NCBI RefSeq assembly: GCF_025526975.1
Contig: NW_026515672.1
Coordinates: forward strand, 620,001 to 684,000
Source: Fimicolochytrium jonesii
Taxonomy: Eukaryota
Reading direction: 5' to 3'
Length of the DNA: 64,000 nt
A model generated the notes under the pieces. It did no database searches and was not told the origin of the DNA. It saw only the letters and a program-made list of their open reading frames with translations. Made by a program: the position numbers and the translations under genes. Shown here in pieces: positions 1 to 64,000 of the stretch; positions within the stretch are counted from its first letter, which is position 1; every line of letters starts with the position of its first letter.

Positions 1-70
1 TGTTTGAACTTTGCACCTCGACGACGCCAATTCCATCATCACACATTCAAACTCCCAACTTTCTATAACA

Positions 71-1683
71 ATGTCCTTGGCCCACCAACTCTTCAAACAC
101 CCCGCCCCCGCCCCCGCCCACCGCCCCGGCCGCCCCACCACCACCATCGCACCAACCTGGTCTCAATTCTTCACCAGCTCGCGCGACATTCCCGTCCCCG
201 CCTCACAGGGCACCTTCCGCGTCTTCGAGGTCCCACCATCCTCAGCGTCATCACCGACATCCTCGAAAGCCCCGCTGTTTGTTCTGCATCATGGCGCGGG
301 ACATACAGCGCTGTCGTGGGCTTTGGCGGTTGGGAAGTTGAGGGAACGCGTGGGGAATGTGGGCGTGGTGGGGTTTGATTGCCGGGGGCATGGTTGGTAG
401 GGCGTGTGTGACGGGCTTTCAGTATCAGAGGGGGGGGGTATGATCATGGCGGAGGATTGACGGCGGCTGATTTCCGATGATAGGTGTTACGACAACACAA
501 GATGACACGGACCTCTCCTTAGACACGCTTGCGGCCGACTTGGTCAACCTGCTTGATGTCCTGTATCCGGATGCGATTCCGGAGGTCATACTTGTGGGGC
601 ATAGGTGCGTTTGCCCGTGTATGTCCGGTAGCGGATGACGGTGCTGAGCGGTTGTCGAATGATAGCATGGGCGGTGCAGTCGTCACGGAAGCGGCGTTGA
701 CGGGCAAAGTGCGGAATCTGCTGGCGGTCGCTGTGCTTGATGTCGTTGAAGGTGAGCGTGCGTGTCTCCCCATTGCAACCGCCCAAAGCATTAAACCTCG
801 CACTTTTCTTGCTTCTGCAGGCACGGCGGTGGACTCACTGGCACACATGGAAATCTATCTCCGCAACCGGCCATCCCACTTCCGCTCAATAGACCAGGCC
901 GTGGAATGGAGGTATCTCTTAACTCATGCTTTTCTCTCCTCCATTGTATTTGACTGACATTCGATCGCCTGGGACGCTTTTCTTCCCCAGCGTCACAATA
1001 GGCGGCCTGCGCAATCTATCATCGGCACTCATCTCCGTCCCGCCGCAGCTTGTTGAGGTGCCGGGGGACGGCGATACTGAGGGAGCGAAGAAATGGGTGT
1101 GGAGGACGGATTTGGGTCGGTCGCAGAAGCATTGGCATGGTGAGTGCCGTTGATCTGGGTGTCCGCCTAGGTTGTCCCATGCATGAGGGCAGAACGACGA
1201 AGTGAACAACTCAAATGTTTCGGCAGGCTGGTTCCAAGGCCTCTCTGCAAATTTTTTGTCTATCAAGGCGGCAAGGATGTTGATACTTGCAGGTAAATAA
1301 AGGCAGTTTGTCAACCCCCGCGGGTGTTCACTCGGAGCAACAGATTTCAGAAAATGAGTTATGATTTGACTTCTTGTTCTGATTGATTTAGGAACGGATC
1401 GGCTGGACACAGCACTGACGATTGGGCAGATGCAGGGCAAGTTCCAGCTGGTGCTTTATCCAGAGTCTGGGCATGCCATTCAGGTATGTGAAAGGAGCAG
1501 CCAAACGCTTCCCCACTATTAAGCGTACTTGGAGTTCAATCAATTCATTTGGTCTTATGCCATCTACAGGAAGACGAGCCGGATAAGCTAGCCACGACGC
1601 TTGCAGACTTGTGGCAGCGCAACGGGCCGGGAAAGATCATCAAGCGATTCCCGATCCCGCCGCTGAAGCCCGGGACAAAGTGA
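71..1683 (+). CDS. PPE1: Protein phosphatase methylesterase 1 (alpha/beta hydrolase), multi-exon
   Basis: Spliced exons give [13 protein letters not shown], nucleophile motif [35 protein letters not shown] and [16 protein letters not shown] 71, TGA 1681-1683. Confidence 0.93.
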
Positions 1684-1770
1684 TGTTGTCGTCGTAAAAG
1701 GTTCTGACTCTGCTAAGACGTATGTAGCAAACCTTCCGTAGGATTTATTTGTACAATAATCCGATATCAC

Positions 1771-4095
1771 TCATGGTGACGGCGGTACGTTGGGCAGAAC
1801 ATTAGGCGGGGATGTCCCGTCCGATGCCCCATCCTTCTCTGCCTCCTCATTCGTCGCACGAAGATGTCCTCGCACCTCCTCCTCTTCGGCGATCCTTTCC
1901 CGGGGCTCACGTAACGTCTTCCCACCATTATTGTTGTTCCCCGAAGAACCCCCAGTCTCCTGTTGCGCCCTCCACATGCCGGCGTACACACCATCGGGGA
2001 TCGCCAGCAACTCCTCATGGGTGCCGACTTCGATGGCTTTCCCCTCCTTCATGACAACGATATGATCGCAGTCCATGATCGTCCGTAGTCTGTGAGCGAT
2101 GAAGACAGCGGTCCGTGTGCGTGGCCAGTTCACGTCAGCGTCGTTGGACACGGCGCGGTGGGGATCGTTCAGAAAATCGCGGATCGTGGCCATGATGGCC
2201 GTCTCGGTGGTTTGGTCCAGCGCGGAGGTGGCTTCGTCGAAGAGCATGATGGCCGGATTCTTCAGGAACGTTCTTGCCAGTTGGACTCTTTGCTTTTCGC
2301 CACCGCTGATCATGAGACCACGCTCACCGACAACAGTCTCATATCCATTCGGGAAGTTGTTGACGATCACGTCGTGAATCCTGGCTTTGCGGGCAGCCTC
2401 TTCCACTTCTTCCCTGGTAGCATCCGGACGACCGTAGAGGATGTTGTAGTAGATGGTTTGGTTGAACAGGATGGTGTCTTGTGGCACAACACCCATAGAT
2501 TGGCGAAGACTTTCGATTGTCACATCGCGGATGTTTTGACCGTCAATGACGATGCTGCCCTCTTGTGGGTCAAAGAAGCGGAAGAGTAAACGCAAGATGG
2601 TGGACTTTCCACAACCACTAGGGCCAACAAAGGCAACTGATTTGCCGGCTGGAATCGTAAAGTCGACTCCGTCGAGGATTTGACGCCCAGTGTGGTACGC
2701 AAACTTGACATTGTTGATGCGGATTTCGCCACCTTTGACGAGTTGCAAAGGTTTCGCCGAAGGTGGCTCTTCGATGGCCGATTTGACATGGCGGAGTCTG
2801 AACATGGTATCCATGTCAATGAGACTCTGGCGAGTCTCGCGATAGACGGTACCCAGGAAGTTCAACGGCATCGACAGCTGAAACAGCAATCCGTTCACCA
2901 TGACGAGATCACCGACTGTCATCGCCCCTCCAAGGATTCCCTGCGCCGCCATCCACATCATCGTGGTCAGCGCGACAGAGAAGATCGCACTTTGCCCCGC
3001 ATTCAAATACGCGAGGGACGTTACGGAGGTGGTGGCAGCCTTTTCGTACTTTGCGAGCGATTGATCATACCGTTTGACCTCGAAACGCTCATTCGTAAAG
3101 TACTTGACGGCTTCGAAGTTGAGGAGCGCGTCGGTAGCAACAGATGCTGCTTTGTTATCTGCAGCGTTCATTTGCTTTCGGAATTTCACTCGCCACGTGG
3201 TCGTTATGAAGGTGAAGGCGGTGTATGCCCCCATGGTGAGGATGGTTACTCCGGCATATGCGGGACCAAAGCTATAGGCGAGGATTCCACACACCATCGA
3301 AATCTCGAGTGCCGTAGGGAATATATGAAAGACCATAGATGACAAAATCTGATTGATTCCTTTTGTGCCGCGGTCGATGGCACGCGTCAATCCACCGGTC
3401 TGTCGGCTCAGATGAAAGCTCAAGTCAAGCTTCAGCAAATGGTAGAATATCTCCCGTGATGCGTAACGTATCGCTCGTTGAGCCACCCTCCCGAAAACAG
3501 CTGTCCGCAACTCCTGGAAGAGCGAAGATCCCAGTCTCGCCGCCCCGTAGCCCAACAAAACCGTGCCAGCAACTGTCAACACGTCCGCGCCAGTGGCTGG
3601 CATAGGCTGCAGAACATCGACGATCTGTTTGAACAATATCGGCACGTTCACGTTCATGATTTTTCCGCCTATCAGAAGCGATAAGGCAATCACCACACGC
3701 GCTTTTATCCCTGCCTCATCCTTGGGCCATAAGTAAGCGCCGAGCTGCTTTATAATTTGCCAATCTGCTGCAGCGGACCCTACTTCGGGGCCTGCTGGTG
3801 GTGGAGGAGCAGGAGTGTACTGCACAGCGTTGGGAGTTGGCGGAGTGGATGAAGTCGCCGAATTGCGTTGGTGGGCGCCGGGGAAGGTGGTTCGGAGAAG
3901 GAGTTTGGTTCTTTGCCCGGCGTCACCCGGTCTTAGAGTCGTTATATTTCGAAAGGGTTGTTTCAGCGAGGGCGAGGGCGCCCCTGTCCACAGTTCGCTG
4001 GTTACCGCAGAGACCACCTTTCTACATAACCCAGCCCTCCTCGCCTGAGTTCCCAGGCACGGTAAGCCATACCCAAGGCGCATTGGAATCGGCAT
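1771..4095 (-). CDS. ATM1: Mitochondrial ABC half-transporter (Fe-S precursor export, ABCB7/Atm1), intronless, 774 aa
   Basis: Arg-rich presequence; [19 protein letters not shown]; Walker A GPSGCGKS; signature ISGGEKQR; Walker [12 protein letters not shown]. Confidence 0.96.
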
Positions 4096-5336
4096 GTTCG
4101 TATGAGGCCAGTATCAGGCGTCGATCCAGTAAATCTTTATCGAACCGTGCGCGAAGGGAAGCCTCTGCCTGGATCTGGAGCTCTTCGAGGAAATGGAGCG
4201 GCGATGTTGCTCTCAACCTGCTTTTGGCGTTTGCAAGGATATCGGAATACTGGTAGCAGCAATATGCAATCGCGCTTTGTTCCGGACACTCGGTTTGTGG
4301 TTTACATTAATCGATGGTAAATCGACAGTTGCCCAAAGCTATCGACCTTTATTGGAGCAACTAGCCGGGAGGGCTCGCTTCGCTCGCTGCGAATTTGAAA
4401 CCTCTCCCAATTGATCGAGCTCGTCCATTGAGGGGCGCTCGCCTTGCTCGCCTACCTCTTTTCTCAGATTCACAAAAGCGGCCTCATATGTGAATCATGA
4501 TGCTTAACTTGTATGCCACGCCGTTTTGACAGGGTCGTCCGGGACTGACAGCGTGCCATCCATGCCGTGTCGGCCATTCATATATAGATATCGCCCCATA
4601 TATCAGAATCGGGCAGGCATCAACGATCGAGGCTCGAATCCCAGAAGAAAAGTACTTGGATTGCCGCAATACCGTATGTCCTGTAAAATAGACCAAGTCC
4701 GAGTCCTCGAGACATCCTATACGGTTAGACCCGTGCGGCTGGGCTCGCGCATTTACCGAATTATTGGAACTTGGAAGAGGCCTTTGCGCGATGGGTTGTG
4801 TAACCCCACCGATATGACGTAGCGCGATTAACGCAGCTCATGATTTGAAGACGATGAAGTTCTCATCATGCAGGGCGGCAAGCAGCTGGTTTCGTTTCAA
4901 CACGGGAACGGAGGTATGGAGATGCCTGACCTGCTTGAGCTGGTCAGAACTGGGAGACATGACGGCCTTGATTTTGCCCGTCCTCATTAACTAAGATAAC
5001 TTAACTACTCAGGCCCCCGCGGTTTGTCGTCTTTCCGCAACCCTCGCCTGCGATAACAACCACCTTCCAATCGTGGGAAAATTCGCAAACAACTCACAGG
5101 GCACTTTCACTCAATATTTGCTACAGGCTGCTATAGGAGGCGCCGCATAGCACAGCGCTGATTCGTGGCCTGTTGTGACGTCCAGCGACCTTATTTCAAA
5201 ACGGCAAACCTCTCTTCTGATCAACCAATTCCGTTTTCATTGAAACGGTTTTTACGGTGCAAGCTGCGAGATTGGGGTCGAATAGAACGTAAATAAGCTC
5301 CGAACTAGGACCGGGCCTGCGTCACGAAACCCGCAG

Positions 5337-5542
5337 GTAAGGACGTCATTCTTTTTTCTCTGCGGAATCCCTGAACGCTAGCTTTCCCAACTCTCCCACG
5401 ACGGACTGGTGCTTTCGGACCCGGTCAAGACCGGTGGTTTATCTCTTCCCTTTCGTCTTCGTCATGCACTGGCTTGACTGCTGCGGACTTCTGCATTGAA
5501 TCAGATCCTCACTAATCACACTTGTTCTCGAATCGATCACAG
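5337..5542 (+). other. Probable 5'UTR intron of the histidine kinase gene
   Basis: Donor CAG|GTAAGG at 5337, branch-like CTAAT at about 5512, acceptor CACAG ending 5542, 3 nt before ATG 5546. Confidence 0.55.
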
Positions 5543-5545
5543 GAA

Positions 5546-8500
5546 ATGTCTCACGGAGGAAATCTCCTTGATCGGGTGGAAAGCGTTCTATACTCAATAA
5601 GCAATGGTGACCTCCAAAATGCTGCGGCTCTCGTGGACAATATCAGCCCGCGGTCGACTGCTCTACCTACACCGCCTATTAACGGCCATGACCCTCATAT
5701 GAGCGGAAAAGGCTTACAGCGTCGCCCATCGCGCACCCCATCTTTCACGTCAACTCTCGGATCCGTCCTATTCTCCCGCCGCGACAAGAGTATGGATGCA
5801 GGTGATTCCCATGGATCGATTGGCAGTAGTGACGGGATCCAGAACATTGAAAACGCCAGTGAAGACCAGGCAATTCGGATTCAGAATATGTTGAGGAGCA
5901 TTTTGGAAAAGCAGGAACGATTGACTCATCAAACGAAAGGTTCGTTGTGATCTAGTTCTCTTCGTGGCTGCGTCAAATCACCTGACTCCTCGTTACCTCA
6001 TCTTTTAGTATCAGACTCTATTTCTACAGAGGCAGCAGACTACAAGACCTTGACAAGTACAGCCGTCGAGGATGACAAGCGTGATGTAGCCTTTGAGCAG
6101 TGCATCAAGGTCGTGAACGCCATGGGTCGTGGTATTCTCAGCGAGCGTATCGACGTCTCCCTGGAAAGGCTTCCGCCCACACAAGTCGAGCTGATTCAGA
6201 GCATCAATCAAGCGGCCGATCGCATGGAAGCCTTTGTTGCGCCAACACTCAGAGTGTTGCACGACATAGGTTGTGAAGGAAGGCTTGGCCAGCAGATCGC
6301 TGTCGCCGACGCCGAAGGAAGTTGGAAGGACCTCATTGAGTCTGCAAACACCGTCAGCTTGACTCACAGCGACCGCATCAAAGAGATCGTGGAAGTGTGC
6401 AAAGCAGTCGCTTCTGGAGACCTGACGAGGGAAATTCGCGTAGACCTCAAGGGAGATGCCTTGATTCTGAAAGATACTATCAACTCCATGGTCGTTACCC
6501 TGAACTCTTTTGCTATCGAGGTAATCACTTGAGCAGGGGCAGTTCCTCGAATCTTTTCTCGTCTCCACCGTCGCCCCGACGTCCTACTGATACTTGATTA
6601 CCTTCTACTTTTCGTACATCATAGGTCACAAAAGTAGCACACTTGGTCGGAACAGAAGGCCAGCTGGGAGTACAAGCGCAAGTGCATGGCGTCAGCGGAA
6701 CCTGGGCCCTCCTCACGGACAATGTGAACCGCATGGCTTTCAACCTTACTGGTAAGGGTTTGCAAAGCGGTTCAATGATAATTGCTCGGGTTCTGATGTA
6801 TGCCCTTCGACTTCAGACCAAGTACGTGATATCGCGGATGTGACAAAAGCCATTGCCCGGGGGGATCTCAGCAAGAAGGTTCGCGTCGACGGACGGGGCG
6901 AGATCTTGGAACTCAAGGAGACCGTTAACTCGCTTGTCGACCAATTGACCACGTTTGCAGCGGAGGTATGTTTTCTTTTCATTCATTAGACCTTCAGATT
7001 GCGGTGACCGGGGTAAACTCAATCAACATACTTGTAGGTCACTCGTGTTGCCCGTGAAGTGGGTACTGAAGGAAAGCTCGGAGGACAAGCGGTTGTCAAG
7101 GATGTCGGAGGAACCTGGAAGGAGTTGACCGAGAGTGTGAACGCGATGGCACGTAACCTCACGGCTCAAGTCCGCGACATTTCTTCAGTCAGTTTCGCCA
7201 TCGCTCGTGGAGATCTCAGCAGGACGGTAACGGTAGATGTCCGCGGTGAAATGCTCGAACTCAAGGAAACGGTGAACTCGTTGGTAGATCAACTGAGAAC
7301 TTTCGCATCAGAAGTGACCAGGGTTGCTCGAGAGGTGGGGACAGAAGGAGTCCTCGGGGGACAAGCAGTCGTCAAAGATGTGGGTGGGACATGGAAGGAG
7401 TTGACCGAGTCGGTGAATGCGATGGCCGCAAACCTCACTGCTCAAGTTCGAGATATCGCTGATGTTACCAAGGCCATTGCGAAAGGAGATCTGAGCCGCA
7501 AAGTGCGAGTCGATGGACGCGGTGAAATCTTGGAACTCAAAGAAACCGTCAACTCTCTGGTTGAGCAGCTGACCACCTTCGCTTCTGAAGTTACTCGTGT
7601 CGCGCGCGAGGTCGGAACAGACGGGCGGCTTGGAGGTCAAGCTGTCGTCGAGAACGTTGCCGGTACCTGGCGTGAGCTGACAGAATCAGTCAATGCGATG
7701 GCGAGCAATTTGACTGCGCAACTCCGTGATATTGCGTCTGTCAGTTCAGCCATAGCAAGGGGTGATCTCAGCCAGACTGTGACCGTCGATGTGGAAGGCG
7801 AAATGCTAGAATTGAAGATCACCGTCAATTCGCTTGTCGACCAATTACGGACGTTCGCGCGAGAAGTCACTCGAGTCGCTAGAGAAGTCGGAACGGAAGG
7901 GAAGCTTGGCGGTCAGGCTGTTGTCAAGGACGTCGCCGGTACATGGAAGGATCTCACGGACTCGGTCAACGCCATGGCAGCGAATTTGACAGCGCAAGTG
8001 CGTGATATTGCCTCTGTCAGTACGGCCATTGCGCTGGGTGACTTGTCTCGAACCGTCACCGTCGATGTCCAGGGAGAAATGCTGCAGTTGAAAGAGACCG
8101 TCAACTCCTTAGTCGACCAACTGCGTACCTTTGCAAGGGAGGTCACGCGTGTAGCCAGGGAAGTCGGTACCGAAGGAAAGCTTGGAGGTCAAGCCGTGGT
8201 GAAGGACGTCGCCGGCACTTGGAAAGATCTCACTGACTCCGTCAACGCTATGGCCGCGAACTTGACGGCTCAAGTGAGGGATATCGCGTCCGTTAGTACC
8301 GCTATCGCCGAAGGTGACTTGTCAAAGAACGTGACTGTCGACGTTCAGGGAGAAATGTTGCAGCTCAAAGAAACGGTCAATTCGCTCGTCGATCAGCTGA
8401 GAACTTTCGCTCGTGAGGTCACTCGAGTAGCGCGAGAAGTAGGCACTGAGGGCAAATTGGGAGGCCAAGCCGTAGTGAAAGATGTCGCTGGTACCTGGAA

Positions 8501-11210
8501 AGACCTCACGGATTCCGTGAATGCCATGGCCGCGTCTCTCACCGCTCAAGTGCGCGACATCGCTTCCGTGTCGACGGCCATCGCGGCCGGAGACCTTTCG
8601 AAAACGGTCACTGTTGACGTGCAAGGGGAGATGTCGGCCTTGAAGCGCGATCTCAATCGGATGGTGGATCAGCTCAGAACTTTCGCTGCAGAGGTGACGA
8701 GAGTGGCGCGTGAAGTAGGAACTGAAGGAAAGCTCGGCGTTCAAGCCCAAGTCGACGATGTCGAAGGCACCTGGAGGACTATCATTGTCAATGTCAACAC
8801 CATGGCCAGTAACCTCACTTCTCAAGTCCGTGCCTTCGCCGACATTTCCGCCGCTGCGACCGACGGGGACTTTACCCGCTTGATCGACATCAAAGTCGAA
8901 GGCGAAATGGCTAGTTTGAAGAGCAAGATCAACCAGATGGTTTTGACTCTCCGCGAGTCCATTCAAAAGAACACCGCGGCCAGGGAGGCCGCTGAACTTG
9001 CGAACCGTGCCAAGTCTGAATTCTTGGCCAATATGAGGTAAACACCCTGATCCACTTGCCACATCGTCGAATCTACTGACCTCTTTGATCCAGTCACGAA
9101 ATTCGAACCCCTATGAACGGTATTATCGGCATGACTGCCCTCACACTCGAACAGGAACTCACGCGCCAGCAGAAGGACAACCTGATCATTGTCTCGTCGC
9201 TGGCCAACTCCCTCCTGGTAAGCAATCCAATTTTTTGAGGTTTCCATCTCTCTGCGACGTCGTGGTTGATACTTGTCCCTTTTTTTTCAGTCCATCATTG
9301 ACGACATCTTGGATATCAGCAAAATCGAGGCTGGACGCATGGTCATGGAAGAGATCCCGATGAGCTTGCGTCATGTCGTCTTCTCTCTCTTGAAAACTCT
9401 GGCCGTTCGTGCGTATCAAAAGAACATCTCACTCTTCTTCGACATCGACAACACCATCCCCGATCAGTTGGTTGGCGATCAGTTGCGATTGAAGCAAGTC
9501 ATTACCAACTTGGTTGGCGTATGTATCCCCATTGGTTTTGTTCTCTGGCCCCCAGAAGCATCACTCACCATCTCATATATGCATCGCGACGCAGAATGCT
9601 ATCAAGTTCACATCTGCGGGAGAAGTTGCGCTGCACGCCACGTTCAAGGGTATCGTCGGAGACGAGGTTGAGATCGTATTCTGTTGCTCGGACACTGGCA
9701 TCGGAATCGAGGCATCCAAGTTGGATTTGATCTTCGACACTTTCTGCCAAGCTGATGGTAAGATTCTGAAGCCAAAAACGCACCGCAGCCCGAGGTTTAT
9801 TCGTCCTCAACTAATCAGTACTTGCGCACTTTTCAGGTTCCACGAGCCGGAAGTTCGGTGGTACTGGTCTGGGATTGACTATCTCTCGTCGTCTGGTCGC
9901 TTTGATGGGAGGCGATCTGTGGGTGCAAAGTGAATTCGGAAAGGGATCCCAGTTCTATTTTAACGTCCGTTTCAAGCTGTCTAAACGTGGTGAGGACGAC
10001 CACAAGATTCAAGCCTTCAGCGGCGCCAGCCTCTTGCTGTTGGATGATGGAGAGAAGAACGATACCCCGGACATTGGGGCCGGTGAGACCTCCAATGCCC
10101 TAGTGGCCACATCGCCGGCTTCACCGGCATCTCCCTCGCAACACGTTGCCAACTCTATGGAAGCCTTGGAGGCAATGCTCCGCAACCTGAACCTGGCGTC
10201 AACGCGCGTTCACACGATCGAAGCTGCCAACCAGTGTGCTGAGGAGAAGTCCTACTCTGCAATTGTCCTCACATCTCTCGCGGCAATCAACCGAGCCCGC
10301 GACGTCACTCGTCTACGATACACCCCCGTTGTTCTCTTCGCCGACTCGGCTCGCATGCGTCTGGATATGAAGTGGTGTATCGACACCAGTATTGCCTCTT
10401 ACGCGTCCAACCCCGCTACTCAAGTGGATATTGTCAATGCTCTCATCCCCGCCTTTGAAAGTTCTGACGCCAACGGCGCTGCACGCCAGGCGAACAAGGA
10501 CAACAGTGGAGGATACTATATCCTTCTCGCGGAAGACAACTTGGTCAACCAGAAGCTCGCTCTCCGCATCCTGGAGAAGTTCGGGCACAAGGCCACCGTT
10601 GTGGAGAATGGAAAGCTTGCGGTAGAAGCATTCCAGCGTGAAGCCTTCGATCTGATCTTGATGGGTAAGTGTCTTCGATACATTCTTTACACTGCTTTTG
10701 CGCCATCATGCTGATTCACTTCCTTCTTGCAGATGTCCAAATGCCCCTGATGGGTGGATTTGAGGCGACTCAAGTCATTCGACAGATCGAGAAGAAGATG
10801 GGTCACGACTCCCCATTGAAGAGGATTCCAATTATTGGTGGGTAGTTCGAAGACTCCTCAGTCACATCGAATGAAATCGCTAACAACAGTTTGCGCGCAC
10901 AGCCGTAACCGCTCACGCCATGATCGGAGACCGCGAGAAATGTCTCAACGCCGGAATGGACGAGTACGTTACCAAACCCCTCCGCATGAACGAACTCAAC
11001 GCCATCATCAACCGCTTCCCCAAACGCACCCACCAAGCCAGCGTTACGGGCGGACGGGCTGCCGTCGCGACCGGCGGCGCAGCGAGCGCAGGACTCGGCC
11101 TGACCTCCGAAATCAATTTTGGTGGAACCGAGAGGATTTCGGTTGCTGATATGGAGATCCTTGACAACCCCAGTGGGTCGGATTCGGATCCGCGGGATCG
11201 CGGATTCTGA
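5546..11210 (+). CDS. NIK1: Group III hybrid histidine kinase (NIK1/OS-1 type): poly-HAMP, HisKA, HATPase and receiver; multi-exon
   Basis: 92-aa repeats [10 protein letters not shown]...[10 protein letters not shown]-box [22 protein letters not shown] boxes [26 protein letters not shown]; receiver [32 protein letters not shown]. Confidence 0.95.
6269..8960 (+). repeat. Coding tandem repeat: 9 units of 92 aa (276 nt) HAMP repeats
   Basis: Unit starts are 276 nt apart (e.g. 7890, 8166, 8442, 8718). Seven units lie in ORF 7059-9041 and two are upstream and intron-interrupted ([18 protein letters not shown]). Confidence 0.9.
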
Positions 11211-11775
11211 AGGAATTCACAAAATAGATTTTCGAAATCGTCTTTCAGCGGGCCTGAGGATACGGTTTCCACCCCACCAACAGCCAGATCGGCAAAGCTT
11301 TTGCTCAGTGTATCATTCACACACGTCGCTCACCTTCGCAGACGACACTCGTTCGCCGGACTTCCTTCCTCTTTCTATTCACGTTGTCACCTTACCCGGA
11401 ATCTTTTCAGCCTAACTTTAGCGCTACTGTTTTTGATTTGATCTGAAGTGTCTTGCCATTGTGATTATCGTCTTCCATAGGACTTCCTTTTACATTCGGT
11501 AGCGTTTTCCCGTTGTTTCGCATTGTACATAGACACACCAAGTATGCAATTATTCTTCACTTGCCGGTTTTGCAGCACATATGTGGAGACGAGTCTTTTT
11601 AATGATGTGAATCTAAAGATATATGGAAAGAGATTCAAGAACTATGCACGAGACGCTAAAGCCAGTGTATGTCCTAAAATCGACGCAATCAACGCCCCAA
11701 AACTTCTGTCGAATTCCCACACAAACTATTGCTGAATGACGGGCCGGCCGCCACAGCCGAGGGTAGTATCCCCAC

Positions 11776-13288
11776 TCAGACCTTGCGCCGCCTAACACCC
11801 TCCTCATCCTCTGCGTACGTAGGCAGCGCAGGTGCCTTTTCTTCGTAATCTGGCAGGCTGAGCGTGTCCTTGCCGTCCTTCTCAGCGCCTTCAATCTCGG
11901 CGACGGCAGTGGGGAAAGCGGAGGGGGCGACGTAGAAGACAATGGGGACTTCTACCTTGGATTCCTGGGGCTCGTCTTTGGGAGTTGCGCCTTTCGGTCG
12001 GTATTTGATTTCGAGTTGGATGATGTGGTGGACTTTTAGGACGTTTGTCTAGCGGGACGATGCGAGTGAGCCGGGATAATTGGGAGGAAGAATCGTTCAC
12101 CAAGTGCGCCCGGCGCAAAGGGTGATCATTCTTACCTCAACATCTGGGCACAATTCGGCAGCTTTATGCAGGTCCTCAAACGGCGCCAAGATCGGAACAT
12201 CCACGGCATGTTCGAGCCCAGGGTAATGTCCAGTCTCTGGGGTGTAGATGTACTGCTTCTGGAGGAAATGCTTCTCTTTGACATTCTTCTCGCTGATGAC
12301 GTTGCTTGCGGAATCGACTTTTCCGCCCATAAAGCTGAAGCCAGCGTTATGTCTGCGAGATGATAAAGTGATTAGAGCGATCTTTGAAGTGAAGCTCCGA
12401 CTCCAAGTATGTGATAACTCACGTGAAGAGGAACGAGTGATGCTGTCGCAGCTGCCATTTGAGCTCAACCAGCGATGCACCACCGCTCGCATTTATGGTA
12501 ACGGGGATGTTCTCCGAGGGAATGGCGTGGACGGTAGGTAGCGCAACCTCCACCTCCGGCACAGGATTCCACAGCGTCCTCCCACCCGCGACTCCGTTCT
12601 CGCCCTTCTGTTCCACAATGCGGACCTTCTTCTCCTCTCCCTCCGTCAGCTGCTTCAGCGTCTCGACAATAGGCTCGATTGTGGCCGGCGGCTTGCGGAC
12701 AAACACCTCCTTTTTGGAGACGGTGGGCAGGCGCGACATCGGTATGCACGGCAGGCCGCAAAACGTGCGGGGCTCCCATATGATAGTGGCGACGAGCATG
12801 TACTGGACGTGTCCGCGCTCGAACCTCAACGATGGCGGCATGTGGTCGGGAATCTTTACCCGGAAGGTGAAGTTGTGTTTGCCGGCCTCGAGAGGCACGG
12901 GCTGATCGTCGTCGTCTGTGGGTTCCCATAGCTTCAGCGTTTGGTCTGTGAGCCGTTGTGGCCCGCGGAGGTTTGCACTGAACTGGAAAATGAAGGTCGA
13001 ATGAAAGTCAGCAGCGGTTCCGCCTGACTAAAATGACTGCAAGAACGGAAAACGCTGGCGTACCTCCGGGTCGTCAAATTTGGCAATGACTCCAGCGATA
13101 AAGCGGAACAAGATACACTTAGCGCCCTGTAGGGGTTCTGTAATGTTCAGCTTGACCTGGCCTTCCACATAAGCGGGACCGCCCTTGTCCCTCAAGATGA
13201 CTTCATCCTGGTCGGTAGTGAGCTCGAACAGTTCGACGTATTCCGGCGTCTTGTGCCACGAAGAGAAAAGATAACCAGCGGCTGCCAT
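11776..13288 (-). CDS. Alpha-arrestin (arrestin N/C folds with PY motifs), 4 exons
   Basis: VEGQVKLNITEP, LEAGKHNFTFRVKIPDHMPPSL, GHVQYMLVATI, VLKVHHIIQLEIKY; C-terminal LPDY and LPTY motifs; TGA 11778-11776. Confidence 0.85.
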
Positions 13289-14000
13289 TGTGGGGAGAGG
13301 TTCTTTGGTGCTGGTGAAGCAGGTTAGAGAGTGCCAGACGCTGTACTTTTTATGTTGCCTGGTAAACAGCAAGGAGCGGCGACAGGACGAAGGAGTTTCT
13401 ATCGCCAGCGGCCCAGGAATTCTGCTGAACATTTCCCAAAGTTGTTGCTCTCCGCCTCTCCTAAATTACAGAACACTCGCAGCGACGCGTTCTCAACCAA
13501 TCGCTCCAGATCGATCTACGACAAGCAAGGCCATTGGCGACTGGTTTGCAAACAACGGCGCACCACGGAAGGAAGGAGGGCATAATGTACAATACAGTAG
13601 CGGACCGCACTTACAGACAACGGGCGGGGCCTCATTCTCGTAATGAACGGCGGATCAGCCTCCCGCAAGCTGTTATTGAATGCAGGTTTCCCGCGTTGCT
13701 ACCGGTCAGCTTCAGAGCCAGTTGGCGTTTGTCTTGCGCGTGAAAACCGCATCCTCTTCACCTCTTCTACGGCATCATGCTCTGGCCGTGCATGCGCCAC
13801 TCGGATACAAACGGCCGGGATCTTGGGCGATTCAGCAAACCTTCCCTACCGTCGATGGCCCGTCGGCAATTGTCCAGCTGGTAGAGGGCCCACAATCTGT
13901 GAGGAGCCTCTGACCACATATGGAAAGTACTTTCGTCCCGGCCCAGCGCTTGTGAGATGCGCCCCGCCACTTCCGTCGCCAGCTCGAAGATACTCTGCAG

Positions 14001-14195
14001 GTGAGTATATTTTCTGGATGGCCAACCGGACGAGCAGTGGACCTTCCCAGTTTCCGCGGTCACGCACGCGTCTTCTGCGTCTGTCACCCGTCCGTCACGG
14101 TCCTCGGCTCTCGTCTCTCTCGTAGGACGCCCATTTGCGAACCTCAAATTCAGACGGCTTTCAAGTGCTTATCCTCATTCATCTCCTACTCATAG
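14001..14195 (+). other. Probable 5'UTR intron of the LTA4H gene
   Basis: CAG|GTGAGT at 14001 and pyrimidine-rich CATAG acceptor at 14195, 14 nt before ATG 14210. Confidence 0.55.
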
Positions 14196-14209
14196 CAACC
14201 TCCGCAACC

Positions 14210-16458
14210 ATGGCTGCCTTCTGCCCAACTGACCCTAACAGTTATGCGAACACCCACGAGGTCGCCCTCTCACACACGCACCTCTCGTGGGCGGTCAACT
14301 TTGACACCAAGACCATCGATGCAATTGCGGTTCACACCCTTATCGCTCAGAAGGACGATGTGAAGAAGATTGTCCTCGACACTAACCACCTCACCGTCGA
14401 CAAAGTCTTTCTCGTCGGTGACGGTTCCGATACCGAGTTGTCCTCCGACCTCGCCCCGAGGGACGAGAAGTTCGGAGCTGCGTTCACCATTCACCTGAAG
14501 AAGCCCTTGTCTGCGAAGGAAACGGTCAAAGTTAGCCTCAAATACACCATTACCGAAAAGTCTGCCGCCCTGCAGTGGCTGACTCCCAGCCAGACCGTTG
14601 GAAAGCAGCACCCATACTTGTTCAGTCAATGCCAGGCGATCCACGCCCGAAGCATCGTCCCTATCCAGGACACCCCAGGCAACAAGATCACCTACTCAGC
14701 GGACGTCACCGTGCCCTCTCAGCTGAGGGCGCTCATGAGCGCCGTCAGGACTGGAGAGGACGTTGTCGGAGACCGCAAAAAGTTCTCTTTCTCGCAAAAA
14801 GTGTCCATCCCAAGTTACCTCATCGCCCTGGCTGTAGGAAACATCGAAGGAAAGCAGGTTGGACACAGGTCAACCGTTTGGTCGGAACCCGAAGTTCTGG
14901 AAGCTGCTGCATGGGAGTTCGCCGGAACTGAGGAATTCATCAAGACGGGCGAAGACTTGCTTTCCCCTTATGACTGGGGCATCTACGACCTGCTGCTGCT
15001 GCCTGCCTCTTTCCCCTACGGTGGAATGGAGAACCCCTGTCTCACATTCGTTACCCCGACTTTGCTTGCTGGAGATCGTTCCTTGGTGGATGTCGTTGCC
15101 CATGAGATCAGCCACAGCTGGATGGGAAACCTCGTTACGACACAGAACTGGGAGCACTTTTGTATGTACCCCGCGACGATGCATACGATGGGATACCGGC
15201 TGACCACCTACTCATTCACATATCAGGGCTTAACGAAGGTTTCACCGTATTCGTGGAGCGTAAGATTACCGGCCGGTTGCACGGCCGCCAAACTGCAGAG
15301 TTCCAGGCCATTATCGGTGTGAAGGCGTTGCAAGAGTCGCTCGACCATTTGGAAGAATCGGGCCACCCTGAATACACCTGCCTTTGCCCCAGGCTGAAGG
15401 GCCAAGACCCTGATGACGTGTAGGTCATCACGTTGAGAGAACGGGACCAAACGATTATTCAGCCATGCTGATGGTTTCCTGCTGCAGCTTCTCGTCCGTC
15501 CCATACGAGAAGGGATTCTCACTCCTGTACTATTTGGAAAAGACCCTGGGTGGACCTGAAGTCTTCGGTGAGTTGACTGACGTCCATATGGTTGTGTATG
15601 AACTACTTGCTAATTTTGGAAAACAGAGCCGTACCTCAAAGCACACGTCAGAAAGTTCGCACACAAGAGCATCAACACGACGGACTTCAAGAACTACCTC
15701 TACGAGTTCTTTGCTGACAAGAAGAGCATTCTGGATACAGTTGACTGGGACGCGTGGTTCTTCAAGCCCGGAAAGGTAGGTTGAGTTGTGGGATACGTAT
15801 ATCATTCGTGAAACAGACGCTCAATGACCTTTCTTGGATCTCTAGCCGCCGGTGTTGAACCAGTACGACGACACCCTAGCAAAAGCTTGCGAGGAGTTGG
15901 CTCAAGAGTAAGCTCGCACTGGCTGTACATGCGCGCCGTAGGTATCCGTCTCTAACACGTTTACTCTGCAGGTGGGACAAGAAGCGTGGCGACTCCAACC
16001 CCACCGTCGACCGTGCCTCTTTCGACAAGTTCAACGCGGGCCAGAAAAGTAAGTTTGAGATATGTTGGTATCAACGCGCGTAGACTCAATGATTGCCGCC
16101 CTTACTCTTCCTACCACCAGTCATGTTCCTCGAGAAACTCCTAGCAAAAGACCCCTTCCCCCACCCCGTCCTAGCAGCCATGCAAAAGACCTACGATCTC
16201 AACGACGTCGGCAACGCCGAGATCAAGTGCCGCTGGCTCTGGCTCTGCCTAAACGCCTCCTACGAGGAAGCCTTTCCCTTCGCAACGGTGTTCCTCGGCC
16301 AGGTCGGCCGCATGAAGTTTGTCCGTGTGCTCTATCGCGCGTTGAACAAGGCGGGTCCCAAGGGCGCTGCATTGGCTAAGGAGACGTTCCTGAAGAATAG
16401 GAACTTTTATCACCCGATTTGTGCGGGGATGGTTGCTAAGGATCTTGGCATCCAGTAG
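14210..16458 (+). CDS. LAP2: Leukotriene A4 hydrolase-like M1 leucine aminopeptidase, multi-exon
   Basis: DPNSYAN, YLFSQCQAIHARS, PSYLIALAVG, GGMEN, HEISH...WLNEGF, FSSVPYEKG, VGRMKFVR, YHPI. Confidence 0.95.
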
Positions 16459-16756
16459 AGTGGCCTCGCTGGTGTTGGACGGTTGTAGGCGTGACGGCGT
16501 AGGTCGGCTAGGATCTGATTGTGGTTACGTAGGCAAACCTAAACGACATGAAGTGTTTTCTCATATTGTGAATGAAAGTCGGATCTCATCCACCTCGTCC
16601 TGTCATGCATCACTTTCGCTGGCAGGGAACATGTGTGGGATATACACACATTGCGGTGTACTGCGCGGCGCGGAGGAGTGTTTATTTACAACCATTATTT
16701 CCTTCATGTATGCTACCAAAAAGCCTATCCCATCCCACCCCCGTCATGTCCCCGCA

Positions 16757-17700
16757 TCATTCCTTCTTCTCTACAGGCCGCCGTTCTCTTTCGCTGGTCT
16801 TCTTTCGATCAAGCTCTCGCGGAAAGCATTCCATCGGTACTATCGTCAACTGACGCCCAATTGACCCGAACATAATTGCTCCCGAAAACAGCATGCAAGG
16901 GAACCATGACCGCACGCCGAAGAAATCTGCTTTCGTGAAGCTGCTCCAGGTGAAACGGGATTAGCGGATAGGCAAATGTGCAAGACATGAGGAAATGACG
17001 AGTGCATACCTGTACATTCCATTTGAAACCAAAAATTGGGCAAACCACGTTCCCAGGATGGCGACGGTCGATGAGAGGAAGAAGCCGTGTGGACTTCGGT
17101 CAAACATCAGCCATAGCCAGATCGCTGACAAGGCCAGGACCATCGACACTTGTATACTGCTTGTCCATGGCAACTTCTGTAAAACCTGTCAGCGACAGTC
17201 GCTCTCGCTTTCCAGGACACCCGTAACGATAGCACCATACCGTCGCAGCGTAGTTTACTCCAATAAACCCCCCGCAACACCTAAGTTCACAAAACGTAAG
17301 CGCGACCGCCTCCCCAAAAATCGTGCATCCCTCGTCCGGCATACCTCATAACGCTCGACCAGTCCCTATTGTACTTATGTGGCCTCCCGAACAGGGCATA
17401 GTCCAACAGCGGATGCAGAGTCCCAATCAGTAGCGCCGAAGAACCGCAACACAGTGGAACCCAAGACGCCGTGGAAAAGAGCTGACTGACATTCCGCGGA
17501 TATCGAGTTATGTCGTGCTCCTGCAGGAACAGGTCGATTATGATGGAGAATGCGAACCCAAGAATGAATAGTGCGAGAGCTTTTGGGAGGTATAGCACAT
17601 ATGGTGACGTTGAGAGTTTGTGTTTCAGAGCGTCTGAGTGTGTGGGGGATTGCTGTGCGGGTGTTCGTTTTGCTGTTTGTGTGGTTGTTGGTGCGGCCAT
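16757..17700 (-). CDS. INSIG: INSIG-family sterol-regulatory ER membrane protein, 4 exons
   Basis: WVPLCCGSSA, DWSSVMR|CCGGFIGVNYA, WLMFDRS, DFFGVRSWFPCMLFSGAIMFGSIGRQL, all matching INSIG1/2 hallmark segments. Confidence 0.9.
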
Positions 17701-18592
17701 TATGCGTGAGAAAGTGCGCTAGCGCCTGTCAAATACGTCTTCCGCCCGCGAGTGAAGCAAGCACTAGCTAGATCTAGAGGAAGCCGACAACGTGTGTGAA
17801 AAGTAGTCGTGGACCAGCCAACGAGTTTGCAGTGGTCAAGGGAATAGCTCTTCACTCATGCCGCGCATGTCAATTGCTCGCGAGATCGCTTTCAAAGCGC
17901 TTGAAGCCTCGGCCGGGTGGGTGAGCTCACCCCGGGAGAGTCCGCCCCCAACACGCCCATCATTATGCAGTTCCCAGTACGGTATAACACCACCTGCGTG
18001 CGTCCCTCCCAGTAATAATCACATGTCAGGGGGAGAAGTGTCATTATTCCGAATTCGGACCTCGGGAAGCGGCACTGTCGAATTGCATGCAACTGACAGT
18101 TGGCCGCATGCGCAGCTGTCTGCAACATAAATGTGCTTTTTTTGTATTCCTGTACACGTGGATGTACGCGGACGCGGACGCGGCTTCGGCTGCTTGTCGG
18201 AAATCTCGGAGCCTCATCCAAAACACGTAGTCATCACTTACAAAAGTTGTGTCGGCAACTACGTGTCCTCGTCTCAGTCCACCAACCCACACCCGCAAAG
18301 CGGAACCAAAAAAAAGAAAAGAGGAAGGTTAGAGCGGCACTTGGTCAGGGTGTTCGGGTGTTCTCCGTGATGTATTCCGCCGTTGGTCTTTCGAAAAGCG
18401 GATCGATGCGAGAGCCACACATGCGCACTCGGGAAGTTTGTTCAAACAGGAAGAGGCGGCGTACGGCCCCGAACTCGTACATAAAATGGAAGGACCGTGT
18501 CTCGATCCCCCTTCCCAGAACCATACATCGTTCGCATACCCTTCAACCGCTGTGTAAAGCTCTATAAGCCAGTAGCCAAGAACGCCGCAACA

Positions 18593-20894
18593 ATGCACGA
18601 GATGATTGCAGTGCAACGCAACGAGGAGCATGCTCCAAACAAACCTGAACGGCAAGAAAGCCTCGGATCCAGCGGCGGATCCAGCGGCACCCATAAAATC
18701 GACATCGATGACTCTATCGGGGAGAGCACTGAGGATGTTGCGACGAACCGTTTCCCTTCGGGATCCTTGTCTTGGAACAATCTTAGGTACTCCCTGAAAG
18801 TAGGCAAGGATCAGGAACGAGTGCTTCTTGATGGAGTGTCCGGCGAGGTCAAAACCGGCGAACTGGTCGCAATCATGGGGTCGTCCGGAGCTGGTAAGAC
18901 CACTCTACTCAACTGGTATGTTTAGTGCCCCAATCTTGACACAGCTTTGGAGATGTTGAGTTGACCATCGCTCCATATGCCATATAGCCTATCAGGCCGC
19001 ATTTCCACCGGAAAGCTCAACGGTGATGTCGCTCTCAACGGCCGCCCGCGCAACCCAAAGCAATGGAAGAAGCTGATGGCATTCGTCGAGCAAGACGATC
19101 ACCTTTACTCTAACCTCACCGTCCGCGAAACGCTTCAGTTCGCCGCTCGGTTACGACTCAGTCCGCAGGAATACCCAACGATGGCGGAGAGAGATGCCGA
19201 AGCTGAGAAGGTCCTCAAGTCGCTACGGTTGACCAAGGCGGCGGATACGCATATTGGTGATGGGTTGACCAGGGGTGTCTCTGGTGGGGAGCGCAAACGA
19301 ACGGCAATCGGGCAGGAGATCGTTGGTATGTATCGTTTGCTGTTGTTCATAAGCGTGAATGAACTACCGCAAGTGAAGCGGGCGTGCTGAGATGGTTGAT
19401 AACATCGTTCGTATAGGAAATCCCCGTGTACTGTTCCTCGACGAACCCACATCGGGACTCGACTCAAATTCCGCCTTCGCCATCCTCGAGAACGTGAAGA
19501 AGGAGGCGATGCGCACTAACCGCATCGTCCTCCTGACGATCCATCAGCCCAGTTATGAGATCATGGAGCTGTTCTCAACCGTCATCTTCCTCGCCGAGGG
19601 CACCGTCGCGTACATGGGCTCACCGGAGAAAGCCCTCCTTCACTTCGAGGAGGTCGCGGGCTACAAGGTACGCTTCTATCTTCCTATCGATAGTTGATAA
19701 GGCAGGAATCCGAATGAACCGTCATTTTTCATTTTAGTGCCCTATCCGCAAGAATCCCGCTGATTTCTTCATGGACTGCTTGACTGTGAGACTCGATTAC
19801 CAAAAAGAAGACTCGGAGCGCGTAAAGAGGTTCAAGGCCTTCAGCGACACCAAGAGGTCGATCGATGTTGGGAAGAGAGACGACGTGGCAGTGCACTACA
19901 GCATCGACGCGCCCCAAATCGGTCTCCCCGTCAAACCCAAACAGACGGTCGTCGAAGACCTCAACGCGCCCAACTCATGGTTCACCCAGTTCTCCATCCT
20001 GCTCAAACGCGCCACCATCGATCGACGCCGCGACAAGACCCAGCTGATCGCCGAAATCGTCCGCACTGTCCTCATCACCGTCCTGATGGGCTTCTCCAGT
20101 CTGCAGCTCGCGAACGATCAGCGAGGCCTGCAGAACCGAATCGGTGTTCTGTTCGTGTACCCCGTCAACGCCATGTTCTCCATCATGCAGCCCATCCTCG
20201 GGACGTTCCCGCTCGAACGCATCATCCTCCGCCGAGAACGTGCGGCCGGATCGTACCAGGTCTCGGCGTTCTACCTCGCCAAGTTGTTGATTATCCTCCT
20301 TCCCACCTTCTTCTTTACGGTGCTTGGTACCGCACCGTTGTACTGGATCATCGGTCTGCAGAGCGACGTCGGCAAGTTCTTTACGTGGATCGGTGTCAAC
20401 CTCCTCGTCGTCACTTGCGCCGTCTCGATAGGGCTGCTTACCAGTGCTGCCGCGCCGACCGTAACCGCCGCTCAAGCCTTTGGCCCGCTCGTCGGGGTCG
20501 TCTTCATGTTGTTCGGTGGACAAGCATTCAACGTCGGTACCCTCGGCTGGTGGTTCAGATGGTTGCACTACGTCTCGCCCGTTGCTTGTAAGTATACGCT
20601 CACCATCCCATCCCCACCTCTCAAAACCCGCAAACTCACACAAACCCCCCCTTCTCTCCCACATCAGACGCCTACCGCGCGTTCGCAATCACCGAGTTCA
20701 CCGGCCTCGCCCTCACTTGCAATCCCGGCGAAATCTGTATCAACGACGGCGAGGAGGTCCTTCGCACGTACGATCTCGGCACCATCAGCGTTGCTCTCTG
20801 CGCCGTCATCCTCGCATCCCTTGCGACGTCGTGGATTCTTGGCGGATATGTCCTTCTGAGGAGGACGAGCAAACCGGCCAGAGTAGTCATTTGA
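18593..20894 (+). CDS. ABCG half-transporter (White family, NBD-TMD), multi-exon
   Basis: [60 protein letters not shown], followed by a six-TM region. Confidence 0.93.
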
Positions 20895-21257
20895 TGTTGA
20901 GACCCCGGTCTCATCGAAGTTATCATTAAGTTTTGGACGTACTTCCTTTTGACTCTTTCTTTACCGTGACAATTTTGCGTAGTCTCTTCTGAGATCGCTA
21001 TCATTGTAAATATGCATTATTTCCCCCTCATAGAGCTTTTATATGTACTCTTTTCTAATACATGAACGTTACAACCGATACACTGCTCCTCGGAATGGCA
21101 TTGTCTCGATTGGAGGTTTCCGCGCTTGAGTAAAAGTTATCATCTTTACACTGAAGAGTTACAGATACTAGATTACAAGAGAGAGCTCTATCTATGGACA
21201 ACGATAACAGAAATATTACATATACGGCGGGATTTACAAAAGAAAATACATAAGTTA

Positions 21258-22797
21258 TCAACGCCGGGAAGGATGCCCAGCACTCTCATGCGTCGATTTG
21301 CGCTTTTCGGGCGCCAAGGCCGCGCTACTGCTCCGCGACGTCGATGTAGTCGGGGAACTGCTACTGCCCTGGGTCGGGGTTTCAAAGCGGCGCGGTTTTG
21401 TCACCGGCTTCGACGCCACGTCTAGCTTCGCGAGGTTGGCTTTGGTAAGGCTGCTGCGAGACGAGTTCGCGTGCGTCATAGACATAGGCAGCGCTTCTGC
21501 CCGGGAGCGCCGTTGTTTTTGACTGGAGGGGTCTATAGGAAGGCGGGTTTTGGATTTTCGGCGTTTCTCCCGCACTTCGTCTATGGATTTCCGGCCGCTG
21601 GACGTTTGTTGCGTCCCTGCCGCCTTTTGCTGGCTCAGAATGGTCTGCTGCGACAGCTTATTGTAGTAGTCTATGGATTCTTCTGGCTTGTCGAATAAGA
21701 ATAGGCCGGTTGTTTTGTCTAGCGTTCCGGAATATGTGTTGTCGAAAGCGAAGAACGAGTGGCGGATGGATTGTCGGTTCTCTTCCGATGCAAGCGATCG
21801 AACGGAGGGGTTTTGCAGTTGCGAAAGTGAGGTGGTGCTGGAAGTAGGGGATACGACGGAGGGCCTTGTGGTGTGCGCACTGGTCGGTAACGGTGGCGCT
21901 GACGACTGCATCTGCTGTTGCAGTTCTTCCAGCTGTTCCGCAGTGAAGATCGTGGAGAGCCTGGCGGCCGTGACTCTAGAGTCTGGACCGTTATGCACGA
22001 TCGTCGGCATGGCAGGAACCGGGGGTAGATCGTGGAGATAGTCCGGCACGAACGAACTGGCGATACTAGCGCGAGACGACCGCCGGCTTCTGCGACCTGC
22101 GGAGCTGGCTCTAGACTGGTCGTCATGACTAGTGAGACTTCCACGTCGGCCATGTCCCCGTCCACGCTCTTCTGAAGCGGCGTCTCCCTGGTCTTCAAGG
22201 TCGGGAGACGCTCGCATATTCGATGCTCCGGTCACCCCGATCTCTGACGGCACAACTGCCGACAACTCCGGTCTCTGCCCAACAGTGCTCCTCCCTTGGA
22301 CGCCAGACGGCCCTCCTATGCGGGATTGCCGAGCAGTGGAACGGTCCGCCCCCTTCGCTTCCATCTCCACGGCAGATAGATTCAGCTTATCCTCCCAGTC
22401 GTCATCCTGCCGCTTCCGCAGATAGTGAAAGGGAAATATCTGCTTCATCCGTGCAATCCACAACAGCCCAGCGAGTACGAGAACACATCCAACCACGGCG
22501 CCGACTATCGTCAGCTGTGCAAAGAAACGTTCTATAAGTATCTATACCGCGAGGAGTGCAGACTGTGAATTGACTGTGAATTCCACATACCACTGAAGCC
22601 GCGCTGGGGCCTGAACCCCCTGCTTTTGCTGGCAAAGGCGTTGCCGTCGCTGTGGGCGGTGGCGAGTTGAAGACGTCCTGCGACACACACTGTCCGACCT
22701 CCACTGTGGCGCCCAGCCCGTCCTTAAGACACTTTGGCATGCCGGGAGTGGGTGCACAGTCATTGTCGCTCGTACATGGGGATCCTCGTTGAGACAT
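21258..22797 (-). CDS. Single-pass membrane protein: small Cys-rich N-terminus and long Ser/Arg-rich disordered tail, 2 exons
   Basis: Exon 1 MSQRGSPCTSDNDC...SAASV is joined through a GTATGT..CACAG intron to TM LTIVGAVVGCVLVLAGLLWIA and the 412-aa ORF. An additional upstream exon is not excluded. Confidence 0.65.
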
Positions 22798-23279
22798 GAC
22801 CGCGGTCCGTAACTCGTTCGGCAGTTCACAGGAAAAGGGCTCCGCTGCTCCGACGTGCGGTATCTGCGAGTTTGGGCGGGAGCGTTGTGGATATGCAGCG
22901 TGTGCTTGTGTGCTGGAGGGCCGGGATATCTCGCTTGGGGCCTTGGGCGTAAGGGTGTTCTCGCAACGCCTTCCTTCCCTCTCCCACTCGCCCTCACCGC
23001 TGCGGCCACTTTGTGTCGGATGGCGCCCCCCCCGCCGCCGGGATCATTCCAATCAGAGGAAAGCCACGCTATAATATACTGTACAATACACGCGTGCGCA
23101 GCTTAGCACTTTCGAGCGGCGCGCAGGCCCGAATGATTAGCGTTCGTAATCAACCGGGACAGTAACCATGCTCGCCGCGTTTAGAGAGAATTCCTCAGGC
23201 GATCAGTCCACTTTGACGATACTGTAGCGATACTGACAGTTGTTCGTCCGACGTACTTCAGGGCTGTCATATGTAGGGC

Positions 23280-23905
23280 ATGGCCTCAACTTATGTCGAG
23301 AACGGCAGAGCTCGCCCCGAGGTCAACGCCCTCGAGCTTCACGGAAAGTTCGCCATCACCATTGACGGTCTCTTCACCCCCGTTGAATGTAAGAACCTGA
23401 TCGACCTCTCTGAGAGGTCCGGAGCATACGAGCAAGCCCTCGTCAACGTGGCTATTGACAACAGGCTTCCATGCCAAATGTCCGAAACAACGATTGGATC
23501 AACGACGATAAAAAGTTGGCAGAAAGCTTTTTCGGACGTTTGCGGCCGTTCATCCCGGAAACCGTCCGAAATCTCCCTGTCTCGGGTTTGAACGAGCGTC
23601 TCAGGTTCTTGCGTTATGATCCGGGACAGTACTTTGCTCCCCACGAGGATGGACAGTTCAGGCGGGATGATGGTTCTGAGACGAGCTTCGTCACCGTTCA
23701 GATCTATCTGAATGACGAGGGGCTCTTCGGGGGCGAAACAAAGTTCATCGGGCGTGATAGAGATGTTAAAGTCTATCCGCGTACAGGACGAGTCTTGCTC
23801 TTTCAGCACGACATGCTGCATGAAGGATCGCGGGTCTCTTCGGGTCGAAAGTATGTCATACGCACCGATGTCATGTACTCTAGCGGTGCAAAGCCGATGG
23901 AGTAG
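23280..23905 (+). pseudogene. 2OG-Fe(II) oxygenase (prolyl 4-hydroxylase-like), split across two frames: pseudogene or micro-intron gene
   Basis: N-part FTPVECKNLIDLSE..YEQALVN; C-part GLNERLRFLRYDPGQYFAPHEDG, TVQIYLN, GGETKF, LLFQHDMLHEG, GRKYVIRTDVMY. Frame break plus TGA at 23448-23464. Confidence 0.7.
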
Positions 23906-25122
23906 CTTATATGTAGACAGGCGGACCTTTTTCGTTCTGACCTACGAGGTCGTTCAGCTTCGAAATAGGATCCCATCTTCGGACTGAGCGCGAATGGTGG
24001 AACAGCCGAACGCTCGCAGAACGCTCGAGCTGGCGAGGGAAGACTTCATCCGCACCATGCAAAATCATATCAGAGGATACGAAGATGCCGCGTCGGGAGG
24101 TTGGAAGAGGAGTGAGAAGGACAACACCTTCTGATTGGGCGACTGCTTGTCCACATATACACACTTCATGTTCACGTTCCGAACCTCATCGTCACCACGG
24201 TCATACCGTGTTCACTTGCGACGTCCTTGATCGGCTGCAGCAACAACCTGCTAATGCTCTACTGCCAGAAGGGCGCGATGCTTTCTCGAGAAAGGTGCCA
24301 GCACCGCATAGCGGTAGACGCCCAACCAAAGGACATCCGGGAACATGAAGCCCTTTCTGGCCGCAGGTGTATCAGCATGTTTCCAATCATTCCCCGAACA
24401 CCTTCGTCAAGGTGATCCCGCAATTTGAGTTACGTTCAGCACACCTCCATCATTCCCCCGAAGTGGCAGATGTTGATAGCGCTGTCTGCTTTGAACATAT
24501 CCAGGCCTTTCGGGATACAAAATTCCATCAGGGAGTTTTGTAACCGTCTCTACCCTATCGTTGAGTGTAGTCTTGAGAGAGAAATGGTAGGAAGAGACTA
24601 CTTCGCTGATTTTCTAGATCCATGCTTCATACTGTCACGGGAGCGTCAATGGGGTGAATCTGTAGCATAAGATGGCTGTCGAAGATCCCGCGTCTTCACG
24701 CAGTACATCAGCTCTTTGATCGTGCCGTGCTTGCCTCGCACCTTGTCGTGCTTTCAGTGGAACCAAAGACATCATATTTGTTGTCGGGTAGCATCATGGA
24801 GGCCTGCTTTTGGTGACTCCCTGGGTGCTCTATTCTGTCGAGACAGCTGTGCTCGCTTCCTTTTCGAGTCGGGGGACTGCCCAAGCGCTTACATAACGAT
24901 TTGTGCTGTCATTATCACCACCGTCAGACTCCTTTTCCTGCACAGTTAAGCTTATTTCCCAGCCAAGCCCAAAATGCAGCGAAGACGTTCGGCCCTTCAG
25001 GCCTTCAGTTTCCGCTGGCGCATATATCGACTTGGATACCTCACTCCCGCCTACTTCAACTAAAGTGAGAATTGAGAAAGCCCCTCCTTCTGTCCGTCAG
25101 GATAACACAAAATTGAGACGCC

Positions 25123-28100
25123 ATGCATGGACTGTTGCTTACTTTGCAGGTCGCACTTCTGGGACTGCTCGCGATATGGTTCCAAGTCACTTCACCGGTG
25201 CAGGGACTGCTCATACATAGACGTGGTGAGTTTATGTCTTCCCCATTCGCAAGGGAGATCCCTAATATTTGTTGCGGTCCTCCTCAAACTTCCACGTTCT
25301 CACCCTCTTCTTCCCAGACGACCTGCACGAGTCCTTCCACTCATTTCGTATAGTCCACGCGAGCACTTTGAACAGAAGGGCCAGCGATGATGGAAGCTCT
25401 ACATGGGAGATACGGCTGCACGCTGGCGGTGGCGAGATAATCATCGTTGACGTAACGCCGAACACCGACCTAGTACGCGATATCACATACGGGCATTTGA
25501 CAGACGATGAGGCTGCGGCTATCGACCATGACAATGTGCTTATAGGAATAGTGAAGGGGCAACCAGACTCTACTGTGAGACTGACGAAGATCAGGGACGG
25601 GCTCTATGAGGGACGCGTGGTTTACAGGCGGGTGAGGAAGAGCAGGCACGGCGCCGCTCAACCCGGGACGACACAAACGAGCGACGGGCCATCTGATACG
25701 GCGAGTGAGCCAACGGAGATTGCTGGGGAATGGCGGTCCCTCAACTTCGAAATCGTTCCTTCTGCGTCGGGAGGCGACGATGAATTTGATATGATCACGT
25801 ACAGCGATGATGATGTTACCGACCACTTCAATGGCACGGCTACCTGCGGGACTGTCGAGCCACCCGTAATGGGGTCTGTTCCGGACCCTTTCTTTCAGAA
25901 CTCGTACGCCGATCAGATGATATCATCAGCGAATCCGGACGATGGAACGGCGGAGACAGATTTCATCGACGAAGTTCGAGATGGGTGTGATGCTGAGGGT
26001 GGGAACTGCCATCCGGTGTCGTCCCTCCACAGACGAGCGGTGGTGTCCGGCAAAGGGAGAGACTGCCCCATTGCCGTGATTGCGGATTACAAATTTTATA
26101 GCACTTTTGGAGACGATTCGGAAATGGCCGTCCTATCGCTCTTCAACGAAGTTGACAGTATTTACTCCCAGACCGTTAACGTCCGTACGCCCGTGAGGTA
26201 CGTCAAGTGACTCTTGACGCTGATGCGAAAGACTTTGCGCCAAACTCATCACGCCAGAGTAGCTATATCTACGTAGTGAAGAACGTAACGGATGCATCTG
26301 GATTCGGAAAGCCCGCTGCCGATGCCGAGTCATTGCTTAGTCAGGTTAGAAGGAAGGATTGGATTGGCATTCCAGAGGCGTTCTGCAGCAATGCAATGTT
26401 GCTTAGCGGGGTCTCATATCTTTGATTGGTTTCAATGGGTTTTAGCTGGCTACGGCAGTTGCAGGTCGTAAAATACCGAAGCTACCGACCAACGTATGCT
26501 TGACCCATCTTTTGACTGTACAAGACTTCAATCCGACATTGGGCCTAGCATATGTAAGCGTGATAGCCTTGCTATCCGGTGATTGCAGATTACTAAGCCC
26601 TTCCTCTTTTGGCGGGAAAAGGTAGGCAAGCAGGGGATGGCCGGTGGCATTTGTTCAGGCGGCGGCTACAACACTGGCATCTCAACGCCCATGTACGGAA
26701 CCAAGCTCATCGCTCGCTCAACTTACATCACGACGGTGACGCACGAACTCGGCCACGGGATGGGATCAGCTCACGATACGCAGCACCCTACGCCTCCGGG
26801 AAACCCAGCGAGTTGCAACCCTGCACAGCCCTACATCATGTATCCTTCGGCTTCCACTTCCACCAACTGGAGGACGTTCTCCAATTGCTCACTGTACAGT
26901 ATCGGGGCAGCACTGAACTCTATTGCTAGTTGCTTCATAACCCGTAATTCATTAAAGGTGCGTCATGTCTTACTCGAACCCCATTCGTGCGCATGTAGCT
27001 GACCGTTTATGCGCGCAGGGCCTTGCTGAGAATAGTACCGCGGATGTATGGTACACAGAGAAGATCAAGTGTGAGTTCAGTGTGAACTCATAACATTGCA
27101 AGCGACGATTTGATGCTTCGCTCACAGCCCGTACGTTTCAGATGAAGACCAGTGTAAAGTTGCAACGGGCCTGGCGAACACGCCCTCCGGGGGATACTCT
27201 GATTGTCCTTTGGCCATGCCCACCTCCTACGCGTGCAATCTTGTCTGCGTGGTGAGTAGATTCGGCGCGCATGCGATTGATCGTGTCGTTATCGGAAATT
27301 AAGATGTGCTTTGTATCAATGTCACTTAGAATCCTTCGAACCCCACTCGGTGTCTTGTGTTCCCTGACGCCCAAGGCAGGCTTCGGAACAAGACGGACGG
27401 AAGTTTATGCGGGGCCTTCAACGACCAAACGCAGGTGTGCATGAAAGGACAGTGTGTCAAGGATATCAGAGCAAACGTCTGCGATCGGTGAGTGCCGTAG
27501 CTAACATTAGAGGTTCTAGTGGATGGGAGACGGTTTGTTCACGCATTTTTCATCTCTACAGACGAAAACCCTGCTGCAATCCCTACGGAGGTACGTACCG
27601 TCCACATTCTCGCCTCTTCCAAGTCTTTTGATCTGGAGCTAACATCGATTCCAAACTGCAGTTCTCCGGAACAGCACGTACCAGTGCAGCGATGGCTTCA
27701 CCTGTACGCAGCCGGCGTCCTGCACCGGCAAGTCGGCAGACTGTCCTATTGTTCTCAAACCTCAAGCGACAAGATGCAATCTCACGTCTATCGGATGTGG
27801 TACAACCAAAAGCACCAACGCTGATTGCGGGCGCTGCTCCAGTGATGGGAAATGCTTGGCTGTTAGTCAAGGTAAAGCATGATCTCTCTGCCTCTTGCGT
27901 CGAACTGACATGGGCGTGGATGCTGACTCATCTTCCAACCTCTCAGCAAGCGGAACGGAGGACGAAACGACCGATATCGGATCTGCAGCGACTGATCAAG
28001 GCTCCGGTCAAGCCGCAGCCCAGGCTCCGGACCCAGGGACTTCAGCACCTCCCGCAGCACCTCCCGCATCTAATGACGGGCCACTGGGAGGCGGAACCGC

Positions 28101-28463
28101 TGGCACTAAAGACACCCCGCAAGCAGGCACGGGTTCGGGCGCCAAGTTCAGCACGACAGCGGTGGTCACGTCTGGATTAGTGGTATGCTTTTGTCCCGCT
28201 AATGGTTATCATCCGCAGTTTTCTCACCTACTCTTTCGCTTGCAGGTTGGAGGTCTTGCAGTAGGAGGGGTTGCGTTCTTCGTGCGGCGAAGGCATGGTG
28301 CGAACCTGCGATCGGTGGCTGTGGTAGCCAGTGCGTCTCAGGTCAGTTAATGGAACGGATGTCGAAATGTGCCGGTGCGAACAGATGCTGGTACTGACTT
28401 CGTTTTCAACTGCAGGCATCCAAAGACGCATTGGAGGCCGACCGTAGCGCTGACGAAGTCTGA
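25123..28463 (+). CDS. Membrane-anchored M12B (ADAM/reprolysin) zinc metalloprotease, multi-exon
   Basis: Signal peptide; prodomain with cysteine switch TCG and LHRR processing site; IADYKFY; HELGHGMGSAHD; Met-turn YIMYP; Cys-rich modules; TM ending FFVRRR. Confidence 0.88.
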
Positions 28464-28888
28464 AGGATTTTTGGGCTTTGAGACAGCTTTGTATCATCTC
28501 ACGATGCCTGGACGTCTGTGAGGATGTGGCTTCTTTTGGACAATTTTGGATAGTTGTTGGACCTAACTTATCGGGTCGTTGTCGTCGTGTATTGTAAACA
28601 GAATGATGAGTGTGTGTATTCATGGGTCCCCTAAGACTCGTCGTTTGCTAGGTCTCGCGAGATGTTGTCAATTCACTGCTTCTATTTACAAAACCACACG
28701 CGGGTCGTTGCCTGATGAGACATCTTTCCAAGGTGTTCATTGGTGCAGTCTGTAATCTTTCTAAATAATGTACGGTCAGGGACTCCGTTGGATGGGATGA
28801 TGAATGGGGTGTATCAGTGAGCACCGCCGGTCGTTACCGGAGGGGCATCTACGTACAACTACGAGCGAATAGCTGCTGCTCTATTTTC

Positions 28889-29639
28889 TCATATCGGTTG
28901 CTGCATCTGTGATTGATTCGCTTGTGCCGTCAGCTTCTGCCCGACCTTCATGTTGACTTCAAAGTATTTTGCGACGCAGCGGTCGATGCAGACCGATTCG
29001 CCCTTGTTGAGCTCGTTGTCGTGGTACTTTGGTGGCACGCATTTCTTGTAGCAAGAGTCGACGATGCTGTGAAGGAACGGATTTGTTAGAGTGAATGCAC
29101 ACAGGCACTGTCTGCACGCTTCGTTGTAAACTTACTTGTTGAACAAGGTAGTGACCATCTCCTGCACTTGCGAAAAAGTGGATCAGGTGAGTAAGCGGTT
29201 GCATGGTCCATCAGGATGTCCTTCGTCATGTCAAAATTCCCAAACCGTCGCCCGGCTGCAACGTCCCGTGGCGCATATATGTGTCGTTTGGGCCTCCCCT
29301 CGTTGCCAGGTCAGGCCAACCAATCCCAGCTGCTCAAACGTCGACAAGTAGCGCTGAAGCTCCTCAGCAAGGTTTGCACCTGCGGACAGAACCATCCTAT
29401 ACATCGCCGAGACGCTTCGTCGGGTCCCCAAATCCGCAGCTACCCATCAGAAGCGACCATATTCCACCTTTGGAGACTCCCCGCTCGGCGCCTCGTCCTG
29501 GCAATCCCTTTGCGCATCCCGGGTCTTTCATCCACCAAGTGTCGTAGCAGAGTCGAAAACGTACCAACTCTTGTTCAGCCATGGACATGTTGAGCCCGCT
29601 CTGAATTTGCGGTTGTTGCTGGTAGCCTCCAAAGTTCAT
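28889..29639 (-). CDS. TIM10: Mitochondrial small Tim chaperone Tim10, 3 exons
   Basis: [24 protein letters not shown]...[19 protein letters not shown] with twin CX3C motifs. Confidence 0.92.
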
Positions 29640-30211
29640 GTTGGGCGGTTTTCTTTTGCGTTAACTACAGAGAAGTGAAAGGGTGAGCCTCGCACGCTTG
29701 GCCAGACAGTGGCCTTGTTTTGAAGGGAAGCGCTTCACTTACTGCGTATGTTGTGGAGTGGAGTGTATGGACTTTAGAATGCAAGCTCAGTTTCCAGGTT
29801 CAAGTCGGCAGCGGTTGCTAACGGGGCTTGCCTGGGGTAGACGCAGACAACCTGAATTCAGGTGAGAAAGCTCGGTCGCGTTTTCGCTTGGAATTCCCAC
29901 GCGGACTCGAGGGGGTGGGACTTGCGGAAGAAGTTTGTTGACCAGCGAACGAGACCGTTCAACATCTTCTCCGTCTGAACGTCGTCCGCAACCATCGTCT
30001 ATCAGCCAACGCTCGGGTTCTTGTCTTCTCCAGTTATGGTCTAGAAGAGCAAAGGAAAGAGAACGTTTCGCCGTCATGGGTGTGGGTGATCCCTAGATCC
30101 GCATCATCATAGTACACAGCAATTCGCCGAGACGAAAAACGGACTGACTTTGGACACCAGAACTTTCTTTTATCGAACACGACCTCAACCTCCTTCGCCA
30201 CCAACCGCTCC

Positions 30212-31723
30212 ATGAGCTCGGCGTTCGCAGCCAACCTGGTGACCGCCGCGCTGGCAAAAATCCTTATCCAAGCAGGGTTTGAACGGGCCCAGAATTCTTC
30301 GACCAGCATCCTTGCCGACATTTTCGTTCGATATTTGGAACTACTAGCTTGTACTGCTTCGAAGCATGCGAATCACCAGGGGCGGACGACCGGGAACTTT
30401 GAAGACGTGGCGCGAGTTTTGGACGATTTCAGCGTCGACCCAACAGCGCTGACGGAGTTCTGTCGGACCTGGGCTGTGCATATCAATCCAGAGAGTGTGG
30501 GAGGAAACCATGGCAACCCTTCTTCGCCATCACATACGGGCGCGCCAGCGAACAGTCACAGGCATGGGAAAGCTGAAGACCATGATGAGCCCGCTGCTTT
30601 TCCCATAAGTGAGTAGGCGCCGATGGACTTGACGTGGGATGGGCCTTTTCGAAAGACCTTTGACTGGTGCGTGGGGTCAAATGTTGTGCCTGTCACTATC
30701 GCTATCAGCAAACCATTCTTCGAGGGAATACGTGCTGCGGGCTCATTCCTTTCGTTCTCAATAGATATCGACGAATTATTAGAGGCATCGGCCCTCGAAG
30801 CGAAACATAAGAGCCTTCTTCCAAGGAAAGCAAGAGGTTCAGCGAGTCCATCCAAGGAGGGACATGGATCTCCGACGAGAGCACCCTTCGCCGATTCCCA
30901 TCCGCATCGGTCCGGGTCGGAACATCAAGGCGGTGGCCGACAGTTCACCAGGCGACGGAAACGGAAGGCCGCATATGGGTGCGTGGTATCATTCGACGAG
31001 ACCCATATGACCGCAGAAGACCTCGACATTGTCGATCTCCAACCTCCCGATCACCAACCAACACTACAAGTGTTTGATTCAACCCCTTCGGCGTATGTGG
31101 AGAGTCTGAAGCAGGCGTTATCGAGCGTCAGTGCAGGGGCGGCGAAAGCAAACGGAAAGATTACATCCAAAGCTTTGTTGAAGCAGATGCTCCCATTACT
31201 GCAGCATAGTAGGGTGGCGACGGCAGGTAACCACCTGTTCAGCGTGGAAAGGGGCCTTTTGGACGAGATGGTTGGGGCGGAGTTGGCGAAGCTTCCAGGA
31301 CTGCTGGAGGGACAGCGGCCTCGGATGCAGCGCGCGCCGGACAATCTGGACCAGATAGCGACGACAAAGCGTCGAAAGATCCCGCGAAATGCCGCAGAAA
31401 CCGATAAGAGCGGCGCCGAACCGAAGCTGAAGCTTAAACTGAGTCTCTCCACCGCTCGCTTGTCACCACCTCCTGCCGCCGCGGTGCCAGCAGGATTTCC
31501 CGTTTCAACATTCCAACTGCATCCAAAATCCCCAGCAAGCGGCCACCCTCCAGAAGACATCGTCAATTGTATATGTGATCAGCCGCAGGTTGATCATGGC
31601 GAGTTCATGATAGCTTGCGACAAATGCGGGGTCTGGTACCATGGGCCATGCGTTGGCGTTCCTACGGAGGCCGATCAGAGCTCGGAGAACTGGTATTGTG
31701 TCAGATGTCAACCCAGGCGGTGA
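30212..31723 (+). CDS. TAF3: TAF3-like protein: N-terminal BTP histone fold and C-terminal PHD finger, 2 exons
   Basis: ALAKILIQAGFE...ILADIFVRYLELL...ANHQGRT (BTP); intron about 30609-30763; PHD CICDQP..FMIACDKCGVWYHGPCVGV..WYCVRC. Confidence 0.75.
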
Positions 31724-32022
31724 CATCCGCAAGCACCCTCACCACAAACCCACTTTACGGAGACCTGTCTCATACCGTACATGTAGTGCGCATAGAGTCA
31801 TGGAGACGTATTCGTGATTCTTCTCGAAACAAAGCTATATGTGATGGATACATACAAATCTAGCGCCACCCCTGCCCACTACCGTAAATCCCCCTCGCTC
31901 TAAATTGTTGTTCTAAATACAGAAATGCTCCATGTGTGATGCAAAATAAGCCTTTGAGAAGAAATCGCGATCTCGCTCACTCTCCCGACTGTCGACCATC
32001 GAACGCTGCTGGCATCGACTAA

Positions 32023-33690
32023 CTACCACCCAGTGCTCCTACTCCAATCAATGACAATCCATCCGTTCGTCCTCGCGCTGATAGTAGCCGACGGGTCAAC
32101 GCACTGCGCCTTGGTGAACGCCATGACATAGGTCGCGGTCTCGATCGCGTTCTCGTTACCCAGCTTGAGCTCGCCTTTGCGGTTCCTGAAGATCAGGATC
32201 TCGTTTGTTTGGAAAGTTACGAGGATAACTGGTACTTCGTCCTCGAGGAGTGTGAGTTTGCGTATGTCTACGTGGCGGATGTCTAAAAGTTTGCAGTCGG
32301 AAACGAGCCCTTGTTGCTGTTGGGCTTCGAAACCGGCGGATAATCGTGCGTATGCCTAATGAAAATAAGGGTTTGTGAGATCGATCTGAATTTCGCCAGC
32401 GACCACATAAATACCAGCAGATTCCCAAAGGTTATTAATGCTCACCCTTTCACTGCACCACTCTCGCAATATGGGCGCCTCTGCTTTCAAGTAAGCTTCC
32501 AGAATTTCTGGCACGAAGTACTTTGTAGCCTCCTTCAAGAACTTTTCGGTCCTGAACGTAGGATCCACCGCCTTCAACGCGCTGACCACTCGTGCGGTTT
32601 CAGTCTCCTCGAACGCACTGCTCGAAAAGAAATCACGGATCCGCTCGACAACAGGGTTGTCGCTCTCGTCAATCCCACGTCGTACAGCAAACAGCTTTTG
32701 CGCGATGGGGCTATCCTCCTTGAACTTCCTCCATGACTCGGCAAGCTTCGACGACCGGTGAAGCTCGACGTTTTGGCCTGCTTCGGGATCTGCGGTAACG
32801 ATTCTGTTGGGATTTGGGACGCCGGGAATGCCCAATGGCATTTTGCTCTGCTGGTAGGCGAGCAGTTCTGCACGTTCTTTTTCGCGCTGCTCACGTGGTA
32901 CGTATTCGTGGAAGAATGCAGAGTCTGAAGAGTCGATCACTTCCGTTTTGACGTGCTTGATTCCCTTTCCGACGGCCTTTGCGGCTTTCGTGTCCAAAAT
33001 TGGCTCAGCAACCTGAGAACGGGTTTGTTAGCGCATACAGAACGCAGTACAGAAACGAACCATGCACTCTCGCAAGGGAATGCCTACCTTCTGTCCAACC
33101 TCAGCGACCTTCTCTCCTGCCGTGTACAGAACCTCTCCAGTTTTCTTGACTACTGGGTTCTCCACAACCTTATCGACAGTCTCCCCGACCTTTTCAAAGA
33201 CCTTCGAAGTGCCCTTCGACGTCTTGTCCATAGCATCTTTTGCCCTCTGCACAGCATCTGACTCAGCCAGTTCCTTCGTTGATGCGGAGAGCTGCTGCAC
33301 ATTCTGCTGAAACTCTCGATTTTCTGCTACTTGTCGTTTGAAGGACTTGTAGAACTCGGTGAAGAAGTTTGTGGATTCGAAGCGGGCAGAACTGCGGTGG
33401 ACGGCGATAGGAAGGAGGGTGGGGCGGGTGGAGCGGATTGCCGATCGTCTGGAGACGCTTATAGACGGTGTGACGAGACCTCTGGATATTATATGTGGGC
33501 CGGTGGACTTTTGTGATCGGCTGTTGAATGCTAACGTGGACACAGCGCTCTGCACGAAACCGCGAAACATAGAGATCAGTGAACATGAACGAAGAATGGC
33601 CGGTTCTTCCGGCGTCTGTACGCTGGGACAGCGCTCACATACCTGCGTCCGAGAAGCGGCCTTGTGTAGGGCCAGCATACTGCTAGACAT
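32023..33690 (-). CDS. TIM44: Mitochondrial import motor adaptor Tim44, 4 exons
   Basis: Presequence; FKRQVAENREFQQNV; ESDNP; ETETARV; DPTFRTEKFL; VPEILEAY; LREWCSE; SKILDIRHVD in the last exon. Confidence 0.93.
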
Positions 33691-34172
33691 GGTGAGAGAA
33701 GACTTATGGCAGCACCGTCGATGGCGACGTTCAAGTGGTGGGACCGGCTTCGGTGGGTAAACCGGTGGCTAGAGCTGCGGTGGCCAGATACAAGCTATGG
33801 TACTGGGCTTCAGGACCTATAACTTGCTTCTCGTGAGGGGGTATTTGGTGAGAGAACGGGCGAGGTCCACAGGGTCAATGTCGGAGGAAGAAGGAGGAAT
33901 GAGGACGCTAAAGGCGCGCGAAAAAAACGCCGCGTGTTGCCGTGTTGGTCTTTCCGACGCTGACAACCTTCTCGCTTCCGAGCTCTCCGGCGTTCCATTG
34001 CCTCCACCGGGTTGCCACCTCCAGTCATACGCACACTACACTCAAATACACCAGACAAGAACGCTTTCCGTGAGCTGCCCAAACCAGAACGGAAACTGTT
34101 GTTCATGCCGTCGCTCTTTGAAGGGACGTTGCAGCCCGTCTTACCACCGAGATTTTACCACCTTTTCCCACG

Positions 34173-34871
34173 ATGAGCTTCCAGTGCGTACGCTCAAGAT
34201 GGGCGCAACTATCCGGTCTCACAAGCGGACCACGGTCCAGCCTCATCAATAAATCTCCGCAACGCATTCTCCTCCGCCCATCCCACCGTGAACTCCAAAC
34301 CTCAGTCAACCAAATCAAACGCGGCACCGTCCTCGATTTCCGGAACAAACTCTGGATAGTAAACAACATGACCCACCACTCGCAAGGCCGAGGCGGAGCG
34401 CACTACAAACTCGACTTGCGAGAAGTGCTAGGCGGTGGGAAGCTGCTTGAGAGGTTCAACGCGGGCACAATGGTGGAGACGGTCGACCTGCAAGTGAAAC
34501 AGCTGAAATTTATGTATGCGGACCACGAGCTGCACTTACTTGACCCGGTGGACTATGAGGAGCATGTGGTGCCGATGTCGTTGTTTAGTGCTGGGGACAA
34601 GGGGCTCCCGTTCCTCAAGGACTCGATGGAGTTGAAGGTGGAGTATTACGAGAATACGCCAGTTATTATCAAAATGCCAGAACGGGCCACGTATGAGGTT
34701 GTGAACACGGCACCACCTGCATCGTCGGGTGCGAGCGACAGCAAAGGGACAGCGTTCAAGGATGCGGAGTTGGAGACTGGTGCTCGGGTGCTTGTACCCG
34801 AGTTTGTGACTATCGGCGATAAGATCGTGGTTGATTTGCTGGAGCACAAGTACGTGACAAGAGCCCGTTGA
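34173..34871 (+). CDS. efp: Bacterial-type translation elongation factor P with putative mitochondrial presequence, intronless, 232 aa
   Basis: KOW-like IKRGTVL..HHSQGRGGAHYKLDLREV; OB domain LKFMYAD..LLDPVDYE; C-domain KDAELETGARVLVPEFVTIGDKIVVD...YVTRA. The three-domain layout is EF-P, not the two-domain eIF5A. Confidence 0.93.
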   Translation: MSFQCVRSRWAQLSGLTSGPRSSLINKSPQRILLRPSHRELQTSVNQIKRGTVLDFRNKLWIVNNMTHHSQGRGGAHYKLDLREVLGGGKLLERFNAGTMVETVDLQVKQLKFMYADHELHLLDPVDYEEHVVPMSLFSAGDKGLPFLKDSMELKVEYYENTPVIIKMPERATYEVVNTAPPASSGASDSKGTAFKDAELETGARVLVPEFVTIGDKIVVDLLEHKYVTRAR

Positions 34872-35056
34872 GAGATCTGCATTCTCCAATGCGGACATGC
34901 CGCGCATGGGGATGAAAAGGCATTGCTGCAAGAGAAACGCCGAATATCTTCCATTGTATCTATCGTATTCTACCCAAGGAATGCTCTACATATTTTAGAC
35001 ATAAATACTATGTACATTTGCGTGGTGACCTCAAAAGTAACCCGCGCTCTGCATCT

Positions 35057-36412
35057 CTATGTCACCTTCTTGTTGGTGTTGGTGTAGCCCATTCCCAAGC
35101 AAGTGAGAAGCACCGTCTGGTTGCTGTGATCCGGCGTCACTTTGAAGGTGATGCCGAGGAACGATTTGATGTCACGAAGATATTGTATCCTGTAGAAGAA
35201 AGTGCAATGTGTCAGTTGCAGTCTCTGCCACCGATATAATGATGGTCATCTCAAACGTACGTAAATGGGGACAAAGCACCGACTCGGATCTTTCCGACGT
35301 CCTCCGGCCCGAGAGCCAAGAACAAAGCCCCCAGCCATTGACTCGAGGTGTCAAAACATCCGCCTTTCTCGATCTCCTGCAACAGTTTCCGACCAGTAAA
35401 CGCGCCCAAATCCTCCGGCGTTTGGAAGTGGTAATCGTTCGCCAGAGCATCATCCTCCCTGCGACTCACGATATTCGTCTCAACATCTGCGTTTGCCGGT
35501 TTGCGAGGCTGGAAGGCGCACTCCGCGGAGAGAAGAGCTCCAGTCGTCGATTCGGCCACGATCGTCAAAGCGTATCCCGGTGACTGCCCGCTCTCTGCTC
35601 CCTTATACACATCGGTATATATATACACGTCCGGGATGTAGCGGGTCATCATGCTTCGAGACGTTTCGACCACTCGGTTGGCCATTTGCGGTGACACACG
35701 GGTAGCGTAGGCGATTCCTCGGATGCGCTTGAATTTGCCTTCCTCGATGAACTGGACGGGTTTGAGCTGTCTGACGATCGGGCATTGGAAGAATATCTCG
35801 CCTCCGCCTTTTGGTGGCGCTCCACGCTTTGTGATCTGGGAAAGGGAGGGCCATGTGAGCGTTTCCGACGGTAATCATGACAAACTTTGATCAGTACACT
35901 CTCGCACCTTCATTTCTAGTCCATCCTCCACTCCAAACCTCTTCAAATGCGGCAGCAGAACTGTTCGAATAGCGTCGACAGACAAATCCACGTTGTCGTT
36001 CGTGACACCGCTCAAAGTCAGTTGTAGGGGATGCTTCGCGAACGGCGCCAGCGCAATGAGGGGTTCCAGAAAGTACCCAATCGCCCGCGACGGTGGACAC
36101 TCGTGCCGAACCTTCCCTCCTATTATCAGTCCTGGCCGGTATACGACGGTGGTACCGGTGTACGAGATCTCCACCACGGCCCCATTCGTCACTTTTTCTA
36201 ACAGTCGTAAGAAACTCGCTTCGTAGTCTGTGAGGGAAAAGTTGGTGAGCATATGCTTGCTCCCATGATCAGGTCCGCACTCGAACGTTACCTGAAAGAC
36301 CAGGCCTGTCTTCGTCGTCAGACCGTATTTTATCTATGCGCACTGGCTTGTTGCTTAAGGTCGCCAAAAGCAGCCTTTGCCGAAAGTAATTGTGACCTTC
36401 GAAACGTAACAT
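35057..36412 (-). CDS. RCL1: RNA 3'-terminal phosphate cyclase-like protein (18S processing), multi-exon
   Basis: FEGHNYFRQRLLLATLS, YEASFLRLLEKVTNG, RAIGYFLEP, GKFKRIRGIAY, SPGYAL, IQYLRDIKSFLG, CLGMGYTN. Confidence 0.95.
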
Positions 36413-36710
36413 GGCAACTGAAAAGTGGATATGCGTAGCAGTTCGGTGTATGCCCTTGTCCTTGGATGGACAACAGTGAACTTGACAACAGACTTGGTAT
36501 GCAACGAGACGGGGTAGCACTGCAAGAAAGTCAAGGCCAAGAACGTCAACGAGGCCAAAGAAGGAGCGTGTTTGACTTGCTTTTTGCGGATTGCATAAGC
36601 AACAGAATCGACCGTCGGGCGGCGGAGCGACTCGAAGAAAAACAACTCTTCGCCCTGCACCACCCTCATCGTTCATCCTTACCCCACCCACACAAACAAC
36701 CATATCCACA

Positions 36711-37415
36711 ATGGCTTCTGAGCGCACTTACATCATGGTCAAGCCCGACGGGTACGTTGCTGCAGCACCCTCTCCGACTCGTATCGTTTATTCTCGAGCC
36801 AATGGCTGATGTGCCCTTTCCTCCAGCGTCGAACGCGGCCTCGTCGGTGAGATCATCAAGAGGTTCGAGAACCGTGGCTTCAAGCTCTTGGGTCTCAAGG
36901 CCGTCCAGCCTTCCCGTGCCCACCTTGAGGAGCACTACGCTGACCTCAAGACCAAGCCCTTCTTCCCCAAGGTAAACGATCGCAGAGAGTCGCTCGCAGG
37001 CGCTTCTGAAGAGATCTTTTCCCACGACCTACGGCAATTCTGAAACTCACACCTTTATTATCACCACACAGCTTGTTGACTACATGCTCTCTGGACCCGT
37101 CGTCGGTATGGTGTGGGCTGGAAAGGAGGTCGTCAAGACCGGCCGTGTCATGCTCGGTGCCACCAACCCCTTGGCCAGCGCCCCCGGAACCATCCGTGGT
37201 GACTTCGCCATTGACGTCGGAAAGAACATCTGCCACGGTTCCGACTCTGTTGAGTCCGCCGAGAAGGAGATTGGCCTCGTAAGTCTCATGTTTCCATCGG
37301 AAGTCTTCTATTCTCAAGCTGTCGAAACTCATCAAATCGCTCCTCGTCTCACCAGTGGTTCCCCGAGGGTGTGTTGAACTACAACCGCTCCCTTGACAAG
37401 CTCATCTACGAATAG
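36711..37415 (+). CDS. YNK1: Nucleoside diphosphate kinase, 4 exons
   Basis: [53 protein letters not shown]. Confidence 0.97.
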
Positions 37416-38126
37416 ATTATAGTTCGTAGATTGTAGCTGGTGTAGACCCGTAGGTTTCAATCCCCTATATACATCATGTACATTTTTACTTAGAAGCGGA
37501 GCGACGTCTCTGCTTTGAGCATACATACATTTTATCTCACGTCTAGCACATCGAAAGCGAAATTCGGAGCTTGTACATTTGCGCCTCTTGCTTCTATAGC
37601 ATGTAATGGTGCTCGAGAGATATAAGAAAGAGACCAGTACCGGAGGCCCCGAGAGAGCGGGAAATGTGTTGAAGGTGTGATTCGCCAGTAAGACCCTGGT
37701 ACCACTTCTGGAGGTAGCCAAGAACGTCCATCATGACTATAGCTATACTGTCGCCCTCCGCTGCACGCTGTCGGGGAGGAGTCGATGTGCTACATATCCG
37801 AGATTGCACGCAGGGGACGCAGGATCGTTTGGCAAACGCAGGGGATCCCGCAATTTCCCTCTGCCCCGGCTGTAGTGTAATCCTCCGCCGAATAGCATCT
37901 GCGACGCCAAACTAAACAGCGAGACCCGCGGCTGGCCTCGAAGCCTTGAGGTATCAAACTCAAGATCTTGTGAGCCTCTCTCGTGCATGTGTCTGCCTCG
38001 TTTCCTGTTTAATCCGCACCGCGGATTCATACAGATCTCATCTTCAACCAATTTCTTCCTTTTCTTCTTCGATGAAGTCCGTTTGCAGCCAGCCCAAGGA
38101 CATGAGATGGCACGGAAAACGCTACC

Positions 38127-38750
38127 TCGTGTACTCAGCGTGAGAGCAAACCTCTACACCGCAAGTCGATTTTCGCATGAGTTCCTGCTTCGTCTCCATG
38201 GCATACGCTTCTAGCGATGTGATGAGTTCCCATTTCGCGCAGTTCCTCTTGGAATCATCTGCTGCGAGTGGATTAGAGTGTCACGGATAACAATTAGCGG
38301 TACTCGAACATGGAAAAAAGCCGACATCACACCTTCGACGAGTTTCCCGAAAACGTGGAGCCAAACAGGTCGTGAAAACAATCCTTCATGCCCGCCGCTT
38401 TCATGATGTGGATAAAGCCCAGAAGCTGATCCACATCTGTACGCCGTCGCTCCAAGTGTGTATTGAGCACAACTTTGCGTCGGACCAAGGCCGTCACGTA
38501 TACATCAACACATCCCAAGTTGATGATGGACACAGAGCTTCGGTGGGGTCGGCGCCTCCTCTAAACAATCCAGCGATATATACCCTTGTCGCGCGTTCGT
38601 AGGTCGGCTGCGGTTCCGCCAAAGTTTCTGAAGTACGGTTCCCAGATATCAGTCGCCTGAGAAACCCTGCGTTGCGAATACCTTTTGCGTCACAAAGATC
38701 CCGCCTGGGGAGACCTCCTCCATCACCGATGACTGCCGTTCGTCCGTGCC
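38127..38750 (-). pseudogene. Possible degenerate, intron-containing gene of unknown family
   Basis: Protein-like stretches (DVDQLLGFIHIMKAAGMKDCFHDLFG; KWELITSLEAYAMETKQELMRK) are flanked by plausible splice sites, but there is an in-frame TAG at 38563-38561 and no clear start. Confidence 0.25.
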
Positions 38751-39529
38751 TGATCGCAAGCACCAGAAAACAGGGCATATGTTTATTCAAAGAAGTTCTT
38801 GTTCTAAGCCGAGCTGTTTGTTCATAACCCACAGAAGACCGTCCCCGGTGGTTAGAGTTCCCAAGTTCAAGTGCAGCCTGTGATGTCACCCAAAGCTCCA
38901 GTTCGAGCTGTGCGGTCATATTATCCAACTTTCCGGGCCGGCAGCGTGGCATGTTCAATTTTCGGCTGCTGAGATCGGCGTTTTTTTCACAGCCTTCCCG
39001 CACGATTTCCGCTGGAGAGGGAAGTACTGAAAGACGATTTGTCTGCCTCCGCTTTCGACACGGTGGCGGGCGGGCAAGCCGTCCGTCCTCCTCCTGGTTC
39101 AGGCTTGCCGTGGTCCTCAAATACGGATTGACACGGAAGGTGGTTCTTCGGCATCGGTTGGCATCTTGTGAAAACAGACGCGAGGAAGCGGCTTCCAACT
39201 GTGACACGCCTTTCCGGACTTCACATCTCCTCAAGCTCAGACACACACCACGGTGAAGCCCACTTCAAGACCGTTCTAACTTATCGCAAACCGAGAACGG
39301 GCAAGAAGAAGCAAAGGCACCGAAGCATATATTAACAGTTCCATCTATCCCATGAGAGTAAGTGCGATAAATCCAAGGTTTTCTTTTCCATTTTGTATCC
39401 TCCCCGTCACAAAGACCGCTTTCCCTCAGATCCACCGCGAACAGAAGGGTATACAGAACCGATCGATCCCCTTTTCCCCTTCTTCGTTCAGGTTGTATAA
39501 GAAAGTCTCCGGTCGTCTATGGAGGGTGC

Positions 39530-41527
<1,998 letters not shown>

Positions 41528-41835
41528 GGTGACAGCGTTAGTTTCGGGGGAGTGATGAAAGAGAGAGAGCGAGTCTACTTCTGCGGGAGAATCCGAGGCA
41601 GCTCTTTGTGTCCTCTGGCTATTCCTAATGGCCCTCCTCCGTCGCTTTCCGCTCTCTCGCAGTCTCTCGCTCGCTCCCACGGGCGCACGGGCGCTAAGCC
41701 TCACGTGTGGCGCGGGGCGCGGCGTCGTGTGGCGTCTACCCTCAGTTGAATATCGACACACTCGTTTGGGCGGTCCCCCGAAAGGCGAACGATTCTCTGT
41801 CTCAACCCGATCGATAACCCTCAGCATAACGAAGC

Positions 41836-42402
41836 ATGTTCTCAGCAGCGTCAACAACAGCCTGCCGGCGGGCAGTCGCAACCGCCACCGCGCAAAACTC
41901 GAAATCACACGTCGCATCCGCTACATTCGCACCACAAGGCCGCAACATCCATTCCACCTCCAGTCCTCACAACACGGTCACAAAAAAGGACAAGGACGTC
42001 ATCTCCGGCGACAAGCGATACCAACTCATCAAAGAAATGCTCTACTCGAAAGAAACTCCGTCCACCCCCGCTAAACCCCTCGGAACCCAACCACTCGACC
42101 CGCGATCGAGTCCAGTCTCCACCGAGTCCCCGCAGGCGCAGCGGATCGATACCATTGAGCGGGCGTGGACGTTGGAGAAGCAGAAGGAGGCCGTGGCAAA
42201 GGTGGCCGAGTTGAGGGGGATGTACGAGTCCATGAGGGAGGCTATGGAGGAGTTGGAGAAGACGGATACGCGGCTTTTTGAGGCGGCGAAATCGGGATCG
42301 GATAGGGAGAAGGTTGTGGTGTTTCCAAAGAGGTTAAGGGTGCCGACGGAAACGCCTCCGTTGGATGGATGGGACTATGAGATGAAGGCGGCCACTCGGT
42401 AG
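41836..42402 (+). CDS. Mitochondrial large ribosomal subunit protein mL40 (yeast MRPL28 type)
   Basis: Presequence; TIERAW, YESMREAMEEL, LFEAA, FPKRLRVPTETPP..GWDY. Confidence 0.82.
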   Translation: MFSAASTTACRRAVATATAQNSKSHVASATFAPQGRNIHSTSSPHNTVTKKDKDVISGDKRYQLIKEMLYSKETPSTPAKPLGTQPLDPRSSPVSTESPQAQRIDTIERAWTLEKQKEAVAKVAELRGMYESMREAMEELEKTDTRLFEAAKSGSDREKVVVFPKRLRVPTETPPLDGWDYEMKAATR

Positions 42403-42849
42403 ACTCGAGGTCGTCATGGGTATCGGTAAATTGATGACAGCGGAAGGTGACTGGCAAAGGATAGGGTTGGGAGCGATGGTCTCGCCGTTAGGTCATGCAG
42501 ATCTTGCGCGTTCCCAAATGTAAATAGTATTACCCCAGGTGTTTATTCCGGCGATGGATGGGCGCGGAAGACACAACAGGAATGGTGTAAAGCAGAGCAA
42601 GGGCCTCCATAGACTTAGAAGTTGAATAACACAGCTGTGATGAAGACCATGTTTGGAAGCTCTGCGATTCGCCTTCTTTTTGGAACGTCTTTTTCTTGGA
42701 TCAAACGTATATACAAAGGAAAGCTGAATAATTTGAGGTTATCGCTCAGTGGTATGGCGCGCACTGTTTTCCGGGGCCGTCGAGACGAGCCCTATCCATT
42801 TTCAAATCCCTCCTACAAATATAGCCACCGCTCCCGCTCTCACTTCACT

Positions 42850-44521
42850 CTAGCGGCCACGTGAAGAAGACCTAGATGAAGACGATCCGCAAGACCGGCT
42901 TCGGCTGCGACTCCTGCTAACGCTGCTACTAGGGGAACGACGACCACGTGCACGTCCTCGAGATGAACTGCGTGAGTAGTTTCGTCGACCCCTCGACCAG
43001 GACCTGGACCGCGAATCCGACGGACTCCTTCGCCTGAGCGGGGTCCTGCTCAATGATCGGCCTCTTTTGACTTCGGGGGCAGGGCGTCCGCTGGAAGGCG
43101 GTGCCCGATCTTTCGAAAGGGAACGTGAGACGGAACGTTTCCTGCCTCGAACGGCATCGTCTCGGATTGAAGGACGGCGAGGTGGGGGACCACTGGCCGG
43201 AACCGCACGAGTCGCTTCCGGCTGATGGTGCCGTCTGTCTGGGTGGATGAATGACTGTTCGGCTTTGACTGTAACGGCCGGCTTATCGGGTATGGTACGA
43301 GGAGGAGGAGATCGAGGGCGTCGGTCGGGAAGGCTGTCCCTGCGTTTGTCGGGGACGGTGCGACCCGGGGGTGACCTCGATCGTCGATCATGAATGCTAT
43401 CCTTACGAGCCTCCCTACGAGGTGGCGACGCCTTGTTCTTCAAAGCCACCCGTTTGCTGTAAGGAGATAGGGAGCGCGACGGGGATCGAGGTGGGCTCCT
43501 CTGGCGGTCCACAGATGGGCGGGGAGGTGGCGAACGAGAAAGCTTCTGGCGTCTCCGTGGAGGAGACCGAGAACTGGAAGGTGAGCGAGACGGCGCGCGA
43601 TTGCGTTTGCGAGACCTAGACTCGGATCGCGACCTTGATCGTGAGCGCGATACAGAAGGGCCCCGCGGCGCATCCCGGCCCCGGCCTCGGAGACGGTCGT
43701 CTTTACGACCTGGTGAATTTCTGCGCCGCTCGTCACGCCTGGACCTATCTACACCTCGGCTCCGGGCCTCTTCTTCCTTCTTCAAACGTTTTTGCTGCTC
43801 CTCGCGTTCCTTCTTTCTAAGTTTAGCCTGCTTTTCGGCAGCCTTTGCCTCTTCCTTCCTCCGCTTCTCAGCATCCTTTTGTCGTTGCTCTCGCTCTTCT
43901 TCTCGGCGTAGGCGCTCCGCAACCTTTTCTTGCTTCAAACGTTCCTGACAAGCAAACAAGCATTAAATCATAGGAGCAGATTGAGGTCCCAAATCAAAGC
44001 TTGATGTACCTGCAATTCACGATCAAACGCAGCGCCAGCGACAAAGTCGTCTCTAATCCCAAACGCCTGCCTAGCCTTCTCATCCGCCTTTTGCTTGGCC
44101 TCCGCCAGCTCATGCACCTGGTGCTCCTGCAATTTCTTCACATCGACGCGCATCTTCTCCAGATTCTTCAGCAACTCGATCCTCAAAGCGGCCACCTGTG
44201 TCTCGATATCGTCATCGTCTACATTTTCACCCTCGAGCTGATCTTGCAACATCAGACATTTGAGCTCGATTTCCCGTTTCTTCTGGTGGTCGAGAATGTC
44301 TTGGTTGGGCTTGCGGAGCGTTGGAGGCTTCTCTTCGAAGGAGGAAAAGTCCTGGTGACGCTCCCGAGGGCGCAAGGAAGACAAGTTGCGCTGAACATAG
44401 CCGTTTGTGCCTGACCCACGCGCCGTTGCGAGACCTGTAGTTGATCGAACACAGTCAGCCTTCGTCTCGGTTCCGAACGCTGAGAAGGCTGATAGGACGA
44501 CTTACCGATGCCATTGTACAT
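42850..44521 (-). CDS. CWC21: Pre-mRNA splicing factor Cwc21/SRRM2-like with long RS tail, 3 exons
   Basis: MYNGIG|LATARGSGTNGYVQRNL, ILDHQKKREIELKC, then an extensive RS/SP-rich C-terminus. Confidence 0.93.
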
Positions 44522-44823
44522 GGTGGTTCACGGGCGTAATGAAGTGTCCGGGAAAGGGTACGGGGTTTGCGTTTAAGGTTGGTCGGGCATTTCACAGCAA
44601 GGGAAAACGCTGTGCAAGAAGGCAGGAATTGAAAGGAAAGAAACAGTTATTTTATTGCGCGTGATAAGAAGCCGTTCCGAACGAGCGGGTGAGTCACGAG
44701 CACGCGTTAGTCACGGGCATTTGGGATTGTTTGCGGCTTCATTCTGTCGCACCTCGCTCGACTCCGTTCAAGAAGAGGGCTATTCTATCCAAGACTTGGA
44801 CATTCGCTCAGAACCAAGAAGAA

Positions 44824-46369
44824 ATGGCGGCCCCAGTACCACCGCCAAAGATCGTCGTCGGCCAGCGCTACAAGGCGACCGCCGCATACGCTCCCGTCCA
44901 CAGCGACGAGGTGCGGCTGGCGCTCGGGCACGTCATCACCGTTCTGCATTCTTATGACGATGGGTGGGTGCTTGGGAAGAACGAGACGACTATGGTGAGT
45001 GGGATGTCTTTCTTGCAGCACGGGAGGTTTTTGTGCTCTTAGCTCTCCTTGAGAAATGAGGTCCTCATGTCCCAATAAGTGGCACTAGCACTCTATCTCC
45101 GAGCATGAACTAACGCGCCCAATCTTTGCAGGGGACAGGTTTACTACCAGGCAACTTCCTAGCGTCACTCGATGCACCGGACGTCCTCAAGGCAGAGCAG
45201 AAAGTAGCGGACAAACGGAAGTCTTCCATGCAACCCTTCACCAACACAAGCGGCAATGGCGCCGCGAGTAGGCAAGGGTCCGTCAAGAGGGAAAGAAACG
45301 CGCTGAATGGAAGCCCACCTCTATCGCCACCGATAGATACACAAGAGCCGGAGGTCACATCCAGGTTTACTGCTCCGGATTTTCCCAGCGGACGGCCAGC
45401 AGGTCCCGTTGAGCCACCATCGACTGCCACCCTCAATGGGACTGATAAGGAGGAGGCTAGCAGGAAGTTGAAAGAGGTGCTGAACAAGAAGAATCCGCGA
45501 TTCAAAGTGCCAGCAAACATTGGCAGCTTGAGAATCATGATTGTTGGAGATTCCGGAATTGGAAAGGTATTTCGGCAGATTCTGTCAACACATGTGCAAT
45601 ACAAATGCCTGACCGTTTACTGCCTATACAGACAGCATTGATCCAAGCTTTCTTCAAAACTTCCGAAATTGTCGAAACCGCGTCTCCCAAAGACGTAGAA
45701 TCCTTCCCAGGCCTGTCCATCGTCCAAAGCATGGCATCGACGATCCCGGCAAACCAGCTCCACATCGGGGAGGACCATCTCAACATCACCTTCTTCGAAC
45801 CTCCTGGATTCGGTGCCCATACCGACGCGATGAGGGTCATCCGTCCCACCGCAGAGTTCAACACGCTCCAGTTCCAAAAGACGGATCGCGTATTTGTCAG
45901 GGACAAAGCCATTCCCACCGACACGATACTCCGTTTCCTCAACTCCGGGAATGGCGCACACACCCACATCGACGTTTGCATCTACGCTGTCCTACACAGG
46001 CTGAAGGCTGTCGATTTGGAGTACATGAGGCAGTTGGCCCCAGGCGTAGTACTGGTGCCCGTCATCCTGAAATCCGATACCATGAAACCGGAGGAAGTTA
46101 TGGCCCTCAAAGTGTCTATACTAGAAGAGACTCGGCGGGCCGGGATCGATCTGTATGGATTCGGCCTGCAGCACCAGGATCTGCTGCAGATTGCTACGGC
46201 GGGCGTGCAGGGAGCGATTCCGTTCGCAGTGAGCGTAGTGGACGATAAACCGAAAGACAGTGTGAACGAGTTTGAACAGTTGAAGGAGCACGTCTTTTAT
46301 CGGGCGCAAGAGCTGCGTCAGCAGACGGCAGAGAACTTTGTTAACTGGCGTGCAACGAACATTCAGTAG
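44824..46369 (+). CDS. SH3 domain fused to a divergent septin-like P-loop GTPase, 3 exons
   Basis: SH3 YKATAAY..DEVRL..YDDGW..|GLLPGNFL; GTPase LRIMIVGDSGIGK|T, NITFFEPPGFG, HIDVCIYAVLHRLKAVDLEYM, LVPVILKSDTM, IPFAV. Confidence 0.82.
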
Positions 46370-46770
46370 TCATAGAGGTCTATCATTTTCCACGAGACCT
46401 TTCTTTGTTTGCATATAGATAGGTGTTTTACATCATATTCAGCATACGTGTCCCTCTCATACAATCCAATGTTCCTCTTGGGTCTCTCAAGGTCGTCATT
46501 GCCCCCAACATCGGAGGGAGTCGTGGCACTCCTCTCGTTTGTTGGATCGAATGCCCAAGCCCGAAACCACCCAAAGCGTTCAGAGGCTCAGGATTGCGGG
46601 ATGATCGAATTGCAGATTGGTCCAGGAATCGAATACCGTTGGCGATCCAGATAAAGCGCTCACTTTGAACACCCAGATGATTGCGAAACATCAAATGTGT
46701 CTATTCACAAGGATTATACAAAAAAGCGCCAAGTATGCGACGCAATACGAGCGCCAAAGTAGATCCGTCC

Positions 46771-48120
46771 CTACTTGGACGAGATTTCCGACCCGACTTT
46801 ATCTGTGATTTGCAGGAGAAACAAGGGAGAAGCTGTCAGTATCCCACAGCCCAAGCACAACTGCCAACGTCCCGCAACGGGATTGCTTACATGTGGCAAT
46901 AGAGTCCCAGTTGATCTTGCTTCGCGTGATGGGTAAAGCACGTCGCAGGGCTTTGAAGATGGATTCAGACATTTCCGCAAACTTTTCGCTCAGTGCTACT
47001 TGGAAATCGCTTTCCGCTTTGGCGATTTGCTTGATGACCGCTTTTGCGAAAGCTTGTGGGTCCTGTAGTCAACGAACAGCCGTGGATGAGATATGCGTCC
47101 AGAGCCCAACCAAGCACTGAGATTTATCGGCGGGCAAGCACATACGCCCGAGTCCGTGACCGAGAACGTAATGTCCTTGTTGGCCGTCAGCTGCACATTT
47201 CCGTCTTCGTAGTAGTGCACGTTCACTTTCAACGATCCCGTCACTTCCGTAGCTCCAGGTTGCGTTATCCACACAGACCGCCATCTTCCGTTCCTACGAA
47301 GCAAACATACGGTAGTGAGAACCGGACCTGCCTCCGCTAGAACGCTCCCTTCTCGCGCTCCATACCAGAAGTTGTTCGGGTTATATTTGTTATCCACAAT
47401 CGCCAAGACCAGCTGCTCCCCTCCGTAGACAGTGGCGGTGCCGTCCGGGTAGTGGTCTTCTATGTACGCAATCGATGCGGTGTCCAACGCTTGCCTGTAC
47501 CAAAGATTATCAGTACTGTATTCAGTCAAGGGGAGACGGTGTCAGCAATCGGGAGCTCACCTGTATGGCTCTGAACTGCCGTGACTGTCAGCAGGTTGAG
47601 CGTCTGATGCCGTCTGAAGATCGTCTTGTGAGGACAGTCCAATTCATCCAACTCCGAAGTTCATCCCACCATACATACGTGCCGTATGTGGTCCACCACA
47701 AACGAGGTCCCAGACCGAGGGTCCACGAAGCGCTCGCCGTCCAGCTGTCCATACTTTGACAGAATAACCTATGTGCGAATGCCCTGCCAGTCAACAGCCC
47801 ATCCCATCTTCCTGACCTGGTGCATCAGAGCGGGCGCACCTGATGTTGCTGACCCGGCGGTACGACCGTCGCAAACTGCTCGAGGTTGTACTCCTGGAAG
47901 CAGCTTGTCACTCCGTTCTCTAGCAACGCTTCGTCTTCGAGTAGCACCCGAACATCTAGGGTGGGATGGGTGTTTGAGCGGGCAGTCCAAAATCAGTTCG
48001 CCGGCGAAGACACTCAGACCCGAACTAACCGTTGAAGACGTCGTTTATTTCGCCCGGAGGAGATTCTTTGAGGAAGCCGCCTACGATTTGGAGCTTGGCT
48101 TCGTCGGATAATTCGGACAT
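46771..48120 (-). CDS. CAP1: F-actin capping protein alpha subunit, multi-exon
   Basis: SPPGEINDVFN|DVRVL, YNPNNFW|NGRWRS, VHYYEDGNVQL, FKALRRALPITRSKINWD. Confidence 0.95.
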
Positions 48121-48639
48121 CTTTAGGCGTACGACGTGGTGAGGGATCTGTGTGTTGCGGATGAGTTGAAGTCAAATTTCAAGTTCATGCCCAACGCGTC
48201 TGTCGGATAGCGGCGAGGAAGGTGTCACTTCCAAAACGGTCTTTCTTGGGCACGTTGAGACTGCAAGACCGCGATTTCTGAACGATCAAGATTTACGTAC
48301 GTTCTGCGCCTGCGGCAAACTTATTCCGATTGGATGATTATGATGGCTCGAGCGAGGCGTGAAATCAGTAGTTGCGGGGAACTGCGGTCCATGGAAGGAC
48401 GGGATGTGGCAGGTACGTAGTATTAAGGGTGAGACTCGGCTACGGTATGATGAATGTGATTAGGCTCCATGTAGAGACTTTCACCATCGAGGGGAGTCCT
48501 ACAAGGCTATGCGACCCTATATACAATTTTACAGAGCGGATGTCCTAGTGCAAGGGAGTCTTGCACATGCATGTGGGTGGTATGGGAGACTGGTGGATAT
48601 GTCGGCGGAATCCAGTGGAGGAATGAGGATTACGGGGAA

Positions 48640-51600
48640 CTAGAACAGTCCGAAGACTCTCCCGGTCTCGGGATCGATGTCCACATCGTAGAAACACGGC
48701 CGCTGTGAATAGAGACAGGTGTAGGTCAGCCAAAATGTACAATGAGTGATACGAAGTCGCCTGGTCCCCGAGGTCAACAACACGTACCGTAGGAAGCCCT
48801 GGCATAGTTTGCATCTCTCCGAGAAGAGGGTAAAGGAACCCTGCGCCCACAGACGCGCGAATGTCACGGATCGGTACTGTAAACCCTGCAGAGCACACAG
48901 GGAGAACTTTAGCAAGATGCTCGTCGACGAGAACGAAAATGAAGCAAGCTTCTCACCGGTGGGTACGCCCTTCAACTTGGGATCATGAGACAAGCTCAAA
49001 TGCGTCTTTGCCATACAAATCGGCAAGTTGCCGAACCCTTGCGCCGTATACACCTCAATCTTCTTCTTCGCAGCTTCGCTCAGCTCAATCCCGTCAGCCC
49101 CGTACATCTCCTTGGTAATGATCTCGATCTTTTCCGCGATTGGCTTTTCGAGGTCGTATAGGTATTTGAAGGACTTGCCGCCTTCTTTTTTCGAGTCCGC
49201 ACATGCTTTTGTGACAGCGTTGGCGAGATCAATCGCTCCAGCGCCTCCCAATGCCCAATGGTCGCTGACGACCGCGTCGAAAGCACCAGCAGCCAGAGCC
49301 GCCTTGCGCACAGTCTCAAGCTCAGCAGCGGTATCTGTGCTGAACTTGTTGACAGCGACGATGACGCGAACTCCGAACTTGCAAGCATTCTGTACGTGCT
49401 TGGCAAGATTGGCGCATCCTTTCTCGAGGAGCTCGATGTTCTCTTGGAAGTAGACATCCGAAATAGGCTTTCCGGCAACGACCTCTGGGCCTCCACCGTG
49501 CATCTTTAGGGCCTTTACCGTAGCGACCAATACAACAGCATTGGGGATGAGACCCGAGGTACGGCACTTGATGTTAAAGAACTTCTCCATGCCAATGTCG
49601 GCTCCGAACCCAGCCTCCGTCACCACATATCCTCCCTCCAGATCTTCCGCGGTGCTTCCAGCAAGTTTCAGGGCGATCCTGTCAGCGATGATGGAGGAGT
49701 TTCCGTGGGCGATATTTGCGAACGGACCGGCGTGCACAAATACCGGAGTGCCTTCGAGCGTTTGCATGAGGTTGGGCTTGATGGCATCCTTCATGAGGAC
49801 GGTTAAGGCACCGCCGATCCCGATGTCGTCAGCCGTGACCGGCTCTCCGGAGGTGCTGGAGGCGACCACCATACGGCCCAGGCGTTCCCGCATATCTCTC
49901 AGGTCCGTTGTCAGAGCCAAGACGGCCATGACCTCACTCGCGACCGCAATGTCGAACCCGGTTTCCCTGGTGTGTCCCTTCTCCTGTGGCCCCAGCCCCA
50001 CATTAATCTTTCGCAAAAACCTATCATTCGTGTCCATCACACGCTGCCATGTAATAGTGTCGCGGTCAATGTCCAACCTCGCAAAGCGGCGTTTCTCCTC
50101 TAGCGTGAGGGAATCGGGGTCGGTCTTGTCGATGCCAAGCTTGGCCAACCTCCTTAGCATGATATCCGAGAATTTCCGGACGCCCTTCTTTGCAGGCACC
50201 AGACGACCGAAAAGTGTCTCGTCGTTGTGCGTGGTTGCTTCGTGGAACATACGGGCATCGATGGCGGCGGCGAGGAGGTTATTCGCCGCCGTAACGGCGT
50301 GAATGTCTCCCGTCAGGTGGAGGTTGAACTCGTCCATGGGAATGACCTGAGAATACCCCCCACCAGCGGCTCCTCCCTTGATACCGAACGTCGGCCCTTG
50401 CGAGGGCTGGCGAACACAGGCGAATGCCGTTTTCTTCAAGTGAGCGCCAAGTGCTTGAACGAGACCAATGCACGTGGTGGATTTGCCCTCGCCAAGGGGT
50501 GTTGGCGTAATGCCGGTAATCACAACGTAGTTGCCGTCCTGGCGGTGTTGCAAACGTTCTAAGGATTTGAGAGAGACCTTGGCCTTCACGGGCCCGTACA
50601 TCTCAAGCTCGGAAGAGAGCAATCCCAGCTCCTCAGCAAGCACTTTCACGGGCTTGGGTGTTTGAGCCATAGCGATATCGATGTCGCTGGGAACCGGGGT
50701 TTTGAGATTGAGTTTGAGGTATTCTACCGGTCGCTGATATCCCTTAAGGAATCGCGCCGCGCTCACCACAGTATTGTGGATGAGCATGGCGACCGTCATT
50801 GGCCCAACACCTCCAGGAACTGGGGTGATGGCGGATGCGACGCTAGAGGCGGACTCGAAATCGACATCCCCAACCCATCGAATCCCTGCCTTCTTGGTAG
50901 CGTCAGGAACAGCATTCGTACCGACATCGATGACCACAACCCCTGGCTTGAGCCACGAGCCTTTGATCATGTTGGGACTTCCAATCGCCGCAATGAGAAC
51001 GTCGGCGGTGGCCACAATTTCCTCTAGGTTCTGAGTCCTCGAATGGCACACTGTCACTGTAGCGTTCTCCGCTTGGAGCATGTGTGCAACCGGCATCCCC
51101 ACAATGTTGCTCCGGCCCACGACGACGGCCCGCTTGCCGCTCAACTGAACTCCAGCATGTTTCAGCAACTCGATGCATCCCTTTGGAGTGCAAGGCTCGA
51201 ACATTGGCTCGTGGTCCCGCTTCGCCAGCAACCCGATGTTAAGGGAATGAAATCCGTCAACGTCCTTCCGGTAATCCATAGCCTCATTGACCGCTTTCTC
51301 GTCAATCCCAGCTGGAAGAGGTAACTGGACAATGATCCCGTGCACTGTGTGATCCTCGTTGAGAGAGTTGACGAGCGCCACCAGCTCCGACTGTGAGATT
51401 GTGGCGTCCAAGTTGTGGTGCGTGAACTTGATTCCCGTCTTCACGGCGGCTTGGCCCTTCATTTTCACGTAAACACTCGAGTCCTCCCGAGCTCCAACTT
51501 GGACTACGACGAGGTGAGGTTGAAAGCCACCATTGTTTGCCGCCATCTCGGCCACCGTCTCACGATCTTTGGCGCGAATGGTCCTAAGCGAGGGTACTCC

Positions 51601-51926
51601 GTCAGGCCCTCATGTCAGAGAAGTGTGATATTGCTATGCAAGAGAACTTACTCGGCGAGAGATTTGCCGTCGATTAGTTTAGCCATTATTGTCATTTCCT
51701 GGTGGTCTTCACTTATACAGCTGGTACTGAGATGACGTTGTGCTTGTGTGGTAGGATAATATGCTATTTGTGGCAGCGGAACACGCTTTAGACCCAGGAA
51801 TTTCGTGTTATTGTCGAGAGAGCCTTTCGGGAACGACCTTATATTTGACGCGATCTGCCGAGCAAACTTGCCACTAGGGCTGACAATCCTGAAGCGGCTG
51901 GAAGGATGAGCAGCAAGACGATACAT
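48640..51926 (-). CDS. MIS1: Trifunctional C1-tetrahydrofolate synthase (MIS1/ADE3 type), 4 exons, with in-frame upstream presequence
   Basis: [83 protein letters not shown]. In-frame ATGs at 51926, 51695 and 51686. Confidence 0.95.
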
Positions 51927-52865
51927 GCACCGACTTGGAATGAGGGTGCCCCAAATGTTGTGGATTGGTTGAGCAGTTTCGTGAGAAAGCGGTCTCCCAG
52001 TCACCTGGCGGAAGTCACACCTGCGACTCGCGAGGCTCCGGGTGACCATCGGCGGACGGAATCGAGAAAAAAGAAGACGAGAGCAAGCTGCGCGTCTCGG
52101 AGGGACAACTGCGCGTTTCCTCCCCACGTTCTTCCCCGGGCCCCCAATGGTACTGTAACGTACGTACGTCGGTAGCATCGAGCCTCTTCCATGCCCCATA
52201 CTGAGAATCGCTTGGCCGTGCTTGGGCATGTATGAAAGTTCTGTGCTCGCCCCGTCGTCATGGCTGGTTTCCGCGGCGGCCTTCGTCAGCACATCACATA
52301 CAGTAACTTGGCAGCAAATCCGCCCATGTCCGGCGTCCGCTACGGCGCTCCTCAACTCCCATCTGATTGCCTACTATCGACGCAGGGTCGACGGTCCTCC
52401 ATAAAGCCTCCAGATGCATGCAAATGCCAGATCCAGGGCTGTCCATCCATCCACCATCCATCCACCTTTCCGTCCGTGGCTGCGATTAGATCGAATGAGA
52501 CATTAGATATGCCCCACATCTGCGACGCGCTGGTGTTCCGCCAATTGTGTCATTTCGGGTTCGTCGCAGAGTCGCGCGCATCATCAGGTCAAGTCATCTG
52601 GATCAGACAAACAAGCCGGACTTCGTATTTTCTCCAACGATTTTTTTTTTCAACTACTCTCAAAACTGCCACGAAAAAGCCGTCGACCTCCATCTACCGA
52701 CGGCCAGCATATATATATCCGGAGAGCTATCTGTTATCCGTCTACGTTCCATTGCCTTCAGAGGATTCCTGTTTCCAGTTTCTCCAGTTGAACCTCTTTT
52801 CACACCTCGCAAAATCCACTTTCCATACCACTTTCCATATCCGACACGCATAAACCAACAAAAGC

Positions 52866-54650
52866 ATGTCCTTCAAGAACACCCGACCACTCCAACGTAT
52901 TAGCCGCCCGTTGACGTTGTCGAATACTGTCCGCGCATTCCCAAGATGCATGCCGTTGACGCCACCCCTCCGTCACATCACAGGGCCTTCCGCGCCCGTT
53001 AAGGCAGCAGCAGCCGCCCACCATGCCGTACCAACCCAGCATAACACCACAACGTCTCCAACACCACCATCAGGCTCGTCCGAAGCGAAAGACCTTCGAC
53101 CGTACGCTAACCGCACCACCGCAGAGCTTATCAACTCACTTCTGGTCTTCCAGTTGTGCGGTATGCCTCGCCTGGTCGAAGCGTCACCGACCATCCTCGA
53201 ATGGACGGAGAAGATGAAATTGCATGGAATAGCCTACGCCATTATCAAACGCACGTTTTTCAAGCATTTTTGTGGAGGAGAGGATTTGAAGGAGGTTGTA
53301 CCGACATTGGAGGCGTTCAAGAAGAACCATGTGGGCGGCATCTTGGATTTAGCCATGGAGGCGGATATGGACGAGGCCAGTCTGGCAGGCCCCGCCGCGT
53401 TGGAGCAGGCGCGGAAGGTAGCAAACATGTTCAAGGAGAGTGTGGACATCGCCAGCCAGACGACGGGTAGTTTCATTGCGGTCAAGATTACGGCCTTGCT
53501 GCCGCCGTCGGTGTTGCTCGCGTGGAGCAATACGCTCAACCTGCTTCATCAGGCCTTCACGGAGGCTGATTCCAACAAAGATGGGAAAATCACTGCAAAG
53601 GAGTTTGAGAAGCTCTCTAGCACGTTCCCTTTGATCACAGGGCAGACGGCTAAGAATCTGTTTGAGCAAAGCGACCGCGACAAGGACGGGTCTATCGACT
53701 GGATTGACCTCTCCGAGACGTTCACTATTTACAATAACGAGGCTGCTCGCGCGCTCATTCGGAAGCCGTTGGAGCCTCAGACACCGGATAACCCATTGAT
53801 TACCGCCGAGCTCCTTGACACGGCCGCACCGATTCTGCCAGAGATAGACAGCGTGGCCCAACACGCGAAAGACCTCCGCGTCCGCATCATGGTGGATGCC
53901 GAACAAACCTACTTCCAACCCGCAGTCGACGACGTTGCTCTCGTGCTCTGCAAAAAGTTCAACCCATCTCTCAAACCCTCCGACGCTCAATCCTCCGAAA
54001 CACACTCATCCCCACGCGGTCCCATCGTCTACAACACCTACCAACTCTACCTTCGCGACACCTACGCCAATCTCGTCACCGACGTGGAGCGCGCCGAACG
54101 GGCCGGCTATGCGCTCGGCGTCAAAATCGTGCGAGGAGCCTACATGCACGCGGAGCGGGAGCGCGCAGAAGCTATCGGCATCCCGGATCCTATCCAGCCC
54201 GACATCAAGAGCACGCATAAGGCATATGATGCCGCCATTGATTTCCTGGTTGGGAAGGTCGCAAAAGGGATCGCTTCAACAGCATCATCGTCGGCAAGGC
54301 CCATCACGTTTGTGGTGGCTTCCCACAACGCGCACTCGATCCAGCACGCCCGCAAAGCAATGGCGGCCGCCAACGTCGCGCCGAACGAAGGCTCGATCGC
54401 GTTCGCGCAGCTGATGGGCATGCAGGATGGGACCACCTTCTCCCTCGCGGCGCAAGGGTACAAGGTGTTCAAGTACATACCGTACGGACCGGTGGATGTT
54501 ACTATACCGTACCTGCAACGACGGGCGCTGGAGAACCAAGACATTCTCAAGCCGGATGGAGGTGTCGCGCAGGATAGGGCGAGTTTGATTAGGGAGCTGA
54601 AGATTAGGTTTGGCGGTAACAGCGGAACAGTCGCTGCTGCTAGGGCTTGA
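52866..54650 (+). CDS. PUT1: Mitochondrial proline dehydrogenase with two EF-hand motifs, intronless
   Basis: TFFKHFCGGE, IAVKITAL, MVDAEQTYFQP, YNTYQLYL, KIVRGAYM, VASHN, FAQLMGM, KYIPYGPV, YLQRRALEN. Confidence 0.95.
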   Translation: MSFKNTRPLQRISRPLTLSNTVRAFPRCMPLTPPLRHITGPSAPVKAAAAAHHAVPTQHNTTTSPTPPSGSSEAKDLRPYANRTTAELINSLLVFQLCGMPRLVEASPTILEWTEKMKLHGIAYAIIKRTFFKHFCGGEDLKEVVPTLEAFKKNHVGGILDLAMEADMDEASLAGPAALEQARKVANMFKESVDIASQTTGSFIAVKITALLPPSVLLAWSNTLNLLHQAFTEADSNKDGKITAKEFEKLSSTFPLITGQTAKNLFEQSDRDKDGSIDWIDLSETFTIYNNEAARALIRKPLEPQTPDNPLITAELLDTAAPILPEIDSVAQHAKDLRVRIMVDAEQTYFQPAVDDVALVLCKKFNPSLKPSDAQSSETHSSPRGPIVYNTYQLYLRDTYANLVTDVERAERAGYALGVKIVRGAYMHAERERAEAIGIPDPIQPDIKSTHKAYDAAIDFLVGKVAKGIASTASSSARPITFVVASHNAHSIQHARKAMAAANVAPNEGSIAFAQLMGMQDGTTFSLAAQGYKVFKYIPYGPVDVTIPYLQRRALENQDILKPDGGVAQDRASLIRELKIRFGGNSGTVAAARA

Positions 54651-54981
54651 AGCATAGATGAAACGATCTCTGTTTGGTTTTGGATTTATCTTTTTTTTGT
54701 GATTGCGTGTGGGTCAATAGGAACGTGCAGGGTAGCCTAGTTTTGTCTTTCACACAAATTATACCAGCTTTTTTGAATAGATTCCTTAAACTCACTGGTA
54801 GGAAAGAGAGCAAGGGTTGAACTCGCATCATTCAAGCTCAGGAAACTTCGATGAGAACTGCGATACATGATTATGGAATTAGAGTGGATATCTGTACACA
54901 AGCGGCATGGCGATGGAGAAAACTATCGAGGTGTGTCAGCATCTACAGATGCCGACCAGTTGATCAACGTAAAAAGCGAAT

Positions 54982-55769
54982 CTACTTGGCAATTCCGATA
55001 ACACCGCAGGCAACACGGCCTATATGCAAAGAAGCGTTGAATGAGGATAATCAGTACCTCACCATTGCAAAAACCCTCATCCAAAACCACCACGCCAACG
55101 CACCTCCGGCATTTCCAGTGATCTTGCTCTGCTCATGGCTAGTTCTGCCCAAATCGTCCTCATCGGCGTGCACGACGATAGTACGGCCAATGACGCTGGT
55201 AGGGCCAAACAGCTTGACGAGGGGGTCCTCGAGCTTGATCTTGACGGTTCCATCGGGTCCGGCCACGATGTTACCGAGATCGCCGACGTGACGAATGGAG
55301 TCGGTGGGCGCGCCGTGAGTCTGGCCAAGGGGGTTGAAGTGACCGCCGGCGGAGGTGCAGCCGTTGGTGTTGTCACCGAATTCGCTGGAAGTTGGGGACG
55401 GACATGAGGGGTTAAGTGGTTGGGAGTGGAGAATGGCATGGCAACGGCAGGGTGATTCAAGTTTCACGCCAATATAGAACAAGGGCGACCGCGATCTGCA
55501 ATTCCCGTTCTGGCGGACGGCAGGGAGGCCCACCATCCAAAACCCCCCAGTGCTGACAACCTACTCGCCACTCAGTTTTTCCCTCCCTCCCCTTTTCCGC
55601 GTTCCACAAAGCTCGCTGATACTCACTGGACGTGGAAGCCGTGCTTTCCGGGCGTCAGGTTCTTGAGATCAACCTCGATGGTGGTGTGTGCCGACTCGGA
55701 CTCCTGGATGAAGGTGATGGTGCCGGTGGCGGGGGAGTCGCCGCGGACGAGAGAGACTGCCTTGACCAT
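54982..55769 (-). CDS. SOD1: Cu/Zn superoxide dismutase, 3 exons
   Basis: [67 protein letters not shown]. Confidence 0.97.
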
Positions 55770-56303
55770 GTTTGCTAGATTATTTTCGGGTTGGTGAGAG
55801 GATGTGAAGAGATTGCGCTGATACTTGAGGATTATGGCAGGAGATGACTTTCTGGTCTGGGCTTTCGTGCTTTTGAGACCGGGTTTCTCCGGGGCTGAGT
55901 CCGGAGGGAGGGGCCATCTCCGTCATCCCCGTAAGAGATGCCCATATGGTGACATTAGGTGACATTAGTAAGAAAGCCTCGAAGGGAACACGAGCCGGCC
56001 TGGTCGCCAATCGCAATATCCTCGCGCGATAGGCCGTTCATATACTGTCAATCGTACGTGTGTGTATTATCGGCCTACTCAACGATAGGTACTGTACGAT
56101 ACACAGCAGATGTTTCCCAAAAGAGGAAAATGGGGAGACTACATCAGAAGATTTGTTGTGTTTGGCAGGCTCGAGAGTACTGAGAGCCGCCTAAGGGAAG
56201 AGGACCATGCTAAGTTTAATTTGGTAGAGATACGACTCATGTCTGTCTACCCTTCCCAGTTTTCAGCAGTCCTCGACGCGAAGGACATCCTGCCTCCACC
56301 AAA

Positions 56304-57641
56304 TCATGGCGGGGTCAGGGCGGATAGGTCCCTAGGCATCTTCAGATCTTTACCGAGTTGCTCGCGCATATCGTAAAGGAGCTTGTAGGCATTCTTCAAC
56401 GTGGACTCCGTGCAACCGGCAACTTGTGCGATCTCTTTTGCCGATTTGCCTTCGTTTTCTCGGCACAAGCAGCTGACAAAGTACAGACACGCCGCAACGA
56501 TGGAGATTGGTGATTTGCCGGCAAGAGTGCCGAGATCGTTTGCTCGCCTCAGCAGCTAAAGGCAATAGTGTGAGTGTTTAGGAAAATGTGCCTTCGGAGA
56601 GGCACATCCCACTCTGCATCCAAAGTACTTACCTCACTGGTAGCACGCTTGACATCTTGGCTGAGGTCAAGCGCGGACGAGAAACGGATGATGTACGAAT
56701 CCATGCTAATCTCTTTACCCGGCTTGCCCAGTAACCCGACGAGTAATTTGTAGTTTCGACCAATCTCCTTCTTCGAGACTTTGGTCAGAGCGCAGATTTC
56801 CTTAAAGGTACGGGTAGCATTCTGTTCACGACATCCAATATAAATGCAGGCGGCCATCACGGACATTGGGCTCTTCCCTCGCAGGAAGGCCGCATCGTCA
56901 GCCTTCTTATAGATCTGCTTCGCCGAGTCCGACGTAATTTTGGACAGACCAATCCGATCACACATTGTTTGAATCTCTTTGAAGGCGGTCATCAAAGTTT
57001 TCTCCTCCTTCTGGTTGGTCGCTTTACCGTGAACACGGTTCAAGTCCCGAGCTCTCCCGCTCCCGCCGTCCCTCTGCGAGATGATGGTCGAATCGATGTG
57101 ATTCATTCCACCGAGCAGCGGGTCTCCAGCGGCTCCAACACGGGACGGGTCATCCGTGTTATCGTCCGAGTTGGAGAACGTACGCCACTCAGAACGTGTG
57201 TCAATCACACGGGCCCCCAACACTAGACCTGGTTGAGTTCGCCGAATTCGATTTTGATAAGCGTAGGATAGCAAGGACAGAAGCACGGAAGCGAGCGAGC
57301 GTGGGAACGTCACAGAGTGCAGTCGAGCGGAGAGAATTGAAGGGTGGCGGTTAACATATGCGAAAGGCAAAAAGGAGCTTACTTTAACACAGAACATAAC
57401 AATCTCAAGCATAGAAAAAAGAAACCTCCCCGGGGAAGAGACCAATAGTGTGCAAGAAAAAGGGGGAGGGGAGGCACAAGACCATACCGCAGTTGCCACA
57501 GATGTAATCTCCGGCGGCGAAGTCTTCAACGACGTTCGGCACCGGGTCGTTGCAGTCTGAGCAGTGGAACCGTTCGGAGAGGTCCCGCTGGTACACCTTC
57601 TGAGGGGCTACTGAGGGCTCAGCCGGTTGAGTCTGCGTCAT
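56304..57641 (-). CDS. SUA7: General transcription factor IIB, 3 exons
   Basis: Zn ribbon CSDC...CGNCG|LV; IDTRSEWRTFS; DPSRVG; cyclin folds AACIYIGCR, RTFKEI, GKSPISIVAA. Confidence 0.96.
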
Positions 57642-57750
57642 TGTGCTGTGTGCGAAGGAGAGATTGTGTGGGAGCACGTCTCTTCTCTGACGGTGGGCGA
57701 AGAGGAAAGGCAGGAAGTTGCCAGGAGGCGCGCCTTCTTATCCTCCCTCA

Positions 57751-57785
57751 CTTGCGACCTGACTTGCGACCCTGCTTGCGACCCG
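57751..57785. repeat. Three direct copies of CTTGCGACC at 12-nt period upstream of TFIIB
   Basis: cttgcgacctga cttgcgaccctg cttgcgacccg, 110-144 nt upstream of the TFIIB ATG. Confidence 0.85.
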
Positions 57786-58924
57786 TGGGGAAATCTGTTT
57801 CAAACGCCTCCCCAGATTCCAAATACAGCGCTGGCAAGGACGGACACCAAATTGCACGAGGGGGCAAACCAAGAATGCGCTTCAAGCACACGAGGTGGAC
57901 GACAGGGTGCTAGCGTCGACTCCTTCTTGACGCCACTGATCGAGGGACAGCTTAGGACCAGTCCGAAATAGCAGAAACGGAAGGAACTGGAACAACCAGT
58001 TAGAAGAGTGTGGTTCTTTATTCTTTTGTTTTTCTTTTACATGGCAGTCTCAATCTACCTTCTGTATATCTGGAGCTATCGATACGGAACTCTTGGCGCT
58101 GACAACTGCTGAGAGAGCACTTCCAGAGACTTTTTGAGTCACCGTTATATTTGTCACAGGAGACCTATTTTCACACAAAGAGCGCTTGATAGGAGCCAAA
58201 GCAAGCTTGTACAAGGACTGTCGCCTGGCGGAAGCTGGAATGTTCATGGCGCCGCTGTGGTTCAGGATTGTGTCTTTCACGGAGATCGTTGGTCCGACGT
58301 TCTCACTCAGGGTCACACCGCGGACATCTGAGCTCTATGAGCAGGCCGCACCTTGACATTTACCAGTGGTGAGAAGATAGGCTTGACGCACCGGATGCAG
58401 AAAGTCCGGAGGAATGTGGTTCATGCACGGGGTGAAAATCCATTAAGACATACAGAAGATCCAGAAATTTCTATCGGAAAGAGCCGCAACTCTGTGAACT
58501 TCTACAATAGGTAAGTCAGTTGACGTGCCTGAGCGCGAACTATGCATATCGAAAGTTCAGGAAGGTACGGTGATGTTGAGCGTCCGTATATCGACCGAAA
58601 ATGTGCAAGGAGCGACTCCCCATCAATGAGGGAAGATGTGAGTCCACATCCCAGCAGGTCATGTGGTTATTCTCGGGTGTCGGGGCTTGAATTTAATGTA
58701 TCGAAGCTGGCATTGTATCCGATTGAGGCTAGTGCCTCATGGTTGAAGTACCGGCCTATTTTCTAAAAGCGTCCCAAATGCCTATTTTCTGCGTATGGGT
58801 TCTATGACCACCGGACTTCGGTTTATGTTTATCAACGACAAGCAGTCGCGATCGGGCTTGTGTTTATCTCAAACAATAAAGGTAAATGGTCTTAACATAG
58901 GCTGCATGAACCCGGGTCGGCCGG

Positions 58925-58931
58925 TATAAAA
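58925..58931 (+). promoter_or_regulatory. Candidate TATA box of the BTG/Tob gene
   Basis: TATAAAA 96 nt upstream of ATG 59021. Confidence 0.5.
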
Positions 58932-59020
58932 GCTTCGGCAAAGTTACCACCGAGCCCTCAGTTTCTCGAGCATCCATATCGTTGTGTTACATCATCCAGC
59001 CTCTCAGGACATCAAACACA

Positions 59021-59476
59021 ATGCTCGCCGAGCTAGTAGCAGCAGTAACGTTCTTGGGAACCCATCTCCCTCCTACCACAAGCCCAGAAAACCGCTCAAC
59101 CTTCCAATCGACGCTCCAACAGCACATGCAGCGCAAGTTCCTACAACATTGGGATTCCGCCCACCCCAGTAAGGGCAACGGATTCCGCGCGATCTCTTTC
59201 TCCGGCAACCGGCCCGACCCGCTAGTGATAGCCGCCGGGGCCACGATCGGCATGGCCGAGGCGGAGTTCGCGCGCATATTCCCGGAGGATCTGGTCGTTT
59301 GGGTGGATCCCGGGTCGGTGTCCTACAGGAATGGGGATCGCGGACCGGCGGTGTCCATATGGGAGAGAACGAATGCTACCACCCCAACGACGACGACCGC
59401 CGCGCCGCAAAAGAAGGGATACCCCACGAAAGCGGCCACGGGTGCTATGAGAGGACAGGCTATACTAGTATCGTGA
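59021..59476 (+). CDS. BTG/Tob (APRO) family protein, intronless
   Basis: MLAELVAAVTFL; Box A HWDSAHPSKGNGFRAI; DPLVIAA; Box B FPEDLVVWVDPGSVSYR. Confidence 0.9.
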   Translation: MLAELVAAVTFLGTHLPPTTSPENRSTFQSTLQQHMQRKFLQHWDSAHPSKGNGFRAISFSGNRPDPLVIAAGATIGMAEAEFARIFPEDLVVWVDPGSVSYRNGDRGPAVSIWERTNATTPTTTTAAPQKKGYPTKAATGAMRGQAILVS

Positions 59477-61142
59477 TCAGAGTAGTGTGCGCTTTTTCAT
59501 CTGAACGTTTGCGCTTGTGCTTAGTGCTTAGACACAGTATTATGTTTTGGCTTGTGCCTCCTTGTAAATTGCTCTAAAACCTCAAATCTGAAGACTACAA
59601 CGTGGCGCTGTGGACATACATGTTGATTCGTGATGGTGTGTGTGGTCCACTCTATTGAGGTGGGATGCATGTGGAGTACGCATTCCACTGGCCAAATATA
59701 GATATCAGGGGCATGCCCATGTTACATACGAATTTGGAGTGTCTGGCATCCCCGGCGTAGTGCGGCACAACGCTTGAACAGAAGGATTGGCCCGGATGAG
59801 ATTGAGCTATGCGACGGTGTTCAACGGAGGAGTGGACATCCCGCGATGAGCCGGGATGAGGGTGGCATTTCTTGCGATGTGCTCAGACAGTTCCCGGCAT
59901 ACTGCCCACTCACACTTCCTCAAGAACCCTCAGGCATCTTCCCATTTCCCACCCCATCCCTCGCGATCGACGGTCCCGATTGACGCGTAGTCATACTCGG
60001 ATAGTTGACGATATGTGGTTACGCCGATGCAACACCCATCAATCTATGCAGCCATCGCTTCTTCCGAATATATTCTCGATATCGATCACGGCGCCGTGTG
60101 TCGACAGCGTGATCCCAAGGCGGGTTCAGTGGGACAAGGAATTTGCTGAACACTATTGTGTCCTCTTGCAAAGCGGGAAGAAGATGAGCTCATCGTTCTG
60201 GATGAAGCCCAGGAAGAACGAGTTCCCACTCCTCTGAACACTGCCGTGAGAAGCTCCATGAGCCGCCGGAAAGAGCGCTTTGCCCGCTCTACGTCAACAT
60301 CTCAATCTTGCTCGCATTGCTGCTGTTCGCTACTGCATTTGCGGTCATTTTGGGTCCCGCCCAAGGCTTTGTTTCGTAATCTGCGACCGCTTGACGTATT
60401 CTTGCGGACAGGGTGTGTGTGTTCCCTTCCATACAACAGTGTTAGACACATCTTTAACATACAGTATGTCGCTTTGATGCCGTCAGATTAGTCTTCGACC
60501 TTGATATGCTGTCGAGCTTCACGTACAGTACAGTATGTATGCAAACGGGTTTCTGGACATGTGCTACTGTGTGTTGTTCGGTTCGAACCCTACGGTCGTC
60601 TTGTTGGAGGGAATATGACGCATGCCAAATCATTCGTCTTGACGTTGTGATACCTGATGGGACTGTAACACCAGCGGAATGTATTACAGTATGTGCCACC
60701 GGAATGATTGAACGGTTGAGGAACCGTGCAGAAACCGAGTACTGTATGGGCCTCACGGGTTGATGAGGTCAGTGCGACTCGTTGGACTCGCAGTCTGAGA
60801 AAAGCAGAAAAGTCCGACAAATGACAGGTCCCCAATGAGCCTCCGCGGACATCCACAGCAGCGTGACTCTTTCTTTGCAAAGGAGTACCGGCGGATCCAA
60901 ACGGACACGCGCGCAAACGTTAGATCATGCCGGCCGGACATTGCGCAGCTCACTCAAAAAGCAACCCGGAAAAAGGTGGAGAGAAAAAAACACCAGCCTG
61001 CTTCCCCAGTCGTCAAGGAACGATGGTCGGACTGAGACGCTTAATTATTAGCATAAGGAGGCTGGCGGAGAGAGAGCACAGGGAGCTCCAAGCTTAGGCG
61101 TACCGTCGCATTCACCCTACCGTTGACACCAAGCGCACAACG

Positions 61143-62373
61143 ATGCCTGCCGTCGACTGGACCATTATACTATGCATCCTGGCAGGGGCTATCCTCGCGC
61201 CTCAAGCGGGGATGAACGGAACTCTAGGGCAGCTGGGACGGAATAAGCCCTTCGCTTCGCTTTGGTCCTTTACGACAGGGATGGGTGAGTTGCACAAAGC
61301 TCAGCAGAATGGGACAGGTTTCGCGTGCTCATACTGACCACGGCTATGTATCCTCAACAGTTATCCTCATAATCTATTGGTTAGCGGAGTCGCATGGAGG
61401 GAAGGACACGGATTTTCATGCCACCTATACAGGTAAACATTAATTTTGAGTTCTGCTTGAGACTCGGCGAAACGCTGACATCCACGTCGTTTCAGATGCC
61501 CCATGGTACGCACATATGGGCGGGTTCGGGGGCGCCTATTACGTTGTCATGATAGTATACCTGGCTCCACGGCTCGGTGCAGGAACCATTATGAGTGTCT
61601 CCGTGACGTCGCAGATGGCAGCGGCTTTGATCTTCGACCACTACGGGGCACTTGGCCTCGAACGGCGGCAGGCGACGGCCGGACGGATTGTGGGTCTTAT
61701 CCTGTCGGCGATTGGAGTCGCCTTGATAATGCTTGGCAACGACTTCTTCCGACGCAAAGTGGCGCAGGATGCTACGATTACGAATACAGAGGTGGCCGAC
61801 GAGCGGGCTCTTGAAAATTCTGCGCAGGGGAAGGAGCAAATGCAGAACGAGGTTGTCGTAAATCACCCACAAGTCAGCGGACCGAGCGGACCGAGCGGAC
61901 CAAGATTCGACTGGACGGTCATCCTCGCCTGTCTCGGTGGCATCTGCCTCGCCCTACAAGGAGCCATGAACGGCAAGCTCGGCCAATATTCGGGCGGTGG
62001 CTACGCAGCGGCCTTCTCCTTTCTCGAAGGCTGGGTGATCATCGCCCTTCTCTTCGTATACGACCTCTACTTCGGCCCCCAAACGCCCAAGTTGGAACCA
62101 AGATGGAGCACGCGCGAAGTTTTCAGAACCGTTCCATGGTGGGCCTGGTTCGGCGGCGTGATGGGAGCCCTCTACGTCCTGGCCGTCACTGTTCTCATCC
62201 CAAGGTTGGGCGCCGCCACGGTGTTGGGGACGGGTGTGTGTGCGCTGGTGATCTCGGCGGTGATTTGCGATCATTTTGCGTGGTTTGGGTTGCCCCGCAC
62301 GCCTGCGAGTATCGCCCGGCTGGTGGGAGTGTGCATCTTGGTTGCCGGGGTGGTAATGATTACCATTTTATAG
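61143..62373 (+). CDS. DMT-superfamily transporter with two tandem YdcZ/DUF606-like units, 3 exons
   Basis: Duplicated motifs AGAILAPQAGMNGTLG / GGICLALQGAMNGKLG; PWYAHMGGFGG / PWWAWFGGVMG; PRLGA twice; DHYGALG / DHFAWFG. Confidence 0.85.
61876..61902 (+). repeat. 9-nt tandem repeat x3 (AGCGGACCR, encoding SGP) in the DMT linker
   Basis: agcggaccg agcggaccg agcggacca. Confidence 0.85.
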
Positions 62374-62859
62374 AATTGGCGATGGGTACTAGACTGTATA
62401 GATTCTATTTCTGATACTAGCGGAATATCACATAATTTAAGCCGATGTCACGGAAGTGGAGTACAGGCGCCGTCCCTCGTCACTTGAAGGTCGGCCAAAC
62501 TTTCTCTCCAGCAATTTTTATTTTCTCAACTTCCTTTGAGGGGTCTTCTCTTCTGCCGTCCGCCCTGAATCTCATCCATTTGCTGCACTTGGATATCAAA
62601 CTTCGTGAAGTGTAGTGTACGTAGCTTGCGGTTCGCTTTCGGCGCGCGTGCAGTTTGGCGTGGCCCAGGCGGCGCGACAAGGTTCGGACGCACCGCAACA
62701 AACTCGAAACCTTCTCCCTCGCCCTGCCTGTCGCGGGGATGAAAGCAAGTCAGTCTCTGGCACAGGCACACCCGCACACCACCCTCTCAACTCTCTGGAC
62801 TCTCGCAGGACCGTGATATAATCGCTCGCTCCCTCGCTCCCTCCAACTTCACCTTGGAA

Positions 62860-64000
62860 ATGGGCGGACACGACGATGGTCACCGCCTATGTCCCTTTTG
62901 CGGCATCCCCTTCCTCCAGGTCGACCAGCCCCGTCCCGTTCAGGTTGCAAAGACCCTTCTCACTGCCGACGGGAACTGGTTCGCCTTCGCCGTTGCCCTC
63001 TACCGCAACTACCTCACCCCAGAAGGCCTGGTCGTCGAGCCCGTCAACCCGGCCTTTTTGATGGTGCGCAACGAGTATCGCTTCGACCCTTTTCATTTTC
63101 AGAGCACAGGAGGCTGGGTGCCCCAGCGCTGGTCGGAGGACGCCGACCTGGCCCCGACCTGGGCCGAGGCGAACGACAATCAGTCCGACGAAGACGAACC
63201 CCTGCCGAACCGCATTCGCCCCGACAGCGGCGAAGATGACGAGGGATATGTGGAACTATTAGACTTTGACTCGTACCTGTGTTCGGACTCCGGAGACGGA
63301 AACAGGGGGGTGGCCGTCCATCCCGGCTGTCTGCGCCTTGCCACTGCTTGGGCAGGCATTGATGAGGATGCCTGGCCGCAGGAGTTCTTCACCCATCCCA
63401 CCGGCGGCCCCATTCTGGCGTGCGCCTGTCACAGCCAAGATTTCAGGCGTTTCCCCACTTTCGACTACACAGATAGCGCCGAAGACCATTCCGGGTGCGT
63501 GCTTTATGACACCGACACACTGTACTTCAACGAGCGAGTCAAGATTTACGGAGTCGATATGGAACTTCCTTTCGAGACTTCCCGGTGGGACGATTGGTAT
63601 AACACGGAAGACGAGATCGTCGGCAATCCTGGGGCCGAAATGCCACGGCTCGTCCTCAGCGAGGTCGACGAGTGGGTCATGGTCCGCCCAGACAGGTTCC
63701 CAGAATTACCTCACCTTGCCCCGCACACTCACGCTTCAATAACACCCACCGCCCCATCTCAATCATCGACCTACGCTGACAAGAAACGCACCGCCACCCT
63801 GGTCCGCAAAGTCATGGAAGACCGCAAGGTTATACCGGACTGGAGAACCTACTACATCCGCTGCGCGACAAGCCGCAGCATGCGCAACCGTTCTCGCATT
63901 CACCGCATCGTCATGCACGCACGCAGAATCTTTCGCGATGAGGAATGGCGCACCAAGGAGACATTTTGCAACCTGGAGGGTCACTGGCTGAGTCTCGTTT
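62860..64000 (+). CDS. Uncharacterised protein, partial (open at window end); CxxCGxP / HxxC / DW..MRNRxRI motifs
   Basis: Uninterrupted 380-codon frame from ATG 62860 (MGGHDDGHRLCPFCGIPF...VHPGC...WVMVRPDRFP...DWRTYY..SMRNRSRI). It is missing from the ORF track because there is no stop in the window. Confidence 0.8.
   Translation, partial: MGGHDDGHRLCPFCGIPFLQVDQPRPVQVAKTLLTADGNWFAFAVALYRNYLTPEGLVVEPVNPAFLMVRNEYRFDPFHFQSTGGWVPQRWSEDADLAPTWAEANDNQSDEDEPLPNRIRPDSGEDDEGYVELLDFDSYLCSDSGDGNRGVAVHPGCLRLATAWAGIDEDAWPQEFFTHPTGGPILACACHSQDFRRFPTFDYTDSAEDHSGCVLYDTDTLYFNERVKIYGVDMELPFETSRWDDWYNTEDEIVGNPGAEMPRLVLSEVDEWVMVRPDRFPELPHLAPHTHASITPTAPSQSSTYADKKRTATLVRKVMEDRKVIPDWRTYYIRCATSRSMRNRSRIHRIVMHARRIFRDEEWRTKETFCNLEGHWLSLV

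What the first reader, a model, noticed from the sequence alone, without database searches (positions are those of the whole stretch)
34173..34871. Nuclear-encoded, mitochondrion-targeted EF-P with an Arg-tipped loop: a candidate mitochondrial polyproline-rescue system in a fungus
Seen: an intronless 232-aa ORF with all three EF-P domains, including the C-terminal OB domain that eIF5A lacks. It is preceded by about 40 Arg/Ser/Leu-rich residues with no acidic residue until E40. The functional loop is HHSQGRGGA, with Arg (CGA 34389-34391) where E. coli has the beta-lysylated Lys34 (PGKG), and Gln replacing the Pro. It is head-to-head with TIM44 across 482 nt. Established: budding-yeast and human mitochondria have no EF-P, and TACO1 has been reported to relieve polyproline stalling there; some Arg-type bacterial EF-Ps are rhamnosylated by EarP; plants encode organellar EF-Ps. 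Inference: this lineage keeps an ancestral endosymbiont-derived (or horizontally acquired) mitochondrial EF-P that works unmodified or with an unknown Arg modification.
Basis: partly seen in the sequence, partly recalled or inferred. Interest (0 to 1): 0.9.

Follow-up and report, generated by a model that had tools for sequence, protein, structure and literature searches.

The report
Mitochondrial EF-P retained in early fungi
A fungus (likely a chytrid) carries a nuclear gene for the bacterial-type translation factor EF-P, with an arginine-tipped loop and a predicted mitochondrial import signal and with close counterparts in many early-branching fungi and in plants; it likely came from the bacterial ancestor of mitochondria and likely helps mitochondrial ribosomes through proline runs, although recent reviews state that mitochondria have no EF-P.

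Summary
34173-34871 (+) is an uninterrupted 232-aa ORF with all three EF-P domains, Arg73 at the loop tip and a 40-aa basic, acid-poor leader. It is not peculiar to this genome: named orthologues occur in four early-diverging fungal phyla and in plants, green algae and a glaucophyte; all 19 named fungal rows have Arg at the tip, all 32 alphaproteobacterial rows PGKG. Two Mortierella-like orthologue loci carry GT-AG introns, so the family is nuclear, not contamination. In a single-gene tree the fungal proteins form one clade (100/99), join the plant ones (88/95) and sit with Alphaproteobacteria (93/94); grouping eukaryotes with EarP-type plus EfpL is rejected, but a single origin is not proven. 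Best reading: the endosymbiont's EF-P, switched Lys to Arg and likely working unmodified. Import, expression, function, modification and loss in yeasts/animals are untested. Mitochondrial EF-P was predicted before in Andalucia and Plasmodium, not found in print for fungi, and 2024-2026 papers say mitochondria lack it. New variant of a known kind; interest 0.55.

The parts
34173..34871 (+). EF-P gene, 232 aa, single exon
   Evidence: GC 0.544 and GC3 0.661, inside the range of 8 neighbouring coding stretches
34173..34292 (+). predicted mitochondrial presequence, residues 1-40 (7 Arg/Lys, 1 acidic), ending in R-E|L, an R-2/R-3-type cleavage context
   Evidence: disordered in the model, pLDDT 52-65; the MPP/Icp55 reading of the motif is recalled knowledge
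34302..34475 (+). domain I (KOW-like, EFP_N), residues 44-101
34383..34397 (+). loop tip Q-G-R-G-G; Arg73 (34389-34391) at the hairpin apex, canonical loop length
   Evidence: (strands 59-71 and 75-84)
34500..34664 (+). domain II (OB, EFP), residues 110-164
34692..34862 (+). domain III (OB, Elong-fact-P_C), residues 174-230, with Y227 and R230 matching E. coli Y183 and R186
34713..34757 (+). domain III loop, residues 181-195: lacks the E. coli G-D-T E-site-codon motif, is three residues longer and has a fungal S-K-G motif (K191)
   Evidence: Lys in 18 of 19 named fungal rows, Arg in 1; motif role in E. coli from PMC11611912 passages
33088..33690 (-). TIM44 first exon, head to head with the EF-P gene (context only; likely start 33570)

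Best explanation
This nuclear gene encodes a three-domain, arginine-tipped EF-P that is predicted to be imported into mitochondria, likely descends from the EF-P of the mitochondrial endosymbiont, and likely binds the E site of stalled mitoribosomes to speed proline-proline bond formation using its arginine without modification. Shown: domains, fold, loop, acid-poor leader, nuclear context, spread of orthologues. Inferred: import and cleavage near residue 40-41 (about 0.9), endosymbiont origin (about 0.8), polyproline rescue as the main job (about 0.75), no modification of Arg73 (about 0.65). It would act beside, not instead of, the A-site factor TACO1 where both exist.
For: Three Pfam domains; confident EF-P fold, top Foldseek hits all EF-P/EfpL ahead of IF5A. 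Leaders of 24 named fungal proteins hold 5 acidic residues in 585 (0.9%) against 13.9% in the cores, and 18 of the 23 with a leader have Arg two residues before the domain junction. Orthologues named in four fungal phyla, plants, green algae, Cyanophora. GT-AG introns in 2 of 2 fungal-type metagenome loci. Best bacterial matches to the eukaryotic profile are alphaproteobacterial: 75 of 80 GTDB loci related to the top one have alphaproteobacterial titles. Tree: fungi 100/99, fungi + Archaeplastida 88/95, these + Alphaproteobacteria 93/94; same grouping in the 108-row trees. Eukaryotes + EfpL + EarP-type as one clade rejected, p 0.0018. Arg in 19 of 19 named fungal rows, 9 of 10 other eukaryote rows; Y183/R186 equivalents kept. 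Unmodified Arg-type EF-Ps work in E. coli, and Thermus EF-P (loop GRGG, the top structural hit) showed no modification (PMC12931083). Andalucia's predicted mitoproteome lists both EF-P and Taco1.
Against: No localisation, expression or activity data. The protein scores under NCBIfam's EF-P cut-offs (142.5 of 161; 134 of 185.8). One short gene (187 columns), thin bacterial sampling, no cyanobacterial/plastid rows, one EfpL row: fungi + EfpL is not rejected (p 0.31), separate origins of fungal and plant copies are not rejected (p 0.155), and the eukaryote + alpha branch is unstarred. The G-D-T E-site-codon motif is lost. Four named fungal models have leaders of only 7-9 aa and one has none. Three of six unmodified Arg-type EF-Ps tested in E. 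coli were hardly functional, so an Arg tip does not guarantee activity without a modifier.
Confidence: 0.62

Rival explanations
1. It is a mitochondrial EF-P, but Arg73 must be modified by an unknown eukaryotic enzyme (or by an EarP-like rhamnosyltransferase) to work.
For: The loop has canonical length, without EfpL's two-residue extension that is thought to replace a modification. About half of bacterial genomes have an EF-P of unknown modification type. Genomic data cannot tell unmodified from unknown-modified EF-P.
Against: The loop (QGRGG) differs from EarP substrates (SGRNS, SGRNA); fungi + EarP-type p 0.046, eukaryotes + EfpL + EarP-type p 0.0018. Thermus-type GRGG EF-P appears unmodified. 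EarP could not be sought: no genome is held.
Confidence: 0.14
2. It is mitochondrial and endosymbiont-derived but its main job has shifted: first peptide bond, general elongation or mitoribosome maturation, with TACO1 covering polyproline stalls.
For: The domain III loop that reads the E-site codon in E. coli is remodelled, with a conserved fungal Lys. TACO1 resolves polyproline stalls in human mitochondria by an A-site route; plants have TACO1 too (listing and passages of PMC13252137).
Against: Loop tip, G33/G35 equivalents and Y183/R186 equivalents are conserved. Bacteria keep EF-P and YebC together with overlapping roles. Alphaproteobacteria also lack the Asp (GQT in 32 of 32), so the motif change is not by itself a sign of a new role.
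Confidence: 0.12
3. The gene entered the fungal ancestor by horizontal transfer from a bacterium other than the endosymbiont (another alphaproteobacterium or an EfpL-like donor), separately from the plant gene, and was then targeted to mitochondria.
For: Separate origins not rejected; fungi + EfpL not rejected; long fungal stem (0.55); an unnamed Arg-tipped bacterial-type row (P0114) is sister to alpha + eukaryotes.
Against: All 37 eukaryote-type rows formed one clade in the quick IQ-TREE (SH-aLRT 90) and 18 of 18 in the careful tree (88/95); fungi and Archaeplastida share the Arg tip that 32 of 32 alphaproteobacteria lack; EF-P is also predicted in Andalucia mitochondria. FastTree left fungi and plants unresolved within the alpha clade.
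Confidence: 0.09
4. Artefact or non-mitochondrial: a bacterial contig fragment mis-assembled into fungal DNA, or a cytosolic protein with a meaningless leader.
For: This copy has no intron; read support could not be checked.
Against: Composition matches neighbours; flanking genes have spliceosomal introns; closest relatives at 52-59% identity are chytrid proteins; orthologues have introns; leader character is conserved across phyla.
Confidence: 0.03

Closest known systems
Alphaproteobacterial EF-P (PGKG, Lys tip)
   Same: Three domains, same loop length, shared E-R pair (E. coli positions 54-55) and aromatic-Lys at 151-152; nearest bacterial group in trees
   Different: Arg for Lys, Gln for Pro, N-terminal leader, longer domain III loop with S-K-G; nuclear gene
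Plant and algal Arg-tipped EF-P with N-terminal leader (QGRGG in land plants)
   Same: Same loop tip, leader, nearest named clade
   Different: 27-35% identity; different domain III loop; I found no paper testing their location or function
Predicted mitochondrial EF-P of Andalucia godoyi (PMC7050145) and Plasmodium PF3D7_0913400 (PMC8550323)
   Same: Nuclear-encoded, predicted mitochondrial EF-P
   Different: Protists, prediction only; the Plasmodium protein lacks domain III; the Andalucia loop has, by eye, an Arg one position further on; neither was in my trees
Unmodified Arg-type EF-P of Thermus/Deinococcus (PMC12931083)
   Same: Canonical-length loop; Thermus has GRGG and is the top structural hit; works-like model
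   Different: Bacterial; not in my trees, so kinship untested
EfpL (YeiP)
   Same: Arg tip, unmodified
   Different: EfpL has a two-residue longer loop and a Pro three residues before the Arg; both absent here
TACO1/YebC
   Same: Relieves polyproline stalls on mitoribosomes
   Different: Unrelated fold, binds the A-site side

Membership tests
EF-P (bacterial type) | KOW + OB + C-terminal OB domains | tested here: met
   all three over Pfam cut-offs; fold
EF-P (bacterial type) | NCBIfam curated score cut-off (PRK00529, TIGR00038) | tested here: not met
   142.5 of 161 and 134 of 185.8 bits; best-matching families none the less; models are built for prokaryotes
EF-P (bacterial type) | basic residue at the apex of the domain I loop; Y183/R186 equivalents | tested here: met
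   R73, Y227, R230
EF-P (bacterial type) | relieves ribosome stalling at polyproline | not testable with these tools
   needs assay
Mitochondrial matrix protein | basic, acid-poor N-terminal leader with Arg before the cleavage site | tested here: met
   (composition and conserved junction; no TargetP/MitoFates available)
Mitochondrial matrix protein | import into mitochondria | not testable with these tools
   needs localisation or proteomics
Endosymbiont-derived gene | eukaryotic clade grouping with Alphaproteobacteria | tested here: inconclusive
   favoured (93/94 and 88/95) but unstarred; alternatives not rejected
EfpL (YeiP) | loop longer by two residues; Pro three residues before the Arg | tested here: not met
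   NCBIfam 100 of 216 bits
EarP-type (rhamnosylated) EF-P | belongs to the EarP-type clade | tested here: not met
   p 0.046, borderline; p 0.0018
EarP-type (rhamnosylated) EF-P | earP in the same genome | not testable with these tools
   no genome held
PGKGP unmodified EF-P | Pro-Gly-Lys-Gly-Pro loop | tested here: not met
   loop is QGRGG
eIF5A/aIF5A | two domains only, Lys tip | tested here: not met
   third domain present, Arg tip

The most novel reading that the evidence does not exclude
The last eukaryotic common ancestor had a mitochondrial EF-P that swapped the endosymbiont's Lys for Arg and so shed its modification enzymes; early-diverging fungi and Archaeplastida still use it, yeasts, other Dikarya and animals lost it and lean on TACO1, and its retention is tied to a mitochondrially encoded, bacterial-type tRNA-Pro (chytrids keep tRNA-Pro among as few as five mitochondrial tRNAs). 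'Mitochondria lack EF-P' would then be a quirk of the model organisms.
Probability: 0.35. Interest if true: 0.75.

Novelty: new variant of a known kind. Interest (0 to 1): 0.55.

Why it matters
Papers of 2024-2026 state flatly that mitochondria have no EF-P (PMC11381339, PMC12856214, PMC12996406) and explain TACO1 as the single retained solution. An Arg-tipped EF-P with a presequence across four fungal phyla and plants says this is a secondary loss in the lineages studied, and gives tractable systems for asking why a mitoribosome needs an E-site factor, an A-site factor or both, and how EF-P can work without a modification. Against a higher score: the sequences are public and some are already labelled EF-P, mitochondrial EF-P was predicted twice before, the likely function is the textbook one, and nothing is special to this window.

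Tried and rejected
No whole genome is held, so EarP, EpmA/B, TACO1, copy number and the mitochondrial proteome could not be checked. No RNA holder was listed: no evidence either way. A metagenome scan with a chytrid alignment gave 129 pattern matches and 0 relatives, so TIM44 synteny in chytrids is untested; the Mortierella-like locus L127 shares only EF-P with the window, so head-to-head position is given no weight. The careful tree on 108 rows did not finish (searches show the quick tree); it was rerun on 51 of the 108 rows, leaving out the three unnamed or long eukaryote-type rows with uncertain placement among others. The test of all Arg-tipped rows as one clade (p 0.0014) was set aside as unspecific, since bacterial rows alone could cause the rejection. 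Five AU tests were run without correction, and rows were named after a free tree had been seen. The Acanthamoeba mitoproteome paper (PMC13632651) has no hit for EF-P terms in text or 4 supplements, but none for 'elongation factor' either: uninformative. PMC4773603 mentions EF-P only in references. The fungal-profile search missed many of its own input sequences, so it cannot show absence from Dikarya or animals. Three look-ups of earlier scan findings returned nothing. Rejected: contamination, eIF5A, EfpL membership, PGKGP type, a lineage-specific recent transfer.

Full report
Observation. The window is eukaryotic nuclear DNA of even composition (GC 0.51-0.58) with ordinary fungal genes: TIM44, an RCL1-like cyclase, NDK, ATP synthase beta, MRP-L28, C1-THF synthase, proline dehydrogenase, TFIIB and others (gene names beyond the Pfam labels are my reading). 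TIM44 has a 75-nt GT-AG intron with a CTAAC branch site. The finding, 34173-34871 (+), is a 232-aa uninterrupted ORF with an in-frame stop 19 codons upstream. It matches the three EF-P Pfam domains above cut-off. Its best NCBIfam families are EF-P, though below the prokaryotic cut-offs. AlphaFold2 with a 38-row alignment gives mean pLDDT 88, a disordered first 40 residues and a hairpin (strands 59-71, 75-84) with Arg73 at its apex; Foldseek ranks EF-P and EfpL structures first, Thermus EF-P on top, IF5A below. GC and GC3 (0.544, 0.661) lie within the range of 8 neighbouring coding stretches (0.527-0.577, 0.564-0.704). The TIM44 gap is 482 nt to the first ATG but about 602 nt to the more presequence-like ATG at 33570.

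Spread. The closest proteins are from chytrids: Thoreauomyces and Gaertneriomyces (59%), Spizellomyces and Entophlyctis (58%, 56%), Geranomyces; the window is therefore likely a Spizellomycetales-type chytrid. In an exhaustive search of 50%-cluster representatives, 20 of the 24 best hits have Arg at the tip and 4 are fragments lacking the loop; the first bacterial-looking PGKG protein is rank 25. I looked up 30 of the 150 representatives, chosen for a leader or an Arg tip; 24 carried a name or label: Chytridiomycota, Allomyces (already annotated 'translation elongation factor P'), Basidiobolus, Syncephalis, Dispira, Coemansia, Rhizopus, Mortierella, Bifiguratus, Acaulospora, land plants, Bryopsis, Chlorokybus, Cyanophora and one label I read as a MAST stramenopile. 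None was from Dikarya or animals, but that sample cannot show absence. The ESM Atlas's three best clusters are eukaryotic EF-Ps, mostly Streptophyta. A metagenome scan with the Mortierella protein gave 21 loci, 2 of them close (64% and 76%). Both have GT-AG introns, and in both the M-G-R-G loop sits on a 27-nt exon. The family is thus genuinely nuclear.

Targeting. Across 24 named fungal proteins the stretch before domain I holds 5 Asp/Glu in 585 residues (0.9%) against 13.9% in the cores, and 17% Arg/Lys; relatives are not independent, so this is descriptive. 18 of the 23 with a leader have Arg two residues before the junction, followed mostly by Y, L, V, I or F (R-E|L here); this resembles the MPP R-2/R-3 motif (recalled). 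Four leaders are only 7-9 aa and one model has none; for two of these a sister record has a longer leader, which suggests truncated gene models. No dedicated predictor was available, and import is not shown.

Origin. The bacterial-type hits to a profile of 38 eukaryotic rows look alike. The top one is labelled as a cyanobacterium by NCBI, but its GTDB relatives (up to 92% identical) are alphaproteobacterial by title in 75 of 80 loci. EF-P was matched in 99 of 101 sampled genomes of that class (this tally alone includes the unpublished genome G043). In the careful tree (51 rows, 187 columns, LG+C20 PMSF) the 12 fungal rows form a clade (100/99) with chytrids together (98/93); fungi join 6 Archaeplastida rows (88/95) and these join 14 alphaproteobacteria (93/94); one unnamed Arg-tipped row is sister to all of these (99/88). 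The 108-row quick tree put all 37 eukaryote-type rows in one clade inside Alphaproteobacteria (SH-aLRT 90); FastTree kept them with Alphaproteobacteria (96) but did not unite fungi and plants. AU tests: eukaryotes + EfpL + EarP-type rejected (p 0.0018); fungi + EarP-type borderline (p 0.046); fungi + the single long EfpL row not rejected (p 0.31); fungi + alpha without plants not rejected (p 0.155). Sampling was rich in alphaproteobacteria by my choice, thin elsewhere, and had no cyanobacterial or plastid rows. Endosymbiont origin is favoured, not proven.

Anatomy. Against E. coli numbering: Arg at position 34 in 19 of 19 named fungal rows and 9 of 10 other eukaryote rows, Lys in 32 of 32 alphaproteobacteria; Pro32 is replaced in all fungal rows; Gly33 is kept in 19 of 19. 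The loop has the alphaproteobacterial length, without EfpL's two extra residues or its Pro three residues upstream. E-R at 54-55 is shared by fungi (18 and 19 of 19) and alphaproteobacteria (29 and 32 of 32) but is less common in the 39 other bacterial-type rows (Arg in 15). Y183 and R186 are kept (18 and 17 of 19). The G-D-T motif that contacts the E-site codon in E. coli is gone; fungi have a Lys at 147 (18 of 19, Arg in 1) and chytrids a longer loop.

Mechanism. [quoted passage not shown] Arg-type EF-Ps without any known modifier are common (206 of 741 Arg-type in PMC12931083); 3 of 6 tested worked unmodified in E. coli and 3 hardly worked; Thermus EF-P showed no modification in its structure. 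I therefore put 'unmodified' at about 0.65. A Lys-to-Arg switch would have freed the organelle from the endosymbiont's modification enzymes; many alphaproteobacteria use EpmAB. This step is inference. A further lead: the chytrid Synchytrium keeps tRNA-Pro among five mitochondrial tRNAs and Spizellomyces keeps eight (that Pro is among them is recalled), which fits retention of a factor that reads a bacterial-type tRNA-Pro; whether Synchytrium has this EF-P was not checked.

What is in print. PMC11381339, PMC12856214 and PMC12996406 (passages) say mitochondria lack EF-P. PMC7050145 (passages and one supplement row; one supplement was a picture and unread) lists EF-P and Taco1 in Andalucia's predicted mitoproteome. 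PMC8550323 (passages) predicts a two-domain mitochondrial EF-P in Plasmodium and calls the family not previously seen in mitochondria. Also read as passages: PMC13602936, PMC11611912, PMC11388002, PMC13252137, PMC6131824, PMC4394434; PMC12931083 as passages and section 6; PMC4773603 and PMC13632651 gave nothing. Searches for 'mitochondrial EF-P' (0 papers), EF-P + chytrid + mitochondri (1 listed, on ABCFs, not read), an Arabidopsis gene id recalled from memory (0), elongation factor P + early-diverging fungi + mitochondri (0), + Mucor + mitochondri (1 listed, unrelated by title) and listings showed no paper on a fungal mitochondrial EF-P. The library lacks most subscription papers, and supplements of proteome papers that I did not open may list such proteins.

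Verdict. Real gene; a member of the EF-P family by domains, fold and key residues; not EfpL, EarP-type, PGKGP-type or eIF5A. It represents an Arg-tipped, presequence-bearing eukaryotic subfamily that is public in databases and predicted in two protists but overlooked in the translation literature. New variant of a known kind, interest 0.55.

Noticed in passing
L127:3822-3848 and L126:461-487: In two Mortierella-like loci the whole Arg-tipped loop is encoded by a 27-nt exon between two GT-AG introns; skipping it would keep the frame and delete the functional tip.
   Followed up: partly
window 30212-31723 (+): Histone-fold Bromo_TP domain followed by a C-terminal PHD finger: a TAF3-like layout as in animals; yeast Taf3 lacks the PHD (recalled).
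   Followed up: no
window 58910-59476 (+): BTG/Tob family domain (E 4e-25), a family best known from animals (recalled).
   Followed up: no
window 61450-62373 (+): Two DMT_YdcZ domains (E 7e-53), a bacterial-type membrane exporter family, in one long open frame.
   Followed up: no
window 52854-54650 (+): Proline dehydrogenase with an EF-hand pair inside it and a presequence-like start.
   Followed up: no
window 5951-10714 (+): Hybrid histidine kinase with many HAMP repeats, group III-like (recalled name).
   Followed up: no
window 1771-54650: At least six genes for likely mitochondrial proteins lie in the window (ABC transporter like ATM1, TIM44, EF-P, ATP synthase beta, MRP-L28, proline dehydrogenase); not tested against chance.
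   Followed up: no
proteins P0066, P0120: Two leader-bearing eukaryote-type EF-Ps keep a Lys tip (AGKGG, PGKGG) yet fall in the eukaryotic clade of the quick tree: the Arg switch is not universal.
   Followed up: partly
protein P0213: Named as a cyanobacterial EF-P by NCBI but 90-92% identical to alphaproteobacterial genes: probably a contaminated record.
   Followed up: partly

Follow-up and report, generated by a model that had tools for sequence, protein, structure and literature searches.

Septins are the closest described relatives of the protein reported here, and the definitions used to place it are those of Pan 2007 (PMC1931588) and Cavini 2021 (PMC8640212), as given in the parts of these papers covered. 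In the latter, the septin unique element is held to be essential and exclusive to septins, and the Chlamydomonas septin is noted to have an alpha6 deletion of the same kind as that found below and to make no NC contact in crystals (PMC8640212). Septin surveys recognise five opisthokont groups, with an arginine finger in few Group 5 proteins only (PMC11238149, 10.1101/2024.05.23.595546). According to the sections of Delic et al. covered, this arginine is ancestral, is required for G-homodimers and was lost in most opisthokonts, and the path from an R-finger septin to hetero-oligomers is an open question (PMC11238149); the covered part of the AspE preprint has it kept by only some Group 5 septins (bioRxiv 10.1101/2024.05.23.595546). 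Sep7 and Sep8 are treated as Group 5 proteins with unclear roles in the passages covered (PMC10952683, PMC11213810, PMC13679648).

Surveys have also set boundaries to the family. Pan 2007 put aside GzeHyp7 and NcrHyp7 as 'septin-like' (PMC1931588, part covered); these two may belong to the SH3-less sister branch described below. In the part of Auxier 2019 covered, matches were filtered by domain content and six Batrachochytrium, five Gonapodya and five Aspergillus septins were listed (PMC6323724). No account of an SH3-septin was found in the literature searched, most subscription journals being outside its coverage: a search on septin, SH3 domain and Chytridiomycota gave no papers, and the word SH3 is absent from the main texts of Pan 2007, Auxier 2019 and Delic 2024 (PMC1931588, PMC6323724, PMC11238149). 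A survey of membrane-spanning septin-domain proteins in UniProt does not discuss the SH3 chytrid family in the passages covered (PMC10690161), and the covered parts of PMC4466140 and of the atonosome preprint contain nothing on it. Nine motifs of the family had no match in the four Delic 2024 supplements, as far as covered and bearing in mind that line wraps can split motifs, and a tenth matched algal rows only (PMC11238149). The protein described here belongs to the SH3-bearing branch, found in chytrids, of a fungal septin-like family that has apparently escaped description.

Gene organisation and family of the locus

The gene lies on the plus strand of a 64,000-nucleotide stretch of the Fimicolochytrium jonesii genome (the window) and consists of three exons (Table 1). 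As originally predicted, joining them at two introns with consensus ends gives a continuous product; it has 447 amino acids and is identical to database protein P0001, annotated at source as a septin-domain protein of Fimicolochytrium jonesii (chytrid, Spizellomycetales). The SH3-septin domain pair is already visible in database annotation. No in-frame ATG was found upstream of the start codon. Retention of intron 1 would bring a stop after residue 72, and retention of intron 2 a frameshift followed by a stop. At the intron 1 junction, 12 residues are spanned in 48/61 aligned relatives in the same way as in the F. jonesii protein, and at the intron 2 junction 10 residues are spanned in all 61. 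One run guessed to be RNA yielded two 151-nt contigs, both within exon 3, and neither junction was spanned; we infer the splicing of the three exons from the gene model.

Table 1. Features of the SH3-septin-like gene, with positions counted from the first letter of the window
Feature	Position	Strand	Remarks
Exon 1	44824-44994	+	aa 1-57; carries the start codon and the larger part of the SH3
SH3 domain	44860-45170	+	aa 13-70, interrupted by intron 1; Pfam, model
Intron 1	44995-45131	+	137 nt, GT-AG, phase 0, inside SH3
Exon 2	45132-45566	+	aa 58-202, single frame; SH3 end, linker, basic helix, P-loop through GK
RKSSM	45216-45230	+	aa 86-90, R-x-[STA]-S-[LMF]; candidate intramolecular SH3 ligand and kinase site
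Proline-rich linker part with SPPLSPP, PVEPP	45312-45419	+	no family conservation
Basic stretch and helix before beta1	45438-45512	+	helix aa 160-175; alpha0/polybasic-like; candidate membrane contact
G1 P-loop GDSGIGK/T	45546-45634	+	split by intron 2
Intron 2	45567-45631	+	65 nt, GT-AG, phase 0, between K202 and T203
Exon 3	45632-46369	+	aa 203-447 and stop; remainder of septin-fold domain
G3 EPPG	45797-45808	+	aa 258-261, Glu replaces Asp
His324-Arg325	45995-46000	+	trans-loop 1 histidine and arginine-finger position
G4 KSD and trans-loop 2 Glu357	46070-46096	+	KSD aa 349-351; alignment
PFAV, short loop replacing beta-meander, alpha5, alpha6	46220-46360	+	alpha6 one residue shorter than canonical

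Because intron 1 splits the SH3 domain and intron 2 splits the P-loop, exon 2 bridges both domains in one frame, which confirms that the SH3-GTPase fusion is real. The notion of a separate "SH3 exon" in the original prediction has to be dropped, the first intron falling inside that domain. A Pfam scan of the full protein, as proposed beforehand, placed both domains over their cut-offs: SH3_9 at 37.4 bits (cut-off 30) and Septin at 85.5 bits (cut-off 26.2), the latter over profile positions 4-207 of 280. The motifs GDSGIGKT, EPPG, KSD, PFAV, SPPLSPP and PVEPP all occur where they had been reported. The flanking genes of the locus encode capping-protein alpha and Cwc21.

Relatives were collected by word-index searches, which returned 11 of 778, 21 of 1788 and 53 of 7992 candidates, and by a profile search of 1.84 billion representatives, in which 3638 proteins scored at E <=0.001 and the best 150 of the 3638 were listed. 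Of 187 proteins, 149 with a complete domain were kept and 38 incomplete ones were dropped. In quick IQ-TREE trees with SH-aLRT support, all 61 rows with a detected SH3 fell into one branch of 71 rows (SH-aLRT 88), the named members of which are all chytrids (22 genus/species labels and one Chytridiales); the ten other rows of this branch are without detected SH3, and several of them are short at the N-terminus. The sister branch (SH-aLRT 90) holds 69 other fungal rows from Ascomycota, Mucoromycota and Mortierella, all without SH3, and nine canonical-type septins stood apart from the family (SH-aLRT 100) in a tree that does not contain named Group 5-8 sequences. The same splits were supported at 89, 85 and 100 in a 108-row subset tree. 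The members of the family, which form one branch apart from the canonical septins, share the motifs GD-x-G-x-GK, AST and (H)R-L/I-KPVD.

The divergent septin-like class with a built-in SH3 that had been proposed is therefore borne out by a survey across chytrids, with 61 members in one branch, and the phylogeny sets it apart from the nine canonical-type septins. In these quick trees, support for a single origin of the fusion is moderate. Chytrid genomes contain several paralogues each, which differ at G3; in F. jonesii itself at least one further paralogue is present, P0022, in which G3 reads DTPG and the tail is long. The chytrid SH3-septin family, its SH3-less fungal sister and the nine canonical-type rows, which were chosen by likeness to the SH3-septin-like family, form the basis of the counts given below.

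The septin-fold domain and its predicted dimer

Structural comparison assigned the GTPase part to the septin fold, in agreement with the original prediction. Model confidence rose from a pLDDT of 75.6 with 11 aligned sequences to 86.0 with 61. In structure alignment, five septin chains scored Z 19.3-22.4, the best match being yeast Shs1 (chain 9gd4_D, Z 22.4, rmsd 3.4 A, 231 residues aligned), against Z 13.2 for the best other GTPase. The top rows of a Foldseek search were all septins, and the better model gave the same septin list. The nearest structures in the Atlas were clusters with Septin+DUF6780 (TM 0.83 and 0.80), with canonical septins at 0.72-0.77.

With canonical Groups 1-4 (PF00735; SEPT2/7/9, Cdc3/10/11/12, Shs1) the protein shares this fold (Z 19-22), G1 (GxxxxGK[ST], here GDSGIGKT), G4 (xKxD, here KSD), the G-interface residues His(Tr1) and Glu(Tr2), and long alpha2, alpha5' and alpha6. 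The two interface residues are H324, present in 69/71 chytrid rows, and E357, present in 51/71. The remaining septin motifs are largely gone. For Sep1 (ExxxxR), the Glu after alpha2 is missing in F. jonesii and the pattern scored in 1/54 scorable chytrid rows, a count that has to be read with its failed control, in which only 1/9 canonical rows scored though E-xxxx-R is visible in them. Strict Sep2 (DxR[VI]Hxxx[YF]F[IL]xP) was found in 0/71 chytrid, 0/69 sister and 5/9 canonical rows. Sep3 (GxxLxxxD) is also altered: H-R-L-xxx-D is kept in 69/71 chytrid rows and the Gly falls in a three-residue deletion, by which trans-loop 1 is shortened in 70/71. The WG of Sep4 occurs in 0/62 chytrid and 0/40 sister scorable rows versus 9/9 canonical, RxYxWG in 0/140 family rows versus 8/9, and the G5 glycine (PFAxxG) in 3/71 chytrid rows versus 9/9.

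The unique element is accordingly reduced in the F. jonesii protein, where the beta-meander, Arg(beta-b), the Sep4 WG and the G5 Gly are missing. The models contain alpha5 and alpha6, and no strands past residue 402. Alpha6 is one residue short in 64/65 scorable chytrid and 59/63 sister rows. PFAV had been taken for the start of the unique element, which holds; the rest of the element does not follow, the beta-meander being absent. LVPVILKSD, earlier assigned to the fourth septin segment, is in fact G4, and the true Sep4 is missing. The reported lack of a C-terminal coiled coil is correct, since the protein stops 3 residues past the domain, and this too separates the F. jonesii paralogue from Groups 1-4. 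In a polyacidic region the F. jonesii protein has 1 acidic residue, with a chytrid median of 3 and 3-7 in canonical septins (6/9 rows matched), a weak observation.

Compared with Groups 1-4 the chytrid protein therefore lacks Sep1, strict Sep2, Sep4, the beta-meander and the G5 glycine, has a trans-loop 1 three residues and an alpha6 one residue shorter, and has in addition an arginine finger and an N-terminal SH3. Because of the missing Sep1, Sep2, Sep4, beta-meander and G5 glycine, we conclude that it has a septin fold yet falls outside the canonical septins, for which Sep1-4 and the unique element are the defining features. These motif losses make filament growth unlikely. Without the beta-meander, Arg(beta-b) and G5 glycine, the dimer and the binding of nucleotide may also be weaker. 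Three things had been overlooked in the original prediction: the arginine finger, the absence of the meander and the SH3-less fungal sister family.

The arginine stands directly after the trans-loop histidine, at a site described as the arginine finger in the passages covered of PMC11238149 and PMC8640212. It was found in 70/71 chytrid rows, 54/69 sister rows and 3/9 of the canonical-type rows selected by likeness. His-Arg aligns with PPHRL of the Chlamydomonas reinhardtii septin (Group 6, 5irr), which has the same pair at the Sep3 site. The two also have in common a short trans-loop, the one-residue alpha6 deletion and a G-homodimer, the chytrid one being predicted. For the 61-aa stretch from Sep2 to G4, 5irr ranked first, by 0.4 bit; with the whole family profile, animal septins reached up to 125 bits and 5irr 92, and a general closeness to the algal septin does not follow from these scores. 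The R-finger septins of Groups 5 and 6 (AspE, Chlamydomonas) differ in keeping the WG meander in published rows and in having no SH3.

Dimer prediction was done with two copies of aa 158-447 together with GTP and Mg, and with 3 controls. The homodimer scored 0.79 versus 0.00 for the best control, the runs agreed in 100% of contacts, and the pLDDT was 86. The predicted interface comprises the P-loop (197-200), switch II (263-269), residues 323-329 and G4 (349-354); R325 contacts partner residues 198-199 in the P-loop, and Glu357 is not among the listed contacts. The mark used for calling a dimer was reached by 21/30 microbial homodimers and 0/23 monomers, and by 17/29 eukaryotic homodimers and 0/30 monomers, falling to only 1/7 for eukaryotic dimers without an older solved relative. 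As septin G-dimers have already been solved, the pass may simply reflect those known structures, and the prediction is best taken as likeness to septin G-dimers, not as proof of binding.

The change from Asp to Glu at G3 noticed earlier is present here; it was rejected as a class feature, since 62/71 chytrid rows keep Asp and only 9/71 have Glu. Eight of the nine Glu-type rows form one branch around P0001 (SH-aLRT 93; 7 rows and 91 in the 108-row tree). Inactive septins may carry Ser, Asn or Glu at this position, according to the part of PMC8640212 covered. The switch I threonine was placed differently by different methods: at T239 by MAFFT, at I232 by HMMER and HHalign, and at G229 by the T-x-x-I pattern and strand limits. 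With the MAFFT placement the F. jonesii protein would still have this threonine. Ser or Thr occurs at the G229-register position in 1/9 Glu-type, 32/62 Asp-type and 39/68 sister rows, a correlation that is not independent, since all but one of the nine Glu-type rows belong to a single clade. With Glu at G3 and probably no switch I Thr, slow or absent hydrolysis in the F. jonesii paralogue has about even odds.

An active homodimeric GTPase switch like that of the Chlamydomonas septin or AspE, with Glu258 tolerated and T239 or another hydroxyl serving as the switch I Thr, seems doubtful. G1, G4, His324 and Arg325 are intact, a dimer is predicted, the MAFFT placement at T239 falls on a residue conserved in 67/71 chytrid rows, and the Glu-type protein P0012 combines EPPG with a Thr at the -9 site, all of which would suit such a switch. 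T239 is, however, followed by Ile-Pro and a very variable loop (24-52 residues to G3 in other fungi) and not by a strand, and the Glu itself is the residue reported in inactive septins (PMC8640212, part covered).

The SH3 domain and its arginine-led motif

The N-terminal domain matches SH3 in Pfam, has the SH3 fold in the model and retains the W, P and acidic binding residues. The SH3 surface positions 8, 10, 37 and 54 are generally aromatic (PMC5823434, part covered). In F. jonesii, position 8 is Ala and position 37 is Val; across the family SH3s an aromatic is found in 1/48 rows at position 8, 50/50 at position 10, 0/52 at position 37 and 52/52 at position 54, and three acidic residues are invariant.

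The conserved element next to this domain is R-x-[STA]-S-[LMF], represented in F. jonesii by RKSSM. It was found in the linkers of 43/61 SH3 members versus 1.9 expected, nearly always 12-51 residues C-terminal of the SH3, and in two tandem-SH3 members (P0016 and P0018) it is repeated behind every SH3 copy. In the deep-alignment model aa 81-90 have a pLDDT of 80 with no helix or strand, and aa 91-144 are below 50; in the shallow-alignment model aa 73-118 are all below 50, RKSSM included. The SH3 of yeast Fus1 binds R[ST][ST]SL or Rx[ST]SL and not PxxP, as stated in the parts covered of PMC5417721 and PMC5823434, and the family motif fits this pattern.

Fus1 resembles the chytrid protein in its ligand-type motif and in the non-aromatic residues that both have on the canonical surface, the changed positions being 37 and 54 in Fus1 and 8 and 37 here; the chytrid motif differs in sitting in the SH3's own chain. 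Motif and surface changes are together consistent with Fus1-type ligand binding by the chytrid SH3. Among solved structures, the best sequence match of the domain was p47phox (NCF1), with a score summed over two domains, and it likewise has Ala at position 8. In p47phox the SH3 tandem is kept closed by an arginine/serine segment of the same protein until phosphorylation opens it. As p47phox has two SH3s and a PX domain and no GTPase, it serves as an analogy only. Taken with the ordered segment in the model, the RKSSM segment is likely the SH3's own arginine-led cis ligand, releasable by phosphorylation, its docking on the SH3 being read from pLDDT and not from contacts in the monomer model.

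The motif might instead be only a basophilic kinase or 14-3-3 site, with the SH3 open and binding outside partners, which we consider unlikely. R-x-S-S-L/M does fit the basophilic kinase consensus, 18/61 SH3 members are without the motif, and SH3-less relatives have it in 11/55 N-termini versus 4.1 expected, a mild enrichment. A mere kinase site would not lead one to expect a motif copied along with each SH3 in the tandem members, held at a restricted distance past the domain in nearly all cases, ordered in the deep-alignment model and matching a known non-PxxP SH3 ligand.

Relatives, further alternatives and proposed mode of action

The nearest relatives of the chytrid family are the Septin + DUF6780 (PF20571) proteins of Ascomycota and their Mucoromycota/Mortierella kin, which form the sister branch and are the best structural neighbours. 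They have in common with the chytrid proteins the missing meander, the short alpha6 and the shared motifs, and differ in the lack of SH3 (0/69), a long switch I/beta2-beta3 insert, the DUF6780 carried by the ascomycete members and a hydrophobic 19-residue tail segment (38/69 rows versus 4/71 chytrid rows). No function for these proteins was found in the literature searched. A profile built from 20 SH3-less relatives and compared with solved structures had no Atg32 in the top 60 of 100 rows at E <=1. P0001 gave no Pfam match to PF20571 and ends at alpha6; 41/71 chytrid members, like the F. jonesii paralogue, have no tail, and 28/71 have one of more than 80 aa. DUF6780 and the hydrophobic tail are thus marks of the sister branch and not of the whole family, and with a tail in one branch and an SH3 in the other, a common domain may be positioned by two different means. 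Bhr1 of Dichomitus squalens likewise has a divergent septin-like domain fused to another module, in this case that of a Zn cluster transcription factor, G1 and G3 being degraded according to the account covered (PMC13532241); its membership in the chytrid family is not established.

It is quite unlikely that the protein is a far-diverged Group 5 septin of the AspE/AspE2 type, which would bind core rods and link them to SH3 partners. The arginine finger kept by some Group 5 septins and the binding of Knufia AspE to Cdc11, both in the covered part of 10.1101/2024.05.23.595546, would agree with it, as would the basic helix ahead of beta1. A. nidulans AspE, however, keeps an RK-FPW-G meander in the published alignment, of which the chytrid family has none, and the motifs of the family are missing from the 254-septin data set in the supplements covered.

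The original prediction, that of a polymerising septin with an SH3 auto-inhibited by its own PxxP motifs, now appears highly improbable. The F. jonesii linker does have four PxxP versus 1.8 expected, and PVEPP lies in model blocks with pLDDT 57 and 76 and is therefore possibly part-ordered. Family-wide, however, PxxP is not enriched over what composition gives (129 in 61 linkers versus 114.4 from shuffles), 16/61 linkers have none, and no class I or II motif was found in the F. jonesii linker; the first proline pocket of the SH3 is without its aromatic, and the filament motifs are absent. Auto-inhibition through PxxP was therefore rejected, the conserved candidate being R-x-[STA]-S-[LMF]. The chance that two separate genes were joined by faulty annotation is negligible, since the domains share exon 2 in one frame and 61 relatives have the same architecture, even with no RNA contig found across a junction in the one run.

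The reading we prefer, at a probability of about one half, is that the protein joins an SH3 to a septin-fold GTP-binding domain and likely works as a GTP-dependent pair and not as a filament, the SH3 serving as a targeting arm and being probably shut by its own R-x-S-S-M. Its base is the single frame that encodes both domains, in a layout conserved across chytrids. Guanine nucleotide would very probably be bound, because G1 and G4 are intact. Two molecules would probably pair through the G-interface, His324 and Arg325 reaching the partner's phosphate site as in the Chlamydomonas septin. Extension into canonical filaments would quite likely not occur, given the loss of the beta-meander, of Sep1 and of the glutamate and bulge in alpha6.

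The SH3 would rather likely bind the adjoining RKSSM in cis, to be released by serine phosphorylation or by a rival R-x-S-S-L partner; once free, it would anchor the dimer at the cortex or a membrane, and in relatives without SH3 this part would fall to the hydrophobic tail. The F. jonesii paralogue, for which slow or no hydrolysis is an evenly balanced proposition, keeps its arginine finger, and may act as a GTP-locked scaffold or as trans-activator of a DTPG paralogue such as P0022.

A broader interpretation, which we offer tentatively and regard as rather improbable, would make the family a ninth septin lineage, overlooked in fungi, that kept the ancestral R-finger dimer and never joined the filament, its GTP-gated dimer being positioned through a membrane tail in moulds and through an auto-inhibited, phospho-switched SH3 in chytrids. 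Its chytrid paralogues would, just as tentatively, have taken on separate roles, one as the active subunit and the other, the F. jonesii gene, as a GTP-locked partner that activates it in trans. If true, the family would be a present-day model for how homodimeric septins became heteromeric, and would include the first septin-fold protein to carry a regulated adaptor of its own. The survey data sets have apparently left out a whole fungal family in which the arginine finger is retained and the meander, called essential, is missing. The path from R-finger septins to hetero-oligomers becomes testable with this family, since a chytrid genome has several paralogues with different G3 motifs; Spizellomyces punctatus, which is transformable (PMC7213984, part covered), has a member, SPPG_00158.

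Joint duplication of SH3 and motif, and paralogues

In two database relatives of the SH3-septin, P0016 and P0018 (Zopfochytrium, Cladochytrium tenue), the SH3 domain was found to be copied jointly with the downstream motif (RTASL/RNASL), and P0018 carries an additional, partial third SH3-motif unit. Powellomyces hirtus encodes four paralogues (P0002, P0030, P0169 and P0067), which fall in different branches of the tree; one of them, P0067, has no SH3 domain.

Long records, other fusions and the Sugiyamaella-containing branch

Three long records, P0027, P0050 and P0028, combine an SH3-septin with glycosyltransferase, thioesterase or other sequence, and are probably merged gene models. P0096, a septin-like family member of Mortierella sp., has ankyrin repeats fused C-terminally. 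P0098, P0101-P0105, P0107 and P0114-P0119 form one branch, which includes Sugiyamaella and has records of up to 1568 aa; in several of its members, N-R replaces the H-R pair (trans-loop 1 His and arginine-finger Arg). A profile built from 20 SH3-less relatives and run against solved structures had no Atg32 in the best 60 of 100 matches (E up to 1), so a link of such members to Atg32 is neither supported nor refuted by it.

Neighbouring genes

The SH3-septin gene lies tail to tail with a gene for F-actin capping protein alpha and head to head with one for a Cwc21/SRRM2-like splicing factor. Since the start of the latter is about 300 bases from the SH3-septin ATG, these two genes may have a common promoter.

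Genes flanking the SH3-septin gene
Gene	Window position	Strand	Pfam	E-value
F-actin capping protein alpha	46996-47541, with flanking exons to ~48170	-	PF01267	4e-29
Cwc21/SRRM2-like splicing factor	42850-44521	-	PF08312
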